Positions 1 to 58,994 of a stretch of 58,994 nucleotides of DNA are shown here, piece after piece. Position 1 is the first letter of the stretch; each line of letters starts with the position of its first letter. This stretch comes from Candidatus Eiseniibacteriota bacterium (lineage in GTDB: Bacteria > Arandabacterota > Arandabacteria > Arandabacterales > Arandabacteraceae), in the NCBI GenBank assembly GCA_043810925.1, contig JBDRNT010000035.1:1-58994 (forward strand). The letters are read 5' to 3'. A program made the translations under genes and the position numbers. The notes beneath the pieces were generated by a model that did not search any database, was not told the DNA's origin, and saw only the letters and a program-made list of their open reading frames with translations.

Positions 1-62
1 ACCCATTTGAATTCACTTGACCTGCGGCCGGGAATGCCTTATTTGTTCGGCCGGAAACTACA

Positions 63-1745
63 ATGATACCGATAAGCATCTACACACTCATCGCAGGCTC
101 CCTCCTGCTGGTGCTCCTCATCCTGTCCGGGAGGAGAATACCCTGGATCTGGCTTGTTCTGTGGGGGATCTCACCGCTTCTTATAGTCTACCTGCTCAAC
201 CCGGGTTTCAGGGTTTATTCGTTCCACAGTTTCATGCACGGGGGAATCGTCTATCAGATCTTAAACGGAGACATCCCTCCCCTCGATCCCCTTGTGGCGG
301 GACATCCGGTCCATTACCCGTGGGGACCGCATCTTATCGCGGCCGGGATAAGCGGCATCTTCAGGGTAACACCCTTCTATTCATTGGCATTCCTGAACGC
401 GGCATCGCTCGTCCTGGTGCTTGTCCTCATCTACAAGATATCGCGTTTGCTCGTAGACGACGACCGGGCGGCCATACTTGCCGTCATCTGCTCAGTCTAT
501 GGGGTCACGGTGTTTATACCCGAGATGCTGGAGCTCTTGCCCGATGGCTTCCCGGCTGAGATCAGGGGCATACCCATACTGCACAAGTTCATTACTCTTA
601 ACACGCTCCCGATCGGGTTGGTCTGTTTTCTCCTGGCCCTTTACTCTGCAATCAGGCTCTTAAGAGGAAGCCACCTTGTGGGGACAGGTATGCTTCTGCT
701 CGCATCCATCCTCGGTACCGGTTTCTTTTATCCGGCGTTTATGCCGGGTATCATCGCCACCGTCGCCACGGGGCTTGTTGTTGCCCTGGTACTCCATATT
801 GGGGACCGGGGCAGGGTCAACTGGCTGCGGGCGGGTCTGGTGCTTGCCGCAACGTGTATCGGGCTTGCAGTGCTCAGGCCCTATCTAACATCGGTCGGTG
901 CAGGGACGCTTTCAAGCCTGGCAATCTTAAACTGGACCTACGTGGGCAAGAATTCCATCAAGTACCTGCTGGTCGCTGTGCCCATGCTGGTGATCGTTCT
1001 TGCTAACCTGGGGACGATCCGGGACCGGTTCCAACGACCTGCCCTCTTCGTCGTGGCCGCTGCGACCCTGGCGACCATGGGCTCATACGTGCTCACACAT
1101 CTGCCCTTTGACAATGAATACAAGTTCCTGCTGCTCTCGACCGTAACGCTGGGCATACTGGGTGGGGCGGTTCTCGGCTCCCTGCGTGGGAGTTACGGCA
1201 AGTGCATGGCATTTGTTCTCATAGGACTGCTGCTTATACCCTCGTTCAGGATAGTCCGCCTGAGGGTGAGTCGCGGACACGACGTCGCGAGCACGTATGT
1301 CGAGCGCGGTGTGAATATTCACACCACCAACGAGGAAGAGAATGAACTCTACACCTGGATCAGAGAGAACACAGCGACGAACAGTGTGTTCATCGACCGC
1401 GAACTCGAAATCCCGGTGCTTGCGCGGCGGCAGCTCCTGGTCGGTGTTGGTGGATCGCGCAGACCCGGCCAGAAGGGATTCGGCGGTATAAACATAATAC
1501 TCCAGTTCCAGAGCGGGTACGATACGGAGATGCTTAACACGCGACGCAGGATAGTCGACCGAATCTATTCCGAATCGGACAGGCTCACCGAAACCGAGTG
1601 GGATGAACTCCGGAGCCTCACGAGCGATATCTATGTAGTAGCAAGAACCCCGGAGCAGTCCGGGATACAGTCACAGGCGGGATTCAAGCGTGTCTTCGCC
1701 TCATCAGATGATTCGGTGACAGTCTACAAATTAGAGATTCGGTGA
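63..1745 (+). CDS. Polytopic membrane protein, GT-C-like (putative glycosyltransferase)
   Basis: 560-aa ORF with many hydrophobic segments, an N-terminal loop (PPLDP...YPWGPH) and a soluble C-terminal domain (ELYTWIRENT...VF) typical of GT-C-like proteins. Function is inferred. Confidence 0.6.
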   Translation: MIPISIYTLIAGSLLLVLLILSGRRIPWIWLVLWGISPLLIVYLLNPGFRVYSFHSFMHGGIVYQILNGDIPPLDPLVAGHPVHYPWGPHLIAAGISGIFRVTPFYSLAFLNAASLVLVLVLIYKISRLLVDDDRAAILAVICSVYGVTVFIPEMLELLPDGFPAEIRGIPILHKFITLNTLPIGLVCFLLALYSAIRLLRGSHLVGTGMLLLASILGTGFFYPAFMPGIIATVATGLVVALVLHIGDRGRVNWLRAGLVLAATCIGLAVLRPYLTSVGAGTLSSLAILNWTYVGKNSIKYLLVAVPMLVIVLANLGTIRDRFQRPALFVVAAATLATMGSYVLTHLPFDNEYKFLLLSTVTLGILGGAVLGSLRGSYGKCMAFVLIGLLLIPSFRIVRLRVSRGHDVASTYVERGVNIHTTNEEENELYTWIRENTATNSVFIDRELEIPVLARRQLLVGVGGSRRPGQKGFGGINIILQFQSGYDTEMLNTRRRIVDRIYSESDRLTETEWDELRSLTSDIYVVARTPEQSGIQSQAGFKRVFASSDDSVTVYKLEIR

Positions 1746-1786
1746 CAGTTATCTAATTGGCGCTGTAATTAGTGGACTGTCAAGAC
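1710..1786. repeat. Cluster of short REP-like repeats (consensus ATTCGGTGACAGT-N5-AATT)
   Basis: Direct copies at 1711-1732 and 1737-1758 plus a degenerate inverted copy at 1767-1786. TGACAGT (1743-1749) pairs with ACTGTCA (1776-1782), giving a hairpin between convergent genes. Confidence 0.7.
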
Positions 1787-1799
1787 GTCTTCTTCCCGG

Positions 1800-2915
1800 T
1801 TAGATGAAGCGGAGCCAGCTCTCCCTGTGGCGTGCCTTGTACGACCTGTACCGGAGGCATACCGGATAGAGAACTGCCAACACTATGAGGGCTGCAATCC
1901 CGGTCGTAGCCAATCCCCCCTGCCTGTGCATCCCCAGGGCTCTCGCGCTCACCTCAAAGAGCAGGATGTGCATGATGTAAAAGAAGAAAGGTGTCTGGCC
2001 GAATACGATGATGGGATTTTTCGTACTTACGCCGCCGTCTGCCTTCTGGATTCTGAACAGTGCAGCAAGGACGAGGGCCATCAGTCCGATCTCCATGGCG
2101 ACAAACGAAATGCTCGGGGGATACTTGCTGGTGTGAAGCCACTGAACCCAGGAGTTATCGAGTCTAAGGAGCTCCATGTTGCCGAAGCCGTTAACTCCAC
2201 GGACGACGAAAAAGACTGCTATCGAGACTGTTCCGGCAACGAGCATCGCCCGGCCACCGGAGCGTCGCGTGTCTCCACGTGTCTTGATGAGATACTGTCC
2301 GAAACCCCACCCCAGCGCCATCATCGCCCACCAGGGTAGAACCGGATACATGACCACAACCTTCCCGACCACGCCGCCCCCGACCAGGAAGCTCATAATG
2401 TAAGCGGATTTTCCACCTGTGATCTCAAGACCGGACGGCAAGAAGAACTCACTTCCGGCAAGCACCACTATCGCGGCTGCCATGAGCCACACGGGCTCGA
2501 GCCGGCGAAGCGGGATCATAAGCAGCATCGCACAGCCGATTGCAAACATCACCTGGAGAAGCAGCAGGCCGGGGACCCAGAACCAGTTTATGAAGAGAAA
2601 ATCGATAGCCACTATGATCAGGCCGCGGACAAAGAGATCGCGATCGATCTTCCATGAGGCGACTCCCGTCTCCACCCGGCGCGAGATGCTCAGCGCCAGT
2701 CCCGCACCCGCCAGGAATAGAAAGGTAGGCGCGCAGATGTGGCTTACCCACCGGTAAATGAACTGCAATGCCGGAAGATCCATACCGGGCTGATAGAAGA
2801 ACGGGGAATCAGTTACAAGGCGGCCGGAGTTATACGCCGCGGAGGCATGGTCCGCAGCCATCAGGACCACCACGATTCCACGCATCCAGTCGAGAGCGGG
2901 TAAGCGATACTTCAC
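1800..2915 (-). CDS. DUF1624 / heparan-alpha-glucosaminide N-acetyltransferase-like membrane protein
   Basis: N-terminal LDWMRG..VVLMAADH, RWVSHICAPTFLFLAG and KYPPS motifs; multiple TM segments; GTG start. Confidence 0.8.
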   Translation of the reverse strand: MKYRLPALDWMRGIVVVLMAADHASAAYNSGRLVTDSPFFYQPGMDLPALQFIYRWVSHICAPTFLFLAGAGLALSISRRVETGVASWKIDRDLFVRGLIIVAIDFLFINWFWVPGLLLLQVMFAIGCAMLLMIPLRRLEPVWLMAAAIVVLAGSEFFLPSGLEITGGKSAYIMSFLVGGGVVGKVVVMYPVLPWWAMMALGWGFGQYLIKTRGDTRRSGGRAMLVAGTVSIAVFFVVRGVNGFGNMELLRLDNSWVQWLHTSKYPPSISFVAMEIGLMALVLAALFRIQKADGGVSTKNPIIVFGQTPFFFYIMHILLFEVSARALGMHRQGGLATTGIAALIVLAVLYPVCLRYRSYKARHRESWLRFI

Positions 2916-2933
2916 TGAATAGACCGGCCTTCG

Positions 2934-4562
2934 CTACTCGCCAACGGGTCTCCTCTCGGTCACATCTCTGGCCCCGATGGGAATCGTTATTTTAAAGGTC
3001 GTACCCTGACCCACTATAGACTCAAGTTCCACCCTGCCGCCGTGCTCCTCCACTATCTTTTTCATGACCGGAAGCCCCAGACCTGTCCCCTTCGATCCCT
3101 TGGTACTCACGAAGGGTTCAAAGATGGTGTCGATCATGTCCTCGGGAATGCCCTTGCCCGTATCGGCAATGGATATCAAGACCTCTCCCGGCGGAACACG
3201 CACCGCGGATAACTCAACCTTTCCACCCTGGGGTGTGGCCTCCACAGCGTTGCCGACGATATTTAGGAGCGCACGTTTCATCCGCGTCGGATCAAGCCGC
3301 ACGGGTCCGATCTCCGGATCGATGCCAAGCACGAGGGCTATCTCCCCCTCTGCGGCTCGTCCCTCAACAAACGCCATGATCTCGTCGAAGATTTCCTTGA
3401 GCGCCATCTCCTGGTACTCGGGCGGCCTGGCCTTGGAGTAGTCAAGCATGTCAAGCACCAGACCCTTCAGGAAGGAACTGTTGCGCTCGAGCATCTCCCA
3501 ACCCTTGCTCACCTTCTCATCGCTCTTTGCCTCAAGACCTCTTCGGGCGATAAAGAGACCGCCGTCTATGCCGTTGAGCACGTTCTTAACACAGTGGGCC
3601 ACCCCTGATACCGTCTGCCCTATGGCGGCGAGCCGCTTTGACCGCTCGACCTCGTCATAGAGCTTCCCATTGTCAAGAGCTATACTGACCTGAGAGGCGA
3701 GGCCCGTGAGCAGTCTCAGGTCATCCTCAGCGAAGGTGATCCCACCGGCACTCGAATCGACCTCTACCATACCCAGCACCTTGTCCGAGACCATCAGCGG
3801 GACACACATGATCGACTTTATCCTGAGATCCTGGAGACTCGCCGAGTCCTTGAAGCGGGCATCCGATGATGTATCGCCGCAGATCACAGCGTTCTTGTCG
3901 TTGAGCACGGTACCGATCACGGTCGTACTGACCCTGGTCTCGCTCTGCCCGGTTCCCTTGTCCTTGGCGGCCACGGGAACAAGCTTCCGGGTCTGGCTGT
4001 CTTCAAGGAGTATCACGGCCCGGTCGGCTTTGGCGAATACGTCAAAGATGACATCGAGGAAGGAATCTGATATCTCCGAGATCGCAAGCCGACCGGCAAG
4101 CTTCTGCCCCAGATCGTAGAGCGCGGAGAGCCTTTTCATCATGGCCTCCGGGGCTACGGCACCCTCCTTGACGTCTTCACCGGTGCTGATCTTGCGCGCA
4201 TCAAGGCTGCTGATTATCGCAGTTGCTGCAGGAGCCTCCCGGCGCTCGAGATGATCCGTCTTTCCCGATGGAATGGGTACACCCTCAAACTCGAGCCTGA
4301 AACTCCCGATCGAGGCGGTCTCGCCCGGGGATAACTTGTGCTTGCCCACGCGTCTTCCCGATACATAGGTCCCGTTGCGCGATTCCAGGTCCTCAAGATA
4401 GACGCCTTCTTCCGTAACCGACACCCTGGCGTGTCTCCGTGAGACGGTCCTGTCGTCCAATGCGAGATCGCAAGACCCCTCCCGTCCGACCGTGAATTCC
4501 GGTGCGGTGATGTTTATCTCCTTTACCTTGTTCCCCTCATGATAAAGAGTCAATTTGAGCAA
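2934..4562 (-). CDS. Soluble FHA-GAF-histidine kinase
   Basis: FHA motifs (VGR, VSRRHA, SRNGT), GAF domain (SIMCVPL...EDDLRLL), H-box (VAHCVKN) and N/G1/F/G2 boxes (NAVEA, DTGKG, FEPF, GTGLGL). TTG start with SD GGGAGGTGA. Confidence 0.9.
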   Translation of the reverse strand: MLKLTLYHEGNKVKEINITAPEFTVGREGSCDLALDDRTVSRRHARVSVTEEGVYLEDLESRNGTYVSGRRVGKHKLSPGETASIGSFRLEFEGVPIPSGKTDHLERREAPAATAIISSLDARKISTGEDVKEGAVAPEAMMKRLSALYDLGQKLAGRLAISEISDSFLDVIFDVFAKADRAVILLEDSQTRKLVPVAAKDKGTGQSETRVSTTVIGTVLNDKNAVICGDTSSDARFKDSASLQDLRIKSIMCVPLMVSDKVLGMVEVDSSAGGITFAEDDLRLLTGLASQVSIALDNGKLYDEVERSKRLAAIGQTVSGVAHCVKNVLNGIDGGLFIARRGLEAKSDEKVSKGWEMLERNSSFLKGLVLDMLDYSKARPPEYQEMALKEIFDEIMAFVEGRAAEGEIALVLGIDPEIGPVRLDPTRMKRALLNIVGNAVEATPQGGKVELSAVRVPPGEVLISIADTGKGIPEDMIDTIFEPFVSTKGSKGTGLGLPVMKKIVEEHGGRVELESIVGQGTTFKITIPIGARDVTERRPVGE

Positions 4563-4744
4563 GTCAGATCACCTCCCCGACTGTGGATTTCCGTCAAGTC
4601 CGGTGCGTAGGAAATTGTACACCGCTCCGGCGTCGCGTGCAAACACTTTGCAGCCGGTGTGCCGTTACACACCCCTGATAGGGCTTGACTGGGGGGTCGC
4701 ATTGTGTTAAAAATTGTCTGGTTGCCATGAGGAGTGGAAAACCC

Positions 4745-5209
4745 ATGTACACAGTTGAGCGTAAGTCAAGCCAGGATCTCGATAGAATAGCCATAGAGGA
4801 TGATGCGAGGCTCTGCTTCGCATGCAGCATATGTGTGGGCGACTGTCCGGCGGCGAAATTCTCCGAAGACTTCAATCCCCGGCAGATCTTCCTCAAGGTC
4901 AGTCTCGGGATCGAGGAAGGACTCGTGGGCAGCGACTCACCCATATGGAAGTGTACGACCTGCTATACATGCTACGAGAGATGCCCCGCCGGCACCAAGC
5001 CTCTCGATGTCATTCTGGCCTTAAGAAACCTGAGCCTGAAGCGGGGCGACTGTCCTGCCAGTGTCGAATCGGTGAGGAAGAGCGTGCTCAAGCAGGGCAT
5101 GGCCACTGTGCTCACCGATCATGTGAAAAAGCTGAGAAGTGAGATGAACCTCCCGGATGTTGACGATGGTGACAAACCCGAACTGGAGAAACTGACCGGT
5201 GAAGACTGA
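4745..5209 (+). CDS. hdrC: Heterodisulfide reductase subunit C-like 2x[4Fe-4S] protein
   Basis: CxxCxxCxxxCP twice (CFACSICVGDCP; CTTCYTCYERCP), FNPRQ motif. ATG 4745 follows GAGGAG; overlaps the next gene. Confidence 0.85.
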   Translation: MYTVERKSSQDLDRIAIEDDARLCFACSICVGDCPAAKFSEDFNPRQIFLKVSLGIEEGLVGSDSPIWKCTTCYTCYERCPAGTKPLDVILALRNLSLKRGDCPASVESVRKSVLKQGMATVLTDHVKKLRSEMNLPDVDDGDKPELEKLTGED

Positions 5210-6068
5210 ATCCGTGAGTTCGAAGTACACGTTTTTCCCCGGCTGCCTTGCCAGGCTCAAACTGCCTCAGGTGGAGAGCTCCGTGAGGATTGTCCTGGGT
5301 GACCTGGGTATCGATCTCGTCGAAGAGAAGCGCTTCACGTGCTGTCCCGATCCCGTGGTTTTCAGGTCTGCATCGCGCAGGGACTGGCTCAGCCTGGCGG
5401 CGCGCAACCTCGCACTTGACGGTGGGGCGCCCATAGTCACACTGTGCCCGGGATGCGCATCTTCGCTCTCCGAGGCCCGTCACATCCTCGAGCATGATGA
5501 AGCAGCCGCGGCTGAGATCAGTACCAGACTTAAGAAGCTCAGCATGAACCTTGCGATTCCGCCGGTGTCGCACTTCCTCAAGATCCTGTCCCAGGACAGT
5601 TTCAAGAAGATCATATCGGAGAAAATCACAAAGACGTTTGAAGGTCTTAAGGTCGCCTGTCATTACGGGTGCCACCTTGTCCGGCCTTCAGACGCGGTAG
5701 AGTTTGACGATCCCGAGAAGCCGACCACCATGGACGATCTGGTCGCGTTGCTTGGTGCCGAGCCCCTCGACTATGAGGACAAGTACCTGTGCTGCGGAAG
5801 ACCTTCCCTGGATGAGGCGACCTCGATGTCGATCGCCCAGCATAAACTCGAATGCATGCAGGCGGCAGGAGCCCAGGCTATTGTGCTTGCGTGTCCCTTC
5901 TGCTTCGAACAGTTCGATCTCGGCCAGTTGATCATCGGCAGGAAGTCGGGTAAGAAGTTCGATATCCCCGTGCTCTATGCAAGTCAGCTGCTTGGTCTTG
6001 CGATGGGCAGGGAACCGGCTGAGATGGGGCTTAATCTCCACAAGATCAAGTTCAAAGGAGTATCTTAA
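5199..6068 (+). CDS. hdrB: Heterodisulfide reductase subunit B-like CCG-domain protein
   Basis: FFPGC, TCCPDP, TLCPGC, HYGCH, CCGRP and CPFCFEQFDLGQ motifs of two cysteine-rich CCG domains. Confidence 0.88.
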   Translation: MKTESVSSKYTFFPGCLARLKLPQVESSVRIVLGDLGIDLVEEKRFTCCPDPVVFRSASRRDWLSLAARNLALDGGAPIVTLCPGCASSLSEARHILEHDEAAAAEISTRLKKLSMNLAIPPVSHFLKILSQDSFKKIISEKITKTFEGLKVACHYGCHLVRPSDAVEFDDPEKPTTMDDLVALLGAEPLDYEDKYLCCGRPSLDEATSMSIAQHKLECMQAAGAQAIVLACPFCFEQFDLGQLIIGRKSGKKFDIPVLYASQLLGLAMGREPAEMGLNLHKIKFKGVS

Positions 6069-6069
6069 T

Positions 6070-7458
6070 CTGAGCAGGGAACCTCTTGATATCATTATAA
6101 TTGGCGGAGGCCCCGGTGGCTATGTTGCAGGCTTAAGAGCCGCAGGCCTGGGTGCTTCAGTCGCCCTCGTCGAAGACGATCTCATCGGCGGCACCTGTCT
6201 TAACAGGGGCTGCATTCCAACCAAGGCCTTGCTCGAGAGCTCCAGACTGCTTCGGAAGATAAACGGTGCATCTGAGTTCGGCATCACGGCCCAGGGTGTA
6301 AGCCATGATGCCGCGGTAATTGCCTCCCGGTCCCAGTCGGTTGTGACCCTCATGCGTAAGGGAATCGAAGGTCTTCTCGCCAAGAAGAAGGTCGACGTGA
6401 TCCGCGGGAGAGGCAAGCTTAAGTCCCCGGGTGAGGTCGAGGTTACGACCTCCGATGGTAAGACGGAGGTACTGGCCGCCAGGTCCATCATCGTCGCGAC
6501 GGGTTCGAGCTGGGTCACGCTGCCGGGAGTTGATATCGACGGAGAACGGATCATAACAAGTGACCATGCGCTCGATCTTAAGGAAGTACCGGCAAGCATG
6601 CTCGTGGTCGGTGCAGGTGCAGTCGGGTGTGAGCTGGCGGAAGTCTACAGCGCCCTGGGGACAGAGATCACGATCGTGGAGATGATGCCCCAGATTCTCC
6701 CCGGCGAGGATACGGAACTTGCCAGACGGCTTGATGCAGCCCTTAAGCGTAAGGGCATCACGATACTCACCTCAAAGAAGGTGGCAAGCATCGAAAGGTC
6801 CGGCGACGGGCTTAAGGTTGCGATCGAGGGAAGCGACACGATAGAGGCGTCAAAGGTGCTAATCGGTGTAGGCCGCAGACCCAACACCGAGGGAATCGGT
6901 CTGGAAGAGATCGGGGTCACGCTCGAGCGGGGCGCCGTCGTTACCGATGCGGCAATGCGCACCAATGTACCCGGCATTTTTGCCATAGGAGATGTTAACG
7001 GCAAGTATCTGCTGGCCCACGTGGCAACGGCTGAGGGAATAGTCGCCGCCGAGAACGCCTGCGGCCAGGATTCAAAGATGGAATATGAGGTTGTCCCACG
7101 CTGTGTATATACGGACCCCGAGTTCGCTGCGGTCGGCCTGACCGAAGCCCAGGCCCAGGCTGCCGGAACCAGGACCTCCGTATACAGGGTACGCCTCGGC
7201 TCGATCGGTCGTGCGCTCACGATGGGTGAGACCTTCGGGCTCGCAAAAATCGTGTGCAGCGAAGATGACGGCAGGATACTCGGCTTTCACGCGCTCGCTC
7301 CGCATGCCTCGGAGCTTATCTCAGAGATCTCGGTGGCTATCAAACAGGGCCTCACGGCAAGCGATGTGGCGCATGTCATTCATCCTCATCCGACGCTGTC
7401 CGAGATAGTCTGGGAAGCGGCCGAGGGGGCGGCCGGCAGGCCCATCCACGGCGACTGA
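6070..7458 (+). CDS. lpdA: Dihydrolipoamide dehydrogenase
   Basis: GGGPGGY FAD site, GGTCLNRGCIP redox disulfide, GAGAVG NAD site, HPHPTLSE catalytic His-Glu. Start placed at CTG 6070 (SD AAAGGAG 6054-6060); the ORF track uses ATG 5977. Confidence 0.93.
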   Translation: MSREPLDIIIIGGGPGGYVAGLRAAGLGASVALVEDDLIGGTCLNRGCIPTKALLESSRLLRKINGASEFGITAQGVSHDAAVIASRSQSVVTLMRKGIEGLLAKKKVDVIRGRGKLKSPGEVEVTTSDGKTEVLAARSIIVATGSSWVTLPGVDIDGERIITSDHALDLKEVPASMLVVGAGAVGCELAEVYSALGTEITIVEMMPQILPGEDTELARRLDAALKRKGITILTSKKVASIERSGDGLKVAIEGSDTIEASKVLIGVGRRPNTEGIGLEEIGVTLERGAVVTDAAMRTNVPGIFAIGDVNGKYLLAHVATAEGIVAAENACGQDSKMEYEVVPRCVYTDPEFAAVGLTEAQAQAAGTRTSVYRVRLGSIGRALTMGETFGLAKIVCSEDDGRILGFHALAPHASELISEISVAIKQGLTASDVAHVIHPHPTLSEIVWEAAEGAAGRPIHGD

Positions 7459-7521
7459 ACCACTGCGCAGAACGCGCCCGCAGACTGCCATCTGCCTACC
7501 CTACCTCCCCCCACATTGTTG

Positions 7522-7550
7522 TTGACAACACGGCCGGGATGCCCCACAAT
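7522..7550 (+). promoter_or_regulatory. Putative sigma70 promoter of the response regulator
   Basis: TTGACA-17 nt-CACAAT. Confidence 0.55.
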
Positions 7551-7664
7551 CGGACTCTGGCCCGGGTGGCTATATGCTGTCTTCCTTCAGGAAGCTCGTA
7601 CGTTGCGTTCCCGTGGCAGATCAGAGATCGCTGATATATCGCTTAAGTGAAGGAGGTCTCAGAC

Positions 7665-8051
7665 ATGGTTAAGACGATTCTCGTAGTCGACGATGAGCCC
7701 GATGCAATTGCTTTCGTCAGGGAAGTGCTCGAAAGCGAGGGCTATCAGGTGAACTCCGCCCCCGACGGCCGCAAGGGCTTGAGCACCATGCGCGAAAAGA
7801 AGCCTGATCTCGTCATCCTCGACATCCAGATGCCTGAGATGGACGGATTCGAGGTATTCCAGGAAATGAAGAAGGACGAGGAATTGAAGGCAATCCCGGT
7901 GGTCATGCTCACGGGTATCAAGGACAAACTCGGGATCGGTTTCTCGGCCGGCGACATGAAGGACTACATGGGCGAGCAGCCAAATGATTACTGTGAAAAA
8001 CCTGTCGATCCGCCAAAACTGATTGAGGCGGTCGAGAAGATTCTCGCGTAG
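7665..8051 (+). CDS. Single-domain response regulator (CheY-like receiver)
   Basis: VVDDE, LDIQMPEMDG (phospho-Asp), VMLT and EKPV motifs; SD AAGGAGG before ATG 7665. Confidence 0.93.
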   Translation: MVKTILVVDDEPDAIAFVREVLESEGYQVNSAPDGRKGLSTMREKKPDLVILDIQMPEMDGFEVFQEMKKDEELKAIPVVMLTGIKDKLGIGFSAGDMKDYMGEQPNDYCEKPVDPPKLIEAVEKILA

Positions 8052-8083
8052 CAATACAGTCTGACTAGTATCCGGCTTTATTC

Positions 8084-8120
8084 AAGGATCACGGCCTCTC
8101 TGGTTGTGATCCTTTCCTTT
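8084..8120 (+). terminator. Intrinsic terminator between convergent genes
   Basis: AAGGATCACGGCC / GGTTGTGATCCTT stem followed by TCCTTT. Confidence 0.7.
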
Positions 8121-10331
8121 CTACTTGAGTATTACGACCTTCCTCGCGGCCGGCTTGCCATCAGGACCGGACAACACGAAGTAGATACCGGGTGTTACCG
8201 GATTCCCCTGCTCATCCTTAAGATCCCAGCTGGCCTCGCCGGATGAGGCGATCTGAAGCTCGCGTATCACCCTGCCGCGGACATCGAATATCGATATCGA
8301 CTCCGTTGTCAGACCGGAGGCGGCCAGTCTGACCGTTGTCCCGAGGTAGACAGGATTCGCGAACCCTCTGTCCTCATCGACCTGGGTAATGTCACCAACT
8401 CCGGCGCCCGTGACCGTGATCGACTCCCGCTGGCTCCAGTAACCCCACTGGCCGTCATCATCCCTCGCCATGACCTCATAATAATAGGCACCAACTCCAT
8501 TCGTCACATCGTAGTAGGTGTTGGTTATGGCATTGCTCAGTATGACCGAGGAGGTAAAGGTCTGCGTCGGGTAGATATCATCGACGTATATGCCTTCCTC
8601 GAGCACGTAGGAATCGGTCTTATAGCGGAAGCGCACGACTGTCGTTGTGTCGGCAAAGGCATCAAGCGGGAACGCGGCCTGCACCCAGCCGCCCGAGTTA
8701 CCTGTTATCCCGTTACCTGCGTTACTGCCGTTGGGATTGTAGGTCGTTGTTATGTTACCGGGAATTGGCCGGAATAATATGCCGCCGTCGGTCGAGACCT
8801 CAACATAGGCATAGTCCCAATCGGTTTCGATTTCATACCAGGTATCAAAGAAGAGCGTATCACCCGCTTCGACATCGATGGCTATTCCAGAAGTCAGTCT
8901 CGCATTGCGGTCGTTGGTGTGACCGCCGTAGAAACTCTGAACACCACTCGAGGCCCTCGCGGTACTCAACAGGAACTTCTGTCTCGCCCAGTTTACATCC
9001 CCCGCCTCGACATCGTCTGTGACTATGGCCGGGCCGGTCCGCTCCATCAGCGCAAACTGAACCGCCGGATTGATCGTATCCGATGTGTCGGGTGTCCAGG
9101 TAACGCTGTAGGCGCCGTCGTCATCATCCGGCATCGATGCGATCACCGGAGTCCCGGGAGGCAGAATCCGTCTCACGTTACCGGCATACTCGGCAGCGAG
9201 CAGGCTCGGCACCAGATTCTCCTGGCAGAGCGGTATGATGTCCGCCGCCGGCGGGTAGAACGCGTCACTGACTTCAAACGTGAAGGAGTAGACCTTTTCC
9301 TTGGTGGTCTGCTCACCATACATCCAGTCGTCGCTGTCACCATTTGTTGCATAGAGACCGGCGCCCGTGCCCGGGGCATACCCGTTATGCGCGGCCATAC
9401 TGTCTCCGAGTGCGGACAGAACGTCGTGATCGGGACACAATGCAGGCGTATAGCCCCATGCCCAGAGAATGAGATCGCCGTGGCTGTGATATGAAATGCA
9501 TGTCGAGAACTCATAGGTTTCCATCAGGTCCCGGATGGCCTGGGTTTCGGGCTCGGAGCATGCAGAGGGTCCGCGATAGGTCTCGTCTGACGGGGTCGGG
9601 CTCGAGCCTACATCGTCGTAACCCCACATGTAGCACCAGTTCCGGTTAAGATCGACGCCGTAGGACCCGCCGTTATCCCGGCGGTTCTTCCTCCAGTCAC
9701 CTGTATGCTCCACATACTCCCGGCCATCGGGGTTCATGAGCGGCACGATCCATATCTCACGGTTGTCCACAAGGAAGGTCGCAAGCGAGTCCGTACCGTA
9801 GTTCTGCACAAGCCAGTACATGATATAAAGCGGGATCTCCGGCGTGATGATCTCCCTGGCGTGATGAGCGCCGAGATAGAGCACCCGGGGCTCGTCCTCC
9901 GTCGTCCCGACATTGTCGGATATCTTCATGCCCCAGATGTCACGGCCCTCATGAGACGTACCCAGCGACTGCAGTTGGCAGATTGAGGGATAGGCCGTGG
10001 CGACGCTGTCCATATCGGTATAGGTTTCCTCATAGGTATGGAATGTCCCTCCCACTCCAAGCACACCCATCTCACGCATGTGCTTGTCGATGTCGTAGAT
10101 AAGGACTTCATTGTTGGGTGCCAGGAGATTGAGGTCACCAAGCTCATCGGTGTGAACAACAATGTCCGCATAGCGTTTGCCCCCCCAGCCGGCCACATCT
10201 TCAAACTGGGATACGACGGCCCTGCGATGATCGAGGTCGTCGAAGTAGACCCTGACAAGCGATTTTCCTGCGAAAGAAGCCGAAGCGGATACAAGCAAAG
10301 CAACTATTGCCAAAGCTATAAGTCTGCGCAT
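8121..10331 (-). CDS. Secreted M14 zinc carboxypeptidase (carboxypeptidase T-like) with beta-rich domain and FlgD-Ig/T9SS-like C-terminus
   Basis: Signal peptide MRRLIALA...ASFA; HHARE, WRKNR, GVDLNRN, ISYHSH and FTFEV motifs; C-terminal IFDVRGR...WD...GIYF...RKVVILK. SD AAGGAGG. Confidence 0.9.
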   Translation of the reverse strand: MRRLIALAIVALLVSASASFAGKSLVRVYFDDLDHRRAVVSQFEDVAGWGGKRYADIVVHTDELGDLNLLAPNNEVLIYDIDKHMREMGVLGVGGTFHTYEETYTDMDSVATAYPSICQLQSLGTSHEGRDIWGMKISDNVGTTEDEPRVLYLGAHHAREIITPEIPLYIMYWLVQNYGTDSLATFLVDNREIWIVPLMNPDGREYVEHTGDWRKNRRDNGGSYGVDLNRNWCYMWGYDDVGSSPTPSDETYRGPSACSEPETQAIRDLMETYEFSTCISYHSHGDLILWAWGYTPALCPDHDVLSALGDSMAAHNGYAPGTGAGLYATNGDSDDWMYGEQTTKEKVYSFTFEVSDAFYPPAADIIPLCQENLVPSLLAAEYAGNVRRILPPGTPVIASMPDDDDGAYSVTWTPDTSDTINPAVQFALMERTGPAIVTDDVEAGDVNWARQKFLLSTARASSGVQSFYGGHTNDRNARLTSGIAIDVEAGDTLFFDTWYEIETDWDYAYVEVSTDGGILFRPIPGNITTTYNPNGSNAGNGITGNSGGWVQAAFPLDAFADTTTVVRFRYKTDSYVLEEGIYVDDIYPTQTFTSSVILSNAITNTYYDVTNGVGAYYYEVMARDDDGQWGYWSQRESITVTGAGVGDITQVDEDRGFANPVYLGTTVRLAASGLTTESISIFDVRGRVIRELQIASSGEASWDLKDEQGNPVTPGIYFVLSGPDGKPAARKVVILK

Positions 10332-10405
10332 GGATGTCCCTCCTTCGCGCGTCGACATAATAAAGGGCAGCTTCTTGCTGCCCCGCAAAACCATCTTCAC
10401 AGACT

Positions 10406-10435
10406 ATTATACTACAGATTGTAACCCCTTGTCAA
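10406..10435 (-). promoter_or_regulatory. Consensus sigma70 promoter of the carboxypeptidase
   Basis: Minus strand TTGACA-18 nt-TATAAT. Confidence 0.75.
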
Positions 10436-10475
10436 CTATAACGAAAACGCACCCTTCCGAGCGTTCTGCGTGGGG

Positions 10476-13064
10476 TCACCCCTTCTTGAAGGTAAGCCGG
10501 CCGGTTTTCTTGTCCAGATCGACCTTGACCGTGTCCCCTTCCGTGAACTCCCCTTCAAGGAGCTTCAAAGCAAGCGGGTTCTGGACTTGCTTTTCTATGG
10601 TGCGTCTCAAGGGGCGCGCCCCGTAAGCCGGATCAAAACCCTCGTTGGCCAGGTACTCCCTCGCACTCTCGGAGAGAACCAAACCGAGTTTGCGCTCTTT
10701 CATCCTCGCTTTGAGCTCGTCGAGCTGGAGTTCGACGATCTGTTTGATCTCTTCCAGGCCGAGGCTGTTAAAGATGATCATCTCATCCACACGGTTCAGG
10801 AACTCGGGTCTGAAGTGGCCCTGAAGCGCCTCGGTGATCCGGCGTCTCATCTCATCGGGATTGTCGGCCAGATCGCGTATCCACTGGCTCCCGATGTTGG
10901 ATGTCATTATGATCACCGTGTTCTTGAAATCGACCGTCCTGCCCTTACCGTCGGTGAGTCTCCCATCGTCGAGTATCTGTAAGAGCAGGTTAAAGACATC
11001 CTGGTGCGCCTTTTCGATCTCATCGAAGAGGATCACCGAATAGGGCTTCCGCCGTATCATCTCGGTGAGATACCCACCCTCCTCGTAACCTACGTACCCG
11101 GGAGGAGCCCCGATCAGCCTGGCGACCGAGTGGCGTTCCATGAACTCGGACATGTCGATACGCGCCATCGCCTTCTCGTCATCGAACAGGAACTCGGCAA
11201 GCGCCCGCGCAAGTTCGGTCTTCCCCACACCAGTTGGGCCTAAGAATATGAACGAGCCCAGCGGCCGGTCGGGATCCTGAAGACCCGCCCGCGCCCGTCT
11301 TACCGCATTTGATACGGCCTCAATCACGTGGTCCTGACCCACCACTCTCATTCTGAGGCGCTCTTCCATCTTTATGAGTTTCTGGACCTCACCCTCCAAC
11401 ATTCTTGATACGGGGATGCCGGTCCACTTGGAGACGATCTCGGATATGTCCTCCTCATCAACCTCTTCCTTGAGCATCTTCTGGTCTTTCTGGAGGACCT
11501 GAAGGCGTTTGCTCTCCTCTTCGAGCCGCTTGGCCAATTCGACGAGTCTCCCGTACCTGATCTCGGCAACCCTATCCAGATTACCGGTTCGCTCCGCGCT
11601 CTCGGCTTCGGCCTTCAGGTTTTCGATCTCCTCCTTGGTCTTGCGCATCTTCTCGATTGCTTCCTTCTCCGACTGCCAGTGCGCCTTCATGCCCTTGCTT
11701 TTCTCACTTAAGTCGGCTATCTCGCGCTCAACCTTCCCGAGCCGTTCCTTCGAGGCCTTGTCCTTCTCCTTGGAAAGCGCCTGCTTCTCTATCGTAAGCT
11801 GCATTATCCTCCGTTCGACCTCATCGATCTCGGTCGGCATCGAGTCGATTTCGATCCTGAGGCGCGATGCCGCCTCATCAATGAGATCGATAGCCTTATC
11901 GGGCAGGAAGCGGTCGGTTATATAGCGATGCGAGAGCACGCTTGCGGCAACGAGGGCTGAGTCCTTTATCTCCACACCGTGATGGACTTCATAGCGTTCC
12001 TTAAGACCCCTCAAGATCGCGATCGTGTCCTCGACCGACGGCTCGCCGACAACGATGGGTTGAAACCTTCGCTCGAGTGCGGGATCTTTCTCGATCCGCT
12101 TTCTGTACTCATCGATCGTGGTAGCCCCGATGGCCCTGAGCTCGCCCCTGGCAAGCGCGGGCTTGAGCATGTTTGAAGCGTCGACGGCACCCTCCGCCCC
12201 ACCTGCACCGACAAGCGTATGGAGCTCATCGATGAAGAGGACGATCTTGCCTCCGGCTTCCTCTATTTCTCTTAAGACCGCCTTGAGCCGGTCCTCAAAC
12301 TCCCCCCTGAACTTTGACCCCGCGACGAGCGCACCGATATCGAGCCCCACAACCCGCTTATCCTTAAGCGTCTCCGGTACATCACCGTTTACCACCCGCT
12401 GGGCCAGACCCTCAACGATCGCGGTCTTCCCCACACCCGGCTCGCCTATGAGGACGGGGTTGTTCTTGGTTCTTCTCGATAGGACCTGAACGACCCGCCT
12501 GATCTCATCGTCCCTCCCGATCACAGGATCGAGTTTGCCTTTCCTGGCAAGATCCGTGAGATCGCGCGCAAACCTCTGAAGGGCCTGGTACTTGTCCTCG
12601 GGAGCCTGATCGGTCACCCGCTGGGTACCCCTTATCTCAACGAGGGCTTTATAGACATTGTCCTTGGTAACGCCGTTGCGCCCGAGGACCTGACTGGCCT
12701 TGGAATCAGTGTCGACAACACCGACCAGAAGATGCTCGGTGCTCACGAACTCATCCTTGAGCCGGTCCATCTCCTTAAAGGCAACATCAATCGCCTTCTT
12801 AAGGGATGGGGCCATGTAGGCGCCTGCCTCGGCGCCGCCCAGGACCTTCGGGAGTTTGCCTATCTCGGTCTGAAGCTCGCTCAGTATGGCTTCAGAGTCC
12901 GCCCCCACTTTCTTGAGGATCGGGACAACGATGCCCTCTTCCTGGGAAAGCAGGGCCGCCAGGAGATGCTCCGGGGCGATCTCCTGGTTGTTGCTCTCAG
13001 TTGCCAATCGTTGGGCGCTCGAGATACCCTCCTGCGCCTTTATCGTGAACCTGTCAAGTCTCAT
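10476..13064 (-). CDS. clpB: ATP-dependent disaggregase ClpB
   Basis: Two AAA+ domains ([16 protein letters not shown]), coiled-coil middle domain, [16 protein letters not shown]; start MRLDRFT with SD GGAGGGAG. Confidence 0.97.
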
Positions 13065-13138
13065 GGGAATCTCCCTCCAGCTGCTCCCCGCCAAGCGTCT
13101 CACCATCGTGTGATGAGTCTCTTACGGCGACCATGATA

Positions 13139-13840
13139 TCATCTACTCCTGTACAGGACCCTCGGTTTCGGTCTGAAGAGCATAAAGACAAGAATGCCCC
13201 CGATGAAGCCTCCTACGTGCGCCCACCAGGCGACGCCACCCGTAGCTGATGATGACACCACCGAGGCGGCTCCGCTAAAGACCTGGAGTATGAACCAGAA
13301 GCCGAGCACTATCAGCGCCGGCAGCTCAATGAAGTGTAGCAGGAAGAACAAGGGCACAACAGTGAGAATCCGGGCACGTGGATAGGACACAAGATAAGCA
13401 CCGAGCACACCCGCTACCGCACCACTTGCCCCGATCGCCGGCATACCTGATGTTGCGTTAAGCGCATAGTGGCCCCCGTTGGCAACCAGACCGCAAACAA
13501 TATAGAAGACCAGGAAGCGGATGTGACCGAGCCGGTCCTCGATATTGTCGCCGAAAATCCAGAGATACCACATGTTCCCGATGAGATGGATCCACCCACC
13601 ATGGAGAAACATCGATGAGAAGAACGGAAAGAAAGCCTGCCCTGCAGAGACATCACCACCTCTGGCAAAAGCCGTAACATGGCCCGGGACCATCCCGTAG
13701 TTGCCGACAAAGGCCCTGAGACCCTTTGATCCCAGGGACACCTCGAAAAGAAAGACCAGGACATTGACGGCAATCAGGCCTACAGTGATGATTGGGAAAG
13801 TCCTCGACGGCACATCATCTCTGATCGGAAACATAGCCAC
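13139..13840 (-). CDS. Rhomboid-family intramembrane serine protease
   Basis: SMFLHGG.IHL.GNM, GASG catalytic Ser, WWAHVGGF catalytic His. Confidence 0.93.
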   Translation of the reverse strand: MAMFPIRDDVPSRTFPIITVGLIAVNVLVFLFEVSLGSKGLRAFVGNYGMVPGHVTAFARGGDVSAGQAFFPFFSSMFLHGGWIHLIGNMWYLWIFGDNIEDRLGHIRFLVFYIVCGLVANGGHYALNATSGMPAIGASGAVAGVLGAYLVSYPRARILTVVPLFFLLHFIELPALIVLGFWFILQVFSGAASVVSSSATGGVAWWAHVGGFIGGILVFMLFRPKPRVLYRSR

Positions 13841-13861
13841 TCACTCCCGCAAGTCTGCCTA

Positions 13862-13890
13862 AATGTAAGAGTCCCACGAACCCGTGTCAA
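13862..13890 (-). promoter_or_regulatory. Putative sigma70 promoter for rhomboid-clpB
   Basis: Minus strand TTGACA-17 nt-TACATT. Confidence 0.6.
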
Positions 13891-13937
13891 CACCTTCCCC
13901 GGACGCCGCTTGCGAAGAGTCATTACTATCAGGGCGG

Positions 13938-13966
13938 TTGACTTGCGGTCGGCCGCACGCTAACAT
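13938..13966 (+). promoter_or_regulatory. Putative sigma70 promoter for the spermidine-synthase-like fusion
   Basis: TTGACT-17 nt-TAACAT; the spacer contains the near-palindrome TGCGGTCGGCCGCA. Confidence 0.6.
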
Positions 13967-13973
13967 CATAGAT

Positions 13974-14088
13974 AAATCGGTGACAGTCTGGTAAATTCTT
14001 CTGATGGCTGGGCCGTATGGTCACCATAATTGGTGAACTGTCACCGAATTAAGCGGGTAGCCGGTAATTTGTAAGCTGGTACCGAATT
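13974..14088. repeat. REP-like inverted pair plus four degenerate 19-nt units ending in AATT
   Basis: TCGGTGACAGT (13977-13987) pairs with ACTGTCACCGA (14037-14047). AATT occurs at 14028, 14047, 14066 and 14085 (period 19). Same motif as at 1710-1786. Confidence 0.7.
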
Positions 14089-14112
14089 ATGGGATTAGCG
14101 AGGGAGTATTGA

Positions 14113-17100
14113 ATGCGATCAGATAAGAGCACTGTTCTGGTTTTCGCGCTATTCTTTGTGTCCGGGATCACCGGTCTGGTGTACGAAGTAGCGTGGACAC
14201 GTATGTTGATCACTGTGTTCGGTAGCACCACCTATGCGGTGAGTACCGTGCTTGCCGCTTTCATGGGGGGACTCGCGCTCGGAAGCATTATCCTCGGCAA
14301 GTTCGGGGACAGGCTTCAGCGGCCTGTACTGGCCTACGGCATTCTTGAGATCCTGATAGGAATTTATGCGGTCTTGATGCCCTCGATCATCGGTGGGCTC
14401 TTCGGGATCTATTCTGCGGTCTTCGAGGCCTTCGGGCAGCAGCCGCTACCGGTGACGATCCTGCGATTCCTCCTGACCTTTCTCGTGATCTTGATCCCGA
14501 CCACCCTGATGGGCGGGACGCTGCCTATCCTAAGCAAGTTCGCAGGCAGGGAGTTTGCCAGGATCGGTAAGAACATCGGTGGACTTTATGCTCTTAACAC
14601 CTTCGGTGCAGTGATCGGTTCATTTATGACCGGCTTTGTGCTGCTTGAGTTCCTGGGTGTATCATCTTCAGTCTACCTCGCTGCAGTCGTCACGATCATG
14701 GTGGGCATCACAGCGTTCGCAACAGGCAGGAAGCCTGTAACTCTGACAGCACCCGGACCGTCGGGCGAGACTGCGAAACCGTCTGAGGCCGCAGCTCTAC
14801 CCAGATACACGGCCTTTGTCGCACTCCTGGCGATCGGCATATCGGGCGGTGCAGCCCTTGCATACGAAGTGATTTATACCAAGGTGCTTGTGTTCTCACT
14901 CGGCGCGTCGGCCCATGCCTTTAGCCTCATGCTTACGACGTTTCTAATTGGAATTGCCCTCGGAAGTCTCATATCTTCACGGCTCGCGGATCGCTCAAAG
15001 CATCCGGCAGCGGCCTTCGGCAGCATTGAGATAATCATAGGACTTACGGCCCTCGCTTCGATCTACCTCCTCTCGCGGCTCGATCTCACGCGCCAGTACC
15101 TTGACCTGAGGGACGCCGGTGGTGATCTTTTCAAACTCAGGGGTGGAGGATTCCTCCAGGCGGCCACGATCCTCCTCGTGCCGGCCGTCTTCATGGGCGC
15201 GGCCTTCCCGTTTGTGACCCGGATCTATGCCAGGAAGGACCTCGTATCGTCTTCAATCGGGCGTATCTACTTCTTCAATACGATCGGTGCCGTGGCGGGA
15301 TCGCTGATCGCGGGTTTCGTGCTGGTACCTCTTCTGGGCTCCGCACGGTCGATAGCATTTATTGCTTCGTTTAACATAGCGGCCGGCGTGCTCCTCTTTT
15401 CATGTGGCGCCAGGCGGAAGGTGTGGGCGGCTGCGGCTCCATGTGCGCTTATCGTCTTCATGATTGTCGCATCGCTCATCAGACCGGCCGTGTTTGCACG
15501 CACCTTCAACATAAAGGAGAAGGGAAGTGAGCTTCTCTACTTCAAGGAGGGTGTAAGTGGAACCGTCACGGTACACCGTTACCCCGGCTACGACCTGCTT
15601 GCAATTGACGGAGTCAATGTCGCCGGCACGAGCGATATGCTCCGCGTTACGCAGAAACTCCAGGGTCACCTCCCGATACTGCTCGCACCCGGGAAGGACA
15701 GGGTCGCCCACATAGGTTTCGGAAGCGGGGAGACGCTGCGTATCCTGACACTGCACGGTGCGCATCACATAGACGGAATCGAGATATGCAGGGACGTGAT
15801 AAGTGTCGCCAAGAGGTTCTTCAGTGACTTGAACCGGCTTGTTTTCGACAGGCCGGAGGTCCACATCACGATCATGGACGGTAAGAACTTCGTACTTCTG
15901 ACCCAGGACGAATACGACATCATAATGACCGATTCGATATACCCCGGTGCCGGAGGCGCATCGGCCCTTTATACTTACGATCACTTCATGGCGGTCAGGG
16001 ACAAACTCAAGACCGGAGGAATCGCATCATGCTGGCTCCCGCTCGATCTTAGCCGGGAGGATATGCAGGTTGCGCTCAAGGCCTTCAGCGATGCCTTCCC
16101 CGACATGGCGATCTGGTATTGTTACATGACATTCTCACAGCATGCGTTGCTTGTGGGCAAGAAGGACGGGGCGATCGACATCGACCTTGCGCGATTCGTC
16201 GACGCCTTCGAGGACTCCGTGATACGTGAGGATTTCCGGTCCATACTGATAGACGATCCGTTCACCCTGATATCGTGTTTCTTCGCAGACGGTGATGCCG
16301 TGAGAGAGTTCTGCGGTGATGCACCCAGGCACTCGGATGACCACCCGGTCCTCGAATTCGGTATGGCCCGCAGGGGCAGCGCCAAGCCTTATCTGAGCAC
16401 CAACCTCGAGGAGCTCCTGGCCTTAAGGCCGAATCCGCTGCCGTATGTGACCAACATTTCAGGTGCGGGTATGGACTCTGCATATGTCGCCCGTGAAGTA
16501 CTATCGCAGCTTCTCCTGTCATCCAATATCATTGGCGGGCATGTCCTCAATGCACACGGCGAGGCGGGCAGGGCCAGGGCACAATACGAAAAAGCGCTCA
16601 GTCTTGATCCGGAAAATCGCATCGCAACCTACCTGATCAACACTCTGGATACGACCCTGGGCAGCCTTGAGACCGCGGCCCGCACCGGCCAGGGAGGATA
16701 TCAGGCCGCGTATTCCCTCGGAGTCAGATACCTGGCTGAAGGTAAGTTTGAAGAGTCACTTCGGGAGCTGGAGCGCGCACTGTCCTTAAGACCCGATCTT
16801 CCCGATCCATACGTGACGATCGGTGAATGGTACATGCGACAGGCGAAGCCGGAAAGGGCAGCTGAGTACCTGGTGAAGGCCAACGATCTCAAACCAGGTG
16901 ATGACGGTATCCTGGTCAGGCTGGGGCTGATGTACCATGCCGTGGGGAAACGGGACGAGGCCAAGACAGCCCTACTGAATGCCCTGAAGATCAATCCCAA
17001 CGTTTATGAGGCCAGGATTGAGCTCGGTGCCATCCAACTATCTGAAGGCGATCTCCCCGGTGCCCGGCAACAGTTTGAGAACGCTGAGAAGATCGCCCCT

Positions 17101-17349
17101 TCCAAGCCCATGGCGGTCTACAATCTCGGTCTCACCTATGAGATGGAACACAATTGGACGGAGGCGGTGAATCACTTCAGAAAGGCGCTTGCGGTGGCGC
17201 CAACCTCCTATCTCGCGCACTTCCACCTGGGCAATGCTCTTTATGGACTGGGAGACGTCGATGCTGCGATTCGGGAATGGGAAACTACGCTCTCAATCAG
17301 ACCCGATCATCCCGGGGCGAGAGAGAATCTGAGCAAATACAGGCGTTGA
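14113..17349 (+). CDS. Fused membrane (MFS-like)/spermidine synthase-like SAM-dependent domain/TPR protein
   Basis: N-terminal SGITGLVYEVAWTRML multi-TM region; IGFGSG, GIEI, MDG and YDIIMTDS class I SAM-binding motifs; C-terminal TPR repeats. Confidence 0.85.
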   Translation: MRSDKSTVLVFALFFVSGITGLVYEVAWTRMLITVFGSTTYAVSTVLAAFMGGLALGSIILGKFGDRLQRPVLAYGILEILIGIYAVLMPSIIGGLFGIYSAVFEAFGQQPLPVTILRFLLTFLVILIPTTLMGGTLPILSKFAGREFARIGKNIGGLYALNTFGAVIGSFMTGFVLLEFLGVSSSVYLAAVVTIMVGITAFATGRKPVTLTAPGPSGETAKPSEAAALPRYTAFVALLAIGISGGAALAYEVIYTKVLVFSLGASAHAFSLMLTTFLIGIALGSLISSRLADRSKHPAAAFGSIEIIIGLTALASIYLLSRLDLTRQYLDLRDAGGDLFKLRGGGFLQAATILLVPAVFMGAAFPFVTRIYARKDLVSSSIGRIYFFNTIGAVAGSLIAGFVLVPLLGSARSIAFIASFNIAAGVLLFSCGARRKVWAAAAPCALIVFMIVASLIRPAVFARTFNIKEKGSELLYFKEGVSGTVTVHRYPGYDLLAIDGVNVAGTSDMLRVTQKLQGHLPILLAPGKDRVAHIGFGSGETLRILTLHGAHHIDGIEICRDVISVAKRFFSDLNRLVFDRPEVHITIMDGKNFVLLTQDEYDIIMTDSIYPGAGGASALYTYDHFMAVRDKLKTGGIASCWLPLDLSREDMQVALKAFSDAFPDMAIWYCYMTFSQHALLVGKKDGAIDIDLARFVDAFEDSVIREDFRSILIDDPFTLISCFFADGDAVREFCGDAPRHSDDHPVLEFGMARRGSAKPYLSTNLEELLALRPNPLPYVTNISGAGMDSAYVAREVLSQLLLSSNIIGGHVLNAHGEAGRARAQYEKALSLDPENRIATYLINTLDTTLGSLETAARTGQGGYQAAYSLGVRYLAEGKFEESLRELERALSLRPDLPDPYVTIGEWYMRQAKPERAAEYLVKANDLKPGDDGILVRLGLMYHAVGKRDEAKTALLNALKINPNVYEARIELGAIQLSEGDLPGARQQFENAEKIAPSKPMAVYNLGLTYEMEHNWTEAVNHFRKALAVAPTSYLAHFHLGNALYGLGDVDAAIREWETTLSIRPDHPGARENLSKYRR

Positions 17350-17384
17350 GTCAGCGCAACCTAGTGTAACGTCCCATGTATACC

Positions 17385-17413
17385 TTGACAGTAATTGGTA
17401 GTTGTGGTATCCT
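17385..17413 (+). promoter_or_regulatory. Transposase promoter with -35 in the left IR
   Basis: TTGACA-17 nt-TATCCT with extended TG. Confidence 0.65.
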
Positions 17414-17438
17414 TCCTCAGAATGAGAGGAGGGAGCTT

Positions 17439-18527
17439 ATGCCTAGAGGTCCCGGTGCAGTTGCTATTGAGTTGAGCGAAGAGGTTCGTGCTGAGATCGA
17501 AGCGATGACGCGGTCTCGTACACTGCCTAACCCCCTTGTGCGTCGTGCCCAGGTGGTGCTTCTGGCAGCTGAGGGAAAGCCTAATGGGCAGATCGGGGAA
17601 ATGACGGGTTTGTCCCGAGCCACAGTGATCAAGTGGCGCCGGCGTTATGCGAAACAGGGTCTGGTGGGGTTGTACGACGAGCCGCGCCCCGGCGGTCCGC
17701 GCTCGATCGAGGATGATCGGATCGTCGCCCTGATTCGAAAGACTATCCGGACCAAGCCCAAAGATCGAACCAACTGGAGTTGTCGCGCGATTGCCGACGA
17801 GACGGGCTTGTCTAAATCTACAGTGCAGCGGGTGTGGAGAGCATTCGGTCTTCAGCCGCATCGCCAGAAGCATTTCAACCTTTCCACTGATGCGTTCTTC
17901 GTCGAGAAAGTCCGGGATATCGTCGGCCTGTACCTGAACCCGCCGGATAAGGCCATGGTGCTGTGCGTTGACGAGAAGAGTCAGATCCAGGCTCTGGACC
18001 GCACTCAACCGGTCTTGCCTATGGGGCTTGGCTACGTCGAGGGGGTCACACACACTTACCGGCGACATGGGACGACTACTCTGTTTGCTGCCCTCGACAT
18101 AGCCTCCGGTCATGTGCTGGCGCGCTGTGCTCGGCGACATCGGCATCAGGAGTTTCTTCGGTTCCTCCAGCAGATAGACACCAATGTCCCGAAGCAACTG
18201 GATGTCCATCTCGTGATCGACAACTATGCCACTCACAAGCATGCCAAGGTGCGGCGCTGGATCGCCGCTCGTCCCCGGTTTCATGTACACTATACTCCTA
18301 CCTACGCTTCTTGGCTCAATCAGGTAGAGATATGGTTTAACATCATCACGCAGCAAGCAATCCGCCGTGGTACCTTTCATAGTGTTAAAGACCTGGTGCG
18401 CAAAATCGATGGCTTCGTCTCTGAGTACAACAGAAACTCCAAACCATTCGCATGGACCGCAACCGCTGATTCCATACTTCAAAAGATCGAAAGATTATGT
18501 CAAACTATTTCTGGGACACAACACTAG
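17439..18527 (+). CDS. IS630-family DDE transposase
   Basis: HTH N-terminus (RRAQVVLLAAEG; D.PRPG.P); catalytic CVDEKS, VIDNYATHK, SWLNQVEIWF. SD GAGGAGG before ATG 17439; single uninterrupted frame. Confidence 0.95.
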   Translation: MPRGPGAVAIELSEEVRAEIEAMTRSRTLPNPLVRRAQVVLLAAEGKPNGQIGEMTGLSRATVIKWRRRYAKQGLVGLYDEPRPGGPRSIEDDRIVALIRKTIRTKPKDRTNWSCRAIADETGLSKSTVQRVWRAFGLQPHRQKHFNLSTDAFFVEKVRDIVGLYLNPPDKAMVLCVDEKSQIQALDRTQPVLPMGLGYVEGVTHTYRRHGTTTLFAALDIASGHVLARCARRHRHQEFLRFLQQIDTNVPKQLDVHLVIDNYATHKHAKVRRWIAARPRFHVHYTPTYASWLNQVEIWFNIITQQAIRRGTFHSVKDLVRKIDGFVSEYNRNSKPFAWTATADSILQKIERLCQTISGTQH

Positions 18528-18790
18528 CGCTTGCGGCCCTTGCGGGTTTTCCTCGCGTCAGCCCTGGCCGCTTCCTCAGCGATCACGTTCTTAAGCCTGA
18601 TCGAGGTGTCTTTGGGGATTGAGTCGTCTCTCCAGCCCTGGTAAAACGTGATGATCTTCCTCATGTTATCCACATGGATGCGGCACCTCTTACATCGCTC
18701 GAGGTGTCGATCAATCTGGCCACACACTTTTCTGCCTGTTTCACCGTGCAAATAGTCGGTAAGCGATCCGAGTATGCCCTTGCAGTTCAT
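18524..18790 (-). CDS. Soluble zinc-binding anti-sigma factor (zf-HC2/ZAS)
   Basis: MNC...L.DYL.GE and HLERCKRC (HxxxCxxC); immediately downstream of the ECF sigma; no TM segment. Confidence 0.88.
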   Translation of the reverse strand: MNCKGILGSLTDYLHGETGRKVCGQIDRHLERCKRCRIHVDNMRKIITFYQGWRDDSIPKDTSIRLKNVIAEEAARADARKTRKGRKR

Positions 18791-18791
18791 A

Positions 18792-19400
18792 CTAAGCCAC
18801 TTTCCCCCTGGTTGTTTGATTCTTTTTGGACCCCAAGAGTTGCACTTTCAATTGACGTCGTGCCCTGTGGAGCCTCGATTTCACCGCTGGAACGTCAATA
18901 CCCACCACTCTGGCCGTTTCCCTTGTCGAGAGGCCCTCAACATGCCTCAGAACGAACACCGCCCGGTAGCTTGGACGCAGCCCGTTAATCGCTTTGTCGA
19001 GGATCTCCGCCGATTCCGCCCCGAGGAGCTTTGCAAGCGGATCGGGGGATCCGTTTTCGATGTCCCGCTGGATGGTGCTGTCCTCTGTCTCGACCGGCTC
19101 ACTGAGTGATACCGTACTCAACTTCCTGCGCCTCAGCTTCATAAGTGCGATATTCACCGTGATCCGGTAAAGCCAGGTCGAGAACTTGGATCTCTCCTTG
19201 AATGTGGAGAGCTTTCTGAAGGCCTTGATAAAGGCGTCCTGCAAAACGTCCTCTGCGTCCTCGTCGGTATCGGTCATTCGCCGGGCAAGTCTGTAGATCT
19301 TGTTCTGGTAGCGCAACATCAGCTTGCCGAAGGCCCGTGTGTCACCCTTCTTGGCAAGTCTGACCAGTTGCTCGTCTCTTATGCTTTTGGACTTTGCCAT
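18792..19400 (-). CDS. ECF RNA polymerase sigma factor
   Basis: DAEDVLQDAF, FSTWLYRITVN (region 2); EGLS..E.A...AVKSRLHRAR (region 4). Confidence 0.95.
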   Translation of the reverse strand: MAKSKSIRDEQLVRLAKKGDTRAFGKLMLRYQNKIYRLARRMTDTDEDAEDVLQDAFIKAFRKLSTFKERSKFSTWLYRITVNIALMKLRRRKLSTVSLSEPVETEDSTIQRDIENGSPDPLAKLLGAESAEILDKAINGLRPSYRAVFVLRHVEGLSTRETARVVGIDVPAVKSRLHRARRQLKVQLLGSKKNQTTRGKVA

Positions 19401-19540
19401 GGTTGTAAATCAGGTGCAGAGTGCAAGGTTGAGTGCACAATGCCATTTGAGCGAGACTTGTCTCGCGTTTCGTCTCCCAGGTCGGATCCGCTTCCGTATG
19501 CAGTACCGGTAGATGGCGGTCCACGCACGCAAGTGCCCCG

Positions 19541-19556
19541 TGGCACAATGCTTGCA
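19541..19556 (+). promoter_or_regulatory. Sigma54 (-24/-12) promoter
   Basis: TGGCACAATGCTTGCA matches the TGGCAC-N5-TTGCA consensus exactly. Confidence 0.75.
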
Positions 19557-19599
19557 ATTCGAATCGGGCATGAACTGGCGCAACTGCATAAGACGATTC

Positions 19600-19749
19600 A
19601 TGATAGTCACGAGGACCCATCTTCTCGTTCTGCTGATGTTTGCATTGCTTCTCTTATCGGTTGCACGAGGGTACATCATCCAGTCCATTCTGCCGCCGGC
19701 TTCCGAACCCGGCGGTCCCAGCTTAAGCCATGTCGGACCCGGCCGGTAG
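19600..19749 (+). CDS. Putative small single-TM protein (49 aa; alternative ATG 19570)
   Basis: MIVTRTHLLVLLMFALLLLSVARG hydrophobic helix directly downstream of the sigma54 promoter; no clear SD. Confidence 0.35.
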   Translation: MIVTRTHLLVLLMFALLLLSVARGYIIQSILPPASEPGGPSLSHVGPGR

Positions 19750-19850
19750 CATATCGATCACACCGCCAAGCTTAGCCGACAGGCATGTTCGCGGTCAAGG
19801 TTTTTACTTGACCCCCGTTACGCCGTGGCTGTCTAATATATCCTCAGGAG

Positions 19851-20795
19851 GTGATGCCGGTGGCAAGCGTGGCTCTGTTATATGATGATGTCTATCTCAA
19901 ACACGATACGGGAGCTCATCCCGAAAGGAGTGTAAGGGTCAAACACTCCTATGACTACCTGAGATCCAAACCCATTTTCGAGAGCCTGATAGAGATTAAG
20001 CCCCGCCCTGCCACCGATGAAGAGATCCTCCTGGTCCATGACAGACGGTACTTGGATTACCTGCGCTCGATTCCCTCGAACGAAGCCGCAGCACTTGATC
20101 CGGACACGATGTTTGGCCCCGGCTCGCTGGATGCAGCCATTCTTGCCGCCGGTGCCGTCACGACGGCGGTTGACAATGTTATAGCCGGAGCGTGTGACCG
20201 CGCATTCTGCCTGGTAAGACCTCCCGGCCATCACGCGCTGCCGGACAGGGCGATGGGCTTCTGCATACTGAACAACATCGCCATCGGGGCGGCCTATGCC
20301 GCGAGAAGCCGCGGTCTTAAGAAGACAGCGATCATCGACTTCGATGTGCATCACGGTAATGGGACCCAGGACATGTTCTACGAGGACGCAGACGTCCTCT
20401 ACTGCTCGCTGCACAAGTGGCCCTTCTATCCGGGTACGGGATCGTCGGATGAGACGGGTCGCGGCAAGGGACAGGGTAAGACGGTGAACGTACCGCTGCC
20501 GCCGGGCACCGGTCAAACCGGCTATCTTGATGCCCTATCGGACGTCATACTCCCGGCAGTCCGCGAGCACCAACCGGCTATCATCTTCCTGTCGGCCGGG
20601 TTTGATGCTCATGAGGCAGACCCCATCGGCGGCATGAAACTCAATGAGGATTCGTTCGGTGAAATTACCAGCGCAGTAGTAAAGACAGCTCGCGAAGTCT
20701 GTGACGGTAAGATCGTCTCGGCCCTCGAGGGCGGTTACAACATTGAAGCCCTGGGAGCTTCCATCCACGCTCACATTACGGCGCTCCTGGGTTAG
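19851..20795 (+). CDS. Histone deacetylase family (class II/AcuC-APAH-like) zinc amidohydrolase
   Basis: HPE, RPPGHHA, GFC..NN, DFDVHHGNGTQ, SAGFDAH..DP, LEGGY motifs. True start may be GTG 19860 after AGGAGG. Confidence 0.95.
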   Translation: MMPVASVALLYDDVYLKHDTGAHPERSVRVKHSYDYLRSKPIFESLIEIKPRPATDEEILLVHDRRYLDYLRSIPSNEAAALDPDTMFGPGSLDAAILAAGAVTTAVDNVIAGACDRAFCLVRPPGHHALPDRAMGFCILNNIAIGAAYAARSRGLKKTAIIDFDVHHGNGTQDMFYEDADVLYCSLHKWPFYPGTGSSDETGRGKGQGKTVNVPLPPGTGQTGYLDALSDVILPAVREHQPAIIFLSAGFDAHEADPIGGMKLNEDSFGEITSAVVKTAREVCDGKIVSALEGGYNIEALGASIHAHITALLG

Positions 20796-20807
20796 GCCGG
20801 ATGTGCG

Positions 20808-21005
20808 TTAGGTGCCGGGCAGCAGTTTCTTCATTCGTTTGGTATCGGCGTCAGAAACCGTTCCCGCTTTTCTGAGCTTACGCTTCCTCTTCCTCGTCTT
20901 CGCCGTGAAGAGATGACTCGTAGAGGATTTTCTTCGCGCCAACTTCCCTGATCCCGTCTTCTTCATTCGCTTTGCAGCAGACCTGCTCGTTTTGGCTTTG
21001 GGCAC
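20808..21005 (-). CDS. rpmI: 50S ribosomal protein L35
   Basis: MPKAKT...AAKR.KKTGSGK...H....K..KRKR.LR; 65 aa, highly basic; GTG start with SD AGGAG. Confidence 0.92.
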
Positions 21006-21018
21006 TGGACCACATCTC

Positions 21019-21201
21019 CTATCTGATTATACCCTTGCAACACTGAGATGCTTCTCGTTCTCTTCTGAACTTCATCCCGCAAACGGAGCAACGGAACTTG
21101 CCGCCTATCCTGCCTTCCCGCTCCGCCTTCTTGAGAAGCATTTCATAAGTCGCACTGGGTTGATCCTTCACAAGAACCTCTTTCTCATCCCTGTAACCCA
21201 A
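21019..21201 (-). CDS. Small putative zinc-binding protein (CxxC...CC)
   Basis: 60 aa, [23 protein letters not shown] start after AGGAAGGGGGAG; stop TAG overlaps the rpmI SD. Confidence 0.7.
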
Positions 21202-21287
21202 TAGAGCTCCCCCTTCCTGTTTCTACCCACAGACCCCACACCGTGCCTCAGGTTTGAGGCAGTAGAATCGAAAGGGCTCGAAAAGCT

Positions 21288-21479
21288 CTAACTCCGTCCC
21301 TCATTAGTCCTTCGACGCTTCTCAGCTTTCAGAGCCTTTTTCCTACGCTTTTCACTGGGCTTCATAAAGCGCGAAGCCCGCTTCATCTCCTGGACTATGC
21401 CCTGTTTCTCACACTCCTTCTTGAACCGCCTGATCGCCCTATCGATCGTCTCATTGTGCTTCACGATGATACCAGACAT
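21288..21479 (-). CDS. rpsU: 30S ribosomal protein S21
   Basis: E.IDRAIRRFKK.CEK.GI..E......FMKPSEKRRKK signature. Confidence 0.95.
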   Translation of the reverse strand: MSGIIVKHNETIDRAIRRFKKECEKQGIVQEMKRASRFMKPSEKRRKKALKAEKRRRTNEGRS

Positions 21480-21522
21480 TCGAAATCACGACCTTCCAGC
21501 GTGTTTTTGTACTTATTTGATG

Positions 21523-21598
21523 AATTTAGCACAATTTTGCAGGATGTCAAGCAAAATTCTGCTAAGATGTTGACCACTCAAACAGGGTATGTTAGTTT
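21523..21598. promoter_or_regulatory. Divergent promoters with a 15-bp inverted repeat
   Basis: Minus strand TTGACA(21545-50)-16-TAAATT for rpsU; plus strand TTGACC(21570-75)-17-TAGTTT for the activator. IR arms at 21526-21540 and 21551-21565. Confidence 0.55.
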
Positions 21599-21622
21599 GT
21601 CCCCGGAGGTGATGTAACTGCA

Positions 21623-23149
21623 ATGGCAGATCAGGGTCGAACCGGTGAGCATACTGCCATTCTGGTATGCCAGTTTCCAGACAAATTGGCAGGCATATCA
21701 CAGATTCTGGTCGACAGCGGTGTAACCGTCCATAAGGCTGCCGACGGGTCAGCCGCACTCAGCACGGCCGGGAAGCATCCACCTGACTACGTTCTTGCAT
21801 ACCGGGACCTGCCCGACTCAAGCGGGATGAAGGTGATCCAAACCCTGAGGCGTAAGTTCCCCCTGGCCATAGCGGCCCTCTTCGGGCCCCGGCTCCCTCT
21901 GGAGGAACGTAGAAGCCTGATCGGTGACGGGGCCGATGACTACATCGAGATAGACTCCGATGTCAGCCGGGTGAGCACAAGTGTCCATCGACTGGTCGCA
22001 AGAAAGGAGATCGGCATACTCGGCAGGAACGAGAAGATGCTGCAGGCCATTGAAATCGTGGAGAATATCGCACGCACGAAAGTCACTGTGCTCATAACCG
22101 GTGAGAGCGGTACTGGAAAGGAACTGATCGCAAGGGCCATTCACCTGAGGAGTGACCGCCGGACGGGACCGTTCATAGCCGTGAACTGCGCAGCTCTACC
22201 CGATGGTGTCCTCGAAAGCGAGCTCTTCGGGCACGAGAAAGGTTCCTTCACAGGGGCCACCTCACAACGCAAGGGCAGGTTCGAGATTGCGGATCGCGGA
22301 ACCCTGCTCTTGGATGAGGTCGGAGAAATGCCTCTCGGCACACAGGTGAAGCTGTTGCGGGTACTTGAAGAAGAGAGGTTCATGAGGGTCGGTGGATCCC
22401 AGGACGTTGTGGTTGACGTTAGAGTGGTGGCATCGACAAACAGAGACTTGCGAAGGCTGGTCGAGGATGGACGTTTCAGAAGGGATCTTTACTACAGACT
22501 CAATGTCGTACCCATACACCTTCCTGCACTGAGGGAACGCAGAGAGGACATACGGACCATCCTTTACGGAATCGCCGAGGAGGCCCGTGTCAGGAATAAT
22601 GTTAAGTTCGGAGGCGTGACCGAGGACGCCCTCATAACCCTTGAGAGATACGACTGGCCGGGAAATGTAAGGGAGCTTAGGAACCTGGCGGAAAGCCTGG
22701 TTGTCCTCTCAGGCGGCAAGAAAATACAGATCGACGACCTGCCCGATCACATCGCCGACAGGGACTACGTTCACCGTGATCTCCCGGTAAGAGTCGGCAG
22801 ACCGCGGGAGGACGTGGAGCGGGATCTGCTGTTCGGAAGACTGGCCGAGATCGAGCACCGGATCACTCAGATGGCGGATGTTCTGCTCGACCTGAGGGAT
22901 GCTGTTACCGGACAGACCGGGCGGGCCACAGAGCCGAGCGCCGTCCCCGGTGAGGTCAAGTATACCGAGATACCCGATGGCTACGAAGACATTGTCGTCA
23001 AACCCGGCACTCCAATCAGAGACATGGAGCGCGAGCTGATTGAAAAGACCTTAAGAGATGTCAACGGCAACCGGAAGAAAGCAGCGGGACTTCTCGGCAT
23101 CGGAGAACGCACGCTCTACCGCAGAATGAAGGAATACGGTATCGGCTAG
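21623..23149 (+). CDS. Sigma54-dependent Fis-family activator (bEBP) with degenerate receiver domain
   Basis: GESGTGKE Walker A, ESELFGHEKGSFTGA, LLDEV Walker B, FRRDLYYRLNV, WPGNVREL, C-terminal HTH (GNRKKAA.LLGIGERTLYR). Confidence 0.95.
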   Translation: MADQGRTGEHTAILVCQFPDKLAGISQILVDSGVTVHKAADGSAALSTAGKHPPDYVLAYRDLPDSSGMKVIQTLRRKFPLAIAALFGPRLPLEERRSLIGDGADDYIEIDSDVSRVSTSVHRLVARKEIGILGRNEKMLQAIEIVENIARTKVTVLITGESGTGKELIARAIHLRSDRRTGPFIAVNCAALPDGVLESELFGHEKGSFTGATSQRKGRFEIADRGTLLLDEVGEMPLGTQVKLLRVLEEERFMRVGGSQDVVVDVRVVASTNRDLRRLVEDGRFRRDLYYRLNVVPIHLPALRERREDIRTILYGIAEEARVRNNVKFGGVTEDALITLERYDWPGNVRELRNLAESLVVLSGGKKIQIDDLPDHIADRDYVHRDLPVRVGRPREDVERDLLFGRLAEIEHRITQMADVLLDLRDAVTGQTGRATEPSAVPGEVKYTEIPDGYEDIVVKPGTPIRDMERELIEKTLRDVNGNRKKAAGLLGIGERTLYRRMKEYGIG

Positions 23150-23155
23150 CCCGGA

Positions 23156-25921
23156 CTATTCGACCGCTGTCCCGACAGGCAACCCGGATTTCTGGAGCAC
23201 GGCTCTTGCCGCAGCCAGCCTGGCAACAGGGACCCTGAAGGCGGAGCAACTCACGTAATCCAACCCCACATCCTCACAGAAAATCACAGAAGACGGGTCG
23301 CCGCCGTGCTCGCCGCAGATACCGAGCTTTATGTCAGGCCGTGTCTCCCTGGCCTTCTTCACAGCCAGCATCATCAGACCGCCGACACCCGCCTGGTCGA
23401 GAGATGCGAATGGATCCTTACCCATGATTAAGAGTTCCTGATAGCGCCTGATCACCGGGCCTGCGTCGTCCCTGCTGAAACCGTAGGTCAACTGCGTAAG
23501 ATCATTGGTCCCGAACGAGAAGAACTCGGCGACCTTGGCGACCTCATCCGCCGTCACACACGCCCTGGGTATCTCGATCATTGTCCCGATAAGATAGTCG
23601 ATGTGAACCTTCTGCTCCTGCATGACAACGGTGGCGATCCTCTGAGCTCTTTCCCGTATGAAAGAAAGCTCCCTTGCATCCCCGACAAGCGGAACCATTA
23701 TCTCCGGTATCACATCTATACGTTCGAGCTTAAGCTCGCAGACAGCCTCCATTATCGCTTTGATCTGCATATCGTATACTTCCGGGCGGGTTATGCCAAG
23801 CCTGCAACCCCGGTTCCCCATCATGGGATTGACCTCGGTCAGGGCAGAGCTCTTCTCAAGGATCGTCTGTTTGCTCACCCCGATCTCCTGCGCAGTCGAC
23901 TCCATCTCCTCATCAGTCTTGGGCAGGAACTCGTGCAGCGGCAGATCAAGCAACCTTATCGTGACGGGTTTTCCTGCCATTACTTTCAGGATCTCTTTGA
24001 AGTCGGCCCTCTGGAGCGGCTCTATCTTGGCCAGAGCTTCCCGCCTCTCTGCAGGGCTCGATGCGAGAATCATCTGCCTGACCTTGGCGATGCGGTCCTT
24101 GGCAAAAAACATGTGCTCGGTCCGGCACAACCCGATTCCCTCACATCCGAATGCGAGGGCCATCGCTGCCTGGTCCGGCTGGTCCGCATTCGCTCTGACC
24201 TTGAGCCGCCTACACGTATCGGACCACTCCATGACTTTCTGATAGAGTGAGAACAGTTCCGATTCCTCCGGCGGCAGTGACTTGTCGACAAGCACTCTTT
24301 CGATCTCGGACTTGATCGTCGCGACCTTGTCCAGGATTACCTCACCTGTCGTTCCATCGATCGAAATATAGTCGCCTTCCTTGACGATGTGCTCGCCAAT
24401 CGTCATCATTTTCTTGTCGTAGTCGATGTTAAGTGCCTCGCATCCGACGACACTCACCTTGCCCAGTTGCCTCGCCACAAGCGCGGCATGAGATGTCAGA
24501 CCCCCGCGGGCGGTGAGAATTCCCTCAGCAATGCTCATGCCTCCGACATCCTCCGGGCTGGTCTCTTCCCTGACGAGGATCACACCGCCCCCGTCACCGC
24601 CCACCACCTCTTCCACCCTCGAAGCACTGAAGACAACCTTACCGGTGGCCGCCCCCGGACCTGCATTGAGGCCCTTCGCGACAATCCTGTTCTCCTCCTC
24701 CGCCAGGGTCTTCCCGGCTTCATCAAATGTCGGTCTGAGGATGTGGTTGAGCTGCTCCGGTTCGATTCTCAGTAGCACCGCCTCTTTGTCGATCAGGCGT
24801 TGCTCGTACATCTCGAACGCAATCTTAAGCGCAGCAGGTCCGGTCCTCTTTCCTGCCCTGGTCTGGAGCACCCAGAGCCTCCCTCGCTCTATCGTGAACT
24901 CAGTGTCCTGCATATCCTTGAAGTGCTGCTCGAGCTTCTCCCTCACCTCGAGCAACTGTCCGTAGACATCCGGCATTTCTTCCTCGAGGGACTTAAGATC
25001 GGAGTCACCCTTTTGAAGTTTGTTGATGGGTTGCGGGGTCCTTATACCTGCAACGACGTCCTCACCCTGCGCGTTGAGCAGGTACTCGCCATAGAAGACA
25101 TTGTCACCTGTCGCAGGATTTCGCGTGAATGCCACACCGGTTCCTGAGTCCCAGCCCAGGTTCCCGAAGACCATTGTCTGCACATTGACTGCAGTGCCCC
25201 ATTCGTGAGGGATACCATTGATACGTCTGTACTCGATCGCCCTCCTCGAGTTCCACGATTTGAATACAGCCTCGATGGCCCCCCAGAGCTGATCATAAGG
25301 ATCCTCCGGAAAGATCACACCTTTCTCGCTTTGTATCAGTTGCTTGAACTTGGCGACGAGGTCTCTGAGATCATCCACCTCAAGCTCGGTGTCTCTCGTG
25401 ACTCCCCGCTCTTTCTTCTTAGCGATTATGATGGATTCAAACGGATCGGGCGCCGTATCATCTTCGGGCTTAAGCCCCAGAACCACGTCTCCGTACATCT
25501 GCACCAGCCTGCGATAGCAGTCATAGGCAAAGCGGGCGTTGCCTCCTTCCGCCAGGCCCTCGACCGTCTGATCATTCAGGCCGATATTAAGAACGGTGTC
25601 CATCATCCCCGGCATCGAGACCCGCGCACCGGATCGGACTGAGACAAGGAGTGGATTCTCGTTCTCCCAGAATGACTTTCCCATCACGTGTTCAACCCTT
25701 CTGAGATTTGAAGATACCGCGGCGGCCAGTCCTTCAGGATAGTGACCACCATGCGCGCTGAAATACGCGCAAACGCCTGTGGGTAAAGTGAATCCCGCGG
25801 GAATCGGAAGTCCAATCCTGGACATCTCGGCGAGGTTGGCCCCCTTGCCGCCGAGTTCATCCCTCATCGAGGCATCACCGTCCGCCTCGTTTGCACCGAA
25901 GAAGTAAGCCAGCCTTTTCAT
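23156..25921 (-). CDS. ppdK: Pyruvate, phosphate dikinase
   Basis: LGGKGANLAEM, SVRSGARVSMPGMMDT, GGLTSHAA phospho-His, GIGLCRTEHMFF, SFGTNDLTQ, CGEHGGDP. Confidence 0.97.
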   Translation of the reverse strand: MKRLAYFFGANEADGDASMRDELGGKGANLAEMSRIGLPIPAGFTLPTGVCAYFSAHGGHYPEGLAAAVSSNLRRVEHVMGKSFWENENPLLVSVRSGARVSMPGMMDTVLNIGLNDQTVEGLAEGGNARFAYDCYRRLVQMYGDVVLGLKPEDDTAPDPFESIIIAKKKERGVTRDTELEVDDLRDLVAKFKQLIQSEKGVIFPEDPYDQLWGAIEAVFKSWNSRRAIEYRRINGIPHEWGTAVNVQTMVFGNLGWDSGTGVAFTRNPATGDNVFYGEYLLNAQGEDVVAGIRTPQPINKLQKGDSDLKSLEEEMPDVYGQLLEVREKLEQHFKDMQDTEFTIERGRLWVLQTRAGKRTGPAALKIAFEMYEQRLIDKEAVLLRIEPEQLNHILRPTFDEAGKTLAEEENRIVAKGLNAGPGAATGKVVFSASRVEEVVGGDGGGVILVREETSPEDVGGMSIAEGILTARGGLTSHAALVARQLGKVSVVGCEALNIDYDKKMMTIGEHIVKEGDYISIDGTTGEVILDKVATIKSEIERVLVDKSLPPEESELFSLYQKVMEWSDTCRRLKVRANADQPDQAAMALAFGCEGIGLCRTEHMFFAKDRIAKVRQMILASSPAERREALAKIEPLQRADFKEILKVMAGKPVTIRLLDLPLHEFLPKTDEEMESTAQEIGVSKQTILEKSSALTEVNPMMGNRGCRLGITRPEVYDMQIKAIMEAVCELKLERIDVIPEIMVPLVGDARELSFIRERAQRIATVVMQEQKVHIDYLIGTMIEIPRACVTADEVAKVAEFFSFGTNDLTQLTYGFSRDDAGPVIRRYQELLIMGKDPFASLDQAGVGGLMMLAVKKARETRPDIKLGICGEHGGDPSSVIFCEDVGLDYVSCSAFRVPVARLAAARAVLQKSGLPVGTAVE

Positions 25922-26024
25922 AGCGATTACACCTTTCCTGATGGGGTTCGCAGTATCTTGCTATAGAATACTATCGACTCGCAGGATCTGCAAGAATTTT
26001 CGATAGTTCCCGGTCGGGCTCAGC

Positions 26025-27710
26025 CTACCTGAGGACAAGCACCTTCGTGCGGCCCGCGCCCGGCACCTCGACAAAGAGTACACCCGGAACAGCCCCCGGA
26101 ACAACCGACGTGAGATCGATCATGCTCACACCCGAGGCGGGAATCTCGATGTGCCCCACGAGCCTTCCCCTGACGTCATAGATGCCGGCCTGACGTGCAA
26201 TGTCCCATCCCGGACATTGCATCCGAATCACCCCGCTTGAAGGGTTGGGATAGACCATAAGAGTGCGTGTACCGAGCTCCATGCCGGCGATACCGGCCAC
26301 GATGTGGTTCGAAGCGTCATGTGCCTGGAGTATGCCCCACCCATAGAGCGAATCGGGATCGGAGGACCGTGTACCCGTCATCATCACGGCATCGATCACG
26401 TCAGGAGGAGTACAGGTCGGGACCTTCTGGATCACAAGCGCAAGTGCACCCGCGGTCAGCGGAGTCGCAAAGGACGTCCCATCACCACGTCCGTAGTCGT
26501 CGACCGCACTGGGTCGAGCGACGTAGGCCGCCCCACCCATTGCCATTATAGTAGGCTTGATGCGCCCGTCATAGGTCGGCCCCTGAGACGACCAGTACGA
26601 GCGGACCCCCGTTGAATCCACCGAGCCGACCGATATGACACTGTCCCCGTCGGCGGGGGCCAGTATGTATTTCCATGAGCCGGCCCCCGAATTGCCGGCC
26701 GCATTCGTAACGACGATCCCGTTCAGTACGGCCATGTCGGCGGCTATCGTGATCGGCGCAGTATCACCATCCATATCTTCATACGTATACCAGTCGTTGT
26801 AGCAAAGTGAACTCGTGATGATCTGTGCCCCGAGACTGTCAGCCCACTCCACGGCCTCGATCCACCAGTCTTCCTCCACGGGCTCTTCCTGAGAAGTATC
26901 CTCGGTCTTTGCGAGAATGTAGTCGGCGCCGTAGGCGGCACCCATAAGTATACCGGGGCTGTTCGCTGCAAGGAGCGAGAGACATGAGGTCCCGTGATAG
27001 TGCTGGTATTCGGGATCACCGGGCTCGTTCGCCGTCTCACCGTCATCGTTTATGAAGTCATGCTGGGCGATCAGATTGAGCGCCGAGAAACACTCGTGTT
27101 CCAACCAGAAACCCGTATCGAAAATCGCAACCCTTACGCCCGTACCTGTATAACCCTCATCATGAAGGTCGGTCACCTGCATCATGTCAAGCTGTGTGAA
27201 GGACTCTCCGTAGGACTCAAGCGCACCAACAGGCTTGGGCTTCCCATCCGGCACCGGCAAAGCGGGACCACCCCTTCTACCGCTTACCCTGCTGAGTCGT
27301 TTGACGAAACCCAGACCGCTGATGCGTTCTACCTGACCGCGGCTTGCCGTGACACTGACTGCGTTGAGCCACCTGGAGAAACTCCTGAAGGTCACCCCCT
27401 CGTCTTCAAGAGCCTGGATATAGAGTTTGTTAAGCGGCAGGTCATGCTCATCGAAAGGCCGGCCCGGCCGCGCCCTGAGCCTCCTCGTGACGGCCTCAGG
27501 ATCATACGTGGCCCATACCTCCCGGATCCGGGCTTCCCTGTCTGAAACCGAGGACTCCCCCTTATCACTGAAGAAGACCCACACCACGATTGTCTCGTCA
27601 CCTTCGGCCTGCTCGAGCCAATCGGTCACCGAGGGGGACAGGCCGGGGTAAGTGCTTGACGCCAGAAACAGGACTCCAAGACTCAATATGAGCGCACTGC
27701 GGACTATCAT
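26025..27710 (-). CDS. Secreted S8 subtilisin-like peptidase with T9SS-like C-terminus
   Basis: Signal peptide and prodomain; triad FDTG, HGT, GTSFATP; AAGN oxyanion residue; C-terminal VYPNP...IYDVRGR...RTKVLVLR. Confidence 0.92.
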   Translation of the reverse strand: MIVRSALILSLGVLFLASSTYPGLSPSVTDWLEQAEGDETIVVWVFFSDKGESSVSDREARIREVWATYDPEAVTRRLRARPGRPFDEHDLPLNKLYIQALEDEGVTFRSFSRWLNAVSVTASRGQVERISGLGFVKRLSRVSGRRGGPALPVPDGKPKPVGALESYGESFTQLDMMQVTDLHDEGYTGTGVRVAIFDTGFWLEHECFSALNLIAQHDFINDDGETANEPGDPEYQHYHGTSCLSLLAANSPGILMGAAYGADYILAKTEDTSQEEPVEEDWWIEAVEWADSLGAQIITSSLCYNDWYTYEDMDGDTAPITIAADMAVLNGIVVTNAAGNSGAGSWKYILAPADGDSVISVGSVDSTGVRSYWSSQGPTYDGRIKPTIMAMGGAAYVARPSAVDDYGRGDGTSFATPLTAGALALVIQKVPTCTPPDVIDAVMMTGTRSSDPDSLYGWGILQAHDASNHIVAGIAGMELGTRTLMVYPNPSSGVIRMQCPGWDIARQAGIYDVRGRLVGHIEIPASGVSMIDLTSVVPGAVPGVLFVEVPGAGRTKVLVLR

Positions 27711-27741
27711 ATAATCTCCTTTGCTAAACTACCACAATCCT

Positions 27742-27770
27742 ATTATACCACAATCAGGGCCGATTCTCAA
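27742..27770 (-). promoter_or_regulatory. Sigma70 promoter of the S8 peptidase
   Basis: Minus strand TTGAGA-17 nt-TATAAT with extended TG; the -35 lies in the left arm of the 27764-28015 element. Confidence 0.7.
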
Positions 27771-28015
27771 TGGGGTCCGGAGGAGGTCAGAGCTCGAGAA
27801 TCGTGGATACGGCGTCAGGGTCCCACCCCCTGCGCCCAAGGGGTCGAGGTCGTTACCGATCCTGCGATTTCCGAGCTCTGACCCCAGGTGATGAAACTGC
27901 GCCGGCGCAGCATCTCGGGCCGCAGGCGAATTCGTCGGGGGTGGAACCCCGCCGCTACGGCAAGGCGGACCGAAGGCAAGCCAGCACGTCAGGTTGCACC
28001 GACGACCATTGAGAA
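27764..28015. ncRNA. Unidentified structured element (candidate ncRNA or MITE)
   Basis: 10-bp perfect terminal IR TTCTCAATGG/CCATTGAGAA enclosing three helical domains; no credible ORF. Confidence 0.5.
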
Positions 28016-28044
28016 CTGTGCCGGCGATAGGCCCCCCAGGGAAA

Positions 28045-28587
28045 TCAGGGTTTGAGGGGTTCGAAATTGACGAAGTCTGCGTGGTGGATGATTATGGCCT
28101 CGGTAGTCCGCTTGCCGAGATCGCCCTCCTTGGAGTGGTAGGCGATCATGTGGAGAACCTGAAACGGAAGTCCGTGCTTGTACGCAAGCGCCTGGCCCGA
28201 AAACGGATGCCTGAGGAGACTCCCCTTCTCGCTTTTGACCACCGCATCTCCCTTGCGAACATACTCGAGCAACTTGCCGACATCATGCAGGATGCCGCCG
28301 GCGACCAGGATGTCCATGTCTATGGTGACAGCCTTGCCGTAGTTCTCGATCAGCGTCTCCGCGATTCCGACTGCGGTCCGGGTGACAACACGCGTGTGCA
28401 TTATAAGATCGAACTTGCAGTCCGGGATGAGTAGTGTGAACGGTATGCTCGTAAGGTCATCGGCCGTCCAGCCGCCGAGATCGATGGCATCCTGCCAGAC
28501 CGAGATCACGCTGTGCCTGAGTTCCTCTCGCTTTATCAGATCTACCTCAGGCAACAGATTGCGGACGCTTTCGGGGCTCGTACTCAA
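28045..28587 (-). CDS. HD/HDIG-domain metal-dependent phosphohydrolase
   Basis: HTR.V, LHDVGKLLEY, LRHPFSG, AYHS.EGD, HHADF motifs. TTG start overlaps the upstream TGA (TTGA); SD AAGGAGG. Confidence 0.88.
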   Translation of the reverse strand: MSTSPESVRNLLPEVDLIKREELRHSVISVWQDAIDLGGWTADDLTSIPFTLLIPDCKFDLIMHTRVVTRTAVGIAETLIENYGKAVTIDMDILVAGGILHDVGKLLEYVRKGDAVVKSEKGSLLRHPFSGQALAYKHGLPFQVLHMIAYHSKEGDLGKRTTEAIIIHHADFVNFEPLKP

Positions 28588-29495
28588 CTTTTTCCTCCTT
28601 TGGCTATCGCTCTGTGGATGCCGATCCCCAGAATCCCGGCTATGTTGGCTTTCGCATCTATCCTGGGTACGATGCCTCCCCGTGGATGCGTCAGGATTGT
28701 TGTCACACCCGGCCCGTGGCCCGAGATCACACAATCGGAATGCACGACGATACCTATGGTGACCGCGCCCTTGCGGTACATCCGCCCGTAGGTGTTGTCG
28801 GCGTCCTTGATGGCGACTATGTCTCCAAGGCGGATATCGGCCAGACCGTGTTTGTCTACGCTCTTCTTATCCAAAAGCTGGATGTCATAATCACCTGAGT
28901 GAGCGTGAACCTTGCCGATCCCCGAGCCCATCATTGCGGCCGGAATCACGTGGGAGACACCGATCTCAAGCTTGCCCTTGACCGATTCGATCTTCATCTT
29001 GCCAAGGAGGGCTGGATCCAGATTCATGACACGGACCTCATCAAACTCTTGCATCTTAAGGCCCGTACCGCATGCCTTGACAAGTATGGAGTCACCGATC
29101 GCGAGCTTGTCCAGTGTCCGTTCATCGAAATCCATAAGAACGTGTTCGATGCCGCCGTGCTTGCCGGTCACGACTCCCTTCGCACCCTTTGCATCTCCGC
29201 TGATCACCGTGGCGGTGTTGCCGATACAGGAGAGAATATTGAGGGCGGCGTTGGCACTCCTGGTGCCTTCTCTCGGTGACATGTTCTTTACGCTGACGCC
29301 CGGCTCGACGTGGTCCGCCACCCAGCCACATGCAGGGTGACCCACCTTCATGTTGTAAGTGATTCCACCGGTGCCCGGCAAGATCACGGGCTTTCCCGTT
29401 GAGCCGATCCTGTAACCCGTCTCGGCCATAGCCGGGCTTGACACCTGGCCAATCACTGAAAGCATCACCAAACGCTCGGCGTTGGTCTTCATCAC
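28584..29495 (-). CDS. DUF4438-family protein
   Basis: LPGTGGITYN.KVG, DHVEPGVS, CIGN.A.V.SG.AKG..G.VTGKHGG.EH, GDYDI, VHSDC..SGHGPGVT. Confidence 0.8.
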   Translation of the reverse strand: MMKTNAERLVMLSVIGQVSSPAMAETGYRIGSTGKPVILPGTGGITYNMKVGHPACGWVADHVEPGVSVKNMSPREGTRSANAALNILSCIGNTATVISGDAKGAKGVVTGKHGGIEHVLMDFDERTLDKLAIGDSILVKACGTGLKMQEFDEVRVMNLDPALLGKMKIESVKGKLEIGVSHVIPAAMMGSGIGKVHAHSGDYDIQLLDKKSVDKHGLADIRLGDIVAIKDADNTYGRMYRKGAVTIGIVVHSDCVISGHGPGVTTILTHPRGGIVPRIDAKANIAGILGIGIHRAIAKGGKS

Positions 29496-29496
29496 A

Positions 29497-29992
29497 TTAA
29501 CGCCCCTTTCCTACCTTGCTTAGCGCTCCCCCGAATATCTCCAGAGCAATGTCCGCTTCCTGTCTTCCTATCACGAGCGGCGGCACGAACCTGACTGAGG
29601 TCGGTCCGCAGGGCAGCACCAGCAAGCCCTTGCGGAAACAGACCTCAACTATACGGTCCCTGACCCCCGGAGCAGGCTTCATAGTCCGTCTGTCCTTGAC
29701 GACCTCCATCCCTATCATCAGACCCTTGCCGCTCAGCCTCCCGAGGTGGCGGCTCTTCTTCTGCATTCGCCTGAGGCCCGTCATAATGTACTTGCCCATT
29801 TTCGCCGCATTGTCGATCAGCGATTCCTCGAGCAGCCTTGTTGCCGTCCACATCCCATACATAGGCCCCCTCGCCGTGATCAATGAAGAAGGGATAGCAC
29901 CTCGTATACGAAGGAGAAATGTACCGTTTGTCGATCTCAAGAAGGCTCTTCGCGCGTTTGCCTATTTGTGACACACCAAGTTTCATGGCCAT
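29497..29992 (-). pseudogene. Class III PLP aminotransferase (GabT/ArgD-like) with large internal deletion and frameshift
   Basis: N-terminal 52 aa (SPSYTR.YP..IDHGEGAYVWDVDGN) joined out of frame at ~29837 to the C-terminal 113 aa (GKGLMIGME...GLLVLPCG...RFVPPL). The PLP-binding core is absent. Confidence 0.85.
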
Positions 29993-30074
29993 CCGGACTC
30001 CCATCTCTCAGGCAAGCTCAGATGAAGATGTGCAGTGGAGGGGCTAACACGGCGCCGACCCAACTATCGGCTCA

Positions 30075-31514
30075 TTATCGGACGATGATGAACCTGCCGA
30101 GCTCATTTCCGCTCTTGGACTCGATCCTGTATAGATATATGCCGCTGACCACCTGTTTTCCGTCACTGTCGACCAGATTCCAGTCCGCAGTGCCCTGGGA
30201 TCCCCCGCCTTCATAACTGAACTGATTGGGGCGGACCGTATTGATGTAGCCTCCCGCGGCGTCATATATCCTTATCTTGGCTCCATCGGGGATGTTGACG
30301 AATTGGATCTTCGAGTCGCCGCCCATCTCCCAGCCCGCACGCCCGACGTAGGGGTTGGGCACCACCCGGACCCTCCTCGCATCGGATGCGGGTGAAACAG
30401 CCGGGAAGACTTTCGACCACACCACTTTGCTCATGGCCTGGTGATGCTGACTCGACCAGTCATAGGTCACGACCGCGTAGTTATACGGGAAGCCGTTGAA
30501 CACCGTCGTGAAGTCAGGATTGTCATTTACGAAGATGCCATCCCCGGTTATGCCTCGATCGGTGAAGGTTCTTGTGGCGTAAGGAGCCGGAACACCGAGC
30601 GAGTCACTGAAGAGCGCGAAGGAATCACACTTGCTTATCTCGGCTATGACCTTGAAAGATCTGATGCTGTCGGTGGGTTCGTGCGGCGGGGTGTCTTCAA
30701 CCGAATGCCGGAGCACAAGGTAGCCGTCAAAGGTCTCGGCCCTGACCGCAATGCGATCACCGTCGGCCAGCGGGACCCACACATCCACCGAGAAGGACTC
30801 ACCGGCCACATAGGTTCCCACCGGGAATCCGACCTTGAACTGCCTGTCAACATGGATCGATACGTCCGGGGTGCCGACCGTAAACGAACCGCTTCCGCCG
30901 ATACCATTGTCCCATTCGAAGGTGATGCTTGTACCGCCTCCGGCGCTCAACTCACCACCGGTTGTACAGTGGAAGGTGAATTGTACTGCTTGACCGGGAT
31001 CCACAGGGAATTCGCCCGTATATATCCCACGAAAGTCAGGCATCGGGCCACTCCAGCCCTCCGTCTTCGCGTCAAACAGGCCTTCGGAGTCCACGCTTAT
31101 CCGGATCCCTTCTGAAAGCTCATAGAACTGGTCTGTCTCAGTAACCTCAATACGCCTGCTGGTCAGTGTCATTGCCTCCCAGTCGGCTATCTCATCCCAG
31201 GCCAACTCCATAGCGTTAACAGTCCAGTTGACAAGTATATTGAACGTCCAGTCGCAAGCACCCGTGTAGAATCCCTGAGATGTCAGCGTAGCGTTCCCGT
31301 CCCATGGGAACTGCACACTCCCGGTGACAGGCTGGTTTATCGAGACCAGAGCCTCAGGGTCAGGGTCCGTCCATGTGATCACAACTGTCCTATCGCCTTC
31401 ACGAACCTGCACGTCAGGTGGATAAAGCACTACTTCGGCCAGGCACATGCCCGCACATCCTAAGACGGCGATCACAGAAACCGCAAACACTGCAGCACCG
31501 AACACTCTAGACAT
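30075..31514 (-). CDS. Secreted hypothetical protein with FlgD-Ig/T9SS-like C-terminus
   Basis: Signal peptide; C-terminal VVPNPY...KIQFVNIP...IRIY...WNL...SGIYLY...GRFIIVR. SD GGAGGG before ATG 31514. Confidence 0.8.
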   Translation of the reverse strand: MSRVFGAAVFAVSVIAVLGCAGMCLAEVVLYPPDVQVREGDRTVVITWTDPDPEALVSINQPVTGSVQFPWDGNATLTSQGFYTGACDWTFNILVNWTVNAMELAWDEIADWEAMTLTSRRIEVTETDQFYELSEGIRISVDSEGLFDAKTEGWSGPMPDFRGIYTGEFPVDPGQAVQFTFHCTTGGELSAGGGTSITFEWDNGIGGSGSFTVGTPDVSIHVDRQFKVGFPVGTYVAGESFSVDVWVPLADGDRIAVRAETFDGYLVLRHSVEDTPPHEPTDSIRSFKVIAEISKCDSFALFSDSLGVPAPYATRTFTDRGITGDGIFVNDNPDFTTVFNGFPYNYAVVTYDWSSQHHQAMSKVVWSKVFPAVSPASDARRVRVVPNPYVGRAGWEMGGDSKIQFVNIPDGAKIRIYDAAGGYINTVRPNQFSYEGGGSQGTADWNLVDSDGKQVVSGIYLYRIESKSGNELGRFIIVR

Positions 31515-31562
31515 ACCACCCTCCGTGCAAATCATAGACAGATTGATCCCCGCAGATCACGA

Positions 31563-33770
31563 TCACTGAGGTGTCTCACCAAACTTGGTAAGGAGCTTCC
31601 TGATCATGGTCTTCATCTCATCGTGATCGAACCACTCGGCAGGGAAGCCTATGTAGGCTGCATGGCCTCTCCGTTCATCTCCTGGGGCGTACACCGCTAT
31701 CAGGTTATCTTCCGTAGGAGTTATGACACCCGAGTCATTATAGGCCGTGCTGTACATGGCCTCAACATCCAACGGCCAGCGCTCATCGTCCGCCCGCCTG
31801 ATCTCAGTTATGTAGAAGGCCGAACCGAATTCACCTCTCCATGGACCCACCTTTGGGACAGCCTCGATCGGGCCCTCCCAGTCGCTGCCGCAGATCTGAC
31901 AAGGCCAGATCATGTTGTAGGGAATCTCAGGTGACGGCGTCTTCATCTTCTTGATTCCGAACGCTTCCCACATGAAGTTATAGAGCGTGTCATCCTCTGC
32001 CCTCAAGTACCTGGGGTTGAAATTCAGGAGGGTGAAGTTCTGACGCCTATCAGGATGAGGTTGTCCCGGGATATTCTCCACCCAATCCGACCAGTAGGCA
32101 GTCGCACGTACAGGACCCTGACCGATTATTATCAGGTTTCCCCCGACTTTCACATACGAATGCAGATAATTACCAAGCTCCGTGCACACTTTCAGAAGCT
32201 GGCTCACGGGGTTCTCAACAGACTCGTCATCTGCCAGCCAAATCACGGTGGTTGCCCCGCCTGCGAACCTGATGGGCACCTCTTCCCCGTAGCCACTGTA
32301 GCTGGGAGCCCTACCCGTATAGAAACGCTCCCAGTCGTACCCATCAAGTATGTCCTCCCAGAGCCCGGTCTGGGTTGCATCGAACTGCGCCCAAGCCGGC
32401 TCGAGGTACTTGGCATGGTCATCGTCTACGAGCAGAATCTTCCTTTCGGGCAATCGCCGGGGCCCTTCGAGTACCTCGACATTGAATTCACAATGAGTTT
32501 GAACCTGGTTAACATCCTTGACCTCGACAACGAAGACATGCCTTCCAAGGGATGGGGCGAACCGCCCCCCGTTCAGTGGGTATCTCACGAGCCACTCCGG
32601 GTTGGCCCTCCTATCCCTTATGGGCTCCGTACTCGTCCAGTAGTTCCAGGCTGATGTCGGATCATCCGGATTATCGTAGTAATAGCGATAGGCCTCGGCA
32701 ATCTCGCCTCTTGCCCTTTCCTCGAGACCCCAGAACCTGAAAGAGATCTCAGTTCCCTGGAAGAGACCTGCGATGTTGTTCTCGTACTGCGCCTCCTGCC
32801 CGCTTTGCCTCAGTCCCAGCGAACCGGCGGCGATCTTGATTTTCACGCCGTCCCCCGTGGCGATGATAACCAGTTTGATCGAGTTCCTGCCGTCGTTGTA
32901 GCGGTTCCCGTAGAGGTTCTCGGGCAAGAAGGCACCACCCTCATCTTTGACCGTAACAAAGACATTTACCGGATGGTCGAGTCCCCCACCGATCCAACTT
33001 GATAGCTCCAGGTCCCGGACGGAAGTGCAATCGGCCGGCACCCAGTTACTCCATCTCCCAAGCCCGGGGCTTGCGTGGCCCTCCACGTGACTGTCCGTGT
33101 AGTTGAGAGGTGGGAGCCTGGGATAAGTCGGTTTGAGGCTGTCCTCGGGAATGACAATGTACTTGTACTCAAGCGCTGCCGCATCGCCGTCCGGGTCGCT
33201 GCCTTCCCATTCGATATAAGGATGGGGTGGCACGGTACGGTATCCCCAGACGGTCTTCTGAGGGACTACTATGGATACCCTGGGTATGATGTTGGTGGCT
33301 GTGAAGAAGAGGCTTGCGGGTGAGGGATCGATCCGCCCTTCGTTATCCACAGCCCTTACGAGTATGCCCCAGAGTGCCTTCGCATACTGCGGGTCCTGCG
33401 CCGGGTTCTCCGTGCTGTCAAGACAGCAGGTATCCGACGGGAGCACGAAGGTGCCCTCCCGCTCAAAGGTATCGGTCCAGTTCAGGGTTTCAAGATCGAG
33501 TGTCTCAAGGTCAATCCTCTCTACATCCCGGACGGTGGCAATCTGGAAGGATGCAACATCACCGTCATCATCCGCACCATACCAGTAGGCCTGAACCTTG
33601 AAGTACGTCAGTGTGGCCTCTTTCGGGCCGAATGAGATGAACGTATCAGGCGCGAGACCGACCTCTCTATCACCGCTCTCCTTCTCGCTGCACCCGGGCA
33701 GCACGATCAAAGAGCAGGTGATCGCAAGTCCCGTGATCAGGAGCACACCACCGGTCATACGTGTACGCAT
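31563..33770 (-). CDS. Lipoprotein with repeated Ig/Fn3-like W.G.D.DG modules
   Basis: Lipobox LPGC; WYGADDDG, VRAVDNEGRIDPSPA, WEGSDPDG; C-terminal alpha/beta domain (KILLVDDD). Confidence 0.75.
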   Translation of the reverse strand: MRTRMTGGVLLITGLAITCSLIVLPGCSEKESGDREVGLAPDTFISFGPKEATLTYFKVQAYWYGADDDGDVASFQIATVRDVERIDLETLDLETLNWTDTFEREGTFVLPSDTCCLDSTENPAQDPQYAKALWGILVRAVDNEGRIDPSPASLFFTATNIIPRVSIVVPQKTVWGYRTVPPHPYIEWEGSDPDGDAAALEYKYIVIPEDSLKPTYPRLPPLNYTDSHVEGHASPGLGRWSNWVPADCTSVRDLELSSWIGGGLDHPVNVFVTVKDEGGAFLPENLYGNRYNDGRNSIKLVIIATGDGVKIKIAAGSLGLRQSGQEAQYENNIAGLFQGTEISFRFWGLEERARGEIAEAYRYYYDNPDDPTSAWNYWTSTEPIRDRRANPEWLVRYPLNGGRFAPSLGRHVFVVEVKDVNQVQTHCEFNVEVLEGPRRLPERKILLVDDDHAKYLEPAWAQFDATQTGLWEDILDGYDWERFYTGRAPSYSGYGEEVPIRFAGGATTVIWLADDESVENPVSQLLKVCTELGNYLHSYVKVGGNLIIIGQGPVRATAYWSDWVENIPGQPHPDRRQNFTLLNFNPRYLRAEDDTLYNFMWEAFGIKKMKTPSPEIPYNMIWPCQICGSDWEGPIEAVPKVGPWRGEFGSAFYITEIRRADDERWPLDVEAMYSTAYNDSGVITPTEDNLIAVYAPGDERRGHAAYIGFPAEWFDHDEMKTMIRKLLTKFGETPQ

Positions 33771-33794
33771 CTTCCCCAACCCCCTCGTTTGCAC

Positions 33795-35405
33795 CTAAAA
33801 GCCGAAACTGATCTTCAATGTATCGGATCTGGTCTTTATGTAACTTCCGTTGTAGGCGACCAACTCGAACGTATGAGAGCCGGGATCAAGATTATCAACG
33901 GTCACTTCCTGCTTGAAGCGGTTGGTTGACCTGTCGAAGCCTATGCCGTCCTCCCGCCACTGACCGTTGTCGATCCTGTACCTGTATTTCATGAGCGCCT
34001 GCTCGGTCTCCCCGGTCGCCACTCCCCAACCATAGCCCTCATCAGGATCGGAGGCCACCCAGACAAACTTCACTCTGCCCGAACCGGCATCGAGGACGTC
34101 GGCGTCCAGGGATTCCAAGCTGGGCCTTGTGTTGACGTCAAACCAGATCGTATCGGGGCTGCCGTCCGCCTTGCCGAGGCTGTCCATCGCGGTCACATAG
34201 AGACGGAAAGGTCTGTCGCTGTCGAGATAAGGAAATGAGGCCGAGATGTCGCAATAATAGTTGATGTCACCCGCCTGACCACAAGCCCTGGAACTGTCCG
34301 ACTTAAGAAGTGTGCCCGAGATGTTCCACTTGAACGAGTCAGGAGGCGCACCTCCCGGTTGAGCGTCCTTGTCTGTTCCATGGAATTTGAGTCTCAATTG
34401 ACCGAAGTGGAAACCCACCCGGTCATAACCATCGGGGACCTGGCCTGTCTCCCTCCATTCCCTCGCATAGACCAGCTTCTCGGGCAATGAGCGCGTCTCG
34501 GCAGGCCGGTTATCCACCTTCCCTCTGAATGTCCATATGCTGTCGATCACAGTATCAGGGTCATAGTTGATGACGAACCTGGACACCTTCTCCGCGCTCC
34601 GCGCATTGGCATCATCGATCGCAACCAGTCTGAACTCATGATAGCCGATCCAGACATCGCTCGCAGCGGGGTTACCCGGGGCGTATGTGAGAGTTGTCGA
34701 TTTGATATCCGCAGGGACGGTCACTTCGCTCTTGGAGTCAAGCCTGTACCTCCACTCCACGACTTCACCGTCCGGGTCATCACCTTCCCAGCTCAGGGTA
34801 ACGGTTATGGGTTCACCGGGAAACTCGATATTGAACTGCGGAAGCGTGTCCCCCTTGACCCCGGCCTCTGCACACACCCATGGTGGTACAAGGTCATCAA
34901 GTGCGCTTGAGTAGCGGGTAACGCTGGCCGCCATACATATGCTGACCTCGGGGAGGCCGTAGTCGATCGCAAGGAAATTCACCATCGCCGGTATTTCATC
35001 CGCCTTCCCCTCGTTGTCGACCGCCTGAACATAGATGCTGTGATTTCTCGAGTTGGGTCTGTCGGCCCGGAAGACAAAGAGGCTCTCGGTCTTGGTCGTT
35101 ACTCCCCATGGGAGATCGAGCATGTACTCGATGATATCCTCATAGCTGGTGCGACCGTTCCATAGCTGATCCTCAGCAACGGAAGCAACCCAGTATTCCA
35201 CCACCACCCCGTCCTCATCGAGCCCGGTCCAGCGTACATTGTACTTATGGAAGACCCTGTCACCCTGGTCGGGCCCGACCGAGAGAATGGTCTCGGGAGG
35301 CCTGTTCCGGTCAGGTCTTACCAACTCCTCTTGCTCACAACCCTGGAAAACGAGTACGGCCGCCACCAGCATCAGCAAGATCATGAAGACACTTCGTGTG
35401 TGCAT
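33795..35405 (-). CDS. Lipoprotein with repeated Ig/Fn3-like W.G.D.DG modules
   Basis: Lipobox FQGC; PPET, WTGLDEDG, VQAVDNEG, WEGDDPDG, WVASDPDEG. SD AGGGG before ATG 35405. Confidence 0.75.
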   Translation of the reverse strand: MHTRSVFMILLMLVAAVLVFQGCEQEELVRPDRNRPPETILSVGPDQGDRVFHKYNVRWTGLDEDGVVVEYWVASVAEDQLWNGRTSYEDIIEYMLDLPWGVTTKTESLFVFRADRPNSRNHSIYVQAVDNEGKADEIPAMVNFLAIDYGLPEVSICMAASVTRYSSALDDLVPPWVCAEAGVKGDTLPQFNIEFPGEPITVTLSWEGDDPDGEVVEWRYRLDSKSEVTVPADIKSTTLTYAPGNPAASDVWIGYHEFRLVAIDDANARSAEKVSRFVINYDPDTVIDSIWTFRGKVDNRPAETRSLPEKLVYAREWRETGQVPDGYDRVGFHFGQLRLKFHGTDKDAQPGGAPPDSFKWNISGTLLKSDSSRACGQAGDINYYCDISASFPYLDSDRPFRLYVTAMDSLGKADGSPDTIWFDVNTRPSLESLDADVLDAGSGRVKFVWVASDPDEGYGWGVATGETEQALMKYRYRIDNGQWREDGIGFDRSTNRFKQEVTVDNLDPGSHTFELVAYNGSYIKTRSDTLKISFGF

Positions 35406-35482
35406 AGAAATACCCCTGCATTTAGGACACGCCAATCTTTTCTGCACGAGAATCAAAGTGCTTTCGGTGCACTGTCCACCGA

Positions 35483-35512
35483 ACTATAATCAGACGTTGC
35501 GGGCTTTGTCAA
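35483..35512 (-). promoter_or_regulatory. Sigma70 promoter of the lipoprotein operon
   Basis: Minus strand TTGACA-18 nt-TATAGT. Confidence 0.65.
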
Positions 35513-35530
35513 CACAAAAACTGTGGAGGT

Positions 35531-35575
35531 AAAGGAGCAAAAGAGAACCGGGGCTTCCCTTGGAAAGCCCCGGTT
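35531..35575 (-). terminator. Intrinsic terminator after the 1100-aa secreted protein
   Basis: AACCGGGGCTT / AAGCCCCGGTT stem (35546-35575) followed on the minus strand by CTCTTTTGCTCCTTT. Confidence 0.8.
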
Positions 35576-35599
35576 ACTTGTCCAGCAAGAAACCTACTT

Positions 35600-38500
35600 C
35601 TATCTAAGGACCAACATCTTCCGCGTGTGCTGGAATTTGTCAGCATGCATCTTATAGAAGTAGACTCCGCTAGATACTCTCTCACCTGATGCGTTCTTGC
35701 CATCCCAGTGAAGCTCATGCCGGCCGGGTTCCATACGCTTGTCGGCAAGCGTTGTTACCAGCTGACCCATCGCGTTATAAACCTTGATGGATACCTTACT
35801 GGCCTTGGCAACCTCGAACCGTATCTTGGTAGATACGGCACATGGGTTCGGTGAGTTCTGGCTGAGTGCCCAGTGGTACACCGACTTCTCGGGTGTTCCG
35901 CTGGTTCCACCCTGGCCTGAACCCAGAGAAGGCAGACCCATGATCTCTTCGAGGATGGTTCTCATCAACGCGACACGACCATAGTAGTAACCCGGCAGGT
36001 GCGTGGGCAGTCCTGCAGGTACCATAGCAGGATTACACTCCGACCTGTAGTGGTTGACTATGGCACAGAAGTCGTAGTTGACAAACACGCACTGACCAAC
36101 TGACTGGGACTCCACGTAGATGGCTCCGTCAGCCGGGTCAAACGCCGGATCCGGGTTGAGCACGTAAAGCAACGGCTGTGCGGTGTAACCCGCAGGCGGT
36201 GACGAGTTCGTCAACGCGTAGGTCATGTCCTTAAGATACGGGCACTCCCTGTAAACAAGGATCGTATCCAGGAATGTCGGGTTGAGCGTCACCGGTGTAC
36301 CGAGAACGTTGACGCTGTTCGCGGCCTTAAGATAGACATAAGGCTTGTCAAACGCCCCCTCCATCTCGGCCTGGTACGTACAACCCAGAATACCATCCAT
36401 GAACTCTCCGCCCAGCGAATCCTCTCCAACGCCACCCAGAGCAGGATCTGCCATATTGTAGGCTATCCTGTCGCCGGCCAGTACCACCTTGCCACCGACG
36501 GCAAGATAATCTCTGATGGCTTCCTGGGCTTCCTTATCAAACAGGTAGTTGGAGAAGTACGGTCCGCAGAACCAGACAATGGCGTCGTAGTCCGCGTACT
36601 CGACCGGATGGACGTGGATGTTGCTGCCGGCACCGCTTATGTCGAACTTGTCGAAGCAGTATCCGGCATCCCGCATAGTCTCCTCGTAGATGTCCTCGAG
36701 CGGCTTGATGTTGTCACTTGCCGCCATACACTCCGAGTAGTCGTAGTTGTTCCTGCCGTAACCATCGACCAGCAGAATCTTCACACCGGTGTAAGTCGGC
36801 GGGAAGATCGGCAGAATCGAGAACGCGAAGTTGTCCTCACGCGTACCCTGATGATCCGGATGTCCCGGATTCGCCTCAGCTGGGAAGTACTCGAGGTTGG
36901 TACCGTCGTCGCATCTGACGTAGTACCAGATCTCAGTACCCACCGCCCACCTTGCAAGAGTGAAATCGGTGGGATAGAGTGTACCGTTGTACTCACCACC
37001 AAGGCTGGGGTCCGCGGGATCGAACGCCACATTCTGGTTCATCGTCACCCACTGCCATGTCGCACCCTCATCGATACTTCCATACAGCCGCACATCCACG
37101 ATGCCGTCCTTGTCGGATACATCGAGATAAAGCTGATCTTCCTTGCGCGGTGCATTGGTGTAGGGAGGACCTGAATACCAGGCAAGCGTATCCAGATCAT
37201 AAGCATCGAAGCCCGAGTTGTAACCCGGCAGACTGTCGGTGAACATGTCCTGAAGCAGGTCGATACTCCGAGTCGAGAACAGCGACGCGTTTCCATCGTA
37301 GAAACCTATGGACACGTTGTCGATTATGTTCTCGGTCTGCTTGTGCTTACCACGACAGAAGTCGGTGGGTGCAGACACGTCCATGAGGTCAAAGCTGAAC
37401 TGCATCGATTCGGCATCGGCTCCGTAGAACCTGGTCACATCCTCTGTACGGTCGAAGTTCCAGAAGAAGCAACCACCGTAGAGGATAAAGCCGTCGATGT
37501 TGTTCCACGTACACCACTTGTTGAGTACGCCGTCGTAGAACCTCACCCTTGTGTCGTTGTAGTCACATGTGTACTCCAAGCAACACGAGAACTGGTCATA
37601 CTGGACAACGCAACCCGTATTCTCAATCGGAACGGCGGGCGTCAAGAGTCTGTAGTACCAGCCGTTACGCCACGAGGCGGTTCCAGGATAACCACCGTCG
37701 GGTCTTGCCTTCCACTGGACTGAGGAGTCCAGCACGCAGGTAGAACGGTCGCCGCCGTCGCCACCCTCGTACGGGGCATCAGAATCATGGACCTGATGCC
37801 AACTCTGGCAAACACCGTCAGGATCGGGGAAAGTCCACTCGCCGGTCAGACTGCCGGGGCCACCTTCGAAGTCTTCCGTATAGGTGACACCGCCATCCGT
37901 CTTTACTATGACGTTGTCAATCTGACAGGCACCTGTGGTGTTACCACGACCGTCGGCATCACTCCACGCTCCGTCAGAGGTGAAGCGCCACCTGATCTTG
38001 GGATCCGCCACCACGCTGCCCAGCAGCGTGTCAATAACAGCCGCAAACGCCGGATCGCTTCCCGGTCTTCCCTGCCAGTCCGCACTGAAGGGCTGGCCGG
38101 AATCGGTGTTATTCCAATTATCAGGGTTACCACCGCCCGGAGTGCCGCACTCTGAACCCGGGTTGTTGCTGCAGGCGTTAAACAGCGCAACTTGCTGCCA
38201 CTCGCTACCGTCGTAGACCTCACAGTAGAAGTAGTCGTACTTGCACTCGGTGTCGTATCTGGGATCAAAGTAAAGCGTACAGCCGTCAGCGACGTTGTAT
38301 CCGGTCAGCTCCAGCTGCGCAACACAGTTCCACTGGTTACCGTATCCAGGGGCCTTACCACCAACCCAGGTACCACACTCGACAGGATTTCCGTCTATCC
38401 ATGCTGAATCGGAACCGCACCACAGGTTGTAATCACCATAGTCCGCATCACCCGGTGCCTTGTAGGTATCAACGTGCCAGAAGTTGAGACCCGTCTCAGA

Positions 38501-38911
38501 CGGAAACGACCTGACATCAACATGATCGAAGCAGAGGTAAGTCCACGGGGCATTAGTCCCGCAAGTGTCACTGACAGTGACGTTCTCTCCGTTAACTGTG
38601 GGATCGCCGTCTTCCGGCCAGACCGCGTTCTCAAAGCACCACGTTTCTGAGCCATCCGGGCCACCTTCACCCTCACCACCATGCCCGCCAAGCGTGTCAC
38701 CAGGGCACGCAGATGAAACCAGGTGCGGCTGGACCCAGGTCGTGCCTCCCTGCTGCACAATCACAAACGGTGTTGTGACCGGCAGCTTACCGACCGCCTC
38801 ATCGGGCGGCGGGAGAGGCCGTGGCTGCTCTTTCATCCCAACAGCAACGGAGGCAAGTCCTATGACCAGGACCCCTACTGCCACGATTGATAATACTCTA
38901 AATCTTCTCAT
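35600..38911 (-). CDS. Large Cys/Trp/Asp-rich secreted protein with FlgD-Ig/T9SS-like C-terminus
   Basis: Signal peptide MRRFRVLSIVAVG...; YDTE..YDY.Y.EV and RWRFTSDG beta-sandwich motifs; C-terminal QNSPNP...KVYN..GQLV...WDG...SSGVYFY...RKMLVLR. Confidence 0.85.
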   Translation of the reverse strand: MRRFRVLSIVAVGVLVIGLASVAVGMKEQPRPLPPPDEAVGKLPVTTPFVIVQQGGTTWVQPHLVSSACPGDTLGGHGGEGEGGPDGSETWCFENAVWPEDGDPTVNGENVTVSDTCGTNAPWTYLCFDHVDVRSFPSETGLNFWHVDTYKAPGDADYGDYNLWCGSDSAWIDGNPVECGTWVGGKAPGYGNQWNCVAQLELTGYNVADGCTLYFDPRYDTECKYDYFYCEVYDGSEWQQVALFNACSNNPGSECGTPGGGNPDNWNNTDSGQPFSADWQGRPGSDPAFAAVIDTLLGSVVADPKIRWRFTSDGAWSDADGRGNTTGACQIDNVIVKTDGGVTYTEDFEGGPGSLTGEWTFPDPDGVCQSWHQVHDSDAPYEGGDGGDRSTCVLDSSVQWKARPDGGYPGTASWRNGWYYRLLTPAVPIENTGCVVQYDQFSCCLEYTCDYNDTRVRFYDGVLNKWCTWNNIDGFILYGGCFFWNFDRTEDVTRFYGADAESMQFSFDLMDVSAPTDFCRGKHKQTENIIDNVSIGFYDGNASLFSTRSIDLLQDMFTDSLPGYNSGFDAYDLDTLAWYSGPPYTNAPRKEDQLYLDVSDKDGIVDVRLYGSIDEGATWQWVTMNQNVAFDPADPSLGGEYNGTLYPTDFTLARWAVGTEIWYYVRCDDGTNLEYFPAEANPGHPDHQGTREDNFAFSILPIFPPTYTGVKILLVDGYGRNNYDYSECMAASDNIKPLEDIYEETMRDAGYCFDKFDISGAGSNIHVHPVEYADYDAIVWFCGPYFSNYLFDKEAQEAIRDYLAVGGKVVLAGDRIAYNMADPALGGVGEDSLGGEFMDGILGCTYQAEMEGAFDKPYVYLKAANSVNVLGTPVTLNPTFLDTILVYRECPYLKDMTYALTNSSPPAGYTAQPLLYVLNPDPAFDPADGAIYVESQSVGQCVFVNYDFCAIVNHYRSECNPAMVPAGLPTHLPGYYYGRVALMRTILEEIMGLPSLGSGQGGTSGTPEKSVYHWALSQNSPNPCAVSTKIRFEVAKASKVSIKVYNAMGQLVTTLADKRMEPGRHELHWDGKNASGERVSSGVYFYKMHADKFQHTRKMLVLR

Positions 38912-39138
38912 GGTCAAAACCCTCCGATGCGAATACTCATACTCGCCGGTAACCTAACCGGCGAAAAAACCAAAGGGAAATCACATGTTGTCGGACAGGC
39001 CATTTCCCTGAGCGGCAAACGGAAAATCGGAGGTATTACTCGTTGTCTACGCAATCACCCCCTTCCCAAGTGAGAATTGAACATACTATAGTCCGTCTGA
39101 CCCTTGCAATTATACCAAAGGATTACCACAAGTGTCAA
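38912..39138 (-). promoter_or_regulatory. Consensus promoter and ~190-nt structured 5' leader
   Basis: TTGACA(39133-38)-18-TATAAT(39109-14); the leader contains an 8-nt segment complementary to the SD region and several hairpins. Confidence 0.7.
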
Positions 39139-39192
39139 GATGCTTTTTGGCCGCAGAAGGCGATGTTTGCTGGTAAAACGGGGATTCCGGCC

Positions 39193-40896
39193 CTAATCGA
39201 GGAACCTGGAGAGGTTCCCGATCCATGCCGAGTACTCTTCGAGTGTGCCACCCCTGCACACCGAGATCGAGGCTGCGATCTTGCGGCCCGCCTCGGTCGG
39301 AAGCCAGGAAATCTTCTCAATCTCGCGCCAGCATTCGATGTCCTCCGAAGATCCCGGAAGACCTATGACGATACGATTACCGACTACACCCGAGGCAATC
39401 ATCGAGACGTCTCTGACGACCACATCCCAGGATGAGCCTCCTCCTCTGATATATGCGAGATACTTGCCATCAGGGCTCAGGGTGGGATAGTAGAGCCCTT
39501 CTTCGGCCGAGTCGACGAGGTATGTCTCATCATCATCGGTTCCCGGCTGGTCACCGAGATCCACAATCCAGACACTGCGAGCATTCTGCTGCATGGCCCT
39601 GGGCTCCGGCCGGGCGGCCATCATGGTCGGACGGCCGCTATGAGGGGCCGGGCGGCTCGATCTTTGGTACGCCGCTCCCGCCAGGCACACGAAGTCGACG
39701 AAAGTGGTGTCCCCCGCAGTGACTATCACGGAGCTATCTACCCCGCAGAAAACACCGTACTGGCTCTTTGTCCAGATCACGTATGTATCCGGCTCGACAC
39801 ATGTGAAGTATGCGTACAGCAACGGATTATTCGGAGTCCTGATACCCGTCGAATCATCATCGATAAAGATAAACCTGTTTCCTGGATTCGTACTCACGGC
39901 GATGGTGCCGTGGGTGTGTACGAAGTCGATCAGGTAGGTATAAAGGCCCTCTGACTCAGAGATGAGCACACCCGGGTGGTTCATACAGTAGTCATCCCGG
40001 GACCCTTCAAATAAGACACCGGAGGCAGGAACGGGTCTGAACCGGAAAGTGTACGGGGTGTACTGATGTGAGTCCTTTTCATTGACAAGGATCCTTGCAA
40101 CCGCAGAAGAGTCCGGCTGCTCCTCGCTCCTGGCGATCACCTTGATGTCAACCACAGGCCGTCTGTTGGGTGACGCGAACGCAACCAGATTCGTCCCGTT
40201 GCTTGAGGGGAACTCATCCTCAAACGTGGACGACATCACACCGCCTTCGTTAACATCACCTTGGTATGTAGAGTCAGCAAAATCCGACGGATCGATCGAA
40301 ACAGTATCGGGAGCGCCGAGTTCGGGGTACCGGACAATGAGTATATCGAGATCACCGAATCCGGCGGGAGCATTGCAGAAGCAGAGCCACGTCTCCCCTC
40401 CCAGCGTTACCCAGGAAGGCCACCTGTTACTATAAGGTATGCTCGTGGAGTCCGTTTCGGTGATCGCCTCGGGCAAACCGGGGTTTTCAAGATCCGACAC
40501 ATCCACCACGTATACCTGCCACCTGTCACCCGGCCCTATGTTTCTCTCAAAAGCTATCTTGTTCCCGTCCGGCGACCAGGCCGGATTGTAGTCGGCATGG
40601 TCCTCAGAAGTGATCTGGTGGAACCACGTGGTGTCACTCTCTTCGTCAAGCCTGACCACCCATATATTCTCCGTCTCACCTGTACCAGAGCCGGCCCGTC
40701 TTGAGGAGAACGCAAGGATATGGGCATCTACCGGGGAGGCGGCGGGAAATCTGGCCAAACCGCCGAAGGCTTCGGTCCAGTAATCGCAGTTCACGCAAGT
40801 AAGATCCGTACCGCCTTCATCCCCGCATGACACGAAGAACATGACGATTAGCCCGGCAAGAAGTGCAACCAACGCTACTTTGCGGTCCTTATCCAA
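39193..40896 (-). CDS. Lipoprotein with TolB-like (PD40) repeats and PEGA-like domains
   Basis: TTG 40896 after GGAGG; lipobox FVSC; PAWSPDGNKIAF and PTLSPDGKYLAY repeats; central TP..F / V.T.PG..IFID PEGA-like segments. The ORF-track start at 41508 is over-extended. Confidence 0.75.
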   Translation of the reverse strand: MDKDRKVALVALLAGLIVMFFVSCGDEGGTDLTCVNCDYWTEAFGGLARFPAASPVDAHILAFSSRRAGSGTGETENIWVVRLDEESDTTWFHQITSEDHADYNPAWSPDGNKIAFERNIGPGDRWQVYVVDVSDLENPGLPEAITETDSTSIPYSNRWPSWVTLGGETWLCFCNAPAGFGDLDILIVRYPELGAPDTVSIDPSDFADSTYQGDVNEGGVMSSTFEDEFPSSNGTNLVAFASPNRRPVVDIKVIARSEEQPDSSAVARILVNEKDSHQYTPYTFRFRPVPASGVLFEGSRDDYCMNHPGVLISESEGLYTYLIDFVHTHGTIAVSTNPGNRFIFIDDDSTGIRTPNNPLLYAYFTCVEPDTYVIWTKSQYGVFCGVDSSVIVTAGDTTFVDFVCLAGAAYQRSSRPAPHSGRPTMMAARPEPRAMQQNARSVWIVDLGDQPGTDDDETYLVDSAEEGLYYPTLSPDGKYLAYIRGGGSSWDVVVRDVSMIASGVVGNRIVIGLPGSSEDIECWREIEKISWLPTEAGRKIAASISVCRGGTLEEYSAWIGNLSRFLD

Positions 40897-40968
40897 ATCA
40901 CAAACCTCCGACGTTATTGCCCGCGCTAAGATAGGTACACTGATAATAAAAATGGCCCAAGCCGCTTC

Positions 40969-40997
40969 ACTATAAGAAAGCATGTAGGTGGTGTCAA
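40969..40997 (-). promoter_or_regulatory. Sigma70 promoter of the TolB-like lipoprotein
   Basis: Minus strand TTGACA-17 nt-TATAGT. Confidence 0.65.
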
Positions 40998-41218
40998 GCC
41001 ATTTTTGACCTTGAAAAGCAAGGCCCGCGGGGCATAAGATGGCGGGGAACAAGAAACCCGAATCGCACGGAAACCTCGCCACCCGGCGGCGGAGATGTCG
41101 GTGACGGCAAGGAAGACGTGTGAACCGACGGCGGGCGTGTCCGGGAAATACGTCGAGGATCGGCGAGCGAGCATGACTCCGCCGGCACCGGCGGATACGA
41201 CGCCATAGCAGAGGGCTT

Positions 41219-43204
41219 GTGAATGATGCGGGCCTGACCGGAGGGTCTCCTTTGCAGGGCAAGAAATTGAGCCTTTTCGTCGTCGCGATCTGGGTGATTC
41301 TCGTATGGGTTCTTTTCATCGTGCACCAGCAGAAGCCGTTTGTCCAGGAGGGGCACACGACGGACCTCGTCGGGTCGCTGCTTGCCGTACTCGCTGTTTT
41401 CCTGGTTTCGACTTCGCTGGGCCTGCGTGTCCTGGGGACCGAGCGCGGTACAAACGGTATCTTGCCGGCATGTGCCCTCGGCCTTGCTCTCCTCGGTATG
41501 GGCACCATGGTTCTGGGGGCACTGGGTGCGATCAGGCCTTATGCCGTCTGGATCATGCTGGCGGCGTTGGCCGGGGCATCGTACCAGCAGATCGCCCTTA
41601 TCTTGAGACGACTGCCATCTGCGAGTATCCGTGATCTCAGCATGCCGGAGACGGCTGTGACGGTCGTAATGATCTTGGCCCTGATCATCTGTCTCATAAA
41701 CTGCCTTGCCCCGCTTACGGCCAACGATGCGCTCGTCTACCACCTGAAGATCCCGAAGATCTATGCATCGAGCGGTGGATTCGTCAGGCTTCCGCACAAT
41801 GTCTATGCCAACATGCCCCATAACGGGGAGATGCTCTACACACTCGTCTATTCGGTGGCCGGGGAAACAGGTGCGAGGCTCTGCTATATGTTTCTCATCA
41901 TCGCAGCTGTGGGAGCCGTCTATGGGCTGGCCAGGAGATTCATGGAGCGAGGGCCGGCACTTTTCGCAGCGAGCATCTTCCTTGTGCAACCTCTTATTCT
42001 TGACCACCGGACCGTCTGCAACATCGATGTCGTACTTGCGTATTTCTATGTGTCCGCCGCCGCAGTCGCGTTCGACATGTGGAAACGCCGCATGAGCATG
42101 AGGCGCCTGGTTGCCCTTGGGGTGCTCGCCGGGTTCATGCTGGGCATGAAGTACACGGCCATGGCCCCCTGCATTACTCTCATCATCATCCTGCTTGCCG
42201 CCAGGCCGAAACGTGCAGGCGTTAAGACCATGACCGCGGGCATCCTGATTGCGCTCATTGTCTTCGTGCCGTGGATGATCAAGAACGAAAGCTACATCGG
42301 TAACCCCGTCTACCCGCTCCTTGAGACCACCTTCGACGGACAGAACTGGGATAAGGTCCAGGCGTCGCAGTTGACCGCCTGGCAGCACGGGATGGGTATG
42401 GGAAGAGGTGTGACCGACTACCTGCTCTTGCCTCTAAACATAAGCACGAGGGGAAAACCCGGTCTGAACTACACGCGCTTCGACGGCACGATGACACCGC
42501 TTTTGCTGATACTGGTCCCGCTGGCGCTGCTCGGCCGGAGGAGACGGACATCGGTACTGATCACGATGGCTGCAGTCGGGTTCGTGTTCTGGGCGGTGAC
42601 GTCTCAACAGCTGCGTTTTCTCATCCCGTCGATTGCGGTGCTGGCGGTGCTGGCCGGTGCCGGGCTGTCCAACCTCTCGGGTCGCGTCGGCCGAAGAGCG
42701 TTCAGCGTGGTGCTAGTCTCGGTGATCCTCATCGAAATCTCCACCCTGTTCGTTTCGGATCAGTATCGGAGACCTTTCCTGTCAGGCGTTTTCGCTGACA
42801 GGCTGCCGGTTGTCATGGGTCTCGAGACGAGGAAGTCCTTTCTTGAGCGGTCGGTGCAATCGTTTGGGATGTGCGATCACATCAACCGCACCCTCCCCCG
42901 GCATGAGCGAGTGTTCATGATATGGGAGAACCGGGGTTATTACCTGGAGCGGCCGTATTTCGCGGACAGCTTCTTCGAGGCATCAGCACTGATGCGGATC
43001 GTATCCGCCTCGGGAGATGCCGAGACGCTCAAGCAAAGAATACGCGGATCCGGCCACAACTATGTTGTCGTGAATCACCTGCTTGGTGATGTCTTCTCGC
43101 GCGGCTATCCCCCGGAGGATGTGGCGATACTCGATGATCTGATCGCAAACCACCTCAAACCCATCCACACCACCAACCGCCTGACCTTATACACTATCGA
43201 GTAG
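41219..43204 (+). CDS. GT-C (ArnT/PMT, GT39-like) membrane glycosyltransferase
   Basis: DALVYHL..PK.Y, G.MLGMKYT, PW...N....GNPVYP, QQLRFLIP motifs; many TM segments. Start uncertain (TTG 41252 possible). Confidence 0.8.
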   Translation: MNDAGLTGGSPLQGKKLSLFVVAIWVILVWVLFIVHQQKPFVQEGHTTDLVGSLLAVLAVFLVSTSLGLRVLGTERGTNGILPACALGLALLGMGTMVLGALGAIRPYAVWIMLAALAGASYQQIALILRRLPSASIRDLSMPETAVTVVMILALIICLINCLAPLTANDALVYHLKIPKIYASSGGFVRLPHNVYANMPHNGEMLYTLVYSVAGETGARLCYMFLIIAAVGAVYGLARRFMERGPALFAASIFLVQPLILDHRTVCNIDVVLAYFYVSAAAVAFDMWKRRMSMRRLVALGVLAGFMLGMKYTAMAPCITLIIILLAARPKRAGVKTMTAGILIALIVFVPWMIKNESYIGNPVYPLLETTFDGQNWDKVQASQLTAWQHGMGMGRGVTDYLLLPLNISTRGKPGLNYTRFDGTMTPLLLILVPLALLGRRRRTSVLITMAAVGFVFWAVTSQQLRFLIPSIAVLAVLAGAGLSNLSGRVGRRAFSVVLVSVILIEISTLFVSDQYRRPFLSGVFADRLPVVMGLETRKSFLERSVQSFGMCDHINRTLPRHERVFMIWENRGYYLERPYFADSFFEASALMRIVSASGDAETLKQRIRGSGHNYVVVNHLLGDVFSRGYPPEDVAILDDLIANHLKPIHTTNRLTLYTIE

Positions 43205-43259
43205 CCGGCGGCCGCCGTCGCCGGCCAAGCCTTTTGGTCCGCCTGAGCCCCTGGATATT

Positions 43260-43328
43260 CGCTGGTGCTCCCTTTGCTCCGCAAGCGAATGTCTCTCCTG
43301 AGCAAGCGGAGCAAAGGGAGCACCAGCG
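43260..43328. repeat. Perfect 23-bp inverted repeat between convergent genes
   Basis: CGCTGGTGCTCCCTTTGCTCCGC (43260-43282) and its exact reverse complement (43306-43328), 23-nt loop. Confidence 0.9.
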
Positions 43329-43388
43329 TACACCCACCCTAAATGGGCGGCCTGAGCGTAGAAAGCCGTTCGGCAGCCACCTCAGGCT

Positions 43389-44651
43389 CTACTGGATATA
43401 CCCGACGGCGCGGAGCTTATCCTTGATCTTATCGTCGACGGGTGATTCCAGGGGCTCTCCGGCAACCCGGTCGCCGGTCTCATAGGTCGGAATGAAACTG
43501 AGGGTCCGACCCTTGAGGTATTCAGGATCGAACCCGTCGGTGAGTACCCTGCCGTGCATGTCCCTTGCGACTGGAATGCCGAGCGCGTACAGGATAGTAG
43601 GTGTCACGTCGAGAATCTCGGCGTCGATGATGGGCGACCCTTTGCGGACACCCTTCCCCATCAGGCTGATTATGCCGTACTGGCCGTGCATGTAGACTCC
43701 CAGATAGAGGCTGCCGTCCTCGGTACGGCGTGGACCGTAGAAGCCGTGATCCGAGCACACGACCAGCAGGGTCCGCTCGTCTACCAGATCCATGAACTCG
43801 CCGAGAACCCCGTCCATCCAGATGTAGTAGTTGTCGATGACGTTACAGAGCGGATGCTTCGGCTTGGTTTTGAAGTCCCAGAAACAGTGGCACATCGAGT
43901 CTATCCCGTTGAAATAGACTGCCAGGAAATCTACTCCCTTATCATTCAGGTAGTGCGCAACGCGCCTGAAGGTCTCGTCGGTCGCGTAGATCATCTTGAC
44001 ATAGTCTTTGTGCCAGGAGGCGATACCGGGTTCACCTGCAGGCAGATCGACAGGAAAGAGACCAGCGATATCTTCATCGGACACGTCGGACTTGGTGAGC
44101 CTCAAAGAATCTATCTCTTCGAACAGGTCTTCGGGGTAGGTCTGCCGGTCCAGCTTTATCTTCTTATCGGTCTCGTACTGAATGTAGTCGCTCACGAGGT
44201 AGCCGTTGACCTTCTCGGCCGGCCAGGTGACCATCCAGCCGACGACGGCGACCTTCATACCCTCGTCACCGAGGATATCCCAGATCGCTTTGACCCTTCG
44301 CGCGTTTCCGGTGTAGGGTACCATTCTGCCGCCGTCCTCTGACTTCACGAAACCGCCGATACCGTGCTCGTCAGGCAACTTGCTTGTGGCAATGGATGTC
44401 CAGAGTATCGGCGATTTAGTAAGCGGCATAAACGTCTCCATCCGGCCGGTCGCCCCTTGAGTCATCAATCTTGAGAAGTTCGGCAGGCTGCCGTCATCGA
44501 GGAGATGTTTCATTACCTCTATATCCACCGCGTCGATCCCGACAACAATCACTTTGGCAGGCGGTTCAACCTCAGACGAACAAGCGAGTGTGACGATTCC
44601 TGTCGCCAGCATGGCAATCAGTATCAACCTTCGTTTGTCATTCACCGTCAT
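43389..44651 (-). CDS. Exported alkaline-phosphatase-superfamily (phosphodiesterase/sulfatase-like) protein, probable lipoprotein
   Basis: Lipobox-like TLAC; GIDA, SPILWTSIAT, D..CH.F, SDHGF, DVTPTIL motifs; C-terminal LRAVGYI. Confidence 0.85.
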   Translation of the reverse strand: MTVNDKRRLILIAMLATGIVTLACSSEVEPPAKVIVVGIDAVDIEVMKHLLDDGSLPNFSRLMTQGATGRMETFMPLTKSPILWTSIATSKLPDEHGIGGFVKSEDGGRMVPYTGNARRVKAIWDILGDEGMKVAVVGWMVTWPAEKVNGYLVSDYIQYETDKKIKLDRQTYPEDLFEEIDSLRLTKSDVSDEDIAGLFPVDLPAGEPGIASWHKDYVKMIYATDETFRRVAHYLNDKGVDFLAVYFNGIDSMCHCFWDFKTKPKHPLCNVIDNYYIWMDGVLGEFMDLVDERTLLVVCSDHGFYGPRRTEDGSLYLGVYMHGQYGIISLMGKGVRKGSPIIDAEILDVTPTILYALGIPVARDMHGRVLTDGFDPEYLKGRTLSFIPTYETGDRVAGEPLESPVDDKIKDKLRAVGYIQ

Positions 44652-47040
44652 TGCTCAATCTCTCTTTCAGTTCCTTAAGATGTTCCCTGATCTGCCCGGT
44701 TCCCCCCGTCAGCTCGATATATTGCGAGAGATGATACGCGGCCCGGCCGAGATCACCCAGGTGCTGCTCATAACACATGGCCAGATTGATATGCGCTTTG
44801 CCCGACCTGGGTTCAATCTCAAGCTCCGCATTGAACTCCTCGCAGGCGGCCCCGATATTCCCACGCCTGAAAGCTATCACTCCCCTCGCGAAGTGAAGAT
44901 CCGGCATCGCAGGATCGATTGCGATGGCAGTATCGAAGTACCTCTCGGCCTCATCCAGCCTGCCGCTATTAAAGTATACGGTCCCGGCCTGATAGAGCGC
45001 AACTGTTGAGCCGCCGTCGATCCGGACGGCCCGGGTGTAGGCCTCCAGTGCCCTGTCGGCCAGTCCGACCGCAAGCAGGTTGTCACCCCTCAGAAGGTAT
45101 CCGTCGGAAGCCCTCTCCTCCGCAGACCGCCTCTCACGCATCCAGATCCTTCTGGGTGGTAGCAGGTTGAGCAAGGCGTCGATCTGCCCTCTTGCCTGCT
45201 GGGTAAACGACGAGTCGTCCCTCAACGCTTTAAGCAGCGATTCCGCCTCATCGAACCTGGCCGTCTCATAGTAAATGCTTGCCTTGCCCAGCCTGGCAAG
45301 CCCGTAATCGCCTTTAAGCTCGGTCGCCCTTTCCATCATCATAAGCGCCGAGTCGTTGACCGCTTCCTCGGCATAGACCAGACCCAGGTTGTAATAGGCC
45401 TTGGCATAGCCCGGATCCAGCTCCACGGTACGCAGGAGTTCGGTCTTGGCCTCGCCGTACCTGCCGATCCGCGAGAGCAGTATGCCCGCGTTCAGGTGGG
45501 CGGCGGTGAGCTCCGGATCCAGGTCGAGCGCCTTCCGGTAGTCTTCCATCGCCTCGGTCATGTTGTTCTTTTTCTCATGTATGACACCCAGCCTGTAGTA
45601 TGACTGGGCGAAGCCGCTCATGGGATCGATCATATAGAAATTCACATGCACAAGGATGTACAGGGCGACAAAGCCTCCTATTGAATAGACAAGCGGCCCA
45701 TATTCACGTCTGGCCCAGCGTGATACGCACCAGGCAACGGCATACCCCGCAAATACCATGAGGACGGGGACCATGGGGAGCCTGTACCGGGCGACCACGA
45801 AGAAGGCGACAATTGTAAACGCGTAGGACATTGCAAAGAGGAAAAGGAGCCAGGCCTCCTTCCGGCGTCTCAGGGCCAGAATCATCCCCAGTACTGCAAG
45901 CGGGCATACCACTCCGTAAGTAGGGGACGGGATCCTCAGGAGCCGGGAATACCTCTTTTCAAATGGCAGATGCTCGATCTGCGGAATTTCGTAGACCGAC
46001 CAGAAGAGAAACATCTTACGTACCAGGTTGGATGCGGACTGTCCCGGCCGGCTCTTGATGTGGTCCAGTGCCCGGCCTGCCCAGTAGGCCGATACCTCCG
46101 AGGGCTTGAGCTCTCGTCCGACGGCGGTCTCTGCGATCGTCTTCCCGGATGGATCGGTGTAAATGTCGAGCCCCTCGGGTTTGACATAGGCACCGGTAGA
46201 CTTCTCGTTGTTGCCGATGTAGAGGTTGATGCCGGCATTCGACGTCAGCGGCACAAAGTCCTTTCCGACGGCAAGGTTGCGCACCGTTATGGGCCCGACC
46301 ACGACGGCAACGCCTATCACAAAAAGCGAAGCCTTCTTAAGCCGGATCCCGAACCGCCCGCTGCCGTAGAGAAGAAGAAAGCCGACCGCAAAGGGTCCGA
46401 ACACAAGCACACTCGCGTTACCGGCTGCAGAGAACCCGGCACACAGGCCCGCGATGACAAAGGCCTTCGAGTCCACCCTGGTGACACCGCGGCAGAAAAA
46501 GTAGAGCATCAGGGTATTGAGCAGGGTCGCCAGCACCGGAAACAGAATCGAGTTGTCATAGAAGATGAAGGGCACATAGAGGGCGGCAAGGAAGCCTGCT
46601 ATCAATCCGACGACGACACCGAAACACTCCCGTCCAAGAAGGTAGGCAACGCCTGCGGTCAAACCTCCCAGCACACTCTGGACGATCTTGACGACGACCA
46701 GGTTGGGGCCCGCTATTTTGTAGATCAGGGCAAGGAAGTAGGAATAGAGCGGGCCCATGAAGAAAACGTCATCCCCGATCCAGTCACCAGCCGATATCTC
46801 CCTGGCCCAGAGGTCATAGAACCTCGAATCGAGATCCAGGTGATCGAAAAACGGGCTTTGCCTGGAAGCCAGGCTGTAGGCTACCCGCAGCAGTACCGCA
46901 ACACCGAAAACACACAGGAAGGCCAGCCGGTGCGAACCGATCCGGTGGCGCCGCCTTCGCGGTCCCGGTCTCTGCGGTGCCGGGTCTCCCCCTTTAGCCT
47001 TGCTTCCGGCTTTTCTGCCGGAACCCTTTTTTCGTCCCAT
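44638..47040 (-). CDS. GT-C (GT39-like) membrane protein fused to TPR repeats
   Basis: DSRFYD.WA, PLYSYFLA, NAGINLYIGNN..STG, RYRLP motifs; C-terminal TPRs. Confidence 0.85.
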   Translation of the reverse strand: MGRKKGSGRKAGSKAKGGDPAPQRPGPRRRRHRIGSHRLAFLCVFGVAVLLRVAYSLASRQSPFFDHLDLDSRFYDLWAREISAGDWIGDDVFFMGPLYSYFLALIYKIAGPNLVVVKIVQSVLGGLTAGVAYLLGRECFGVVVGLIAGFLAALYVPFIFYDNSILFPVLATLLNTLMLYFFCRGVTRVDSKAFVIAGLCAGFSAAGNASVLVFGPFAVGFLLLYGSGRFGIRLKKASLFVIGVAVVVGPITVRNLAVGKDFVPLTSNAGINLYIGNNEKSTGAYVKPEGLDIYTDPSGKTIAETAVGRELKPSEVSAYWAGRALDHIKSRPGQSASNLVRKMFLFWSVYEIPQIEHLPFEKRYSRLLRIPSPTYGVVCPLAVLGMILALRRRKEAWLLFLFAMSYAFTIVAFFVVARYRLPMVPVLMVFAGYAVAWCVSRWARREYGPLVYSIGGFVALYILVHVNFYMIDPMSGFAQSYYRLGVIHEKKNNMTEAMEDYRKALDLDPELTAAHLNAGILLSRIGRYGEAKTELLRTVELDPGYAKAYYNLGLVYAEEAVNDSALMMMERATELKGDYGLARLGKASIYYETARFDEAESLLKALRDDSSFTQQARGQIDALLNLLPPRRIWMRERRSAEERASDGYLLRGDNLLAVGLADRALEAYTRAVRIDGGSTVALYQAGTVYFNSGRLDEAERYFDTAIAIDPAMPDLHFARGVIAFRRGNIGAACEEFNAELEIEPRSGKAHINLAMCYEQHLGDLGRAAYHLSQYIELTGGTGQIREHLKELKERLSNDGE

Positions 47041-49453
47041 AAACAACACTCAGAATTATCCCCAGGCATGACAGTCCAAGCCCGAGTTTGAAGCTCAACG
47101 GCCGGAACCTCATCACGACGCTGTGTTCTCCGGCGGCGAGCTGTACGGCACGGAAGCCCAGATCCGTCCTGAGAACGGGCAGTCTCATGCCGTCAACATC
47201 CGCAATCCACCCCGGATAGTATGTGTCCTGGAGTAGAAGAAAGCAATCCTTCCGCGTGTCCACCCGAAGCTCCACTCTCTCGGGCTCGTATCTCACTATC
47301 TCGCATCGCCCGCAGATCAAGGAGTCGATATGATTGAGACCCGGCATCAGGTTTAAGGTCGGCGGGCCGCCACCCGGCGGACGACGGAGGAACCCCGGGC
47401 CGATCAGAGCTCTGTCCACACAGATGCCCTTCGGCCTCGCGGCCGTGTTCTCATACACATACATGTCGCCGTCATGGACGAGGCGATACCCTGAGTGTGC
47501 GAGGTCACCCGGCGGGGCAGGCATCGAATCGGATGCCACCAGGTACCTGACACACATTAGTTCGCCGACCGTACCCGTAGCAGGACCCATCGCCGGCTGT
47601 ATATCACCCGACACCACTATATGCCTTAGCCGATCGGCATAACCGGAGGCCAGGACGGCGTTGGTACCATCGAACATAGGTATCCCGTAGATCTGAGGTA
47701 TATTGGATGGCAGCGCCGATTCCGGCGCTTCGAGATTTCCGATTCTCCACCGCCCGGGTTCGTCCATGAGATCCATGATCCGCTCGATCCCCGGTGTGGG
47801 AGCAAGGCTGTCACCGGGCTGACTCACGTAGTACCGCCTGGCCGTCAGACCGACATCGACAAGGATCGTTGCGACGAGAACAGCCCCTGCACCAAGAGCG
47901 ATCCTTGATCCCGGCCGGAATCTCATGGAGAGAATAAGCGAGACAAGACCCACTACGCCAAAGACGAGAGCTCTGGCTATCTGGCGATGTTCAAAGCCGA
48001 GCCACCGGTCGGTCCCCGTACCCAACCACTCGCGGAGCTTAAACCCACTCTGGTAAAACCATCTCTCGGAGAGGAGTTCGGAGGCTTTGCGCGAGAAGCC
48101 CGAGATAAGTTCGGGTCCCTTTGCCATGAACACTGCTGAACCCCCCAGAAGAGCCGCAACTATCACAAGTGCCGTGATCAAGAAGTAACGTCTGAGACGC
48201 CGGTCGGTTGAGAGACAGGCCACTGAAAGGCCCTTGCCCGCAAGGGCCGCCAGCGCAAAACACGCGATTACGGATATCCTGTCTATCTGTGAGTAGGTAG
48301 CAAGCGGCAGCACCGCGGAAACGATCTTAAACAGCAACACGCTCGTTCCCATCCCCACACTCAGTACGAGAAGCACTGTCAGTGCCCGTATGTGACGCGA
48401 CACCCTGATGAACACCATACCCGAAATGGCAACCATGAGAGCCGTGACACCGCAATAGACCATCAACCCGGAATTGTAGGGATGAACCATGCCTCTTACG
48501 ACACCGGTCCAGCTGGTGCCGTCTATCGGGTTCCCGAAAAAGTCCGGGACAACTGACCTTATAAGAAAGACCGGGTCCCAGAGATGCGTCTGTCTCATGA
48601 TATCGAGACTGAGTCCCTGACCCTCTGCATTCCTGAGAAACTCGGCGAACGGCACAAGCTGAACGGCAACCACAAGACCGGACAGGAAGGCCGAGACTGC
48701 GAGTATTCTCACCTTCCCCACCACGACCCGGACCTCGCGGCCGGCAAGGGCCTCGATCGAATCACAGATGACATAGACAACAAGAGCGGCCGCGCCATAG
48801 AGGAAGAGCTGAGGCATCCCCGCGAGATACCCCAGGCTCAGGAAGACGCTCAGGAGCAGCGTACCTGTGCGCTCGGACATCTTCGCCCTCTCGTAGCCGT
48901 AGAAGAAGAAAGGAATCCAGCCGGCCGCAGCAACGAACGTGGGATGACCCATTCTCAGAAAGAAGAACGAGGAGAAGCCGTATGCGAATGCTCCGGCCAG
49001 GGAACCGAAACCGGATGTGCCGATTATCCTGAGAAAGAGATACATCCCGAGCATCGCAAGCAGGAAGTGAATGGCAACGTCATAACCGAGAGCACGTGCG
49101 GGATCGAATCCTGTGAGCAACAGCGAGACCGGGTAGACCACCCTTGACTGCGGATCGGCGAAGAACGGACTCCCACTGAAGGCGTACGGGTTCCAGAGGG
49201 GCAGCTCACCGTCTTCAAGACGCCGCTTAAGCTCGACGCCCCTGGGCAGATAGGTTCGCGCTGAATCCGTCCGGTAGGTTCGCCCCGCAAGTTGTTCATC
49301 GGTCGCATGGCGCCGCCACGGCTGCCACAGGAAGGTGTTACACGTGATGAGCACCCTGCTCCCGAAGAGCACGTCTCCGAAAAAGACGCACACGGTGACG
49401 GCGAGAAGCACTATCACAACAACCGTGCGGATGCCGCTGCCCACAGCTACCAC
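46994..49453 (-). CDS. YfhO-family (GT-C) membrane protein
   Basis: PLWNPY.FSGSPFFAD.Q, LAGMPQ, C-terminal DTYYPGW.A.VDG...FRAV...G.H.V.MRFRP. Confidence 0.85.
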   Translation of the reverse strand: MVAVGSGIRTVVVIVLLAVTVCVFFGDVLFGSRVLITCNTFLWQPWRRHATDEQLAGRTYRTDSARTYLPRGVELKRRLEDGELPLWNPYAFSGSPFFADPQSRVVYPVSLLLTGFDPARALGYDVAIHFLLAMLGMYLFLRIIGTSGFGSLAGAFAYGFSSFFFLRMGHPTFVAAAGWIPFFFYGYERAKMSERTGTLLLSVFLSLGYLAGMPQLFLYGAAALVVYVICDSIEALAGREVRVVVGKVRILAVSAFLSGLVVAVQLVPFAEFLRNAEGQGLSLDIMRQTHLWDPVFLIRSVVPDFFGNPIDGTSWTGVVRGMVHPYNSGLMVYCGVTALMVAISGMVFIRVSRHIRALTVLLVLSVGMGTSVLLFKIVSAVLPLATYSQIDRISVIACFALAALAGKGLSVACLSTDRRLRRYFLITALVIVAALLGGSAVFMAKGPELISGFSRKASELLSERWFYQSGFKLREWLGTGTDRWLGFEHRQIARALVFGVVGLVSLILSMRFRPGSRIALGAGAVLVATILVDVGLTARRYYVSQPGDSLAPTPGIERIMDLMDEPGRWRIGNLEAPESALPSNIPQIYGIPMFDGTNAVLASGYADRLRHIVVSGDIQPAMGPATGTVGELMCVRYLVASDSMPAPPGDLAHSGYRLVHDGDMYVYENTAARPKGICVDRALIGPGFLRRPPGGGPPTLNLMPGLNHIDSLICGRCEIVRYEPERVELRVDTRKDCFLLLQDTYYPGWIADVDGMRLPVLRTDLGFRAVQLAAGEHSVVMRFRPLSFKLGLGLSCLGIILSVVYGTKKGFRQKSRKQG

Positions 49454-49454
49454 C

Positions 49455-50417
49455 TCAGGATTTTGACATGAACTGGCGTGTCCCGTAGAGCACGCCGCCT
49501 ATCAACGCAAAACCGAAAAAGATCGCATACACCACGACCGAAAAGGCAAACCCCATGCTGTCCTCAACACCGAACTGCCTCAGCATCGCAACGAAGGCCG
49601 CCTCTCTGACGCCTATACCGCTTATTGAAATCGGTATCAACCTCGCAAACTCGACAACCGGGACAATCAGAAGAAGTGAAGTGAAACTGAGTTCGATGGA
49701 AAAAGCCCGGCCGACGAAGTAGCACCCGCAGATCCAGGAGAGTCTCGAGAGTACGGATACGGCCACCCCCTGGTAAATAGCCGGTCTGCAGTCCCTGTAG
49801 GTCACAACGGCTTCATAGGCCTTCTCAAGACGCTCTCTCGCCTTGAACCGTTCCAAGAGACCGAGCAAGGGGTCGAGCAGGCGCGCAAGCCGGCGGGCAA
49901 CCGGTCTCTGTAACATCACGTAGACGCCCGCAAAGGTGGCCACCGTGATGAACCCGACCGTGAGTACGAGACTCCACTCCGTAAGCTGGCCGGCTACGAA
50001 CGGGATGGAAATCAGGCCGACAGGCAGCAGGACAAAGAAACCCATCAGCCGCTCGACGATCACGGAAGCCAGGGCGTCAGCGGGTCTGCCGGTATCGCCT
50101 GAAACCGCAATCGCACGCGCGAAGTCGCCGCCTATGCTGGTGGGAAGGAAAGAACTGAAGAAGATTCCCATCAGGCAGTAGTAGACAAGTCTGGCCAGCG
50201 GGATGTCCATACCCCTGGCCCTGAGAACCACTTTCCATCTGACCGAATTCGCGAAGATCATGCCGAAGATCATAACGGCCGCCAGAACGAGTGGCGAGGC
50301 TCTAACAGTGCTCAGGTGTTCGAGGATCTGATCCAGGTCAAGCCTGACGACCAGGTATATGATCAGCCCCGCACTCACAGCGAATCGCAGTATCTTCAGT
50401 ACCAGTGACCGGTTCAT
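49455..50417 (-). CDS. UPF0104 / lysylphosphatidylglycerol-synthase TM (flippase-like) protein
   Basis: RW...L, FLPTSIGGD.AR, ERL.G, IPISISGIGVRE motifs. Confidence 0.88.
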   Translation of the reverse strand: MNRSLVLKILRFAVSAGLIIYLVVRLDLDQILEHLSTVRASPLVLAAVMIFGMIFANSVRWKVVLRARGMDIPLARLVYYCLMGIFFSSFLPTSIGGDFARAIAVSGDTGRPADALASVIVERLMGFFVLLPVGLISIPFVAGQLTEWSLVLTVGFITVATFAGVYVMLQRPVARRLARLLDPLLGLLERFKARERLEKAYEAVVTYRDCRPAIYQGVAVSVLSRLSWICGCYFVGRAFSIELSFTSLLLIVPVVEFARLIPISISGIGVREAAFVAMLRQFGVEDSMGFAFSVVVYAIFFGFALIGGVLYGTRQFMSKS

Positions 50418-52045
50418 GTTCTCCTGCGCAGAATCTTCACGGAGCCGATTCGATCCACCTCGATGTAGTTTTCAAGAATCCACTCCCGGACGCGTGCCCC
50501 GTACTGGCTGAAGGCCTCTTTGGTCTGACCGAGTCTTGCACCCTCGAAGGGCTCGGTGAGGAGGATGTAGTTGGTCCCGTGAGATTCTATGTCCTCTATG
50601 TAACGGTCCTCCTCAGCAGGCTCGAGTGCGCGCCTGTAATGTGCATAGCGGGTGGGGTTCTTCCTGTCAAAGAGAAAGTAGATCATCTGCAGTTGAGGCA
50701 CCGCAAGAACATACTCACCGGGTGAAGTGTGGGCATCGAGGTAACTCTTGAGAGCCGTGAAAAAACCGGCTTCAGCCTGCCGGACGTAAACCGGGGCCCG
50801 CTCAAGATCGAGATTGGTGTCATTGCCGATTCGCAGAAGAACCGATCCGGTGTATTCGGTGTCCCCGATTGATATGCCTTCCCTGGCGAACCTTGCAGCT
50901 GCCCGGCTATCCGTACTGCCCATTGTGCACCCGTAGACCGCCCAGAAGAGCAAGACGGGGCCGGCAAGGACAAGCCCGCCCTTGAGCACCCACCGCCTGC
51001 CCGGCCCGCGGACCACTCTCGATGTGAGAAAAGAATAGACCGAGCCCAGGATAATCGGAACAAGCAGGTAGACATATTGCATCGTCTGAAGAAGATGCCC
51101 GATGTCGGACCGCCAGACACTCTGATTGAAGGCGAGGACCGACACTATCGTGACCACGACAAGGTCTGTCAGTCTCCTGCCTGAACCCGGAGTCACAAAG
51201 TTCTTTATTATCAAGACCGCCGCCAGCACGTACGCCACAAAAGGTACATAGAAAAGGAGTCTCACCGGGAGGACGTATCCGAGATACTGAGAGTCGACCC
51301 CAGCGCGGGCAGCCAGCCCGGGATAGGGTATCCGGTTTGTCATGTTATCCATCATGCCGTCCCTGGTAATCTTATGAACCATCGGTCCCAGCGCTCCCTG
51401 GGCATGGAAATAGAGCACTACCGGCACGATGACGATCGCAAGCCCGGCGAGCAAACATGCGAGACGCGAGACCAGCACGGAAAACCCCTCGCGCCGGTCG
51501 AGCTGCCTCAGGAGCATCCCGGCCACGCCGCCTATCACGGCGACGCCGGCGACATCCTGTCTGAAGAGCGCGCACAACCCGACAATCGCACCGCCCAGCA
51601 CGATGTACTTGAGACCCCTGTGGATTGACCTCATGACGGCGTATGCAGCCAGAAACCCAAGACTGGAGAAGAAGACTTTGTGCCACGGTCCCGGAGCAAT
51701 CATGATCAGTACCGGTGCGAGGTATGCAAAGCCGCTGCGAACGATCGCCCGCACGATCAGGAATGCGAGACCGCACTTGACGGCCTGGAGAAGCGCAAAC
51801 AGCACCCGCTCGACGAGTATGTTCTTACCGAAAACTTCGAATGCCGCCGCAACCAGGTAGAACCGGCCGGGAGCATAGGTATGATGGAAATCCCTGTAGA
51901 TTACCTGTCCCTCCATGATCTTCTCCACACCGTCAAGAAGGTAGCCCTCATCATAGGCAAGACCGTATCTTGAGTACGACAGGAAGTAGCCGAAGGTCAC
52001 GGCGAAGATCACAAGCGCGATCAGGTAAGTCCTACGTCGGGTCAT
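50414..52045 (-). CDS. GT-C-like membrane glycosyltransferase
   Basis: YDEG...GQVIYRDF...YAPG and LFRQD motifs; multi-TM region plus soluble C-terminus. Confidence 0.75.
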   Translation of the reverse strand: MTRRRTYLIALVIFAVTFGYFLSYSRYGLAYDEGYLLDGVEKIMEGQVIYRDFHHTYAPGRFYLVAAAFEVFGKNILVERVLFALLQAVKCGLAFLIVRAIVRSGFAYLAPVLIMIAPGPWHKVFFSSLGFLAAYAVMRSIHRGLKYIVLGGAIVGLCALFRQDVAGVAVIGGVAGMLLRQLDRREGFSVLVSRLACLLAGLAIVIVPVVLYFHAQGALGPMVHKITRDGMMDNMTNRIPYPGLAARAGVDSQYLGYVLPVRLLFYVPFVAYVLAAVLIIKNFVTPGSGRRLTDLVVVTIVSVLAFNQSVWRSDIGHLLQTMQYVYLLVPIILGSVYSFLTSRVVRGPGRRWVLKGGLVLAGPVLLFWAVYGCTMGSTDSRAAARFAREGISIGDTEYTGSVLLRIGNDTNLDLERAPVYVRQAEAGFFTALKSYLDAHTSPGEYVLAVPQLQMIYFLFDRKNPTRYAHYRRALEPAEEDRYIEDIESHGTNYILLTEPFEGARLGQTKEAFSQYGARVREWILENYIEVDRIGSVKILRRRT

Positions 52046-54455
52046 GGTGTTCCTGTTTTTCGGGAGTGACCGGCGTCCTGCGCCGCGACGAGATCAGGAC
52101 TGCGAGCAGAGCGATGCCCGCCGCCGAGAAGAGCAAACCGATCCTGAAATACTGCGGCCTGAATTCCATCCTCACCACACGGTCACCCGGACGGATCCTG
52201 ACGGCCCGAAAGGCACAGTCCGCCCGGAAAAGAGCCCTCTCGTTTCCATCAACGTAGACCCTCCAGCCCGGATAGTAGACATCCGATACGACCAGGTATG
52301 ATATGCGCTCTACCTCGACCGCAATAGTCACGCCGTTGGGACCGTGGTCGGTAATCTCGGCGGTGCCGGGAGTTCCGGTCACAAGACTGTCGGGGTCCTG
52401 GTCGGGCTCGCGTCCCTTGCGCCGGGGTTTCAGCAACACCTCTTCGGCCGGCTCGAACTCGCCGGTCTTCATATACTCGAGTATCTCGGCATGGGTGTCA
52501 AAGAAGCGGGCCCGGTCGACAATAAAGGCTCGCGGAAGGTAGTCGTCATTGAGCAGGGTCACCGGCCGGCGTTTACGGCCTTCTGTCTCCCCCACACTCA
52601 GTATGTACTTCACGTTGAGCAGGTCCATTATCTTCGAATCGAGCGCCCCGCGATCCGTTACCGGTCCGATCCGTCTTCTCAATGCCGCGTTGCCGACCGC
52701 GATCATACTCGAATCGATCACGCCGAGCACTTCCATATAGTGGTTGACATTGAGCGCATCGTAGCCGTGGATATCGTCAATACCAAGCAGTGTCGCCGTG
52801 TTTGCGGGTATGACGTTCGCACCATACTTGGCGATCCGCCACAGTCCCTTGTCGGCTTTGAGATCCTCGATATACGAACTGGCCGGAAGCACCCCGTCGG
52901 CAGGCTGGGAAACCTTGAATGTGAGCCCGTTCGAGAGGAGATCCACCAGAAGAACTGCCCCTACGGCAACAAAGAACAGGTTCCGCGAGACGCGGTTTCT
53001 GCTTCTGAGAAGAAGCAGGACACCACTCAGGACGGCGATTATGGTGAAGCCCCAGATCTTCCGCGGCGCATAGGCGAGATATGCGTCTCTCGAAACGATA
53101 TCACCCACGTGCCGGAGAATGAGATCAATGCCTGTTGAAGAGATCCAGATGGCGAAGGACGCCGCAAAAGCGATAAAGACCGCGCCCGTATAGAAGAGGC
53201 GTTTCCGCGCGTGGCCGTGGAGGGCGATATCAAAACCGTAGCCGGCGAGCATGGAAATGCTGCACATATAGATCAGAATCACCCGGTCGATTCGCGAGAA
53301 ATTGAAACCGGGCAGAAAACGGTAGAATACCGAGAGCAGACCCGTCCCGAAAACTGTGAGCAGGGTAAGCGCGGCCAGTACGACGAAGGGGACCAGACGC
53401 CGCCTGGGCTTTGTAAGCGCGAGTACAGCCAGCAGCAGCGGGATGATACCCACGTACCCCGTGGTGCCTACGTAGTTCTGGATGAAAGCCGGCTCACCTT
53501 CAACCTTGTGGAGCGCCTTGCTCAGCACCCCGATTTCGACCGGATCGCCAAGTATGTCGGGTATCAGATACTTAAGACCGACAAGTCCGTGATGCGCACT
53601 GCTCAGGACCATATCAAAGGGAAGCACTTTGCGGTACGAGAAGGTGCTGAGCTCATAGGTGGGAAGCAGCTGAAAGGCACATACGAGACCTGCGACCACC
53701 AGCGACAGCACAAGGAAGACCGCTGTCATGCACTTCCATCGACCTCGCTTTTCCTTAAGAAGAGCAAGTCTGATGGCCAGATAGAGTACGAGCGTGTAGA
53801 CATTGAGCAGCACCAGTTGCGGGAATCCTGCAAGAATGCACAGTGAAAGCACCAGGGCAAGCACACCGCTCCTTCTAAACCCGGGGGCCTCCATCAAGCG
53901 CTCGGCGAAATAAAGGAGAGCCGGCAGCCAGCTTGCCGTTGATACGAACGTGGGCTGACCGTATCGCGTCACCATGAAGCCGCAGAAGGTGAAACTCAGG
54001 GCGGACACGACGGAAGCTCTCCTCGTCAGCCCGAGCTTTCTGGCAAAGAGATAGGTAAAGATGGCGGCCACCAGGAAGTGCAGATAAAGGAAGAGATCCA
54101 TCTGGGTAGCGGGATCGAAGCCGTAGAGCATGAGATTGACGGGATAGAAGACAGCCGACTGGAAATTCGCAAGAAACGGGGTCCCTCCGAACTGGTGAGG
54201 ATTCCAGTAAGGGATCTGGCCTTGCCTTATCATCCTGGTCGCAAAGACCCTCCTCGGAAAGTAAGAGAACGTACAGTCGGATGTCACCGATGCCTGATCG
54301 AGCTCTTCCTGGGTCGCATCCGAGAGCCACGGGAAGACGTTGGTCAGCCGGAAGGTCACAAGCGTCCGGTCGGTGAAGAGCTCCTGTGCAAAGAAGAGGG
54401 TTATGACCAGGCAGAGGAAGGCAACGGCAATGACGTCTTTGCGGGGTTTTCTCAT
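52032..54455 (-). CDS. YfhO-family (GT-C) membrane protein
   Basis: PYWNPHQFGGTPFLANFQSAVFYP, LAGFPQ, YLPRAF, DVYYPGWRV.VDG...AFRAV motifs. Confidence 0.87.
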   Translation of the reverse strand: MRKPRKDVIAVAFLCLVITLFFAQELFTDRTLVTFRLTNVFPWLSDATQEELDQASVTSDCTFSYFPRRVFATRMIRQGQIPYWNPHQFGGTPFLANFQSAVFYPVNLMLYGFDPATQMDLFLYLHFLVAAIFTYLFARKLGLTRRASVVSALSFTFCGFMVTRYGQPTFVSTASWLPALLYFAERLMEAPGFRRSGVLALVLSLCILAGFPQLVLLNVYTLVLYLAIRLALLKEKRGRWKCMTAVFLVLSLVVAGLVCAFQLLPTYELSTFSYRKVLPFDMVLSSAHHGLVGLKYLIPDILGDPVEIGVLSKALHKVEGEPAFIQNYVGTTGYVGIIPLLLAVLALTKPRRRLVPFVVLAALTLLTVFGTGLLSVFYRFLPGFNFSRIDRVILIYMCSISMLAGYGFDIALHGHARKRLFYTGAVFIAFAASFAIWISSTGIDLILRHVGDIVSRDAYLAYAPRKIWGFTIIAVLSGVLLLLRSRNRVSRNLFFVAVGAVLLVDLLSNGLTFKVSQPADGVLPASSYIEDLKADKGLWRIAKYGANVIPANTATLLGIDDIHGYDALNVNHYMEVLGVIDSSMIAVGNAALRRRIGPVTDRGALDSKIMDLLNVKYILSVGETEGRKRRPVTLLNDDYLPRAFIVDRARFFDTHAEILEYMKTGEFEPAEEVLLKPRRKGREPDQDPDSLVTGTPGTAEITDHGPNGVTIAVEVERISYLVVSDVYYPGWRVYVDGNERALFRADCAFRAVRIRPGDRVVRMEFRPQYFRIGLLFSAAGIALLAVLISSRRRTPVTPEKQEHHDPT

Positions 54456-54462
54456 ACCGTGA

Positions 54463-55173
54463 CTAATTTCTGCCGACTCCGAGATAGATCTCCAACCATA
54501 TCTTGGCGAGCTCCCTGAGTGTGCTCAGCACATGGCTCGGTCTGACGGTGCTCTGCCCCCCCGCCCTCGGATAGTGTCTCACCCCGATTTCGGTCATCCT
54601 GAAACCATGGTAGCGTGCCTTGGCAAGTATCTCGGTATCGACGAAGAACTTCTTCGACCGTATCTTGATAACGTCGAACACCTCTCGTCTGAACAGCTTG
54701 AAGGCGCAGTCTATGTCCCTCACCCGCAATCTGAATATGGTCCGCGCGACAAGGTTATAACCCCAGGCCAGCATCAGGCGTGAGAGGGGATCGTACCTGT
54801 AGATTCGAAAACCCGTGACGATGTCGTAATCATCAATTGCCGGAAGCAGGTTCTTCACTTCCTTGACGTCGAACTGCAGGTCCGAATCCGTGTAAAAGAC
54901 AAGATCGCAGACCGCCTCGGTGAAGCCGGTCCGGAGTGCGGCCGCATAGCCGATGTTTGTCTGATGATGAATGGGTCGTACATGGGAATTTTCCTGCTTG
55001 AGACGGTCGATGATTTCGGCCGTCCTGTCACTGCTGCCGTCGTTTACTACTATGACCTCGTAGTTCTCGATCGGGAGCCCTTCGGCAACCTCGATCATGC
55101 TCATGACGGCTTTCTCGATATTGTCCTCTTCGTTGTATGCCGGAAATACGAATGAAATCGACTTACGTTCCAT
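54463..55173 (-). CDS. GT2 glycosyltransferase (polyprenyl-phosphate sugar synthase-like)
   Basis: PAYNEE, VVNDGSSD, GYAAALRTG, TDSDLQ (DxD), RDIDCAFKLFRR. Start at ATG 55173 or TTG 55185. Confidence 0.92.
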   Translation of the reverse strand: MERKSISFVFPAYNEEDNIEKAVMSMIEVAEGLPIENYEVIVVNDGSSDRTAEIIDRLKQENSHVRPIHHQTNIGYAAALRTGFTEAVCDLVFYTDSDLQFDVKEVKNLLPAIDDYDIVTGFRIYRYDPLSRLMLAWGYNLVARTIFRLRVRDIDCAFKLFRREVFDVIKIRSKKFFVDTEILAKARYHGFRMTEIGVRHYPRAGGQSTVRPSHVLSTLRELAKIWLEIYLGVGRN

Positions 55174-55181
55174 AACATCCC

Positions 55182-56891
55182 TCAACCGATATACCCTATA
55201 CCTTCAAGCCTGCGCTTTATGTCCGCATCATCTTCAGCGGTGAGATCGCGGCCGCCGGTCCTGCCCAGAAGCTCGGTGTCGGAATACTGAACAGGATTCT
55301 CAGCCACATAACCGTCTCGCAAGAACTCTTCGGCGACCTTTCCATCCATCTGTTTCGGCACCGGTAGACCGAGAAGGTGGAGCACCGTCGGAGCGATATC
55401 CAGAATCGAAAGCGGCTCCGTACGTCTCCCTTCACCAAACGCCTCTCCCGCTCCCAGCAGTATGCCCTCCATCCTGTGGTCACCGGAATTGCCATAGACC
55501 GGAAAAGCGAAGTGATTGCTCGTGAAGTCCAGTGTCCCGAGCGCCTTATACTTCATGTCCTCCGGCAGAAAGACTATGTCCGGTGCTTCATCCACGTACG
55601 GTCCATCATAGAGCTCTTCTCTGAAGTATACACGCTTAAACATATTCGAACCGGTTTCCGGGTTCGGCGTCGAAAGCAGATCGCGTTTCACCTCGGCCCT
55701 GACATCATCATATTCCTTGCCGGGTTGAACGCTCCCCGTGGGCTCACGGCCCTTCAGATTGACAAAGATCTGACCGTAGTTGCCCCGTGAATATGCCCGG
55801 GTCCGGGCCCAGTCGACATTGGAAAGCGAGAGAAAGAACCTGTTGAGTAGCATCTGCATTCTCTGACGGGAATGAAAGCCCCCGGAAAGCCTGTGTCTTG
55901 CGAGACCCAGGGCCATCGACAGTCTGTAGAAGAACACCGGTGTCAGACCCATCGAATACGTCATTCGCTTCAGCAAGGTCCCAGGATCGTTCTTGAGCAC
56001 CAGGTAGCCCCGCTTTAGGAGCCACATGTTGAAAGACAGGAAAGTGTGTATCGGGCCGAAGCCGTGGTCTGAGACTATGATCACATTGGCGTCCCCCGCA
56101 TCGGCAAGGATCCGGCCGAGCCCGTCATCGAGAGCGGAGTAGAAGCCTCTGAGTCTCGGCCCGAAACGCTTCCCCTCCTTCGCATTATAACGGGGATGGC
56201 TCTCATCGATCAAATGCCACAATTCATGCTGGGCCCTGTCGGTTCCCCAGAAGTGTGAGAAGAACAGGCTCCAGTCGGTCTTCTTCATAAGGTGACGCGT
56301 GACCTTGATATTGAAATCGAGCACATCGTAGAGCTCATCGAGTACCAGCCCTACACCTTTTTTCGAATAGACCTGGCGGTGATACAGCTTATAGGGGCCG
56401 AACTCGGCCTCCAGTTCATCAAGAAGCTCCGGGGGATAGGTGAAATCCCGCTTGCCGAATGGCGTCAGGAAACCGCTTATCATGCTGCCGTTTATCTTCT
56501 CAGGCGGGTACGTTATCGGGACACTTATCACGACGGATTCCAGGCCGCCACGGCCTGCGAGCTCCCAGATCGGGAGACCGTCGCGCAGGGTGGAGTTCAC
56601 CGGTATCTCGCCGAACGGGTTCCGGCCGGATACGGCATGCTCCGAGATTCCCTTCCTTCTTAAGAGGAACTCAAAGACACCGTGCTTGCCTGGATTAAGA
56701 CCGGTAAAAAAGCTCGTCCAAGAGGTCGCCGTAACGGGCGGAACCATGGTGAGGAGATCGCATGAGGTCCCCCGCTTAAGCAGCGAACCAAGGTTGGGCA
56801 TGGTGCCGTCTTCGGCGAATCCGGAAAACAGATCCCAGGTGGAACCATCTAGGCCGAGGATCAGGACCCTGCGCTTGAGCGAAGATGTCAT
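55182..56891 (-). CDS. Cytoplasmic alkaline-phosphatase-superfamily (type I phosphodiesterase/nucleotide pyrophosphatase-like) protein
   Basis: LGLDG, PPVTATSW.SF.TG.NPGKHG, TDRAQH, SDHGFG, GDHR.EG motifs; C-terminal RLEGIGYI. ATG overlaps the glyS TGA. Confidence 0.88.
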   Translation of the reverse strand: MTSSLKRRVLILGLDGSTWDLFSGFAEDGTMPNLGSLLKRGTSCDLLTMVPPVTATSWTSFFTGLNPGKHGVFEFLLRRKGISEHAVSGRNPFGEIPVNSTLRDGLPIWELAGRGGLESVVISVPITYPPEKINGSMISGFLTPFGKRDFTYPPELLDELEAEFGPYKLYHRQVYSKKGVGLVLDELYDVLDFNIKVTRHLMKKTDWSLFFSHFWGTDRAQHELWHLIDESHPRYNAKEGKRFGPRLRGFYSALDDGLGRILADAGDANVIIVSDHGFGPIHTFLSFNMWLLKRGYLVLKNDPGTLLKRMTYSMGLTPVFFYRLSMALGLARHRLSGGFHSRQRMQMLLNRFFLSLSNVDWARTRAYSRGNYGQIFVNLKGREPTGSVQPGKEYDDVRAEVKRDLLSTPNPETGSNMFKRVYFREELYDGPYVDEAPDIVFLPEDMKYKALGTLDFTSNHFAFPVYGNSGDHRMEGILLGAGEAFGEGRRTEPLSILDIAPTVLHLLGLPVPKQMDGKVAEEFLRDGYVAENPVQYSDTELLGRTGGRDLTAEDDADIKRRLEGIGYIG

Positions 56892-58990
56892 CAGCCTACT
56901 TCCAGCCGGGAGAAGTCGGCGATGGACAGGAAGAGATCTCTGATGTTGGCCAGAAGATTCAGCCGGTTCGCTCTTACAATCTCATCTTCGGCCATGACCA
57001 TCACCTCATCAAAGAAAACGTCTATGGGTGACGAAAGTTCCAGGAGCAGGGCCATGGCGTCATGGAACTGCTCTTTGCCGACAAGATCGGCGAATCCCTG
57101 CAAGACGGACTGGTAGCTCGCGTAGAGATCCCGTTCTGCATCTTCCTTCAGGAGCGAAGCATCTACCGGAGCGGCGACCACATCCTGCGTGATATTGTAC
57201 CCGCGCTTGAACGCCTTAAAGAGGATCTCAAAGCGGGGGTCCTTTTCGAATCCACGAATGGCCACGAGTTTCTTTCTCATCTGCGCGGGATTCAACACCC
57301 CGTGCCGGACCACACTCCGGACCATATCGAGCCGGTACCCTTCATCCACCATGAGTGTCTCCACACGCTGCTGGATGAAATCCACGACCCTGGACTGAAG
57401 ATCATCGGATTTCACAGGTAGTATCCCGCTGAACATGTCGGTCCACGACCGGATCAGATCTTCCACATCCAGGTCGATGCCCTTTTCAGCCAGTATCCTG
57501 ACGAACCCTGTGGCCTGACGTCTCAAACCGTAAGGATCCTGCGACCCGGTCGGTAACATACCCGCGCCGAAACATCCCACAAGCGTGTCAAGTCGCTCGG
57601 CAAGCGCGAGCACCGTCCCGGTTGGAGTAGACGGCAGTATGTCGCCTGCAAACCTCGGGAGATAATGCTCGTAGATCGCTTCTGCGACTTCCGCTTCCTC
57701 ACCGGAGGCGTTCGCGTATTCCTTGCCCATCAAACCCTGAAGACTCGAAAACTCCTTCTCCCGCACCATCAGCGATGTGAGATCGGCCTTGTAGAGATCC
57801 GCCGCACGTTTAACCTTTTTCACATCACTGAGGCCGGTCCGCGCAACCAGTTTCTCGGCGATCCGGCTTACCCGCTCGCTCTTCTCCCTGAGTGAACCCA
57901 GTTGTTCCTGCCACACGACATCGGTGAGCCGGGCGGCCATGGTGACGAGCCCATCCTTGAGATCCTGCTGCCAGTAGAAGTGGGCATCTTCAAGCCGGGC
58001 CTTAAGGACGCGCTCGTTACCTTCCTTTATCTTGCCGGACCTGTCCTTATCCATGTTTGCGACTGCAACGAAGTTGGGCAGTAACTTGCCGTCAGCGTCG
58101 GACACCGAAAAGAAATCCTGGTGCTCCTTAAGAGCGGTGACTATCACGGCCGCCGGCATCTGCATGAATGCGGGTGAGAACGACCCGGTAACAGCAAGAG
58201 GATACTCCACCGTGAAGGTCACACGCTCGAGGAGCTCATCGTCTTCGACGACGACCCCGCCCATGGTTGCCGCGGCTTCGGTGATCCGCTCCCCGATCAG
58301 TTTCTTCCGTTCCTCGTGATCCACGATGACGAAGTTGCGCTTAAGCTCCGCGAGATACTGATCGACCGACTTGATCTTGATCTCCTGGCTCCCGAGAAAC
58401 CTGTGACCCCGGGTCATGTCGCCTGCTTCGATCCCGGTCCACGAAAAACGTTCACCCTTGCCGTCATGACCAATCTGCCCATCCACGACAAGAGCCATCC
58501 ACCTTATCGGCCGGGCGAATCTCCGTCCCTCCTTCTCCCACTTCATCGTCTTGGGGAAACTGATTCCACCGCTTCCCTCCGTAAGCTCTGCACGCAGGAT
58601 CGCGCCCAGTTGATCTATCGCGGGACCACCCTTTGTGAGCTTCTCGATACAGACATAGTCGCCCTTGCCCTTTCTGGCCGTTTTCAAGTCAGCCACATCC
58701 ACTCCCTGGGACTTCGCGAAGCCCAGGGCTGCCTTGGTGGGCTTGCGGGAGCCGTCAAATGCGGCGCTAACGGGCGGGCCGAAAACGGTCTCGCTTGAAT
58801 CCAGCGCTCGCTCGGCAAGATCCCTTATGATAAGGACCATCCGTCTCGGTGTTCCAAGCGTGACGATCTCACCAAACTCGACGCCTGCGCTTTCGAGCCC
58901 GGACTCCACACCCGATGCAAGATCTTTGAGGGCAGGCCGTACGTAGGATGGAGGTATTTCCTCGGTACCTATTTCAAAGAGTAGCTCCAA
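56891..58990 (-). CDS. glyS: Glycyl-tRNA synthetase beta subunit (N-terminus may extend past the window edge)
   Basis: LLFEIGTEEIP, TPRR, FARPIRW, GNERVL.ARLEDA, EF.SLQG.MG, PTGSQDPYGLRR, DALR-like C-terminus (FFDEVMVM...NRL.LL). Confidence 0.96.
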   Translation of the reverse strand: MELLFEIGTEEIPPSYVRPALKDLASGVESGLESAGVEFGEIVTLGTPRRMVLIIRDLAERALDSSETVFGPPVSAAFDGSRKPTKAALGFAKSQGVDVADLKTARKGKGDYVCIEKLTKGGPAIDQLGAILRAELTEGSGGISFPKTMKWEKEGRRFARPIRWMALVVDGQIGHDGKGERFSWTGIEAGDMTRGHRFLGSQEIKIKSVDQYLAELKRNFVIVDHEERKKLIGERITEAAATMGGVVVEDDELLERVTFTVEYPLAVTGSFSPAFMQMPAAVIVTALKEHQDFFSVSDADGKLLPNFVAVANMDKDRSGKIKEGNERVLKARLEDAHFYWQQDLKDGLVTMAARLTDVVWQEQLGSLREKSERVSRIAEKLVARTGLSDVKKVKRAADLYKADLTSLMVREKEFSSLQGLMGKEYANASGEEAEVAEAIYEHYLPRFAGDILPSTPTGTVLALAERLDTLVGCFGAGMLPTGSQDPYGLRRQATGFVRILAEKGIDLDVEDLIRSWTDMFSGILPVKSDDLQSRVVDFIQQRVETLMVDEGYRLDMVRSVVRHGVLNPAQMRKKLVAIRGFEKDPRFEILFKAFKRGYNITQDVVAAPVDASLLKEDAERDLYASYQSVLQGFADLVGKEQFHDAMALLLELSSPIDVFFDEVMVMAEDEIVRANRLNLLANIRDLFLSIADFSRLEVG

Positions 58991-58994
58991 GAGT

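Follow-up and report, generated by a model that had tools for sequence, protein, structure and literature searches.

We examined the spacer between the minus-strand genes for an S8 peptidase and an HD-domain protein in a draft genome of a Candidatus Eiseniibacteriota bacterium. Positions are those of the window, the whole 58,994-nt stretch of DNA that was analyzed, which is contig C35 of an assembly of 3.85 Mb in 185 contigs (92% complete, hereafter G000). The spacer is 334 nt long (27711–28044) and contains a 252-nt stretch (27764–28015). A sequence-only reading had described this stretch as one novel structured RNA of about 250 nt, with three domains closed by a perfect 10-bp terminal stem. 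For comparison, we searched 41 genomes, consisting of G000 and 40 relatives, among them the same-genus genome G001. The features discussed below are listed in Table 1. The 3′ end of the HD gene faces a cluster of repeats, which therefore lies within the likely 3′ untranslated tail of that gene.

Table 1. Features of the S8-HD spacer, its flanking genes and related elements elsewhere in the same genome
Feature	Position	Strand	Description
S8 peptidase gene	26025–27710	−	Pfam Peptidase_S8, 3e-37
Predicted sigma-70-type S8 promoter	27742–27770	−	−35 TTGAGA 27770–27765, 17-nt spacer, TG-extended −10 TATAAT ending 27742
Domain 1: family A inverted (−,+) doublet	27783–27885		REPIN/TIR-dimer type hairpin, −55.7 kcal/mol
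Possible decayed family-B-like hairpin	27812–27837	−	Inside the spacer of the A doublet; weak assignment
Family E left arm, decayed	27893–27931	+	Includes the Domain 2 palindrome 27897–27910; aligns to the intact G001 copy
Family B repeat	27930–27961	+	GTAG-tagged REP, stem CGTCGGGG / CCCCGCCG, ...CTAC 3′ end; nhmmer E=1.1e-7
Family E right arm, proximal	27959–27971	+	Common to G001
Lineage-specific 39-nt segment	27972–28010	+	Gap in G001; inserted in the E right arm
Family E right arm, distal	28011–28028	+	Orthologous to G001; pairs with 27900–27910 (91%)
HD-domain protein gene	28045–28734	−	Pfam HD, 1e-10; ORF list
Intact family E copy	43255–43328	+	Match to the G001 query
Tyrosine (HUH/Y1) transposase gene	G000:C15:6403–7284		293 aa; Pfam Y1_Tnp 1.3e-9; HYH motif

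All the base pairings proposed in the sequence-only reading are present in the DNA. In the terminal stem, TTCTCAATGG (27764–27773) pairs with CCATTGAGAA (28006–28015), and an inverted-repeat search recovered this pair over 10 nt at 100%. The arms of Domain 1 (27785–27803 and 27865–27883) match over 19 nt at 89%, a perfect 12 bp included. The palindrome of Domain 2 and the TCGTCGG/CCGACGA pairing of Domain 3 were likewise found. The stretch as a whole folds significantly better than shuffled sequences on both strands, with −122.7 kcal/mol on the plus strand (z −4.50) and −124.2 kcal/mol on the minus strand (z −5.01). None of 200 shuffles folded as well on either strand. No family of Rfam 15 matched at the gathering score anywhere in the window, which agrees with the earlier remark that the stretch lacks hallmarks of tRNA, SRP, RNase P, tmRNA and recognizable riboswitches. 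At E ≤10, the sole match in 27600–28200 was a sub-threshold hit to CRISPR-DR29 (15 bits, E=3.5), and this lay on the hairpin that we assign to repeat family B below. The strong fold, the lack of an Rfam family to explain the stretch and its position in the spacer downstream of the HD gene all speak for a single novel structured RNA of about 250 nt, encoded on either strand and perhaps co-transcribed with the HD gene.

Against such an RNA stands its copy number. When G000 was searched with the spacer, only the spacer itself matched at full length, and 56 short matches were confined to three parts of the query. Per-base coverage by other G000 loci was 24 at 27874–27885 and 26 at 27936–27949. It was zero over 27711–27784, the span that holds the left arm of the terminal stem. 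The 252-nt unit is thus single in its own genome, and no full-length copy was found in the 40 relatives. Domain 1, the family B hairpin and the closing stem's right arm are all missing at the orthologous site in G001, and the stem itself is at chance level (see below). Each domain belongs to a separate multi-copy repeat family, and the strong fold of the stretch is therefore accounted for: its excess structure comes from copies of hairpin repeats that occur genome-wide. The proposal of one multi-domain RNA gene is not supported by these results, and we consider it very unlikely. Instead, the S8-HD spacer very probably represents an accumulation of non-autonomous hairpin repeats from three families, which we call A, B and E.

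Two family A repeats form an inverted doublet in Domain 1, in which a reverse copy on the left (~27783–27808) faces a forward copy on the right (27864–27888), with 91 nt between the starts of their 12-mer cores. Using nhmmer, the right copy was detected at E=0.0014. The left copy retains 11 of the 12 core bases and is degenerate (E=1.1). The core, AGCTCTGACCCC, has 79 exact copies in G000 and none for the reversed control, and allowing up to one mismatch raised the count to 101 copies in 55 clusters. An nhmmer profile search gave 75 matches at E<0.01 in G000. Of these, 63 lay outside the ORFs of a crude map, which covers 90% of the genome and at the present locus replaces the HD gene by a spurious ORF on the opposite strand. 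Family A occurs as singles, dimers and clusters, mostly between genes. Adjacent inverted pairs were exclusively of the (−,+) type (18, versus 0 of the (+,−) type), and Domain 1 is one of them. All 18 doublets fold as long hairpins of −22 to −65 kcal/mol, with core spacings of 29–92 nt. A further 28 pairs of neighbors, 29–46 nt apart, point in the same direction. Arrays of same-direction copies keep a strict period of 29–34 nt, for example the six copies at G000:C71:11433–11626.

The outer end of family A, GGGGTCAG, fits the motif GGGGWSAS, and the left copy in the window, GAGGTCAG, differs from it by one mismatch. Within a single unit, inspection of the consensus by eye revealed at most 4 bp of self-pairing and no clear palindrome. 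Because the unit shows no clear palindrome and carries no GTAG tag, we class family A as a TIR-type repeat, and the term REP in its strict sense does not fit it.

Three genes in G000 matched Y1_Tnp. One of them, the tyrosine transposase gene on contig C15 (Table 1), reached 84.3 bits against the NCBIfam model REP_Tyr_transpos (cut-off 80). This gene is flanked by family A on both sides, with two reverse copies on the left and two forward copies on the right, facing inward. The same layout recurs in G001 (85.1 bits) and in part in G015 (88 bits). Exact family A cores numbered 109 in G001 and 128 in G015, compared with the 79 in G000, and 0–2 in each of the other 38 genomes. The three genomes are the only ones of the 41 with many family A cores. 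G015 belongs to another family of the same order, and the remaining genera of the window's own family are without family A.

The other two Y1 genes in G000 are each flanked by a repeat family of their own (C and D). These genes, at G000:C115:14859–15587 and G000:C14:2853–3521, scored 69 and 62 bits against REP_Tyr_transpos, below the cut-off of 80. The inverted repeat core TTTCGGTGACACC flanks the gene on C115, and TTCGGTACCAGC flanks the gene on C14. The repeat family of the C115 gene forms arrays with a 32-nt period, and a gene of the C14 type is also found in G001.

The core of Domain 3 is a copy of family B, a stem-loop of about 26 nt that ends in CTAC (GTAG on the other strand). The copy in the window matches the family pattern with one mismatch. 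A profile search gave 75 matches at E<0.01 in G000, 50 of them outside ORFs on the crude map, and the pattern itself matched 45 times, versus 0 for the control. Close doublets were mostly of the (−,+) type (10, versus 2 of the (+,−) type). According to the crude gene map, the 44 spacers that contain family B comprise 16 convergent, 23 tandem and 5 divergent ones, against a baseline of 369 convergent, 1458 tandem and 410 divergent among 2237 spacers of G000. Family B favors convergent spacers. A second, possible relic of this kind lies between the two family A copies of Domain 1. There, 27812–27830 is 84% complementary over 19 nt to positions 27937–27955 of the family B copy, a likeness that nhmmer did not report at E ≤10 and that makes for a weak assignment.

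Outside G000, the family B pattern with up to one mismatch matched 90 times in G007, 102 times in G011, seven times in G001, four times in G039 and once each in G003 and G009. The remaining 34 genomes had no match. Family B is thus abundant in one other genus, to which G007 and G011 belong, and rare in the sister species. The patchy occurrence of families A and B across the relatives could reflect horizontal transfer or repeated loss of transposase-repeat pairs.

We found no transposase gene flanked by family B, that is, no REPtron, in G000 or G011 (assemblies 92–95% complete). G011 has two transposase matches, both without family B flanks, and G007 has no match at all to the REP tyrosine transposase family. 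Four ORFs that lie between inverted family B copies were considered as candidate transposases and rejected. They encode a PMT_2-like protein, a CMD-family protein, a protein with no match and a beta-helix protein.

Family E makes up Domain 2 and the rest of Domain 3. It is best seen in the orthologous spacer of G001, which contains an uninterrupted E hairpin of about 78 nt (−43 kcal/mol). A search of G000 with this hairpin identified 27 copies at E<0.01, including an intact one elsewhere in the window (Table 1). The family consensus is a hairpin of 18 pairs, and 8 of the 18 show compensatory changes among 22 aligned copies. Its apical loop of about 24 nt is almost invariant across copies. At the S8-HD locus, the E copy is decayed (nhmmer E=0.98 for 27897–27934), and a family B REP that is absent from the G001 ortholog has replaced the apical loop. 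The right arm is in turn split by a 39-nt segment, in which we recognized a fragment resembling a variant E right arm (as on contigs C161 and C69), a decayed B-like hairpin (~27986–28008) and CCATT. On the evidence of the alignment with G001, Domains 2 and 3 are an older E hairpin, common to the sister genome, which later gained a GTAG REP in its loop and the 39-nt segment in its right arm.

The junction of E and B found at 27893–27971 recurs at G000:C12:24809–24896. Either the E loop is a preferred target, or the composite has propagated as a whole, by copying or by gene conversion. Upstream of its intact E copy, the orthologous spacer of G001 also contains a short stretch (locus L010, ~2095–2135) that by eye resembles E termini with the interior missing between them. 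This stretch may be the remnant of a deletion or excision.

The distribution of family E is narrow. Its loop motif occurs 22 times in G000 and 11 times in G001, and it was found in none of the 39 other relatives. In a wider contig collection, the loop was present in seven stretches, six of them in one MAG and the seventh a lone match in an unrelated MAG. A search of the region around the intact copy (43200–43400) against Rfam at E ≤10 returned only generic hairpin models of the microRNA-precursor type, scoring 14–34 bits where the gathering scores are 40–124. No gene was identified as associated with the family. Relative to flanking genes that run in the same direction, E copies were oriented with the genes in three cases and against them in seven. 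This orientation is unbiased, and there is therefore no sign of a strand-specific RNA role. We tentatively raise the idea, itself rather unlikely, that family E is an undescribed, genus-restricted mobile or structured element, whose loop is possibly a preferred landing site for GTAG REPs. If true, families E and B would offer a tractable natural case of one hairpin repeat parasitizing another. The E hairpin and its recurrent fusion with a GTAG REP are the only points of the locus that are even mildly novel.

We then compared the spacer among relatives. The S8-HD gene pair is syntenic, with matches in all 12 other genomes of the family that were searched, and both gene ends were available at nine loci. 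The spacer measures 334 nt in G000, 254 nt in G001 and approximately 120–260 nt in the seven other relatives. On the minus strand, a promoter scan predicted an S8 promoter with 11 of 12 consensus matches and a TG preceding the −10. Its −10 block, ATTATACC, is kept in all nine orthologous spacers. The CTCAA core of its −35 is kept in six of the nine, and TTCTCAATG is retained in G001. Spacer sequence is otherwise unrelated among genera. The family A core is present in one of the nine spacers, that of G000, and hairpins of the family B type occur at differing positions in four. As a unit, the 252-nt stretch is absent from the G001 spacer and from the seven further relatives. The G001 spacer has the intact E copy, with no A doublet, no B insertion and no right arm of the terminal stem. 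The locus offers a clean comparison between two congeneric species, in which three families of hairpin repeats rebuild the spacer next to a promoter that does not change.

A perfect 10-nt direct repeat, TACCACAATC on the plus strand, brackets the −10 of the S8 promoter (27730–27739 and 27746–27755). In G001, the first copy could not be made out, and the second has a single changed base (TACCATAATC). This repeat could be a candidate binding site for a regulator.

The comparison also bears on the terminal stem. The span of the predicted S8 promoter takes in most of the left arm of the stem (27764–27773), as the sequence-only reading had correctly noted for the −35. The −35 hexamer TTGAGA starts at 27770 on the minus strand. 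Judging from its retention across the spacers, the left arm is ancestral promoter sequence, common to relatives that have nothing else of the stretch. The right arm has two sources: its CCATT half comes from the lineage-specific 39-nt insertion and its GAGAA half from the ancestral E arm, where G001 reads GAGAG. The exact right arm was found in one of the nine spacers, that of G000. The window contains 21 perfect inverted repeats with arms of 10 bp or more and loops of up to 300 nt, compared with 15.2 ± 4.2 in 60 first-order Markov randomizations. For a random sequence of 334 nt with the composition of the spacer, the chance of at least one perfect 10-bp inverted repeat is 0.061. Within the spacer, this value of 0.06 is low enough to leave some selection on the stem strictly conceivable. 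The closing stem has the ancestral S8 −35 on one side and recently rearranged sequence on the other, and it does not exceed chance. With an ancestral left arm, a right arm half made of inserted sequence and such repeats at chance level, the terminal stem is a recent coincidence and not a conserved closing helix.

These results also weigh against the insertion of a single MITE, bounded by 10-bp terminal inverted repeats, as the source of an outward −35 for the S8 gene. The perfect inverted ends and the overlap of the left end with the −35 agree with such an insertion, but relatives without the rest have also conserved both the left end and the −35, and the right end is split between the lineage-specific 39-nt insertion and the ancestral E arm. 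In addition, the whole 252-nt unit is single-copy in the 92%-complete assembly, and a target-site duplication was not seen, though not by a systematic search. We regard one MITE as highly improbable. The earlier suggestion of a mobile-element origin did point in the right direction. It went wrong in assuming one MITE with 10-bp ends that donated a −35, as the left arm of the stem is ancestral.

Two further readings have very little in their favor. An open frame of 80 codons that starts with ATG (27770–28012, plus strand) nearly coincides with the stretch and could be taken for a small protein gene. Its product has no Pfam match, however, and the frame crosses three unrelated repeat families. 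In G001, the frame from the same ATG has 49 codons, and BLASTP between the two products gave no alignment at E ≤100. The probability that this is a gene is close to nil. The sequence-only reading had also been reminded of a retron, and a retron-like msr/msd element would share with the stretch the general look of nested inverted repeats and nothing more. None of the six RVT_1 matches in G000 lies on contig C35, Rfam gave no retron match, and the repeats belong to multi-copy families with a link to a tyrosine transposase. A retron can practically be dismissed. The six RVT_1 matches are on contigs C132, C177, C64, C139, C36 and C11, several of them at contig ends.

We therefore return to an accumulation of repeats and to how it may have arisen. 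The tyrosine transposase would have spread family A copies as single-stranded hairpins, a route that has been proposed for REPINs and TIR repeats, and family B would have been spread by some enzyme. Copies may persist in the S8-HD spacer because the spacer tolerates insertions. Enterobacterial REPs protect the 3′ ends of transcripts from exonucleases. If the transcript of the HD operon enters the cluster, its stable hairpins could give the 3′ end similar protection and reduce read-through into the S8 promoter. Any such effect would probably be a by-product and not a dedicated RNA function.

A stronger version of this idea is that the cluster was recruited as a hairpin barrier, which ends or stabilizes the mRNA of the HD operon, shields the S8 promoter and is kept by selection. 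The cluster lies immediately downstream of the HD stop codon and immediately upstream of the S8 −35, and its hairpins are very stable. REPs in other bacteria have been reported after genes and to affect mRNA stability and termination (PMC3733652), and the preference of family B for convergent spacers would agree with such a role. On the other hand, the content of the spacer is wholly different among the nine related genomes, one of which has only ~120 nt, and therefore no specific structure is conserved. We also found no intrinsic-terminator-like site or U-tract terminator in 27500–28300. Among sequencing runs looked up for this DNA, none was of RNA, and three DNA runs contained only 0.05–0.08 of the sampled words. 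Considering both sides, we think a selected regulatory device improbable, and continue to prefer an accumulation of non-autonomous repeats.

The locus as such opens no new biological question. It does illustrate that clusters of REP, REPIN or TIR-type repeats can mimic large multi-domain RNAs in scans that use sequence only. A genome-wide check of copy number, such as the one that returned only the self match for the whole unit, resolves at once whether an RNA or a repeat cluster is at hand.

How does the locus relate to known systems? BIMEs are mosaic clusters of REPs in enterobacteria. The S8-HD spacer resembles them in that a single spacer downstream of a gene is crowded with several hairpin repeats, which form a strongly folding composite. 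Unlike a BIME, however, the mosaic at this locus draws on three unrelated families, and its architecture is not fixed.

GTAG REPs, their location after genes and the nesting of REPs in longer palindromes have been described (PMC3733652, Di Nocera, De Gregorio and Rocco 2013). Family B fits the GTAG REP super-family as presented there. It is a stem-loop of the expected kind with a GTAG/CTAC tag, is present in dozens of mostly intergenic copies, frequently as close inverted dimers, and shows enrichment in spacers between convergent genes. At the S8-HD locus, it is also nested in a longer palindrome, like the members of some GTAG families (PMC3733652). In contrast to GTAG REPs that are accompanied by a RAYT, no REPtron of family B was found in the genomes checked.

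Family A finds its closest counterparts among repeats that accompany tyrosine transposases. In TIRtrons, or TIRYTs, the transposase gene is flanked by terminal inverted repeats, some of which share GGGGWSAS, and TIR repeats form moderately abundant families of singles, dimers and clusters (PMC3733652). REPINs are inverted doublets of REPs with variable spacers, which fold into hairpins and are associated with RAYT transposases (PMC3337134, Bertels and Rainey 2011). Like the repeats of TIRtrons, inverted copies of family A stand on both sides of a single HUH/Y1 transposase gene, and the outer end of the family fits the shared motif. As in both TIRtrons and REPINs, it is dispersed as singles, inverted dimers and tandem clusters, with a patchy occurrence among relatives. 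Its inverted dimers, with their variable spacers, fold as one long hairpin in the manner of REPINs. Unlike classical REPs, the family A unit shows no clear palindrome and lacks the GTAG tag. Among the family A doublets, few are spaced as widely as the one in the window (91 nt), whose left copy is degenerate. By analogy with these systems, we infer that family A is mobile in the manner of TIRtrons or REPINs. The S8-HD locus adds a further example to a kind of repeat cluster that is already known.
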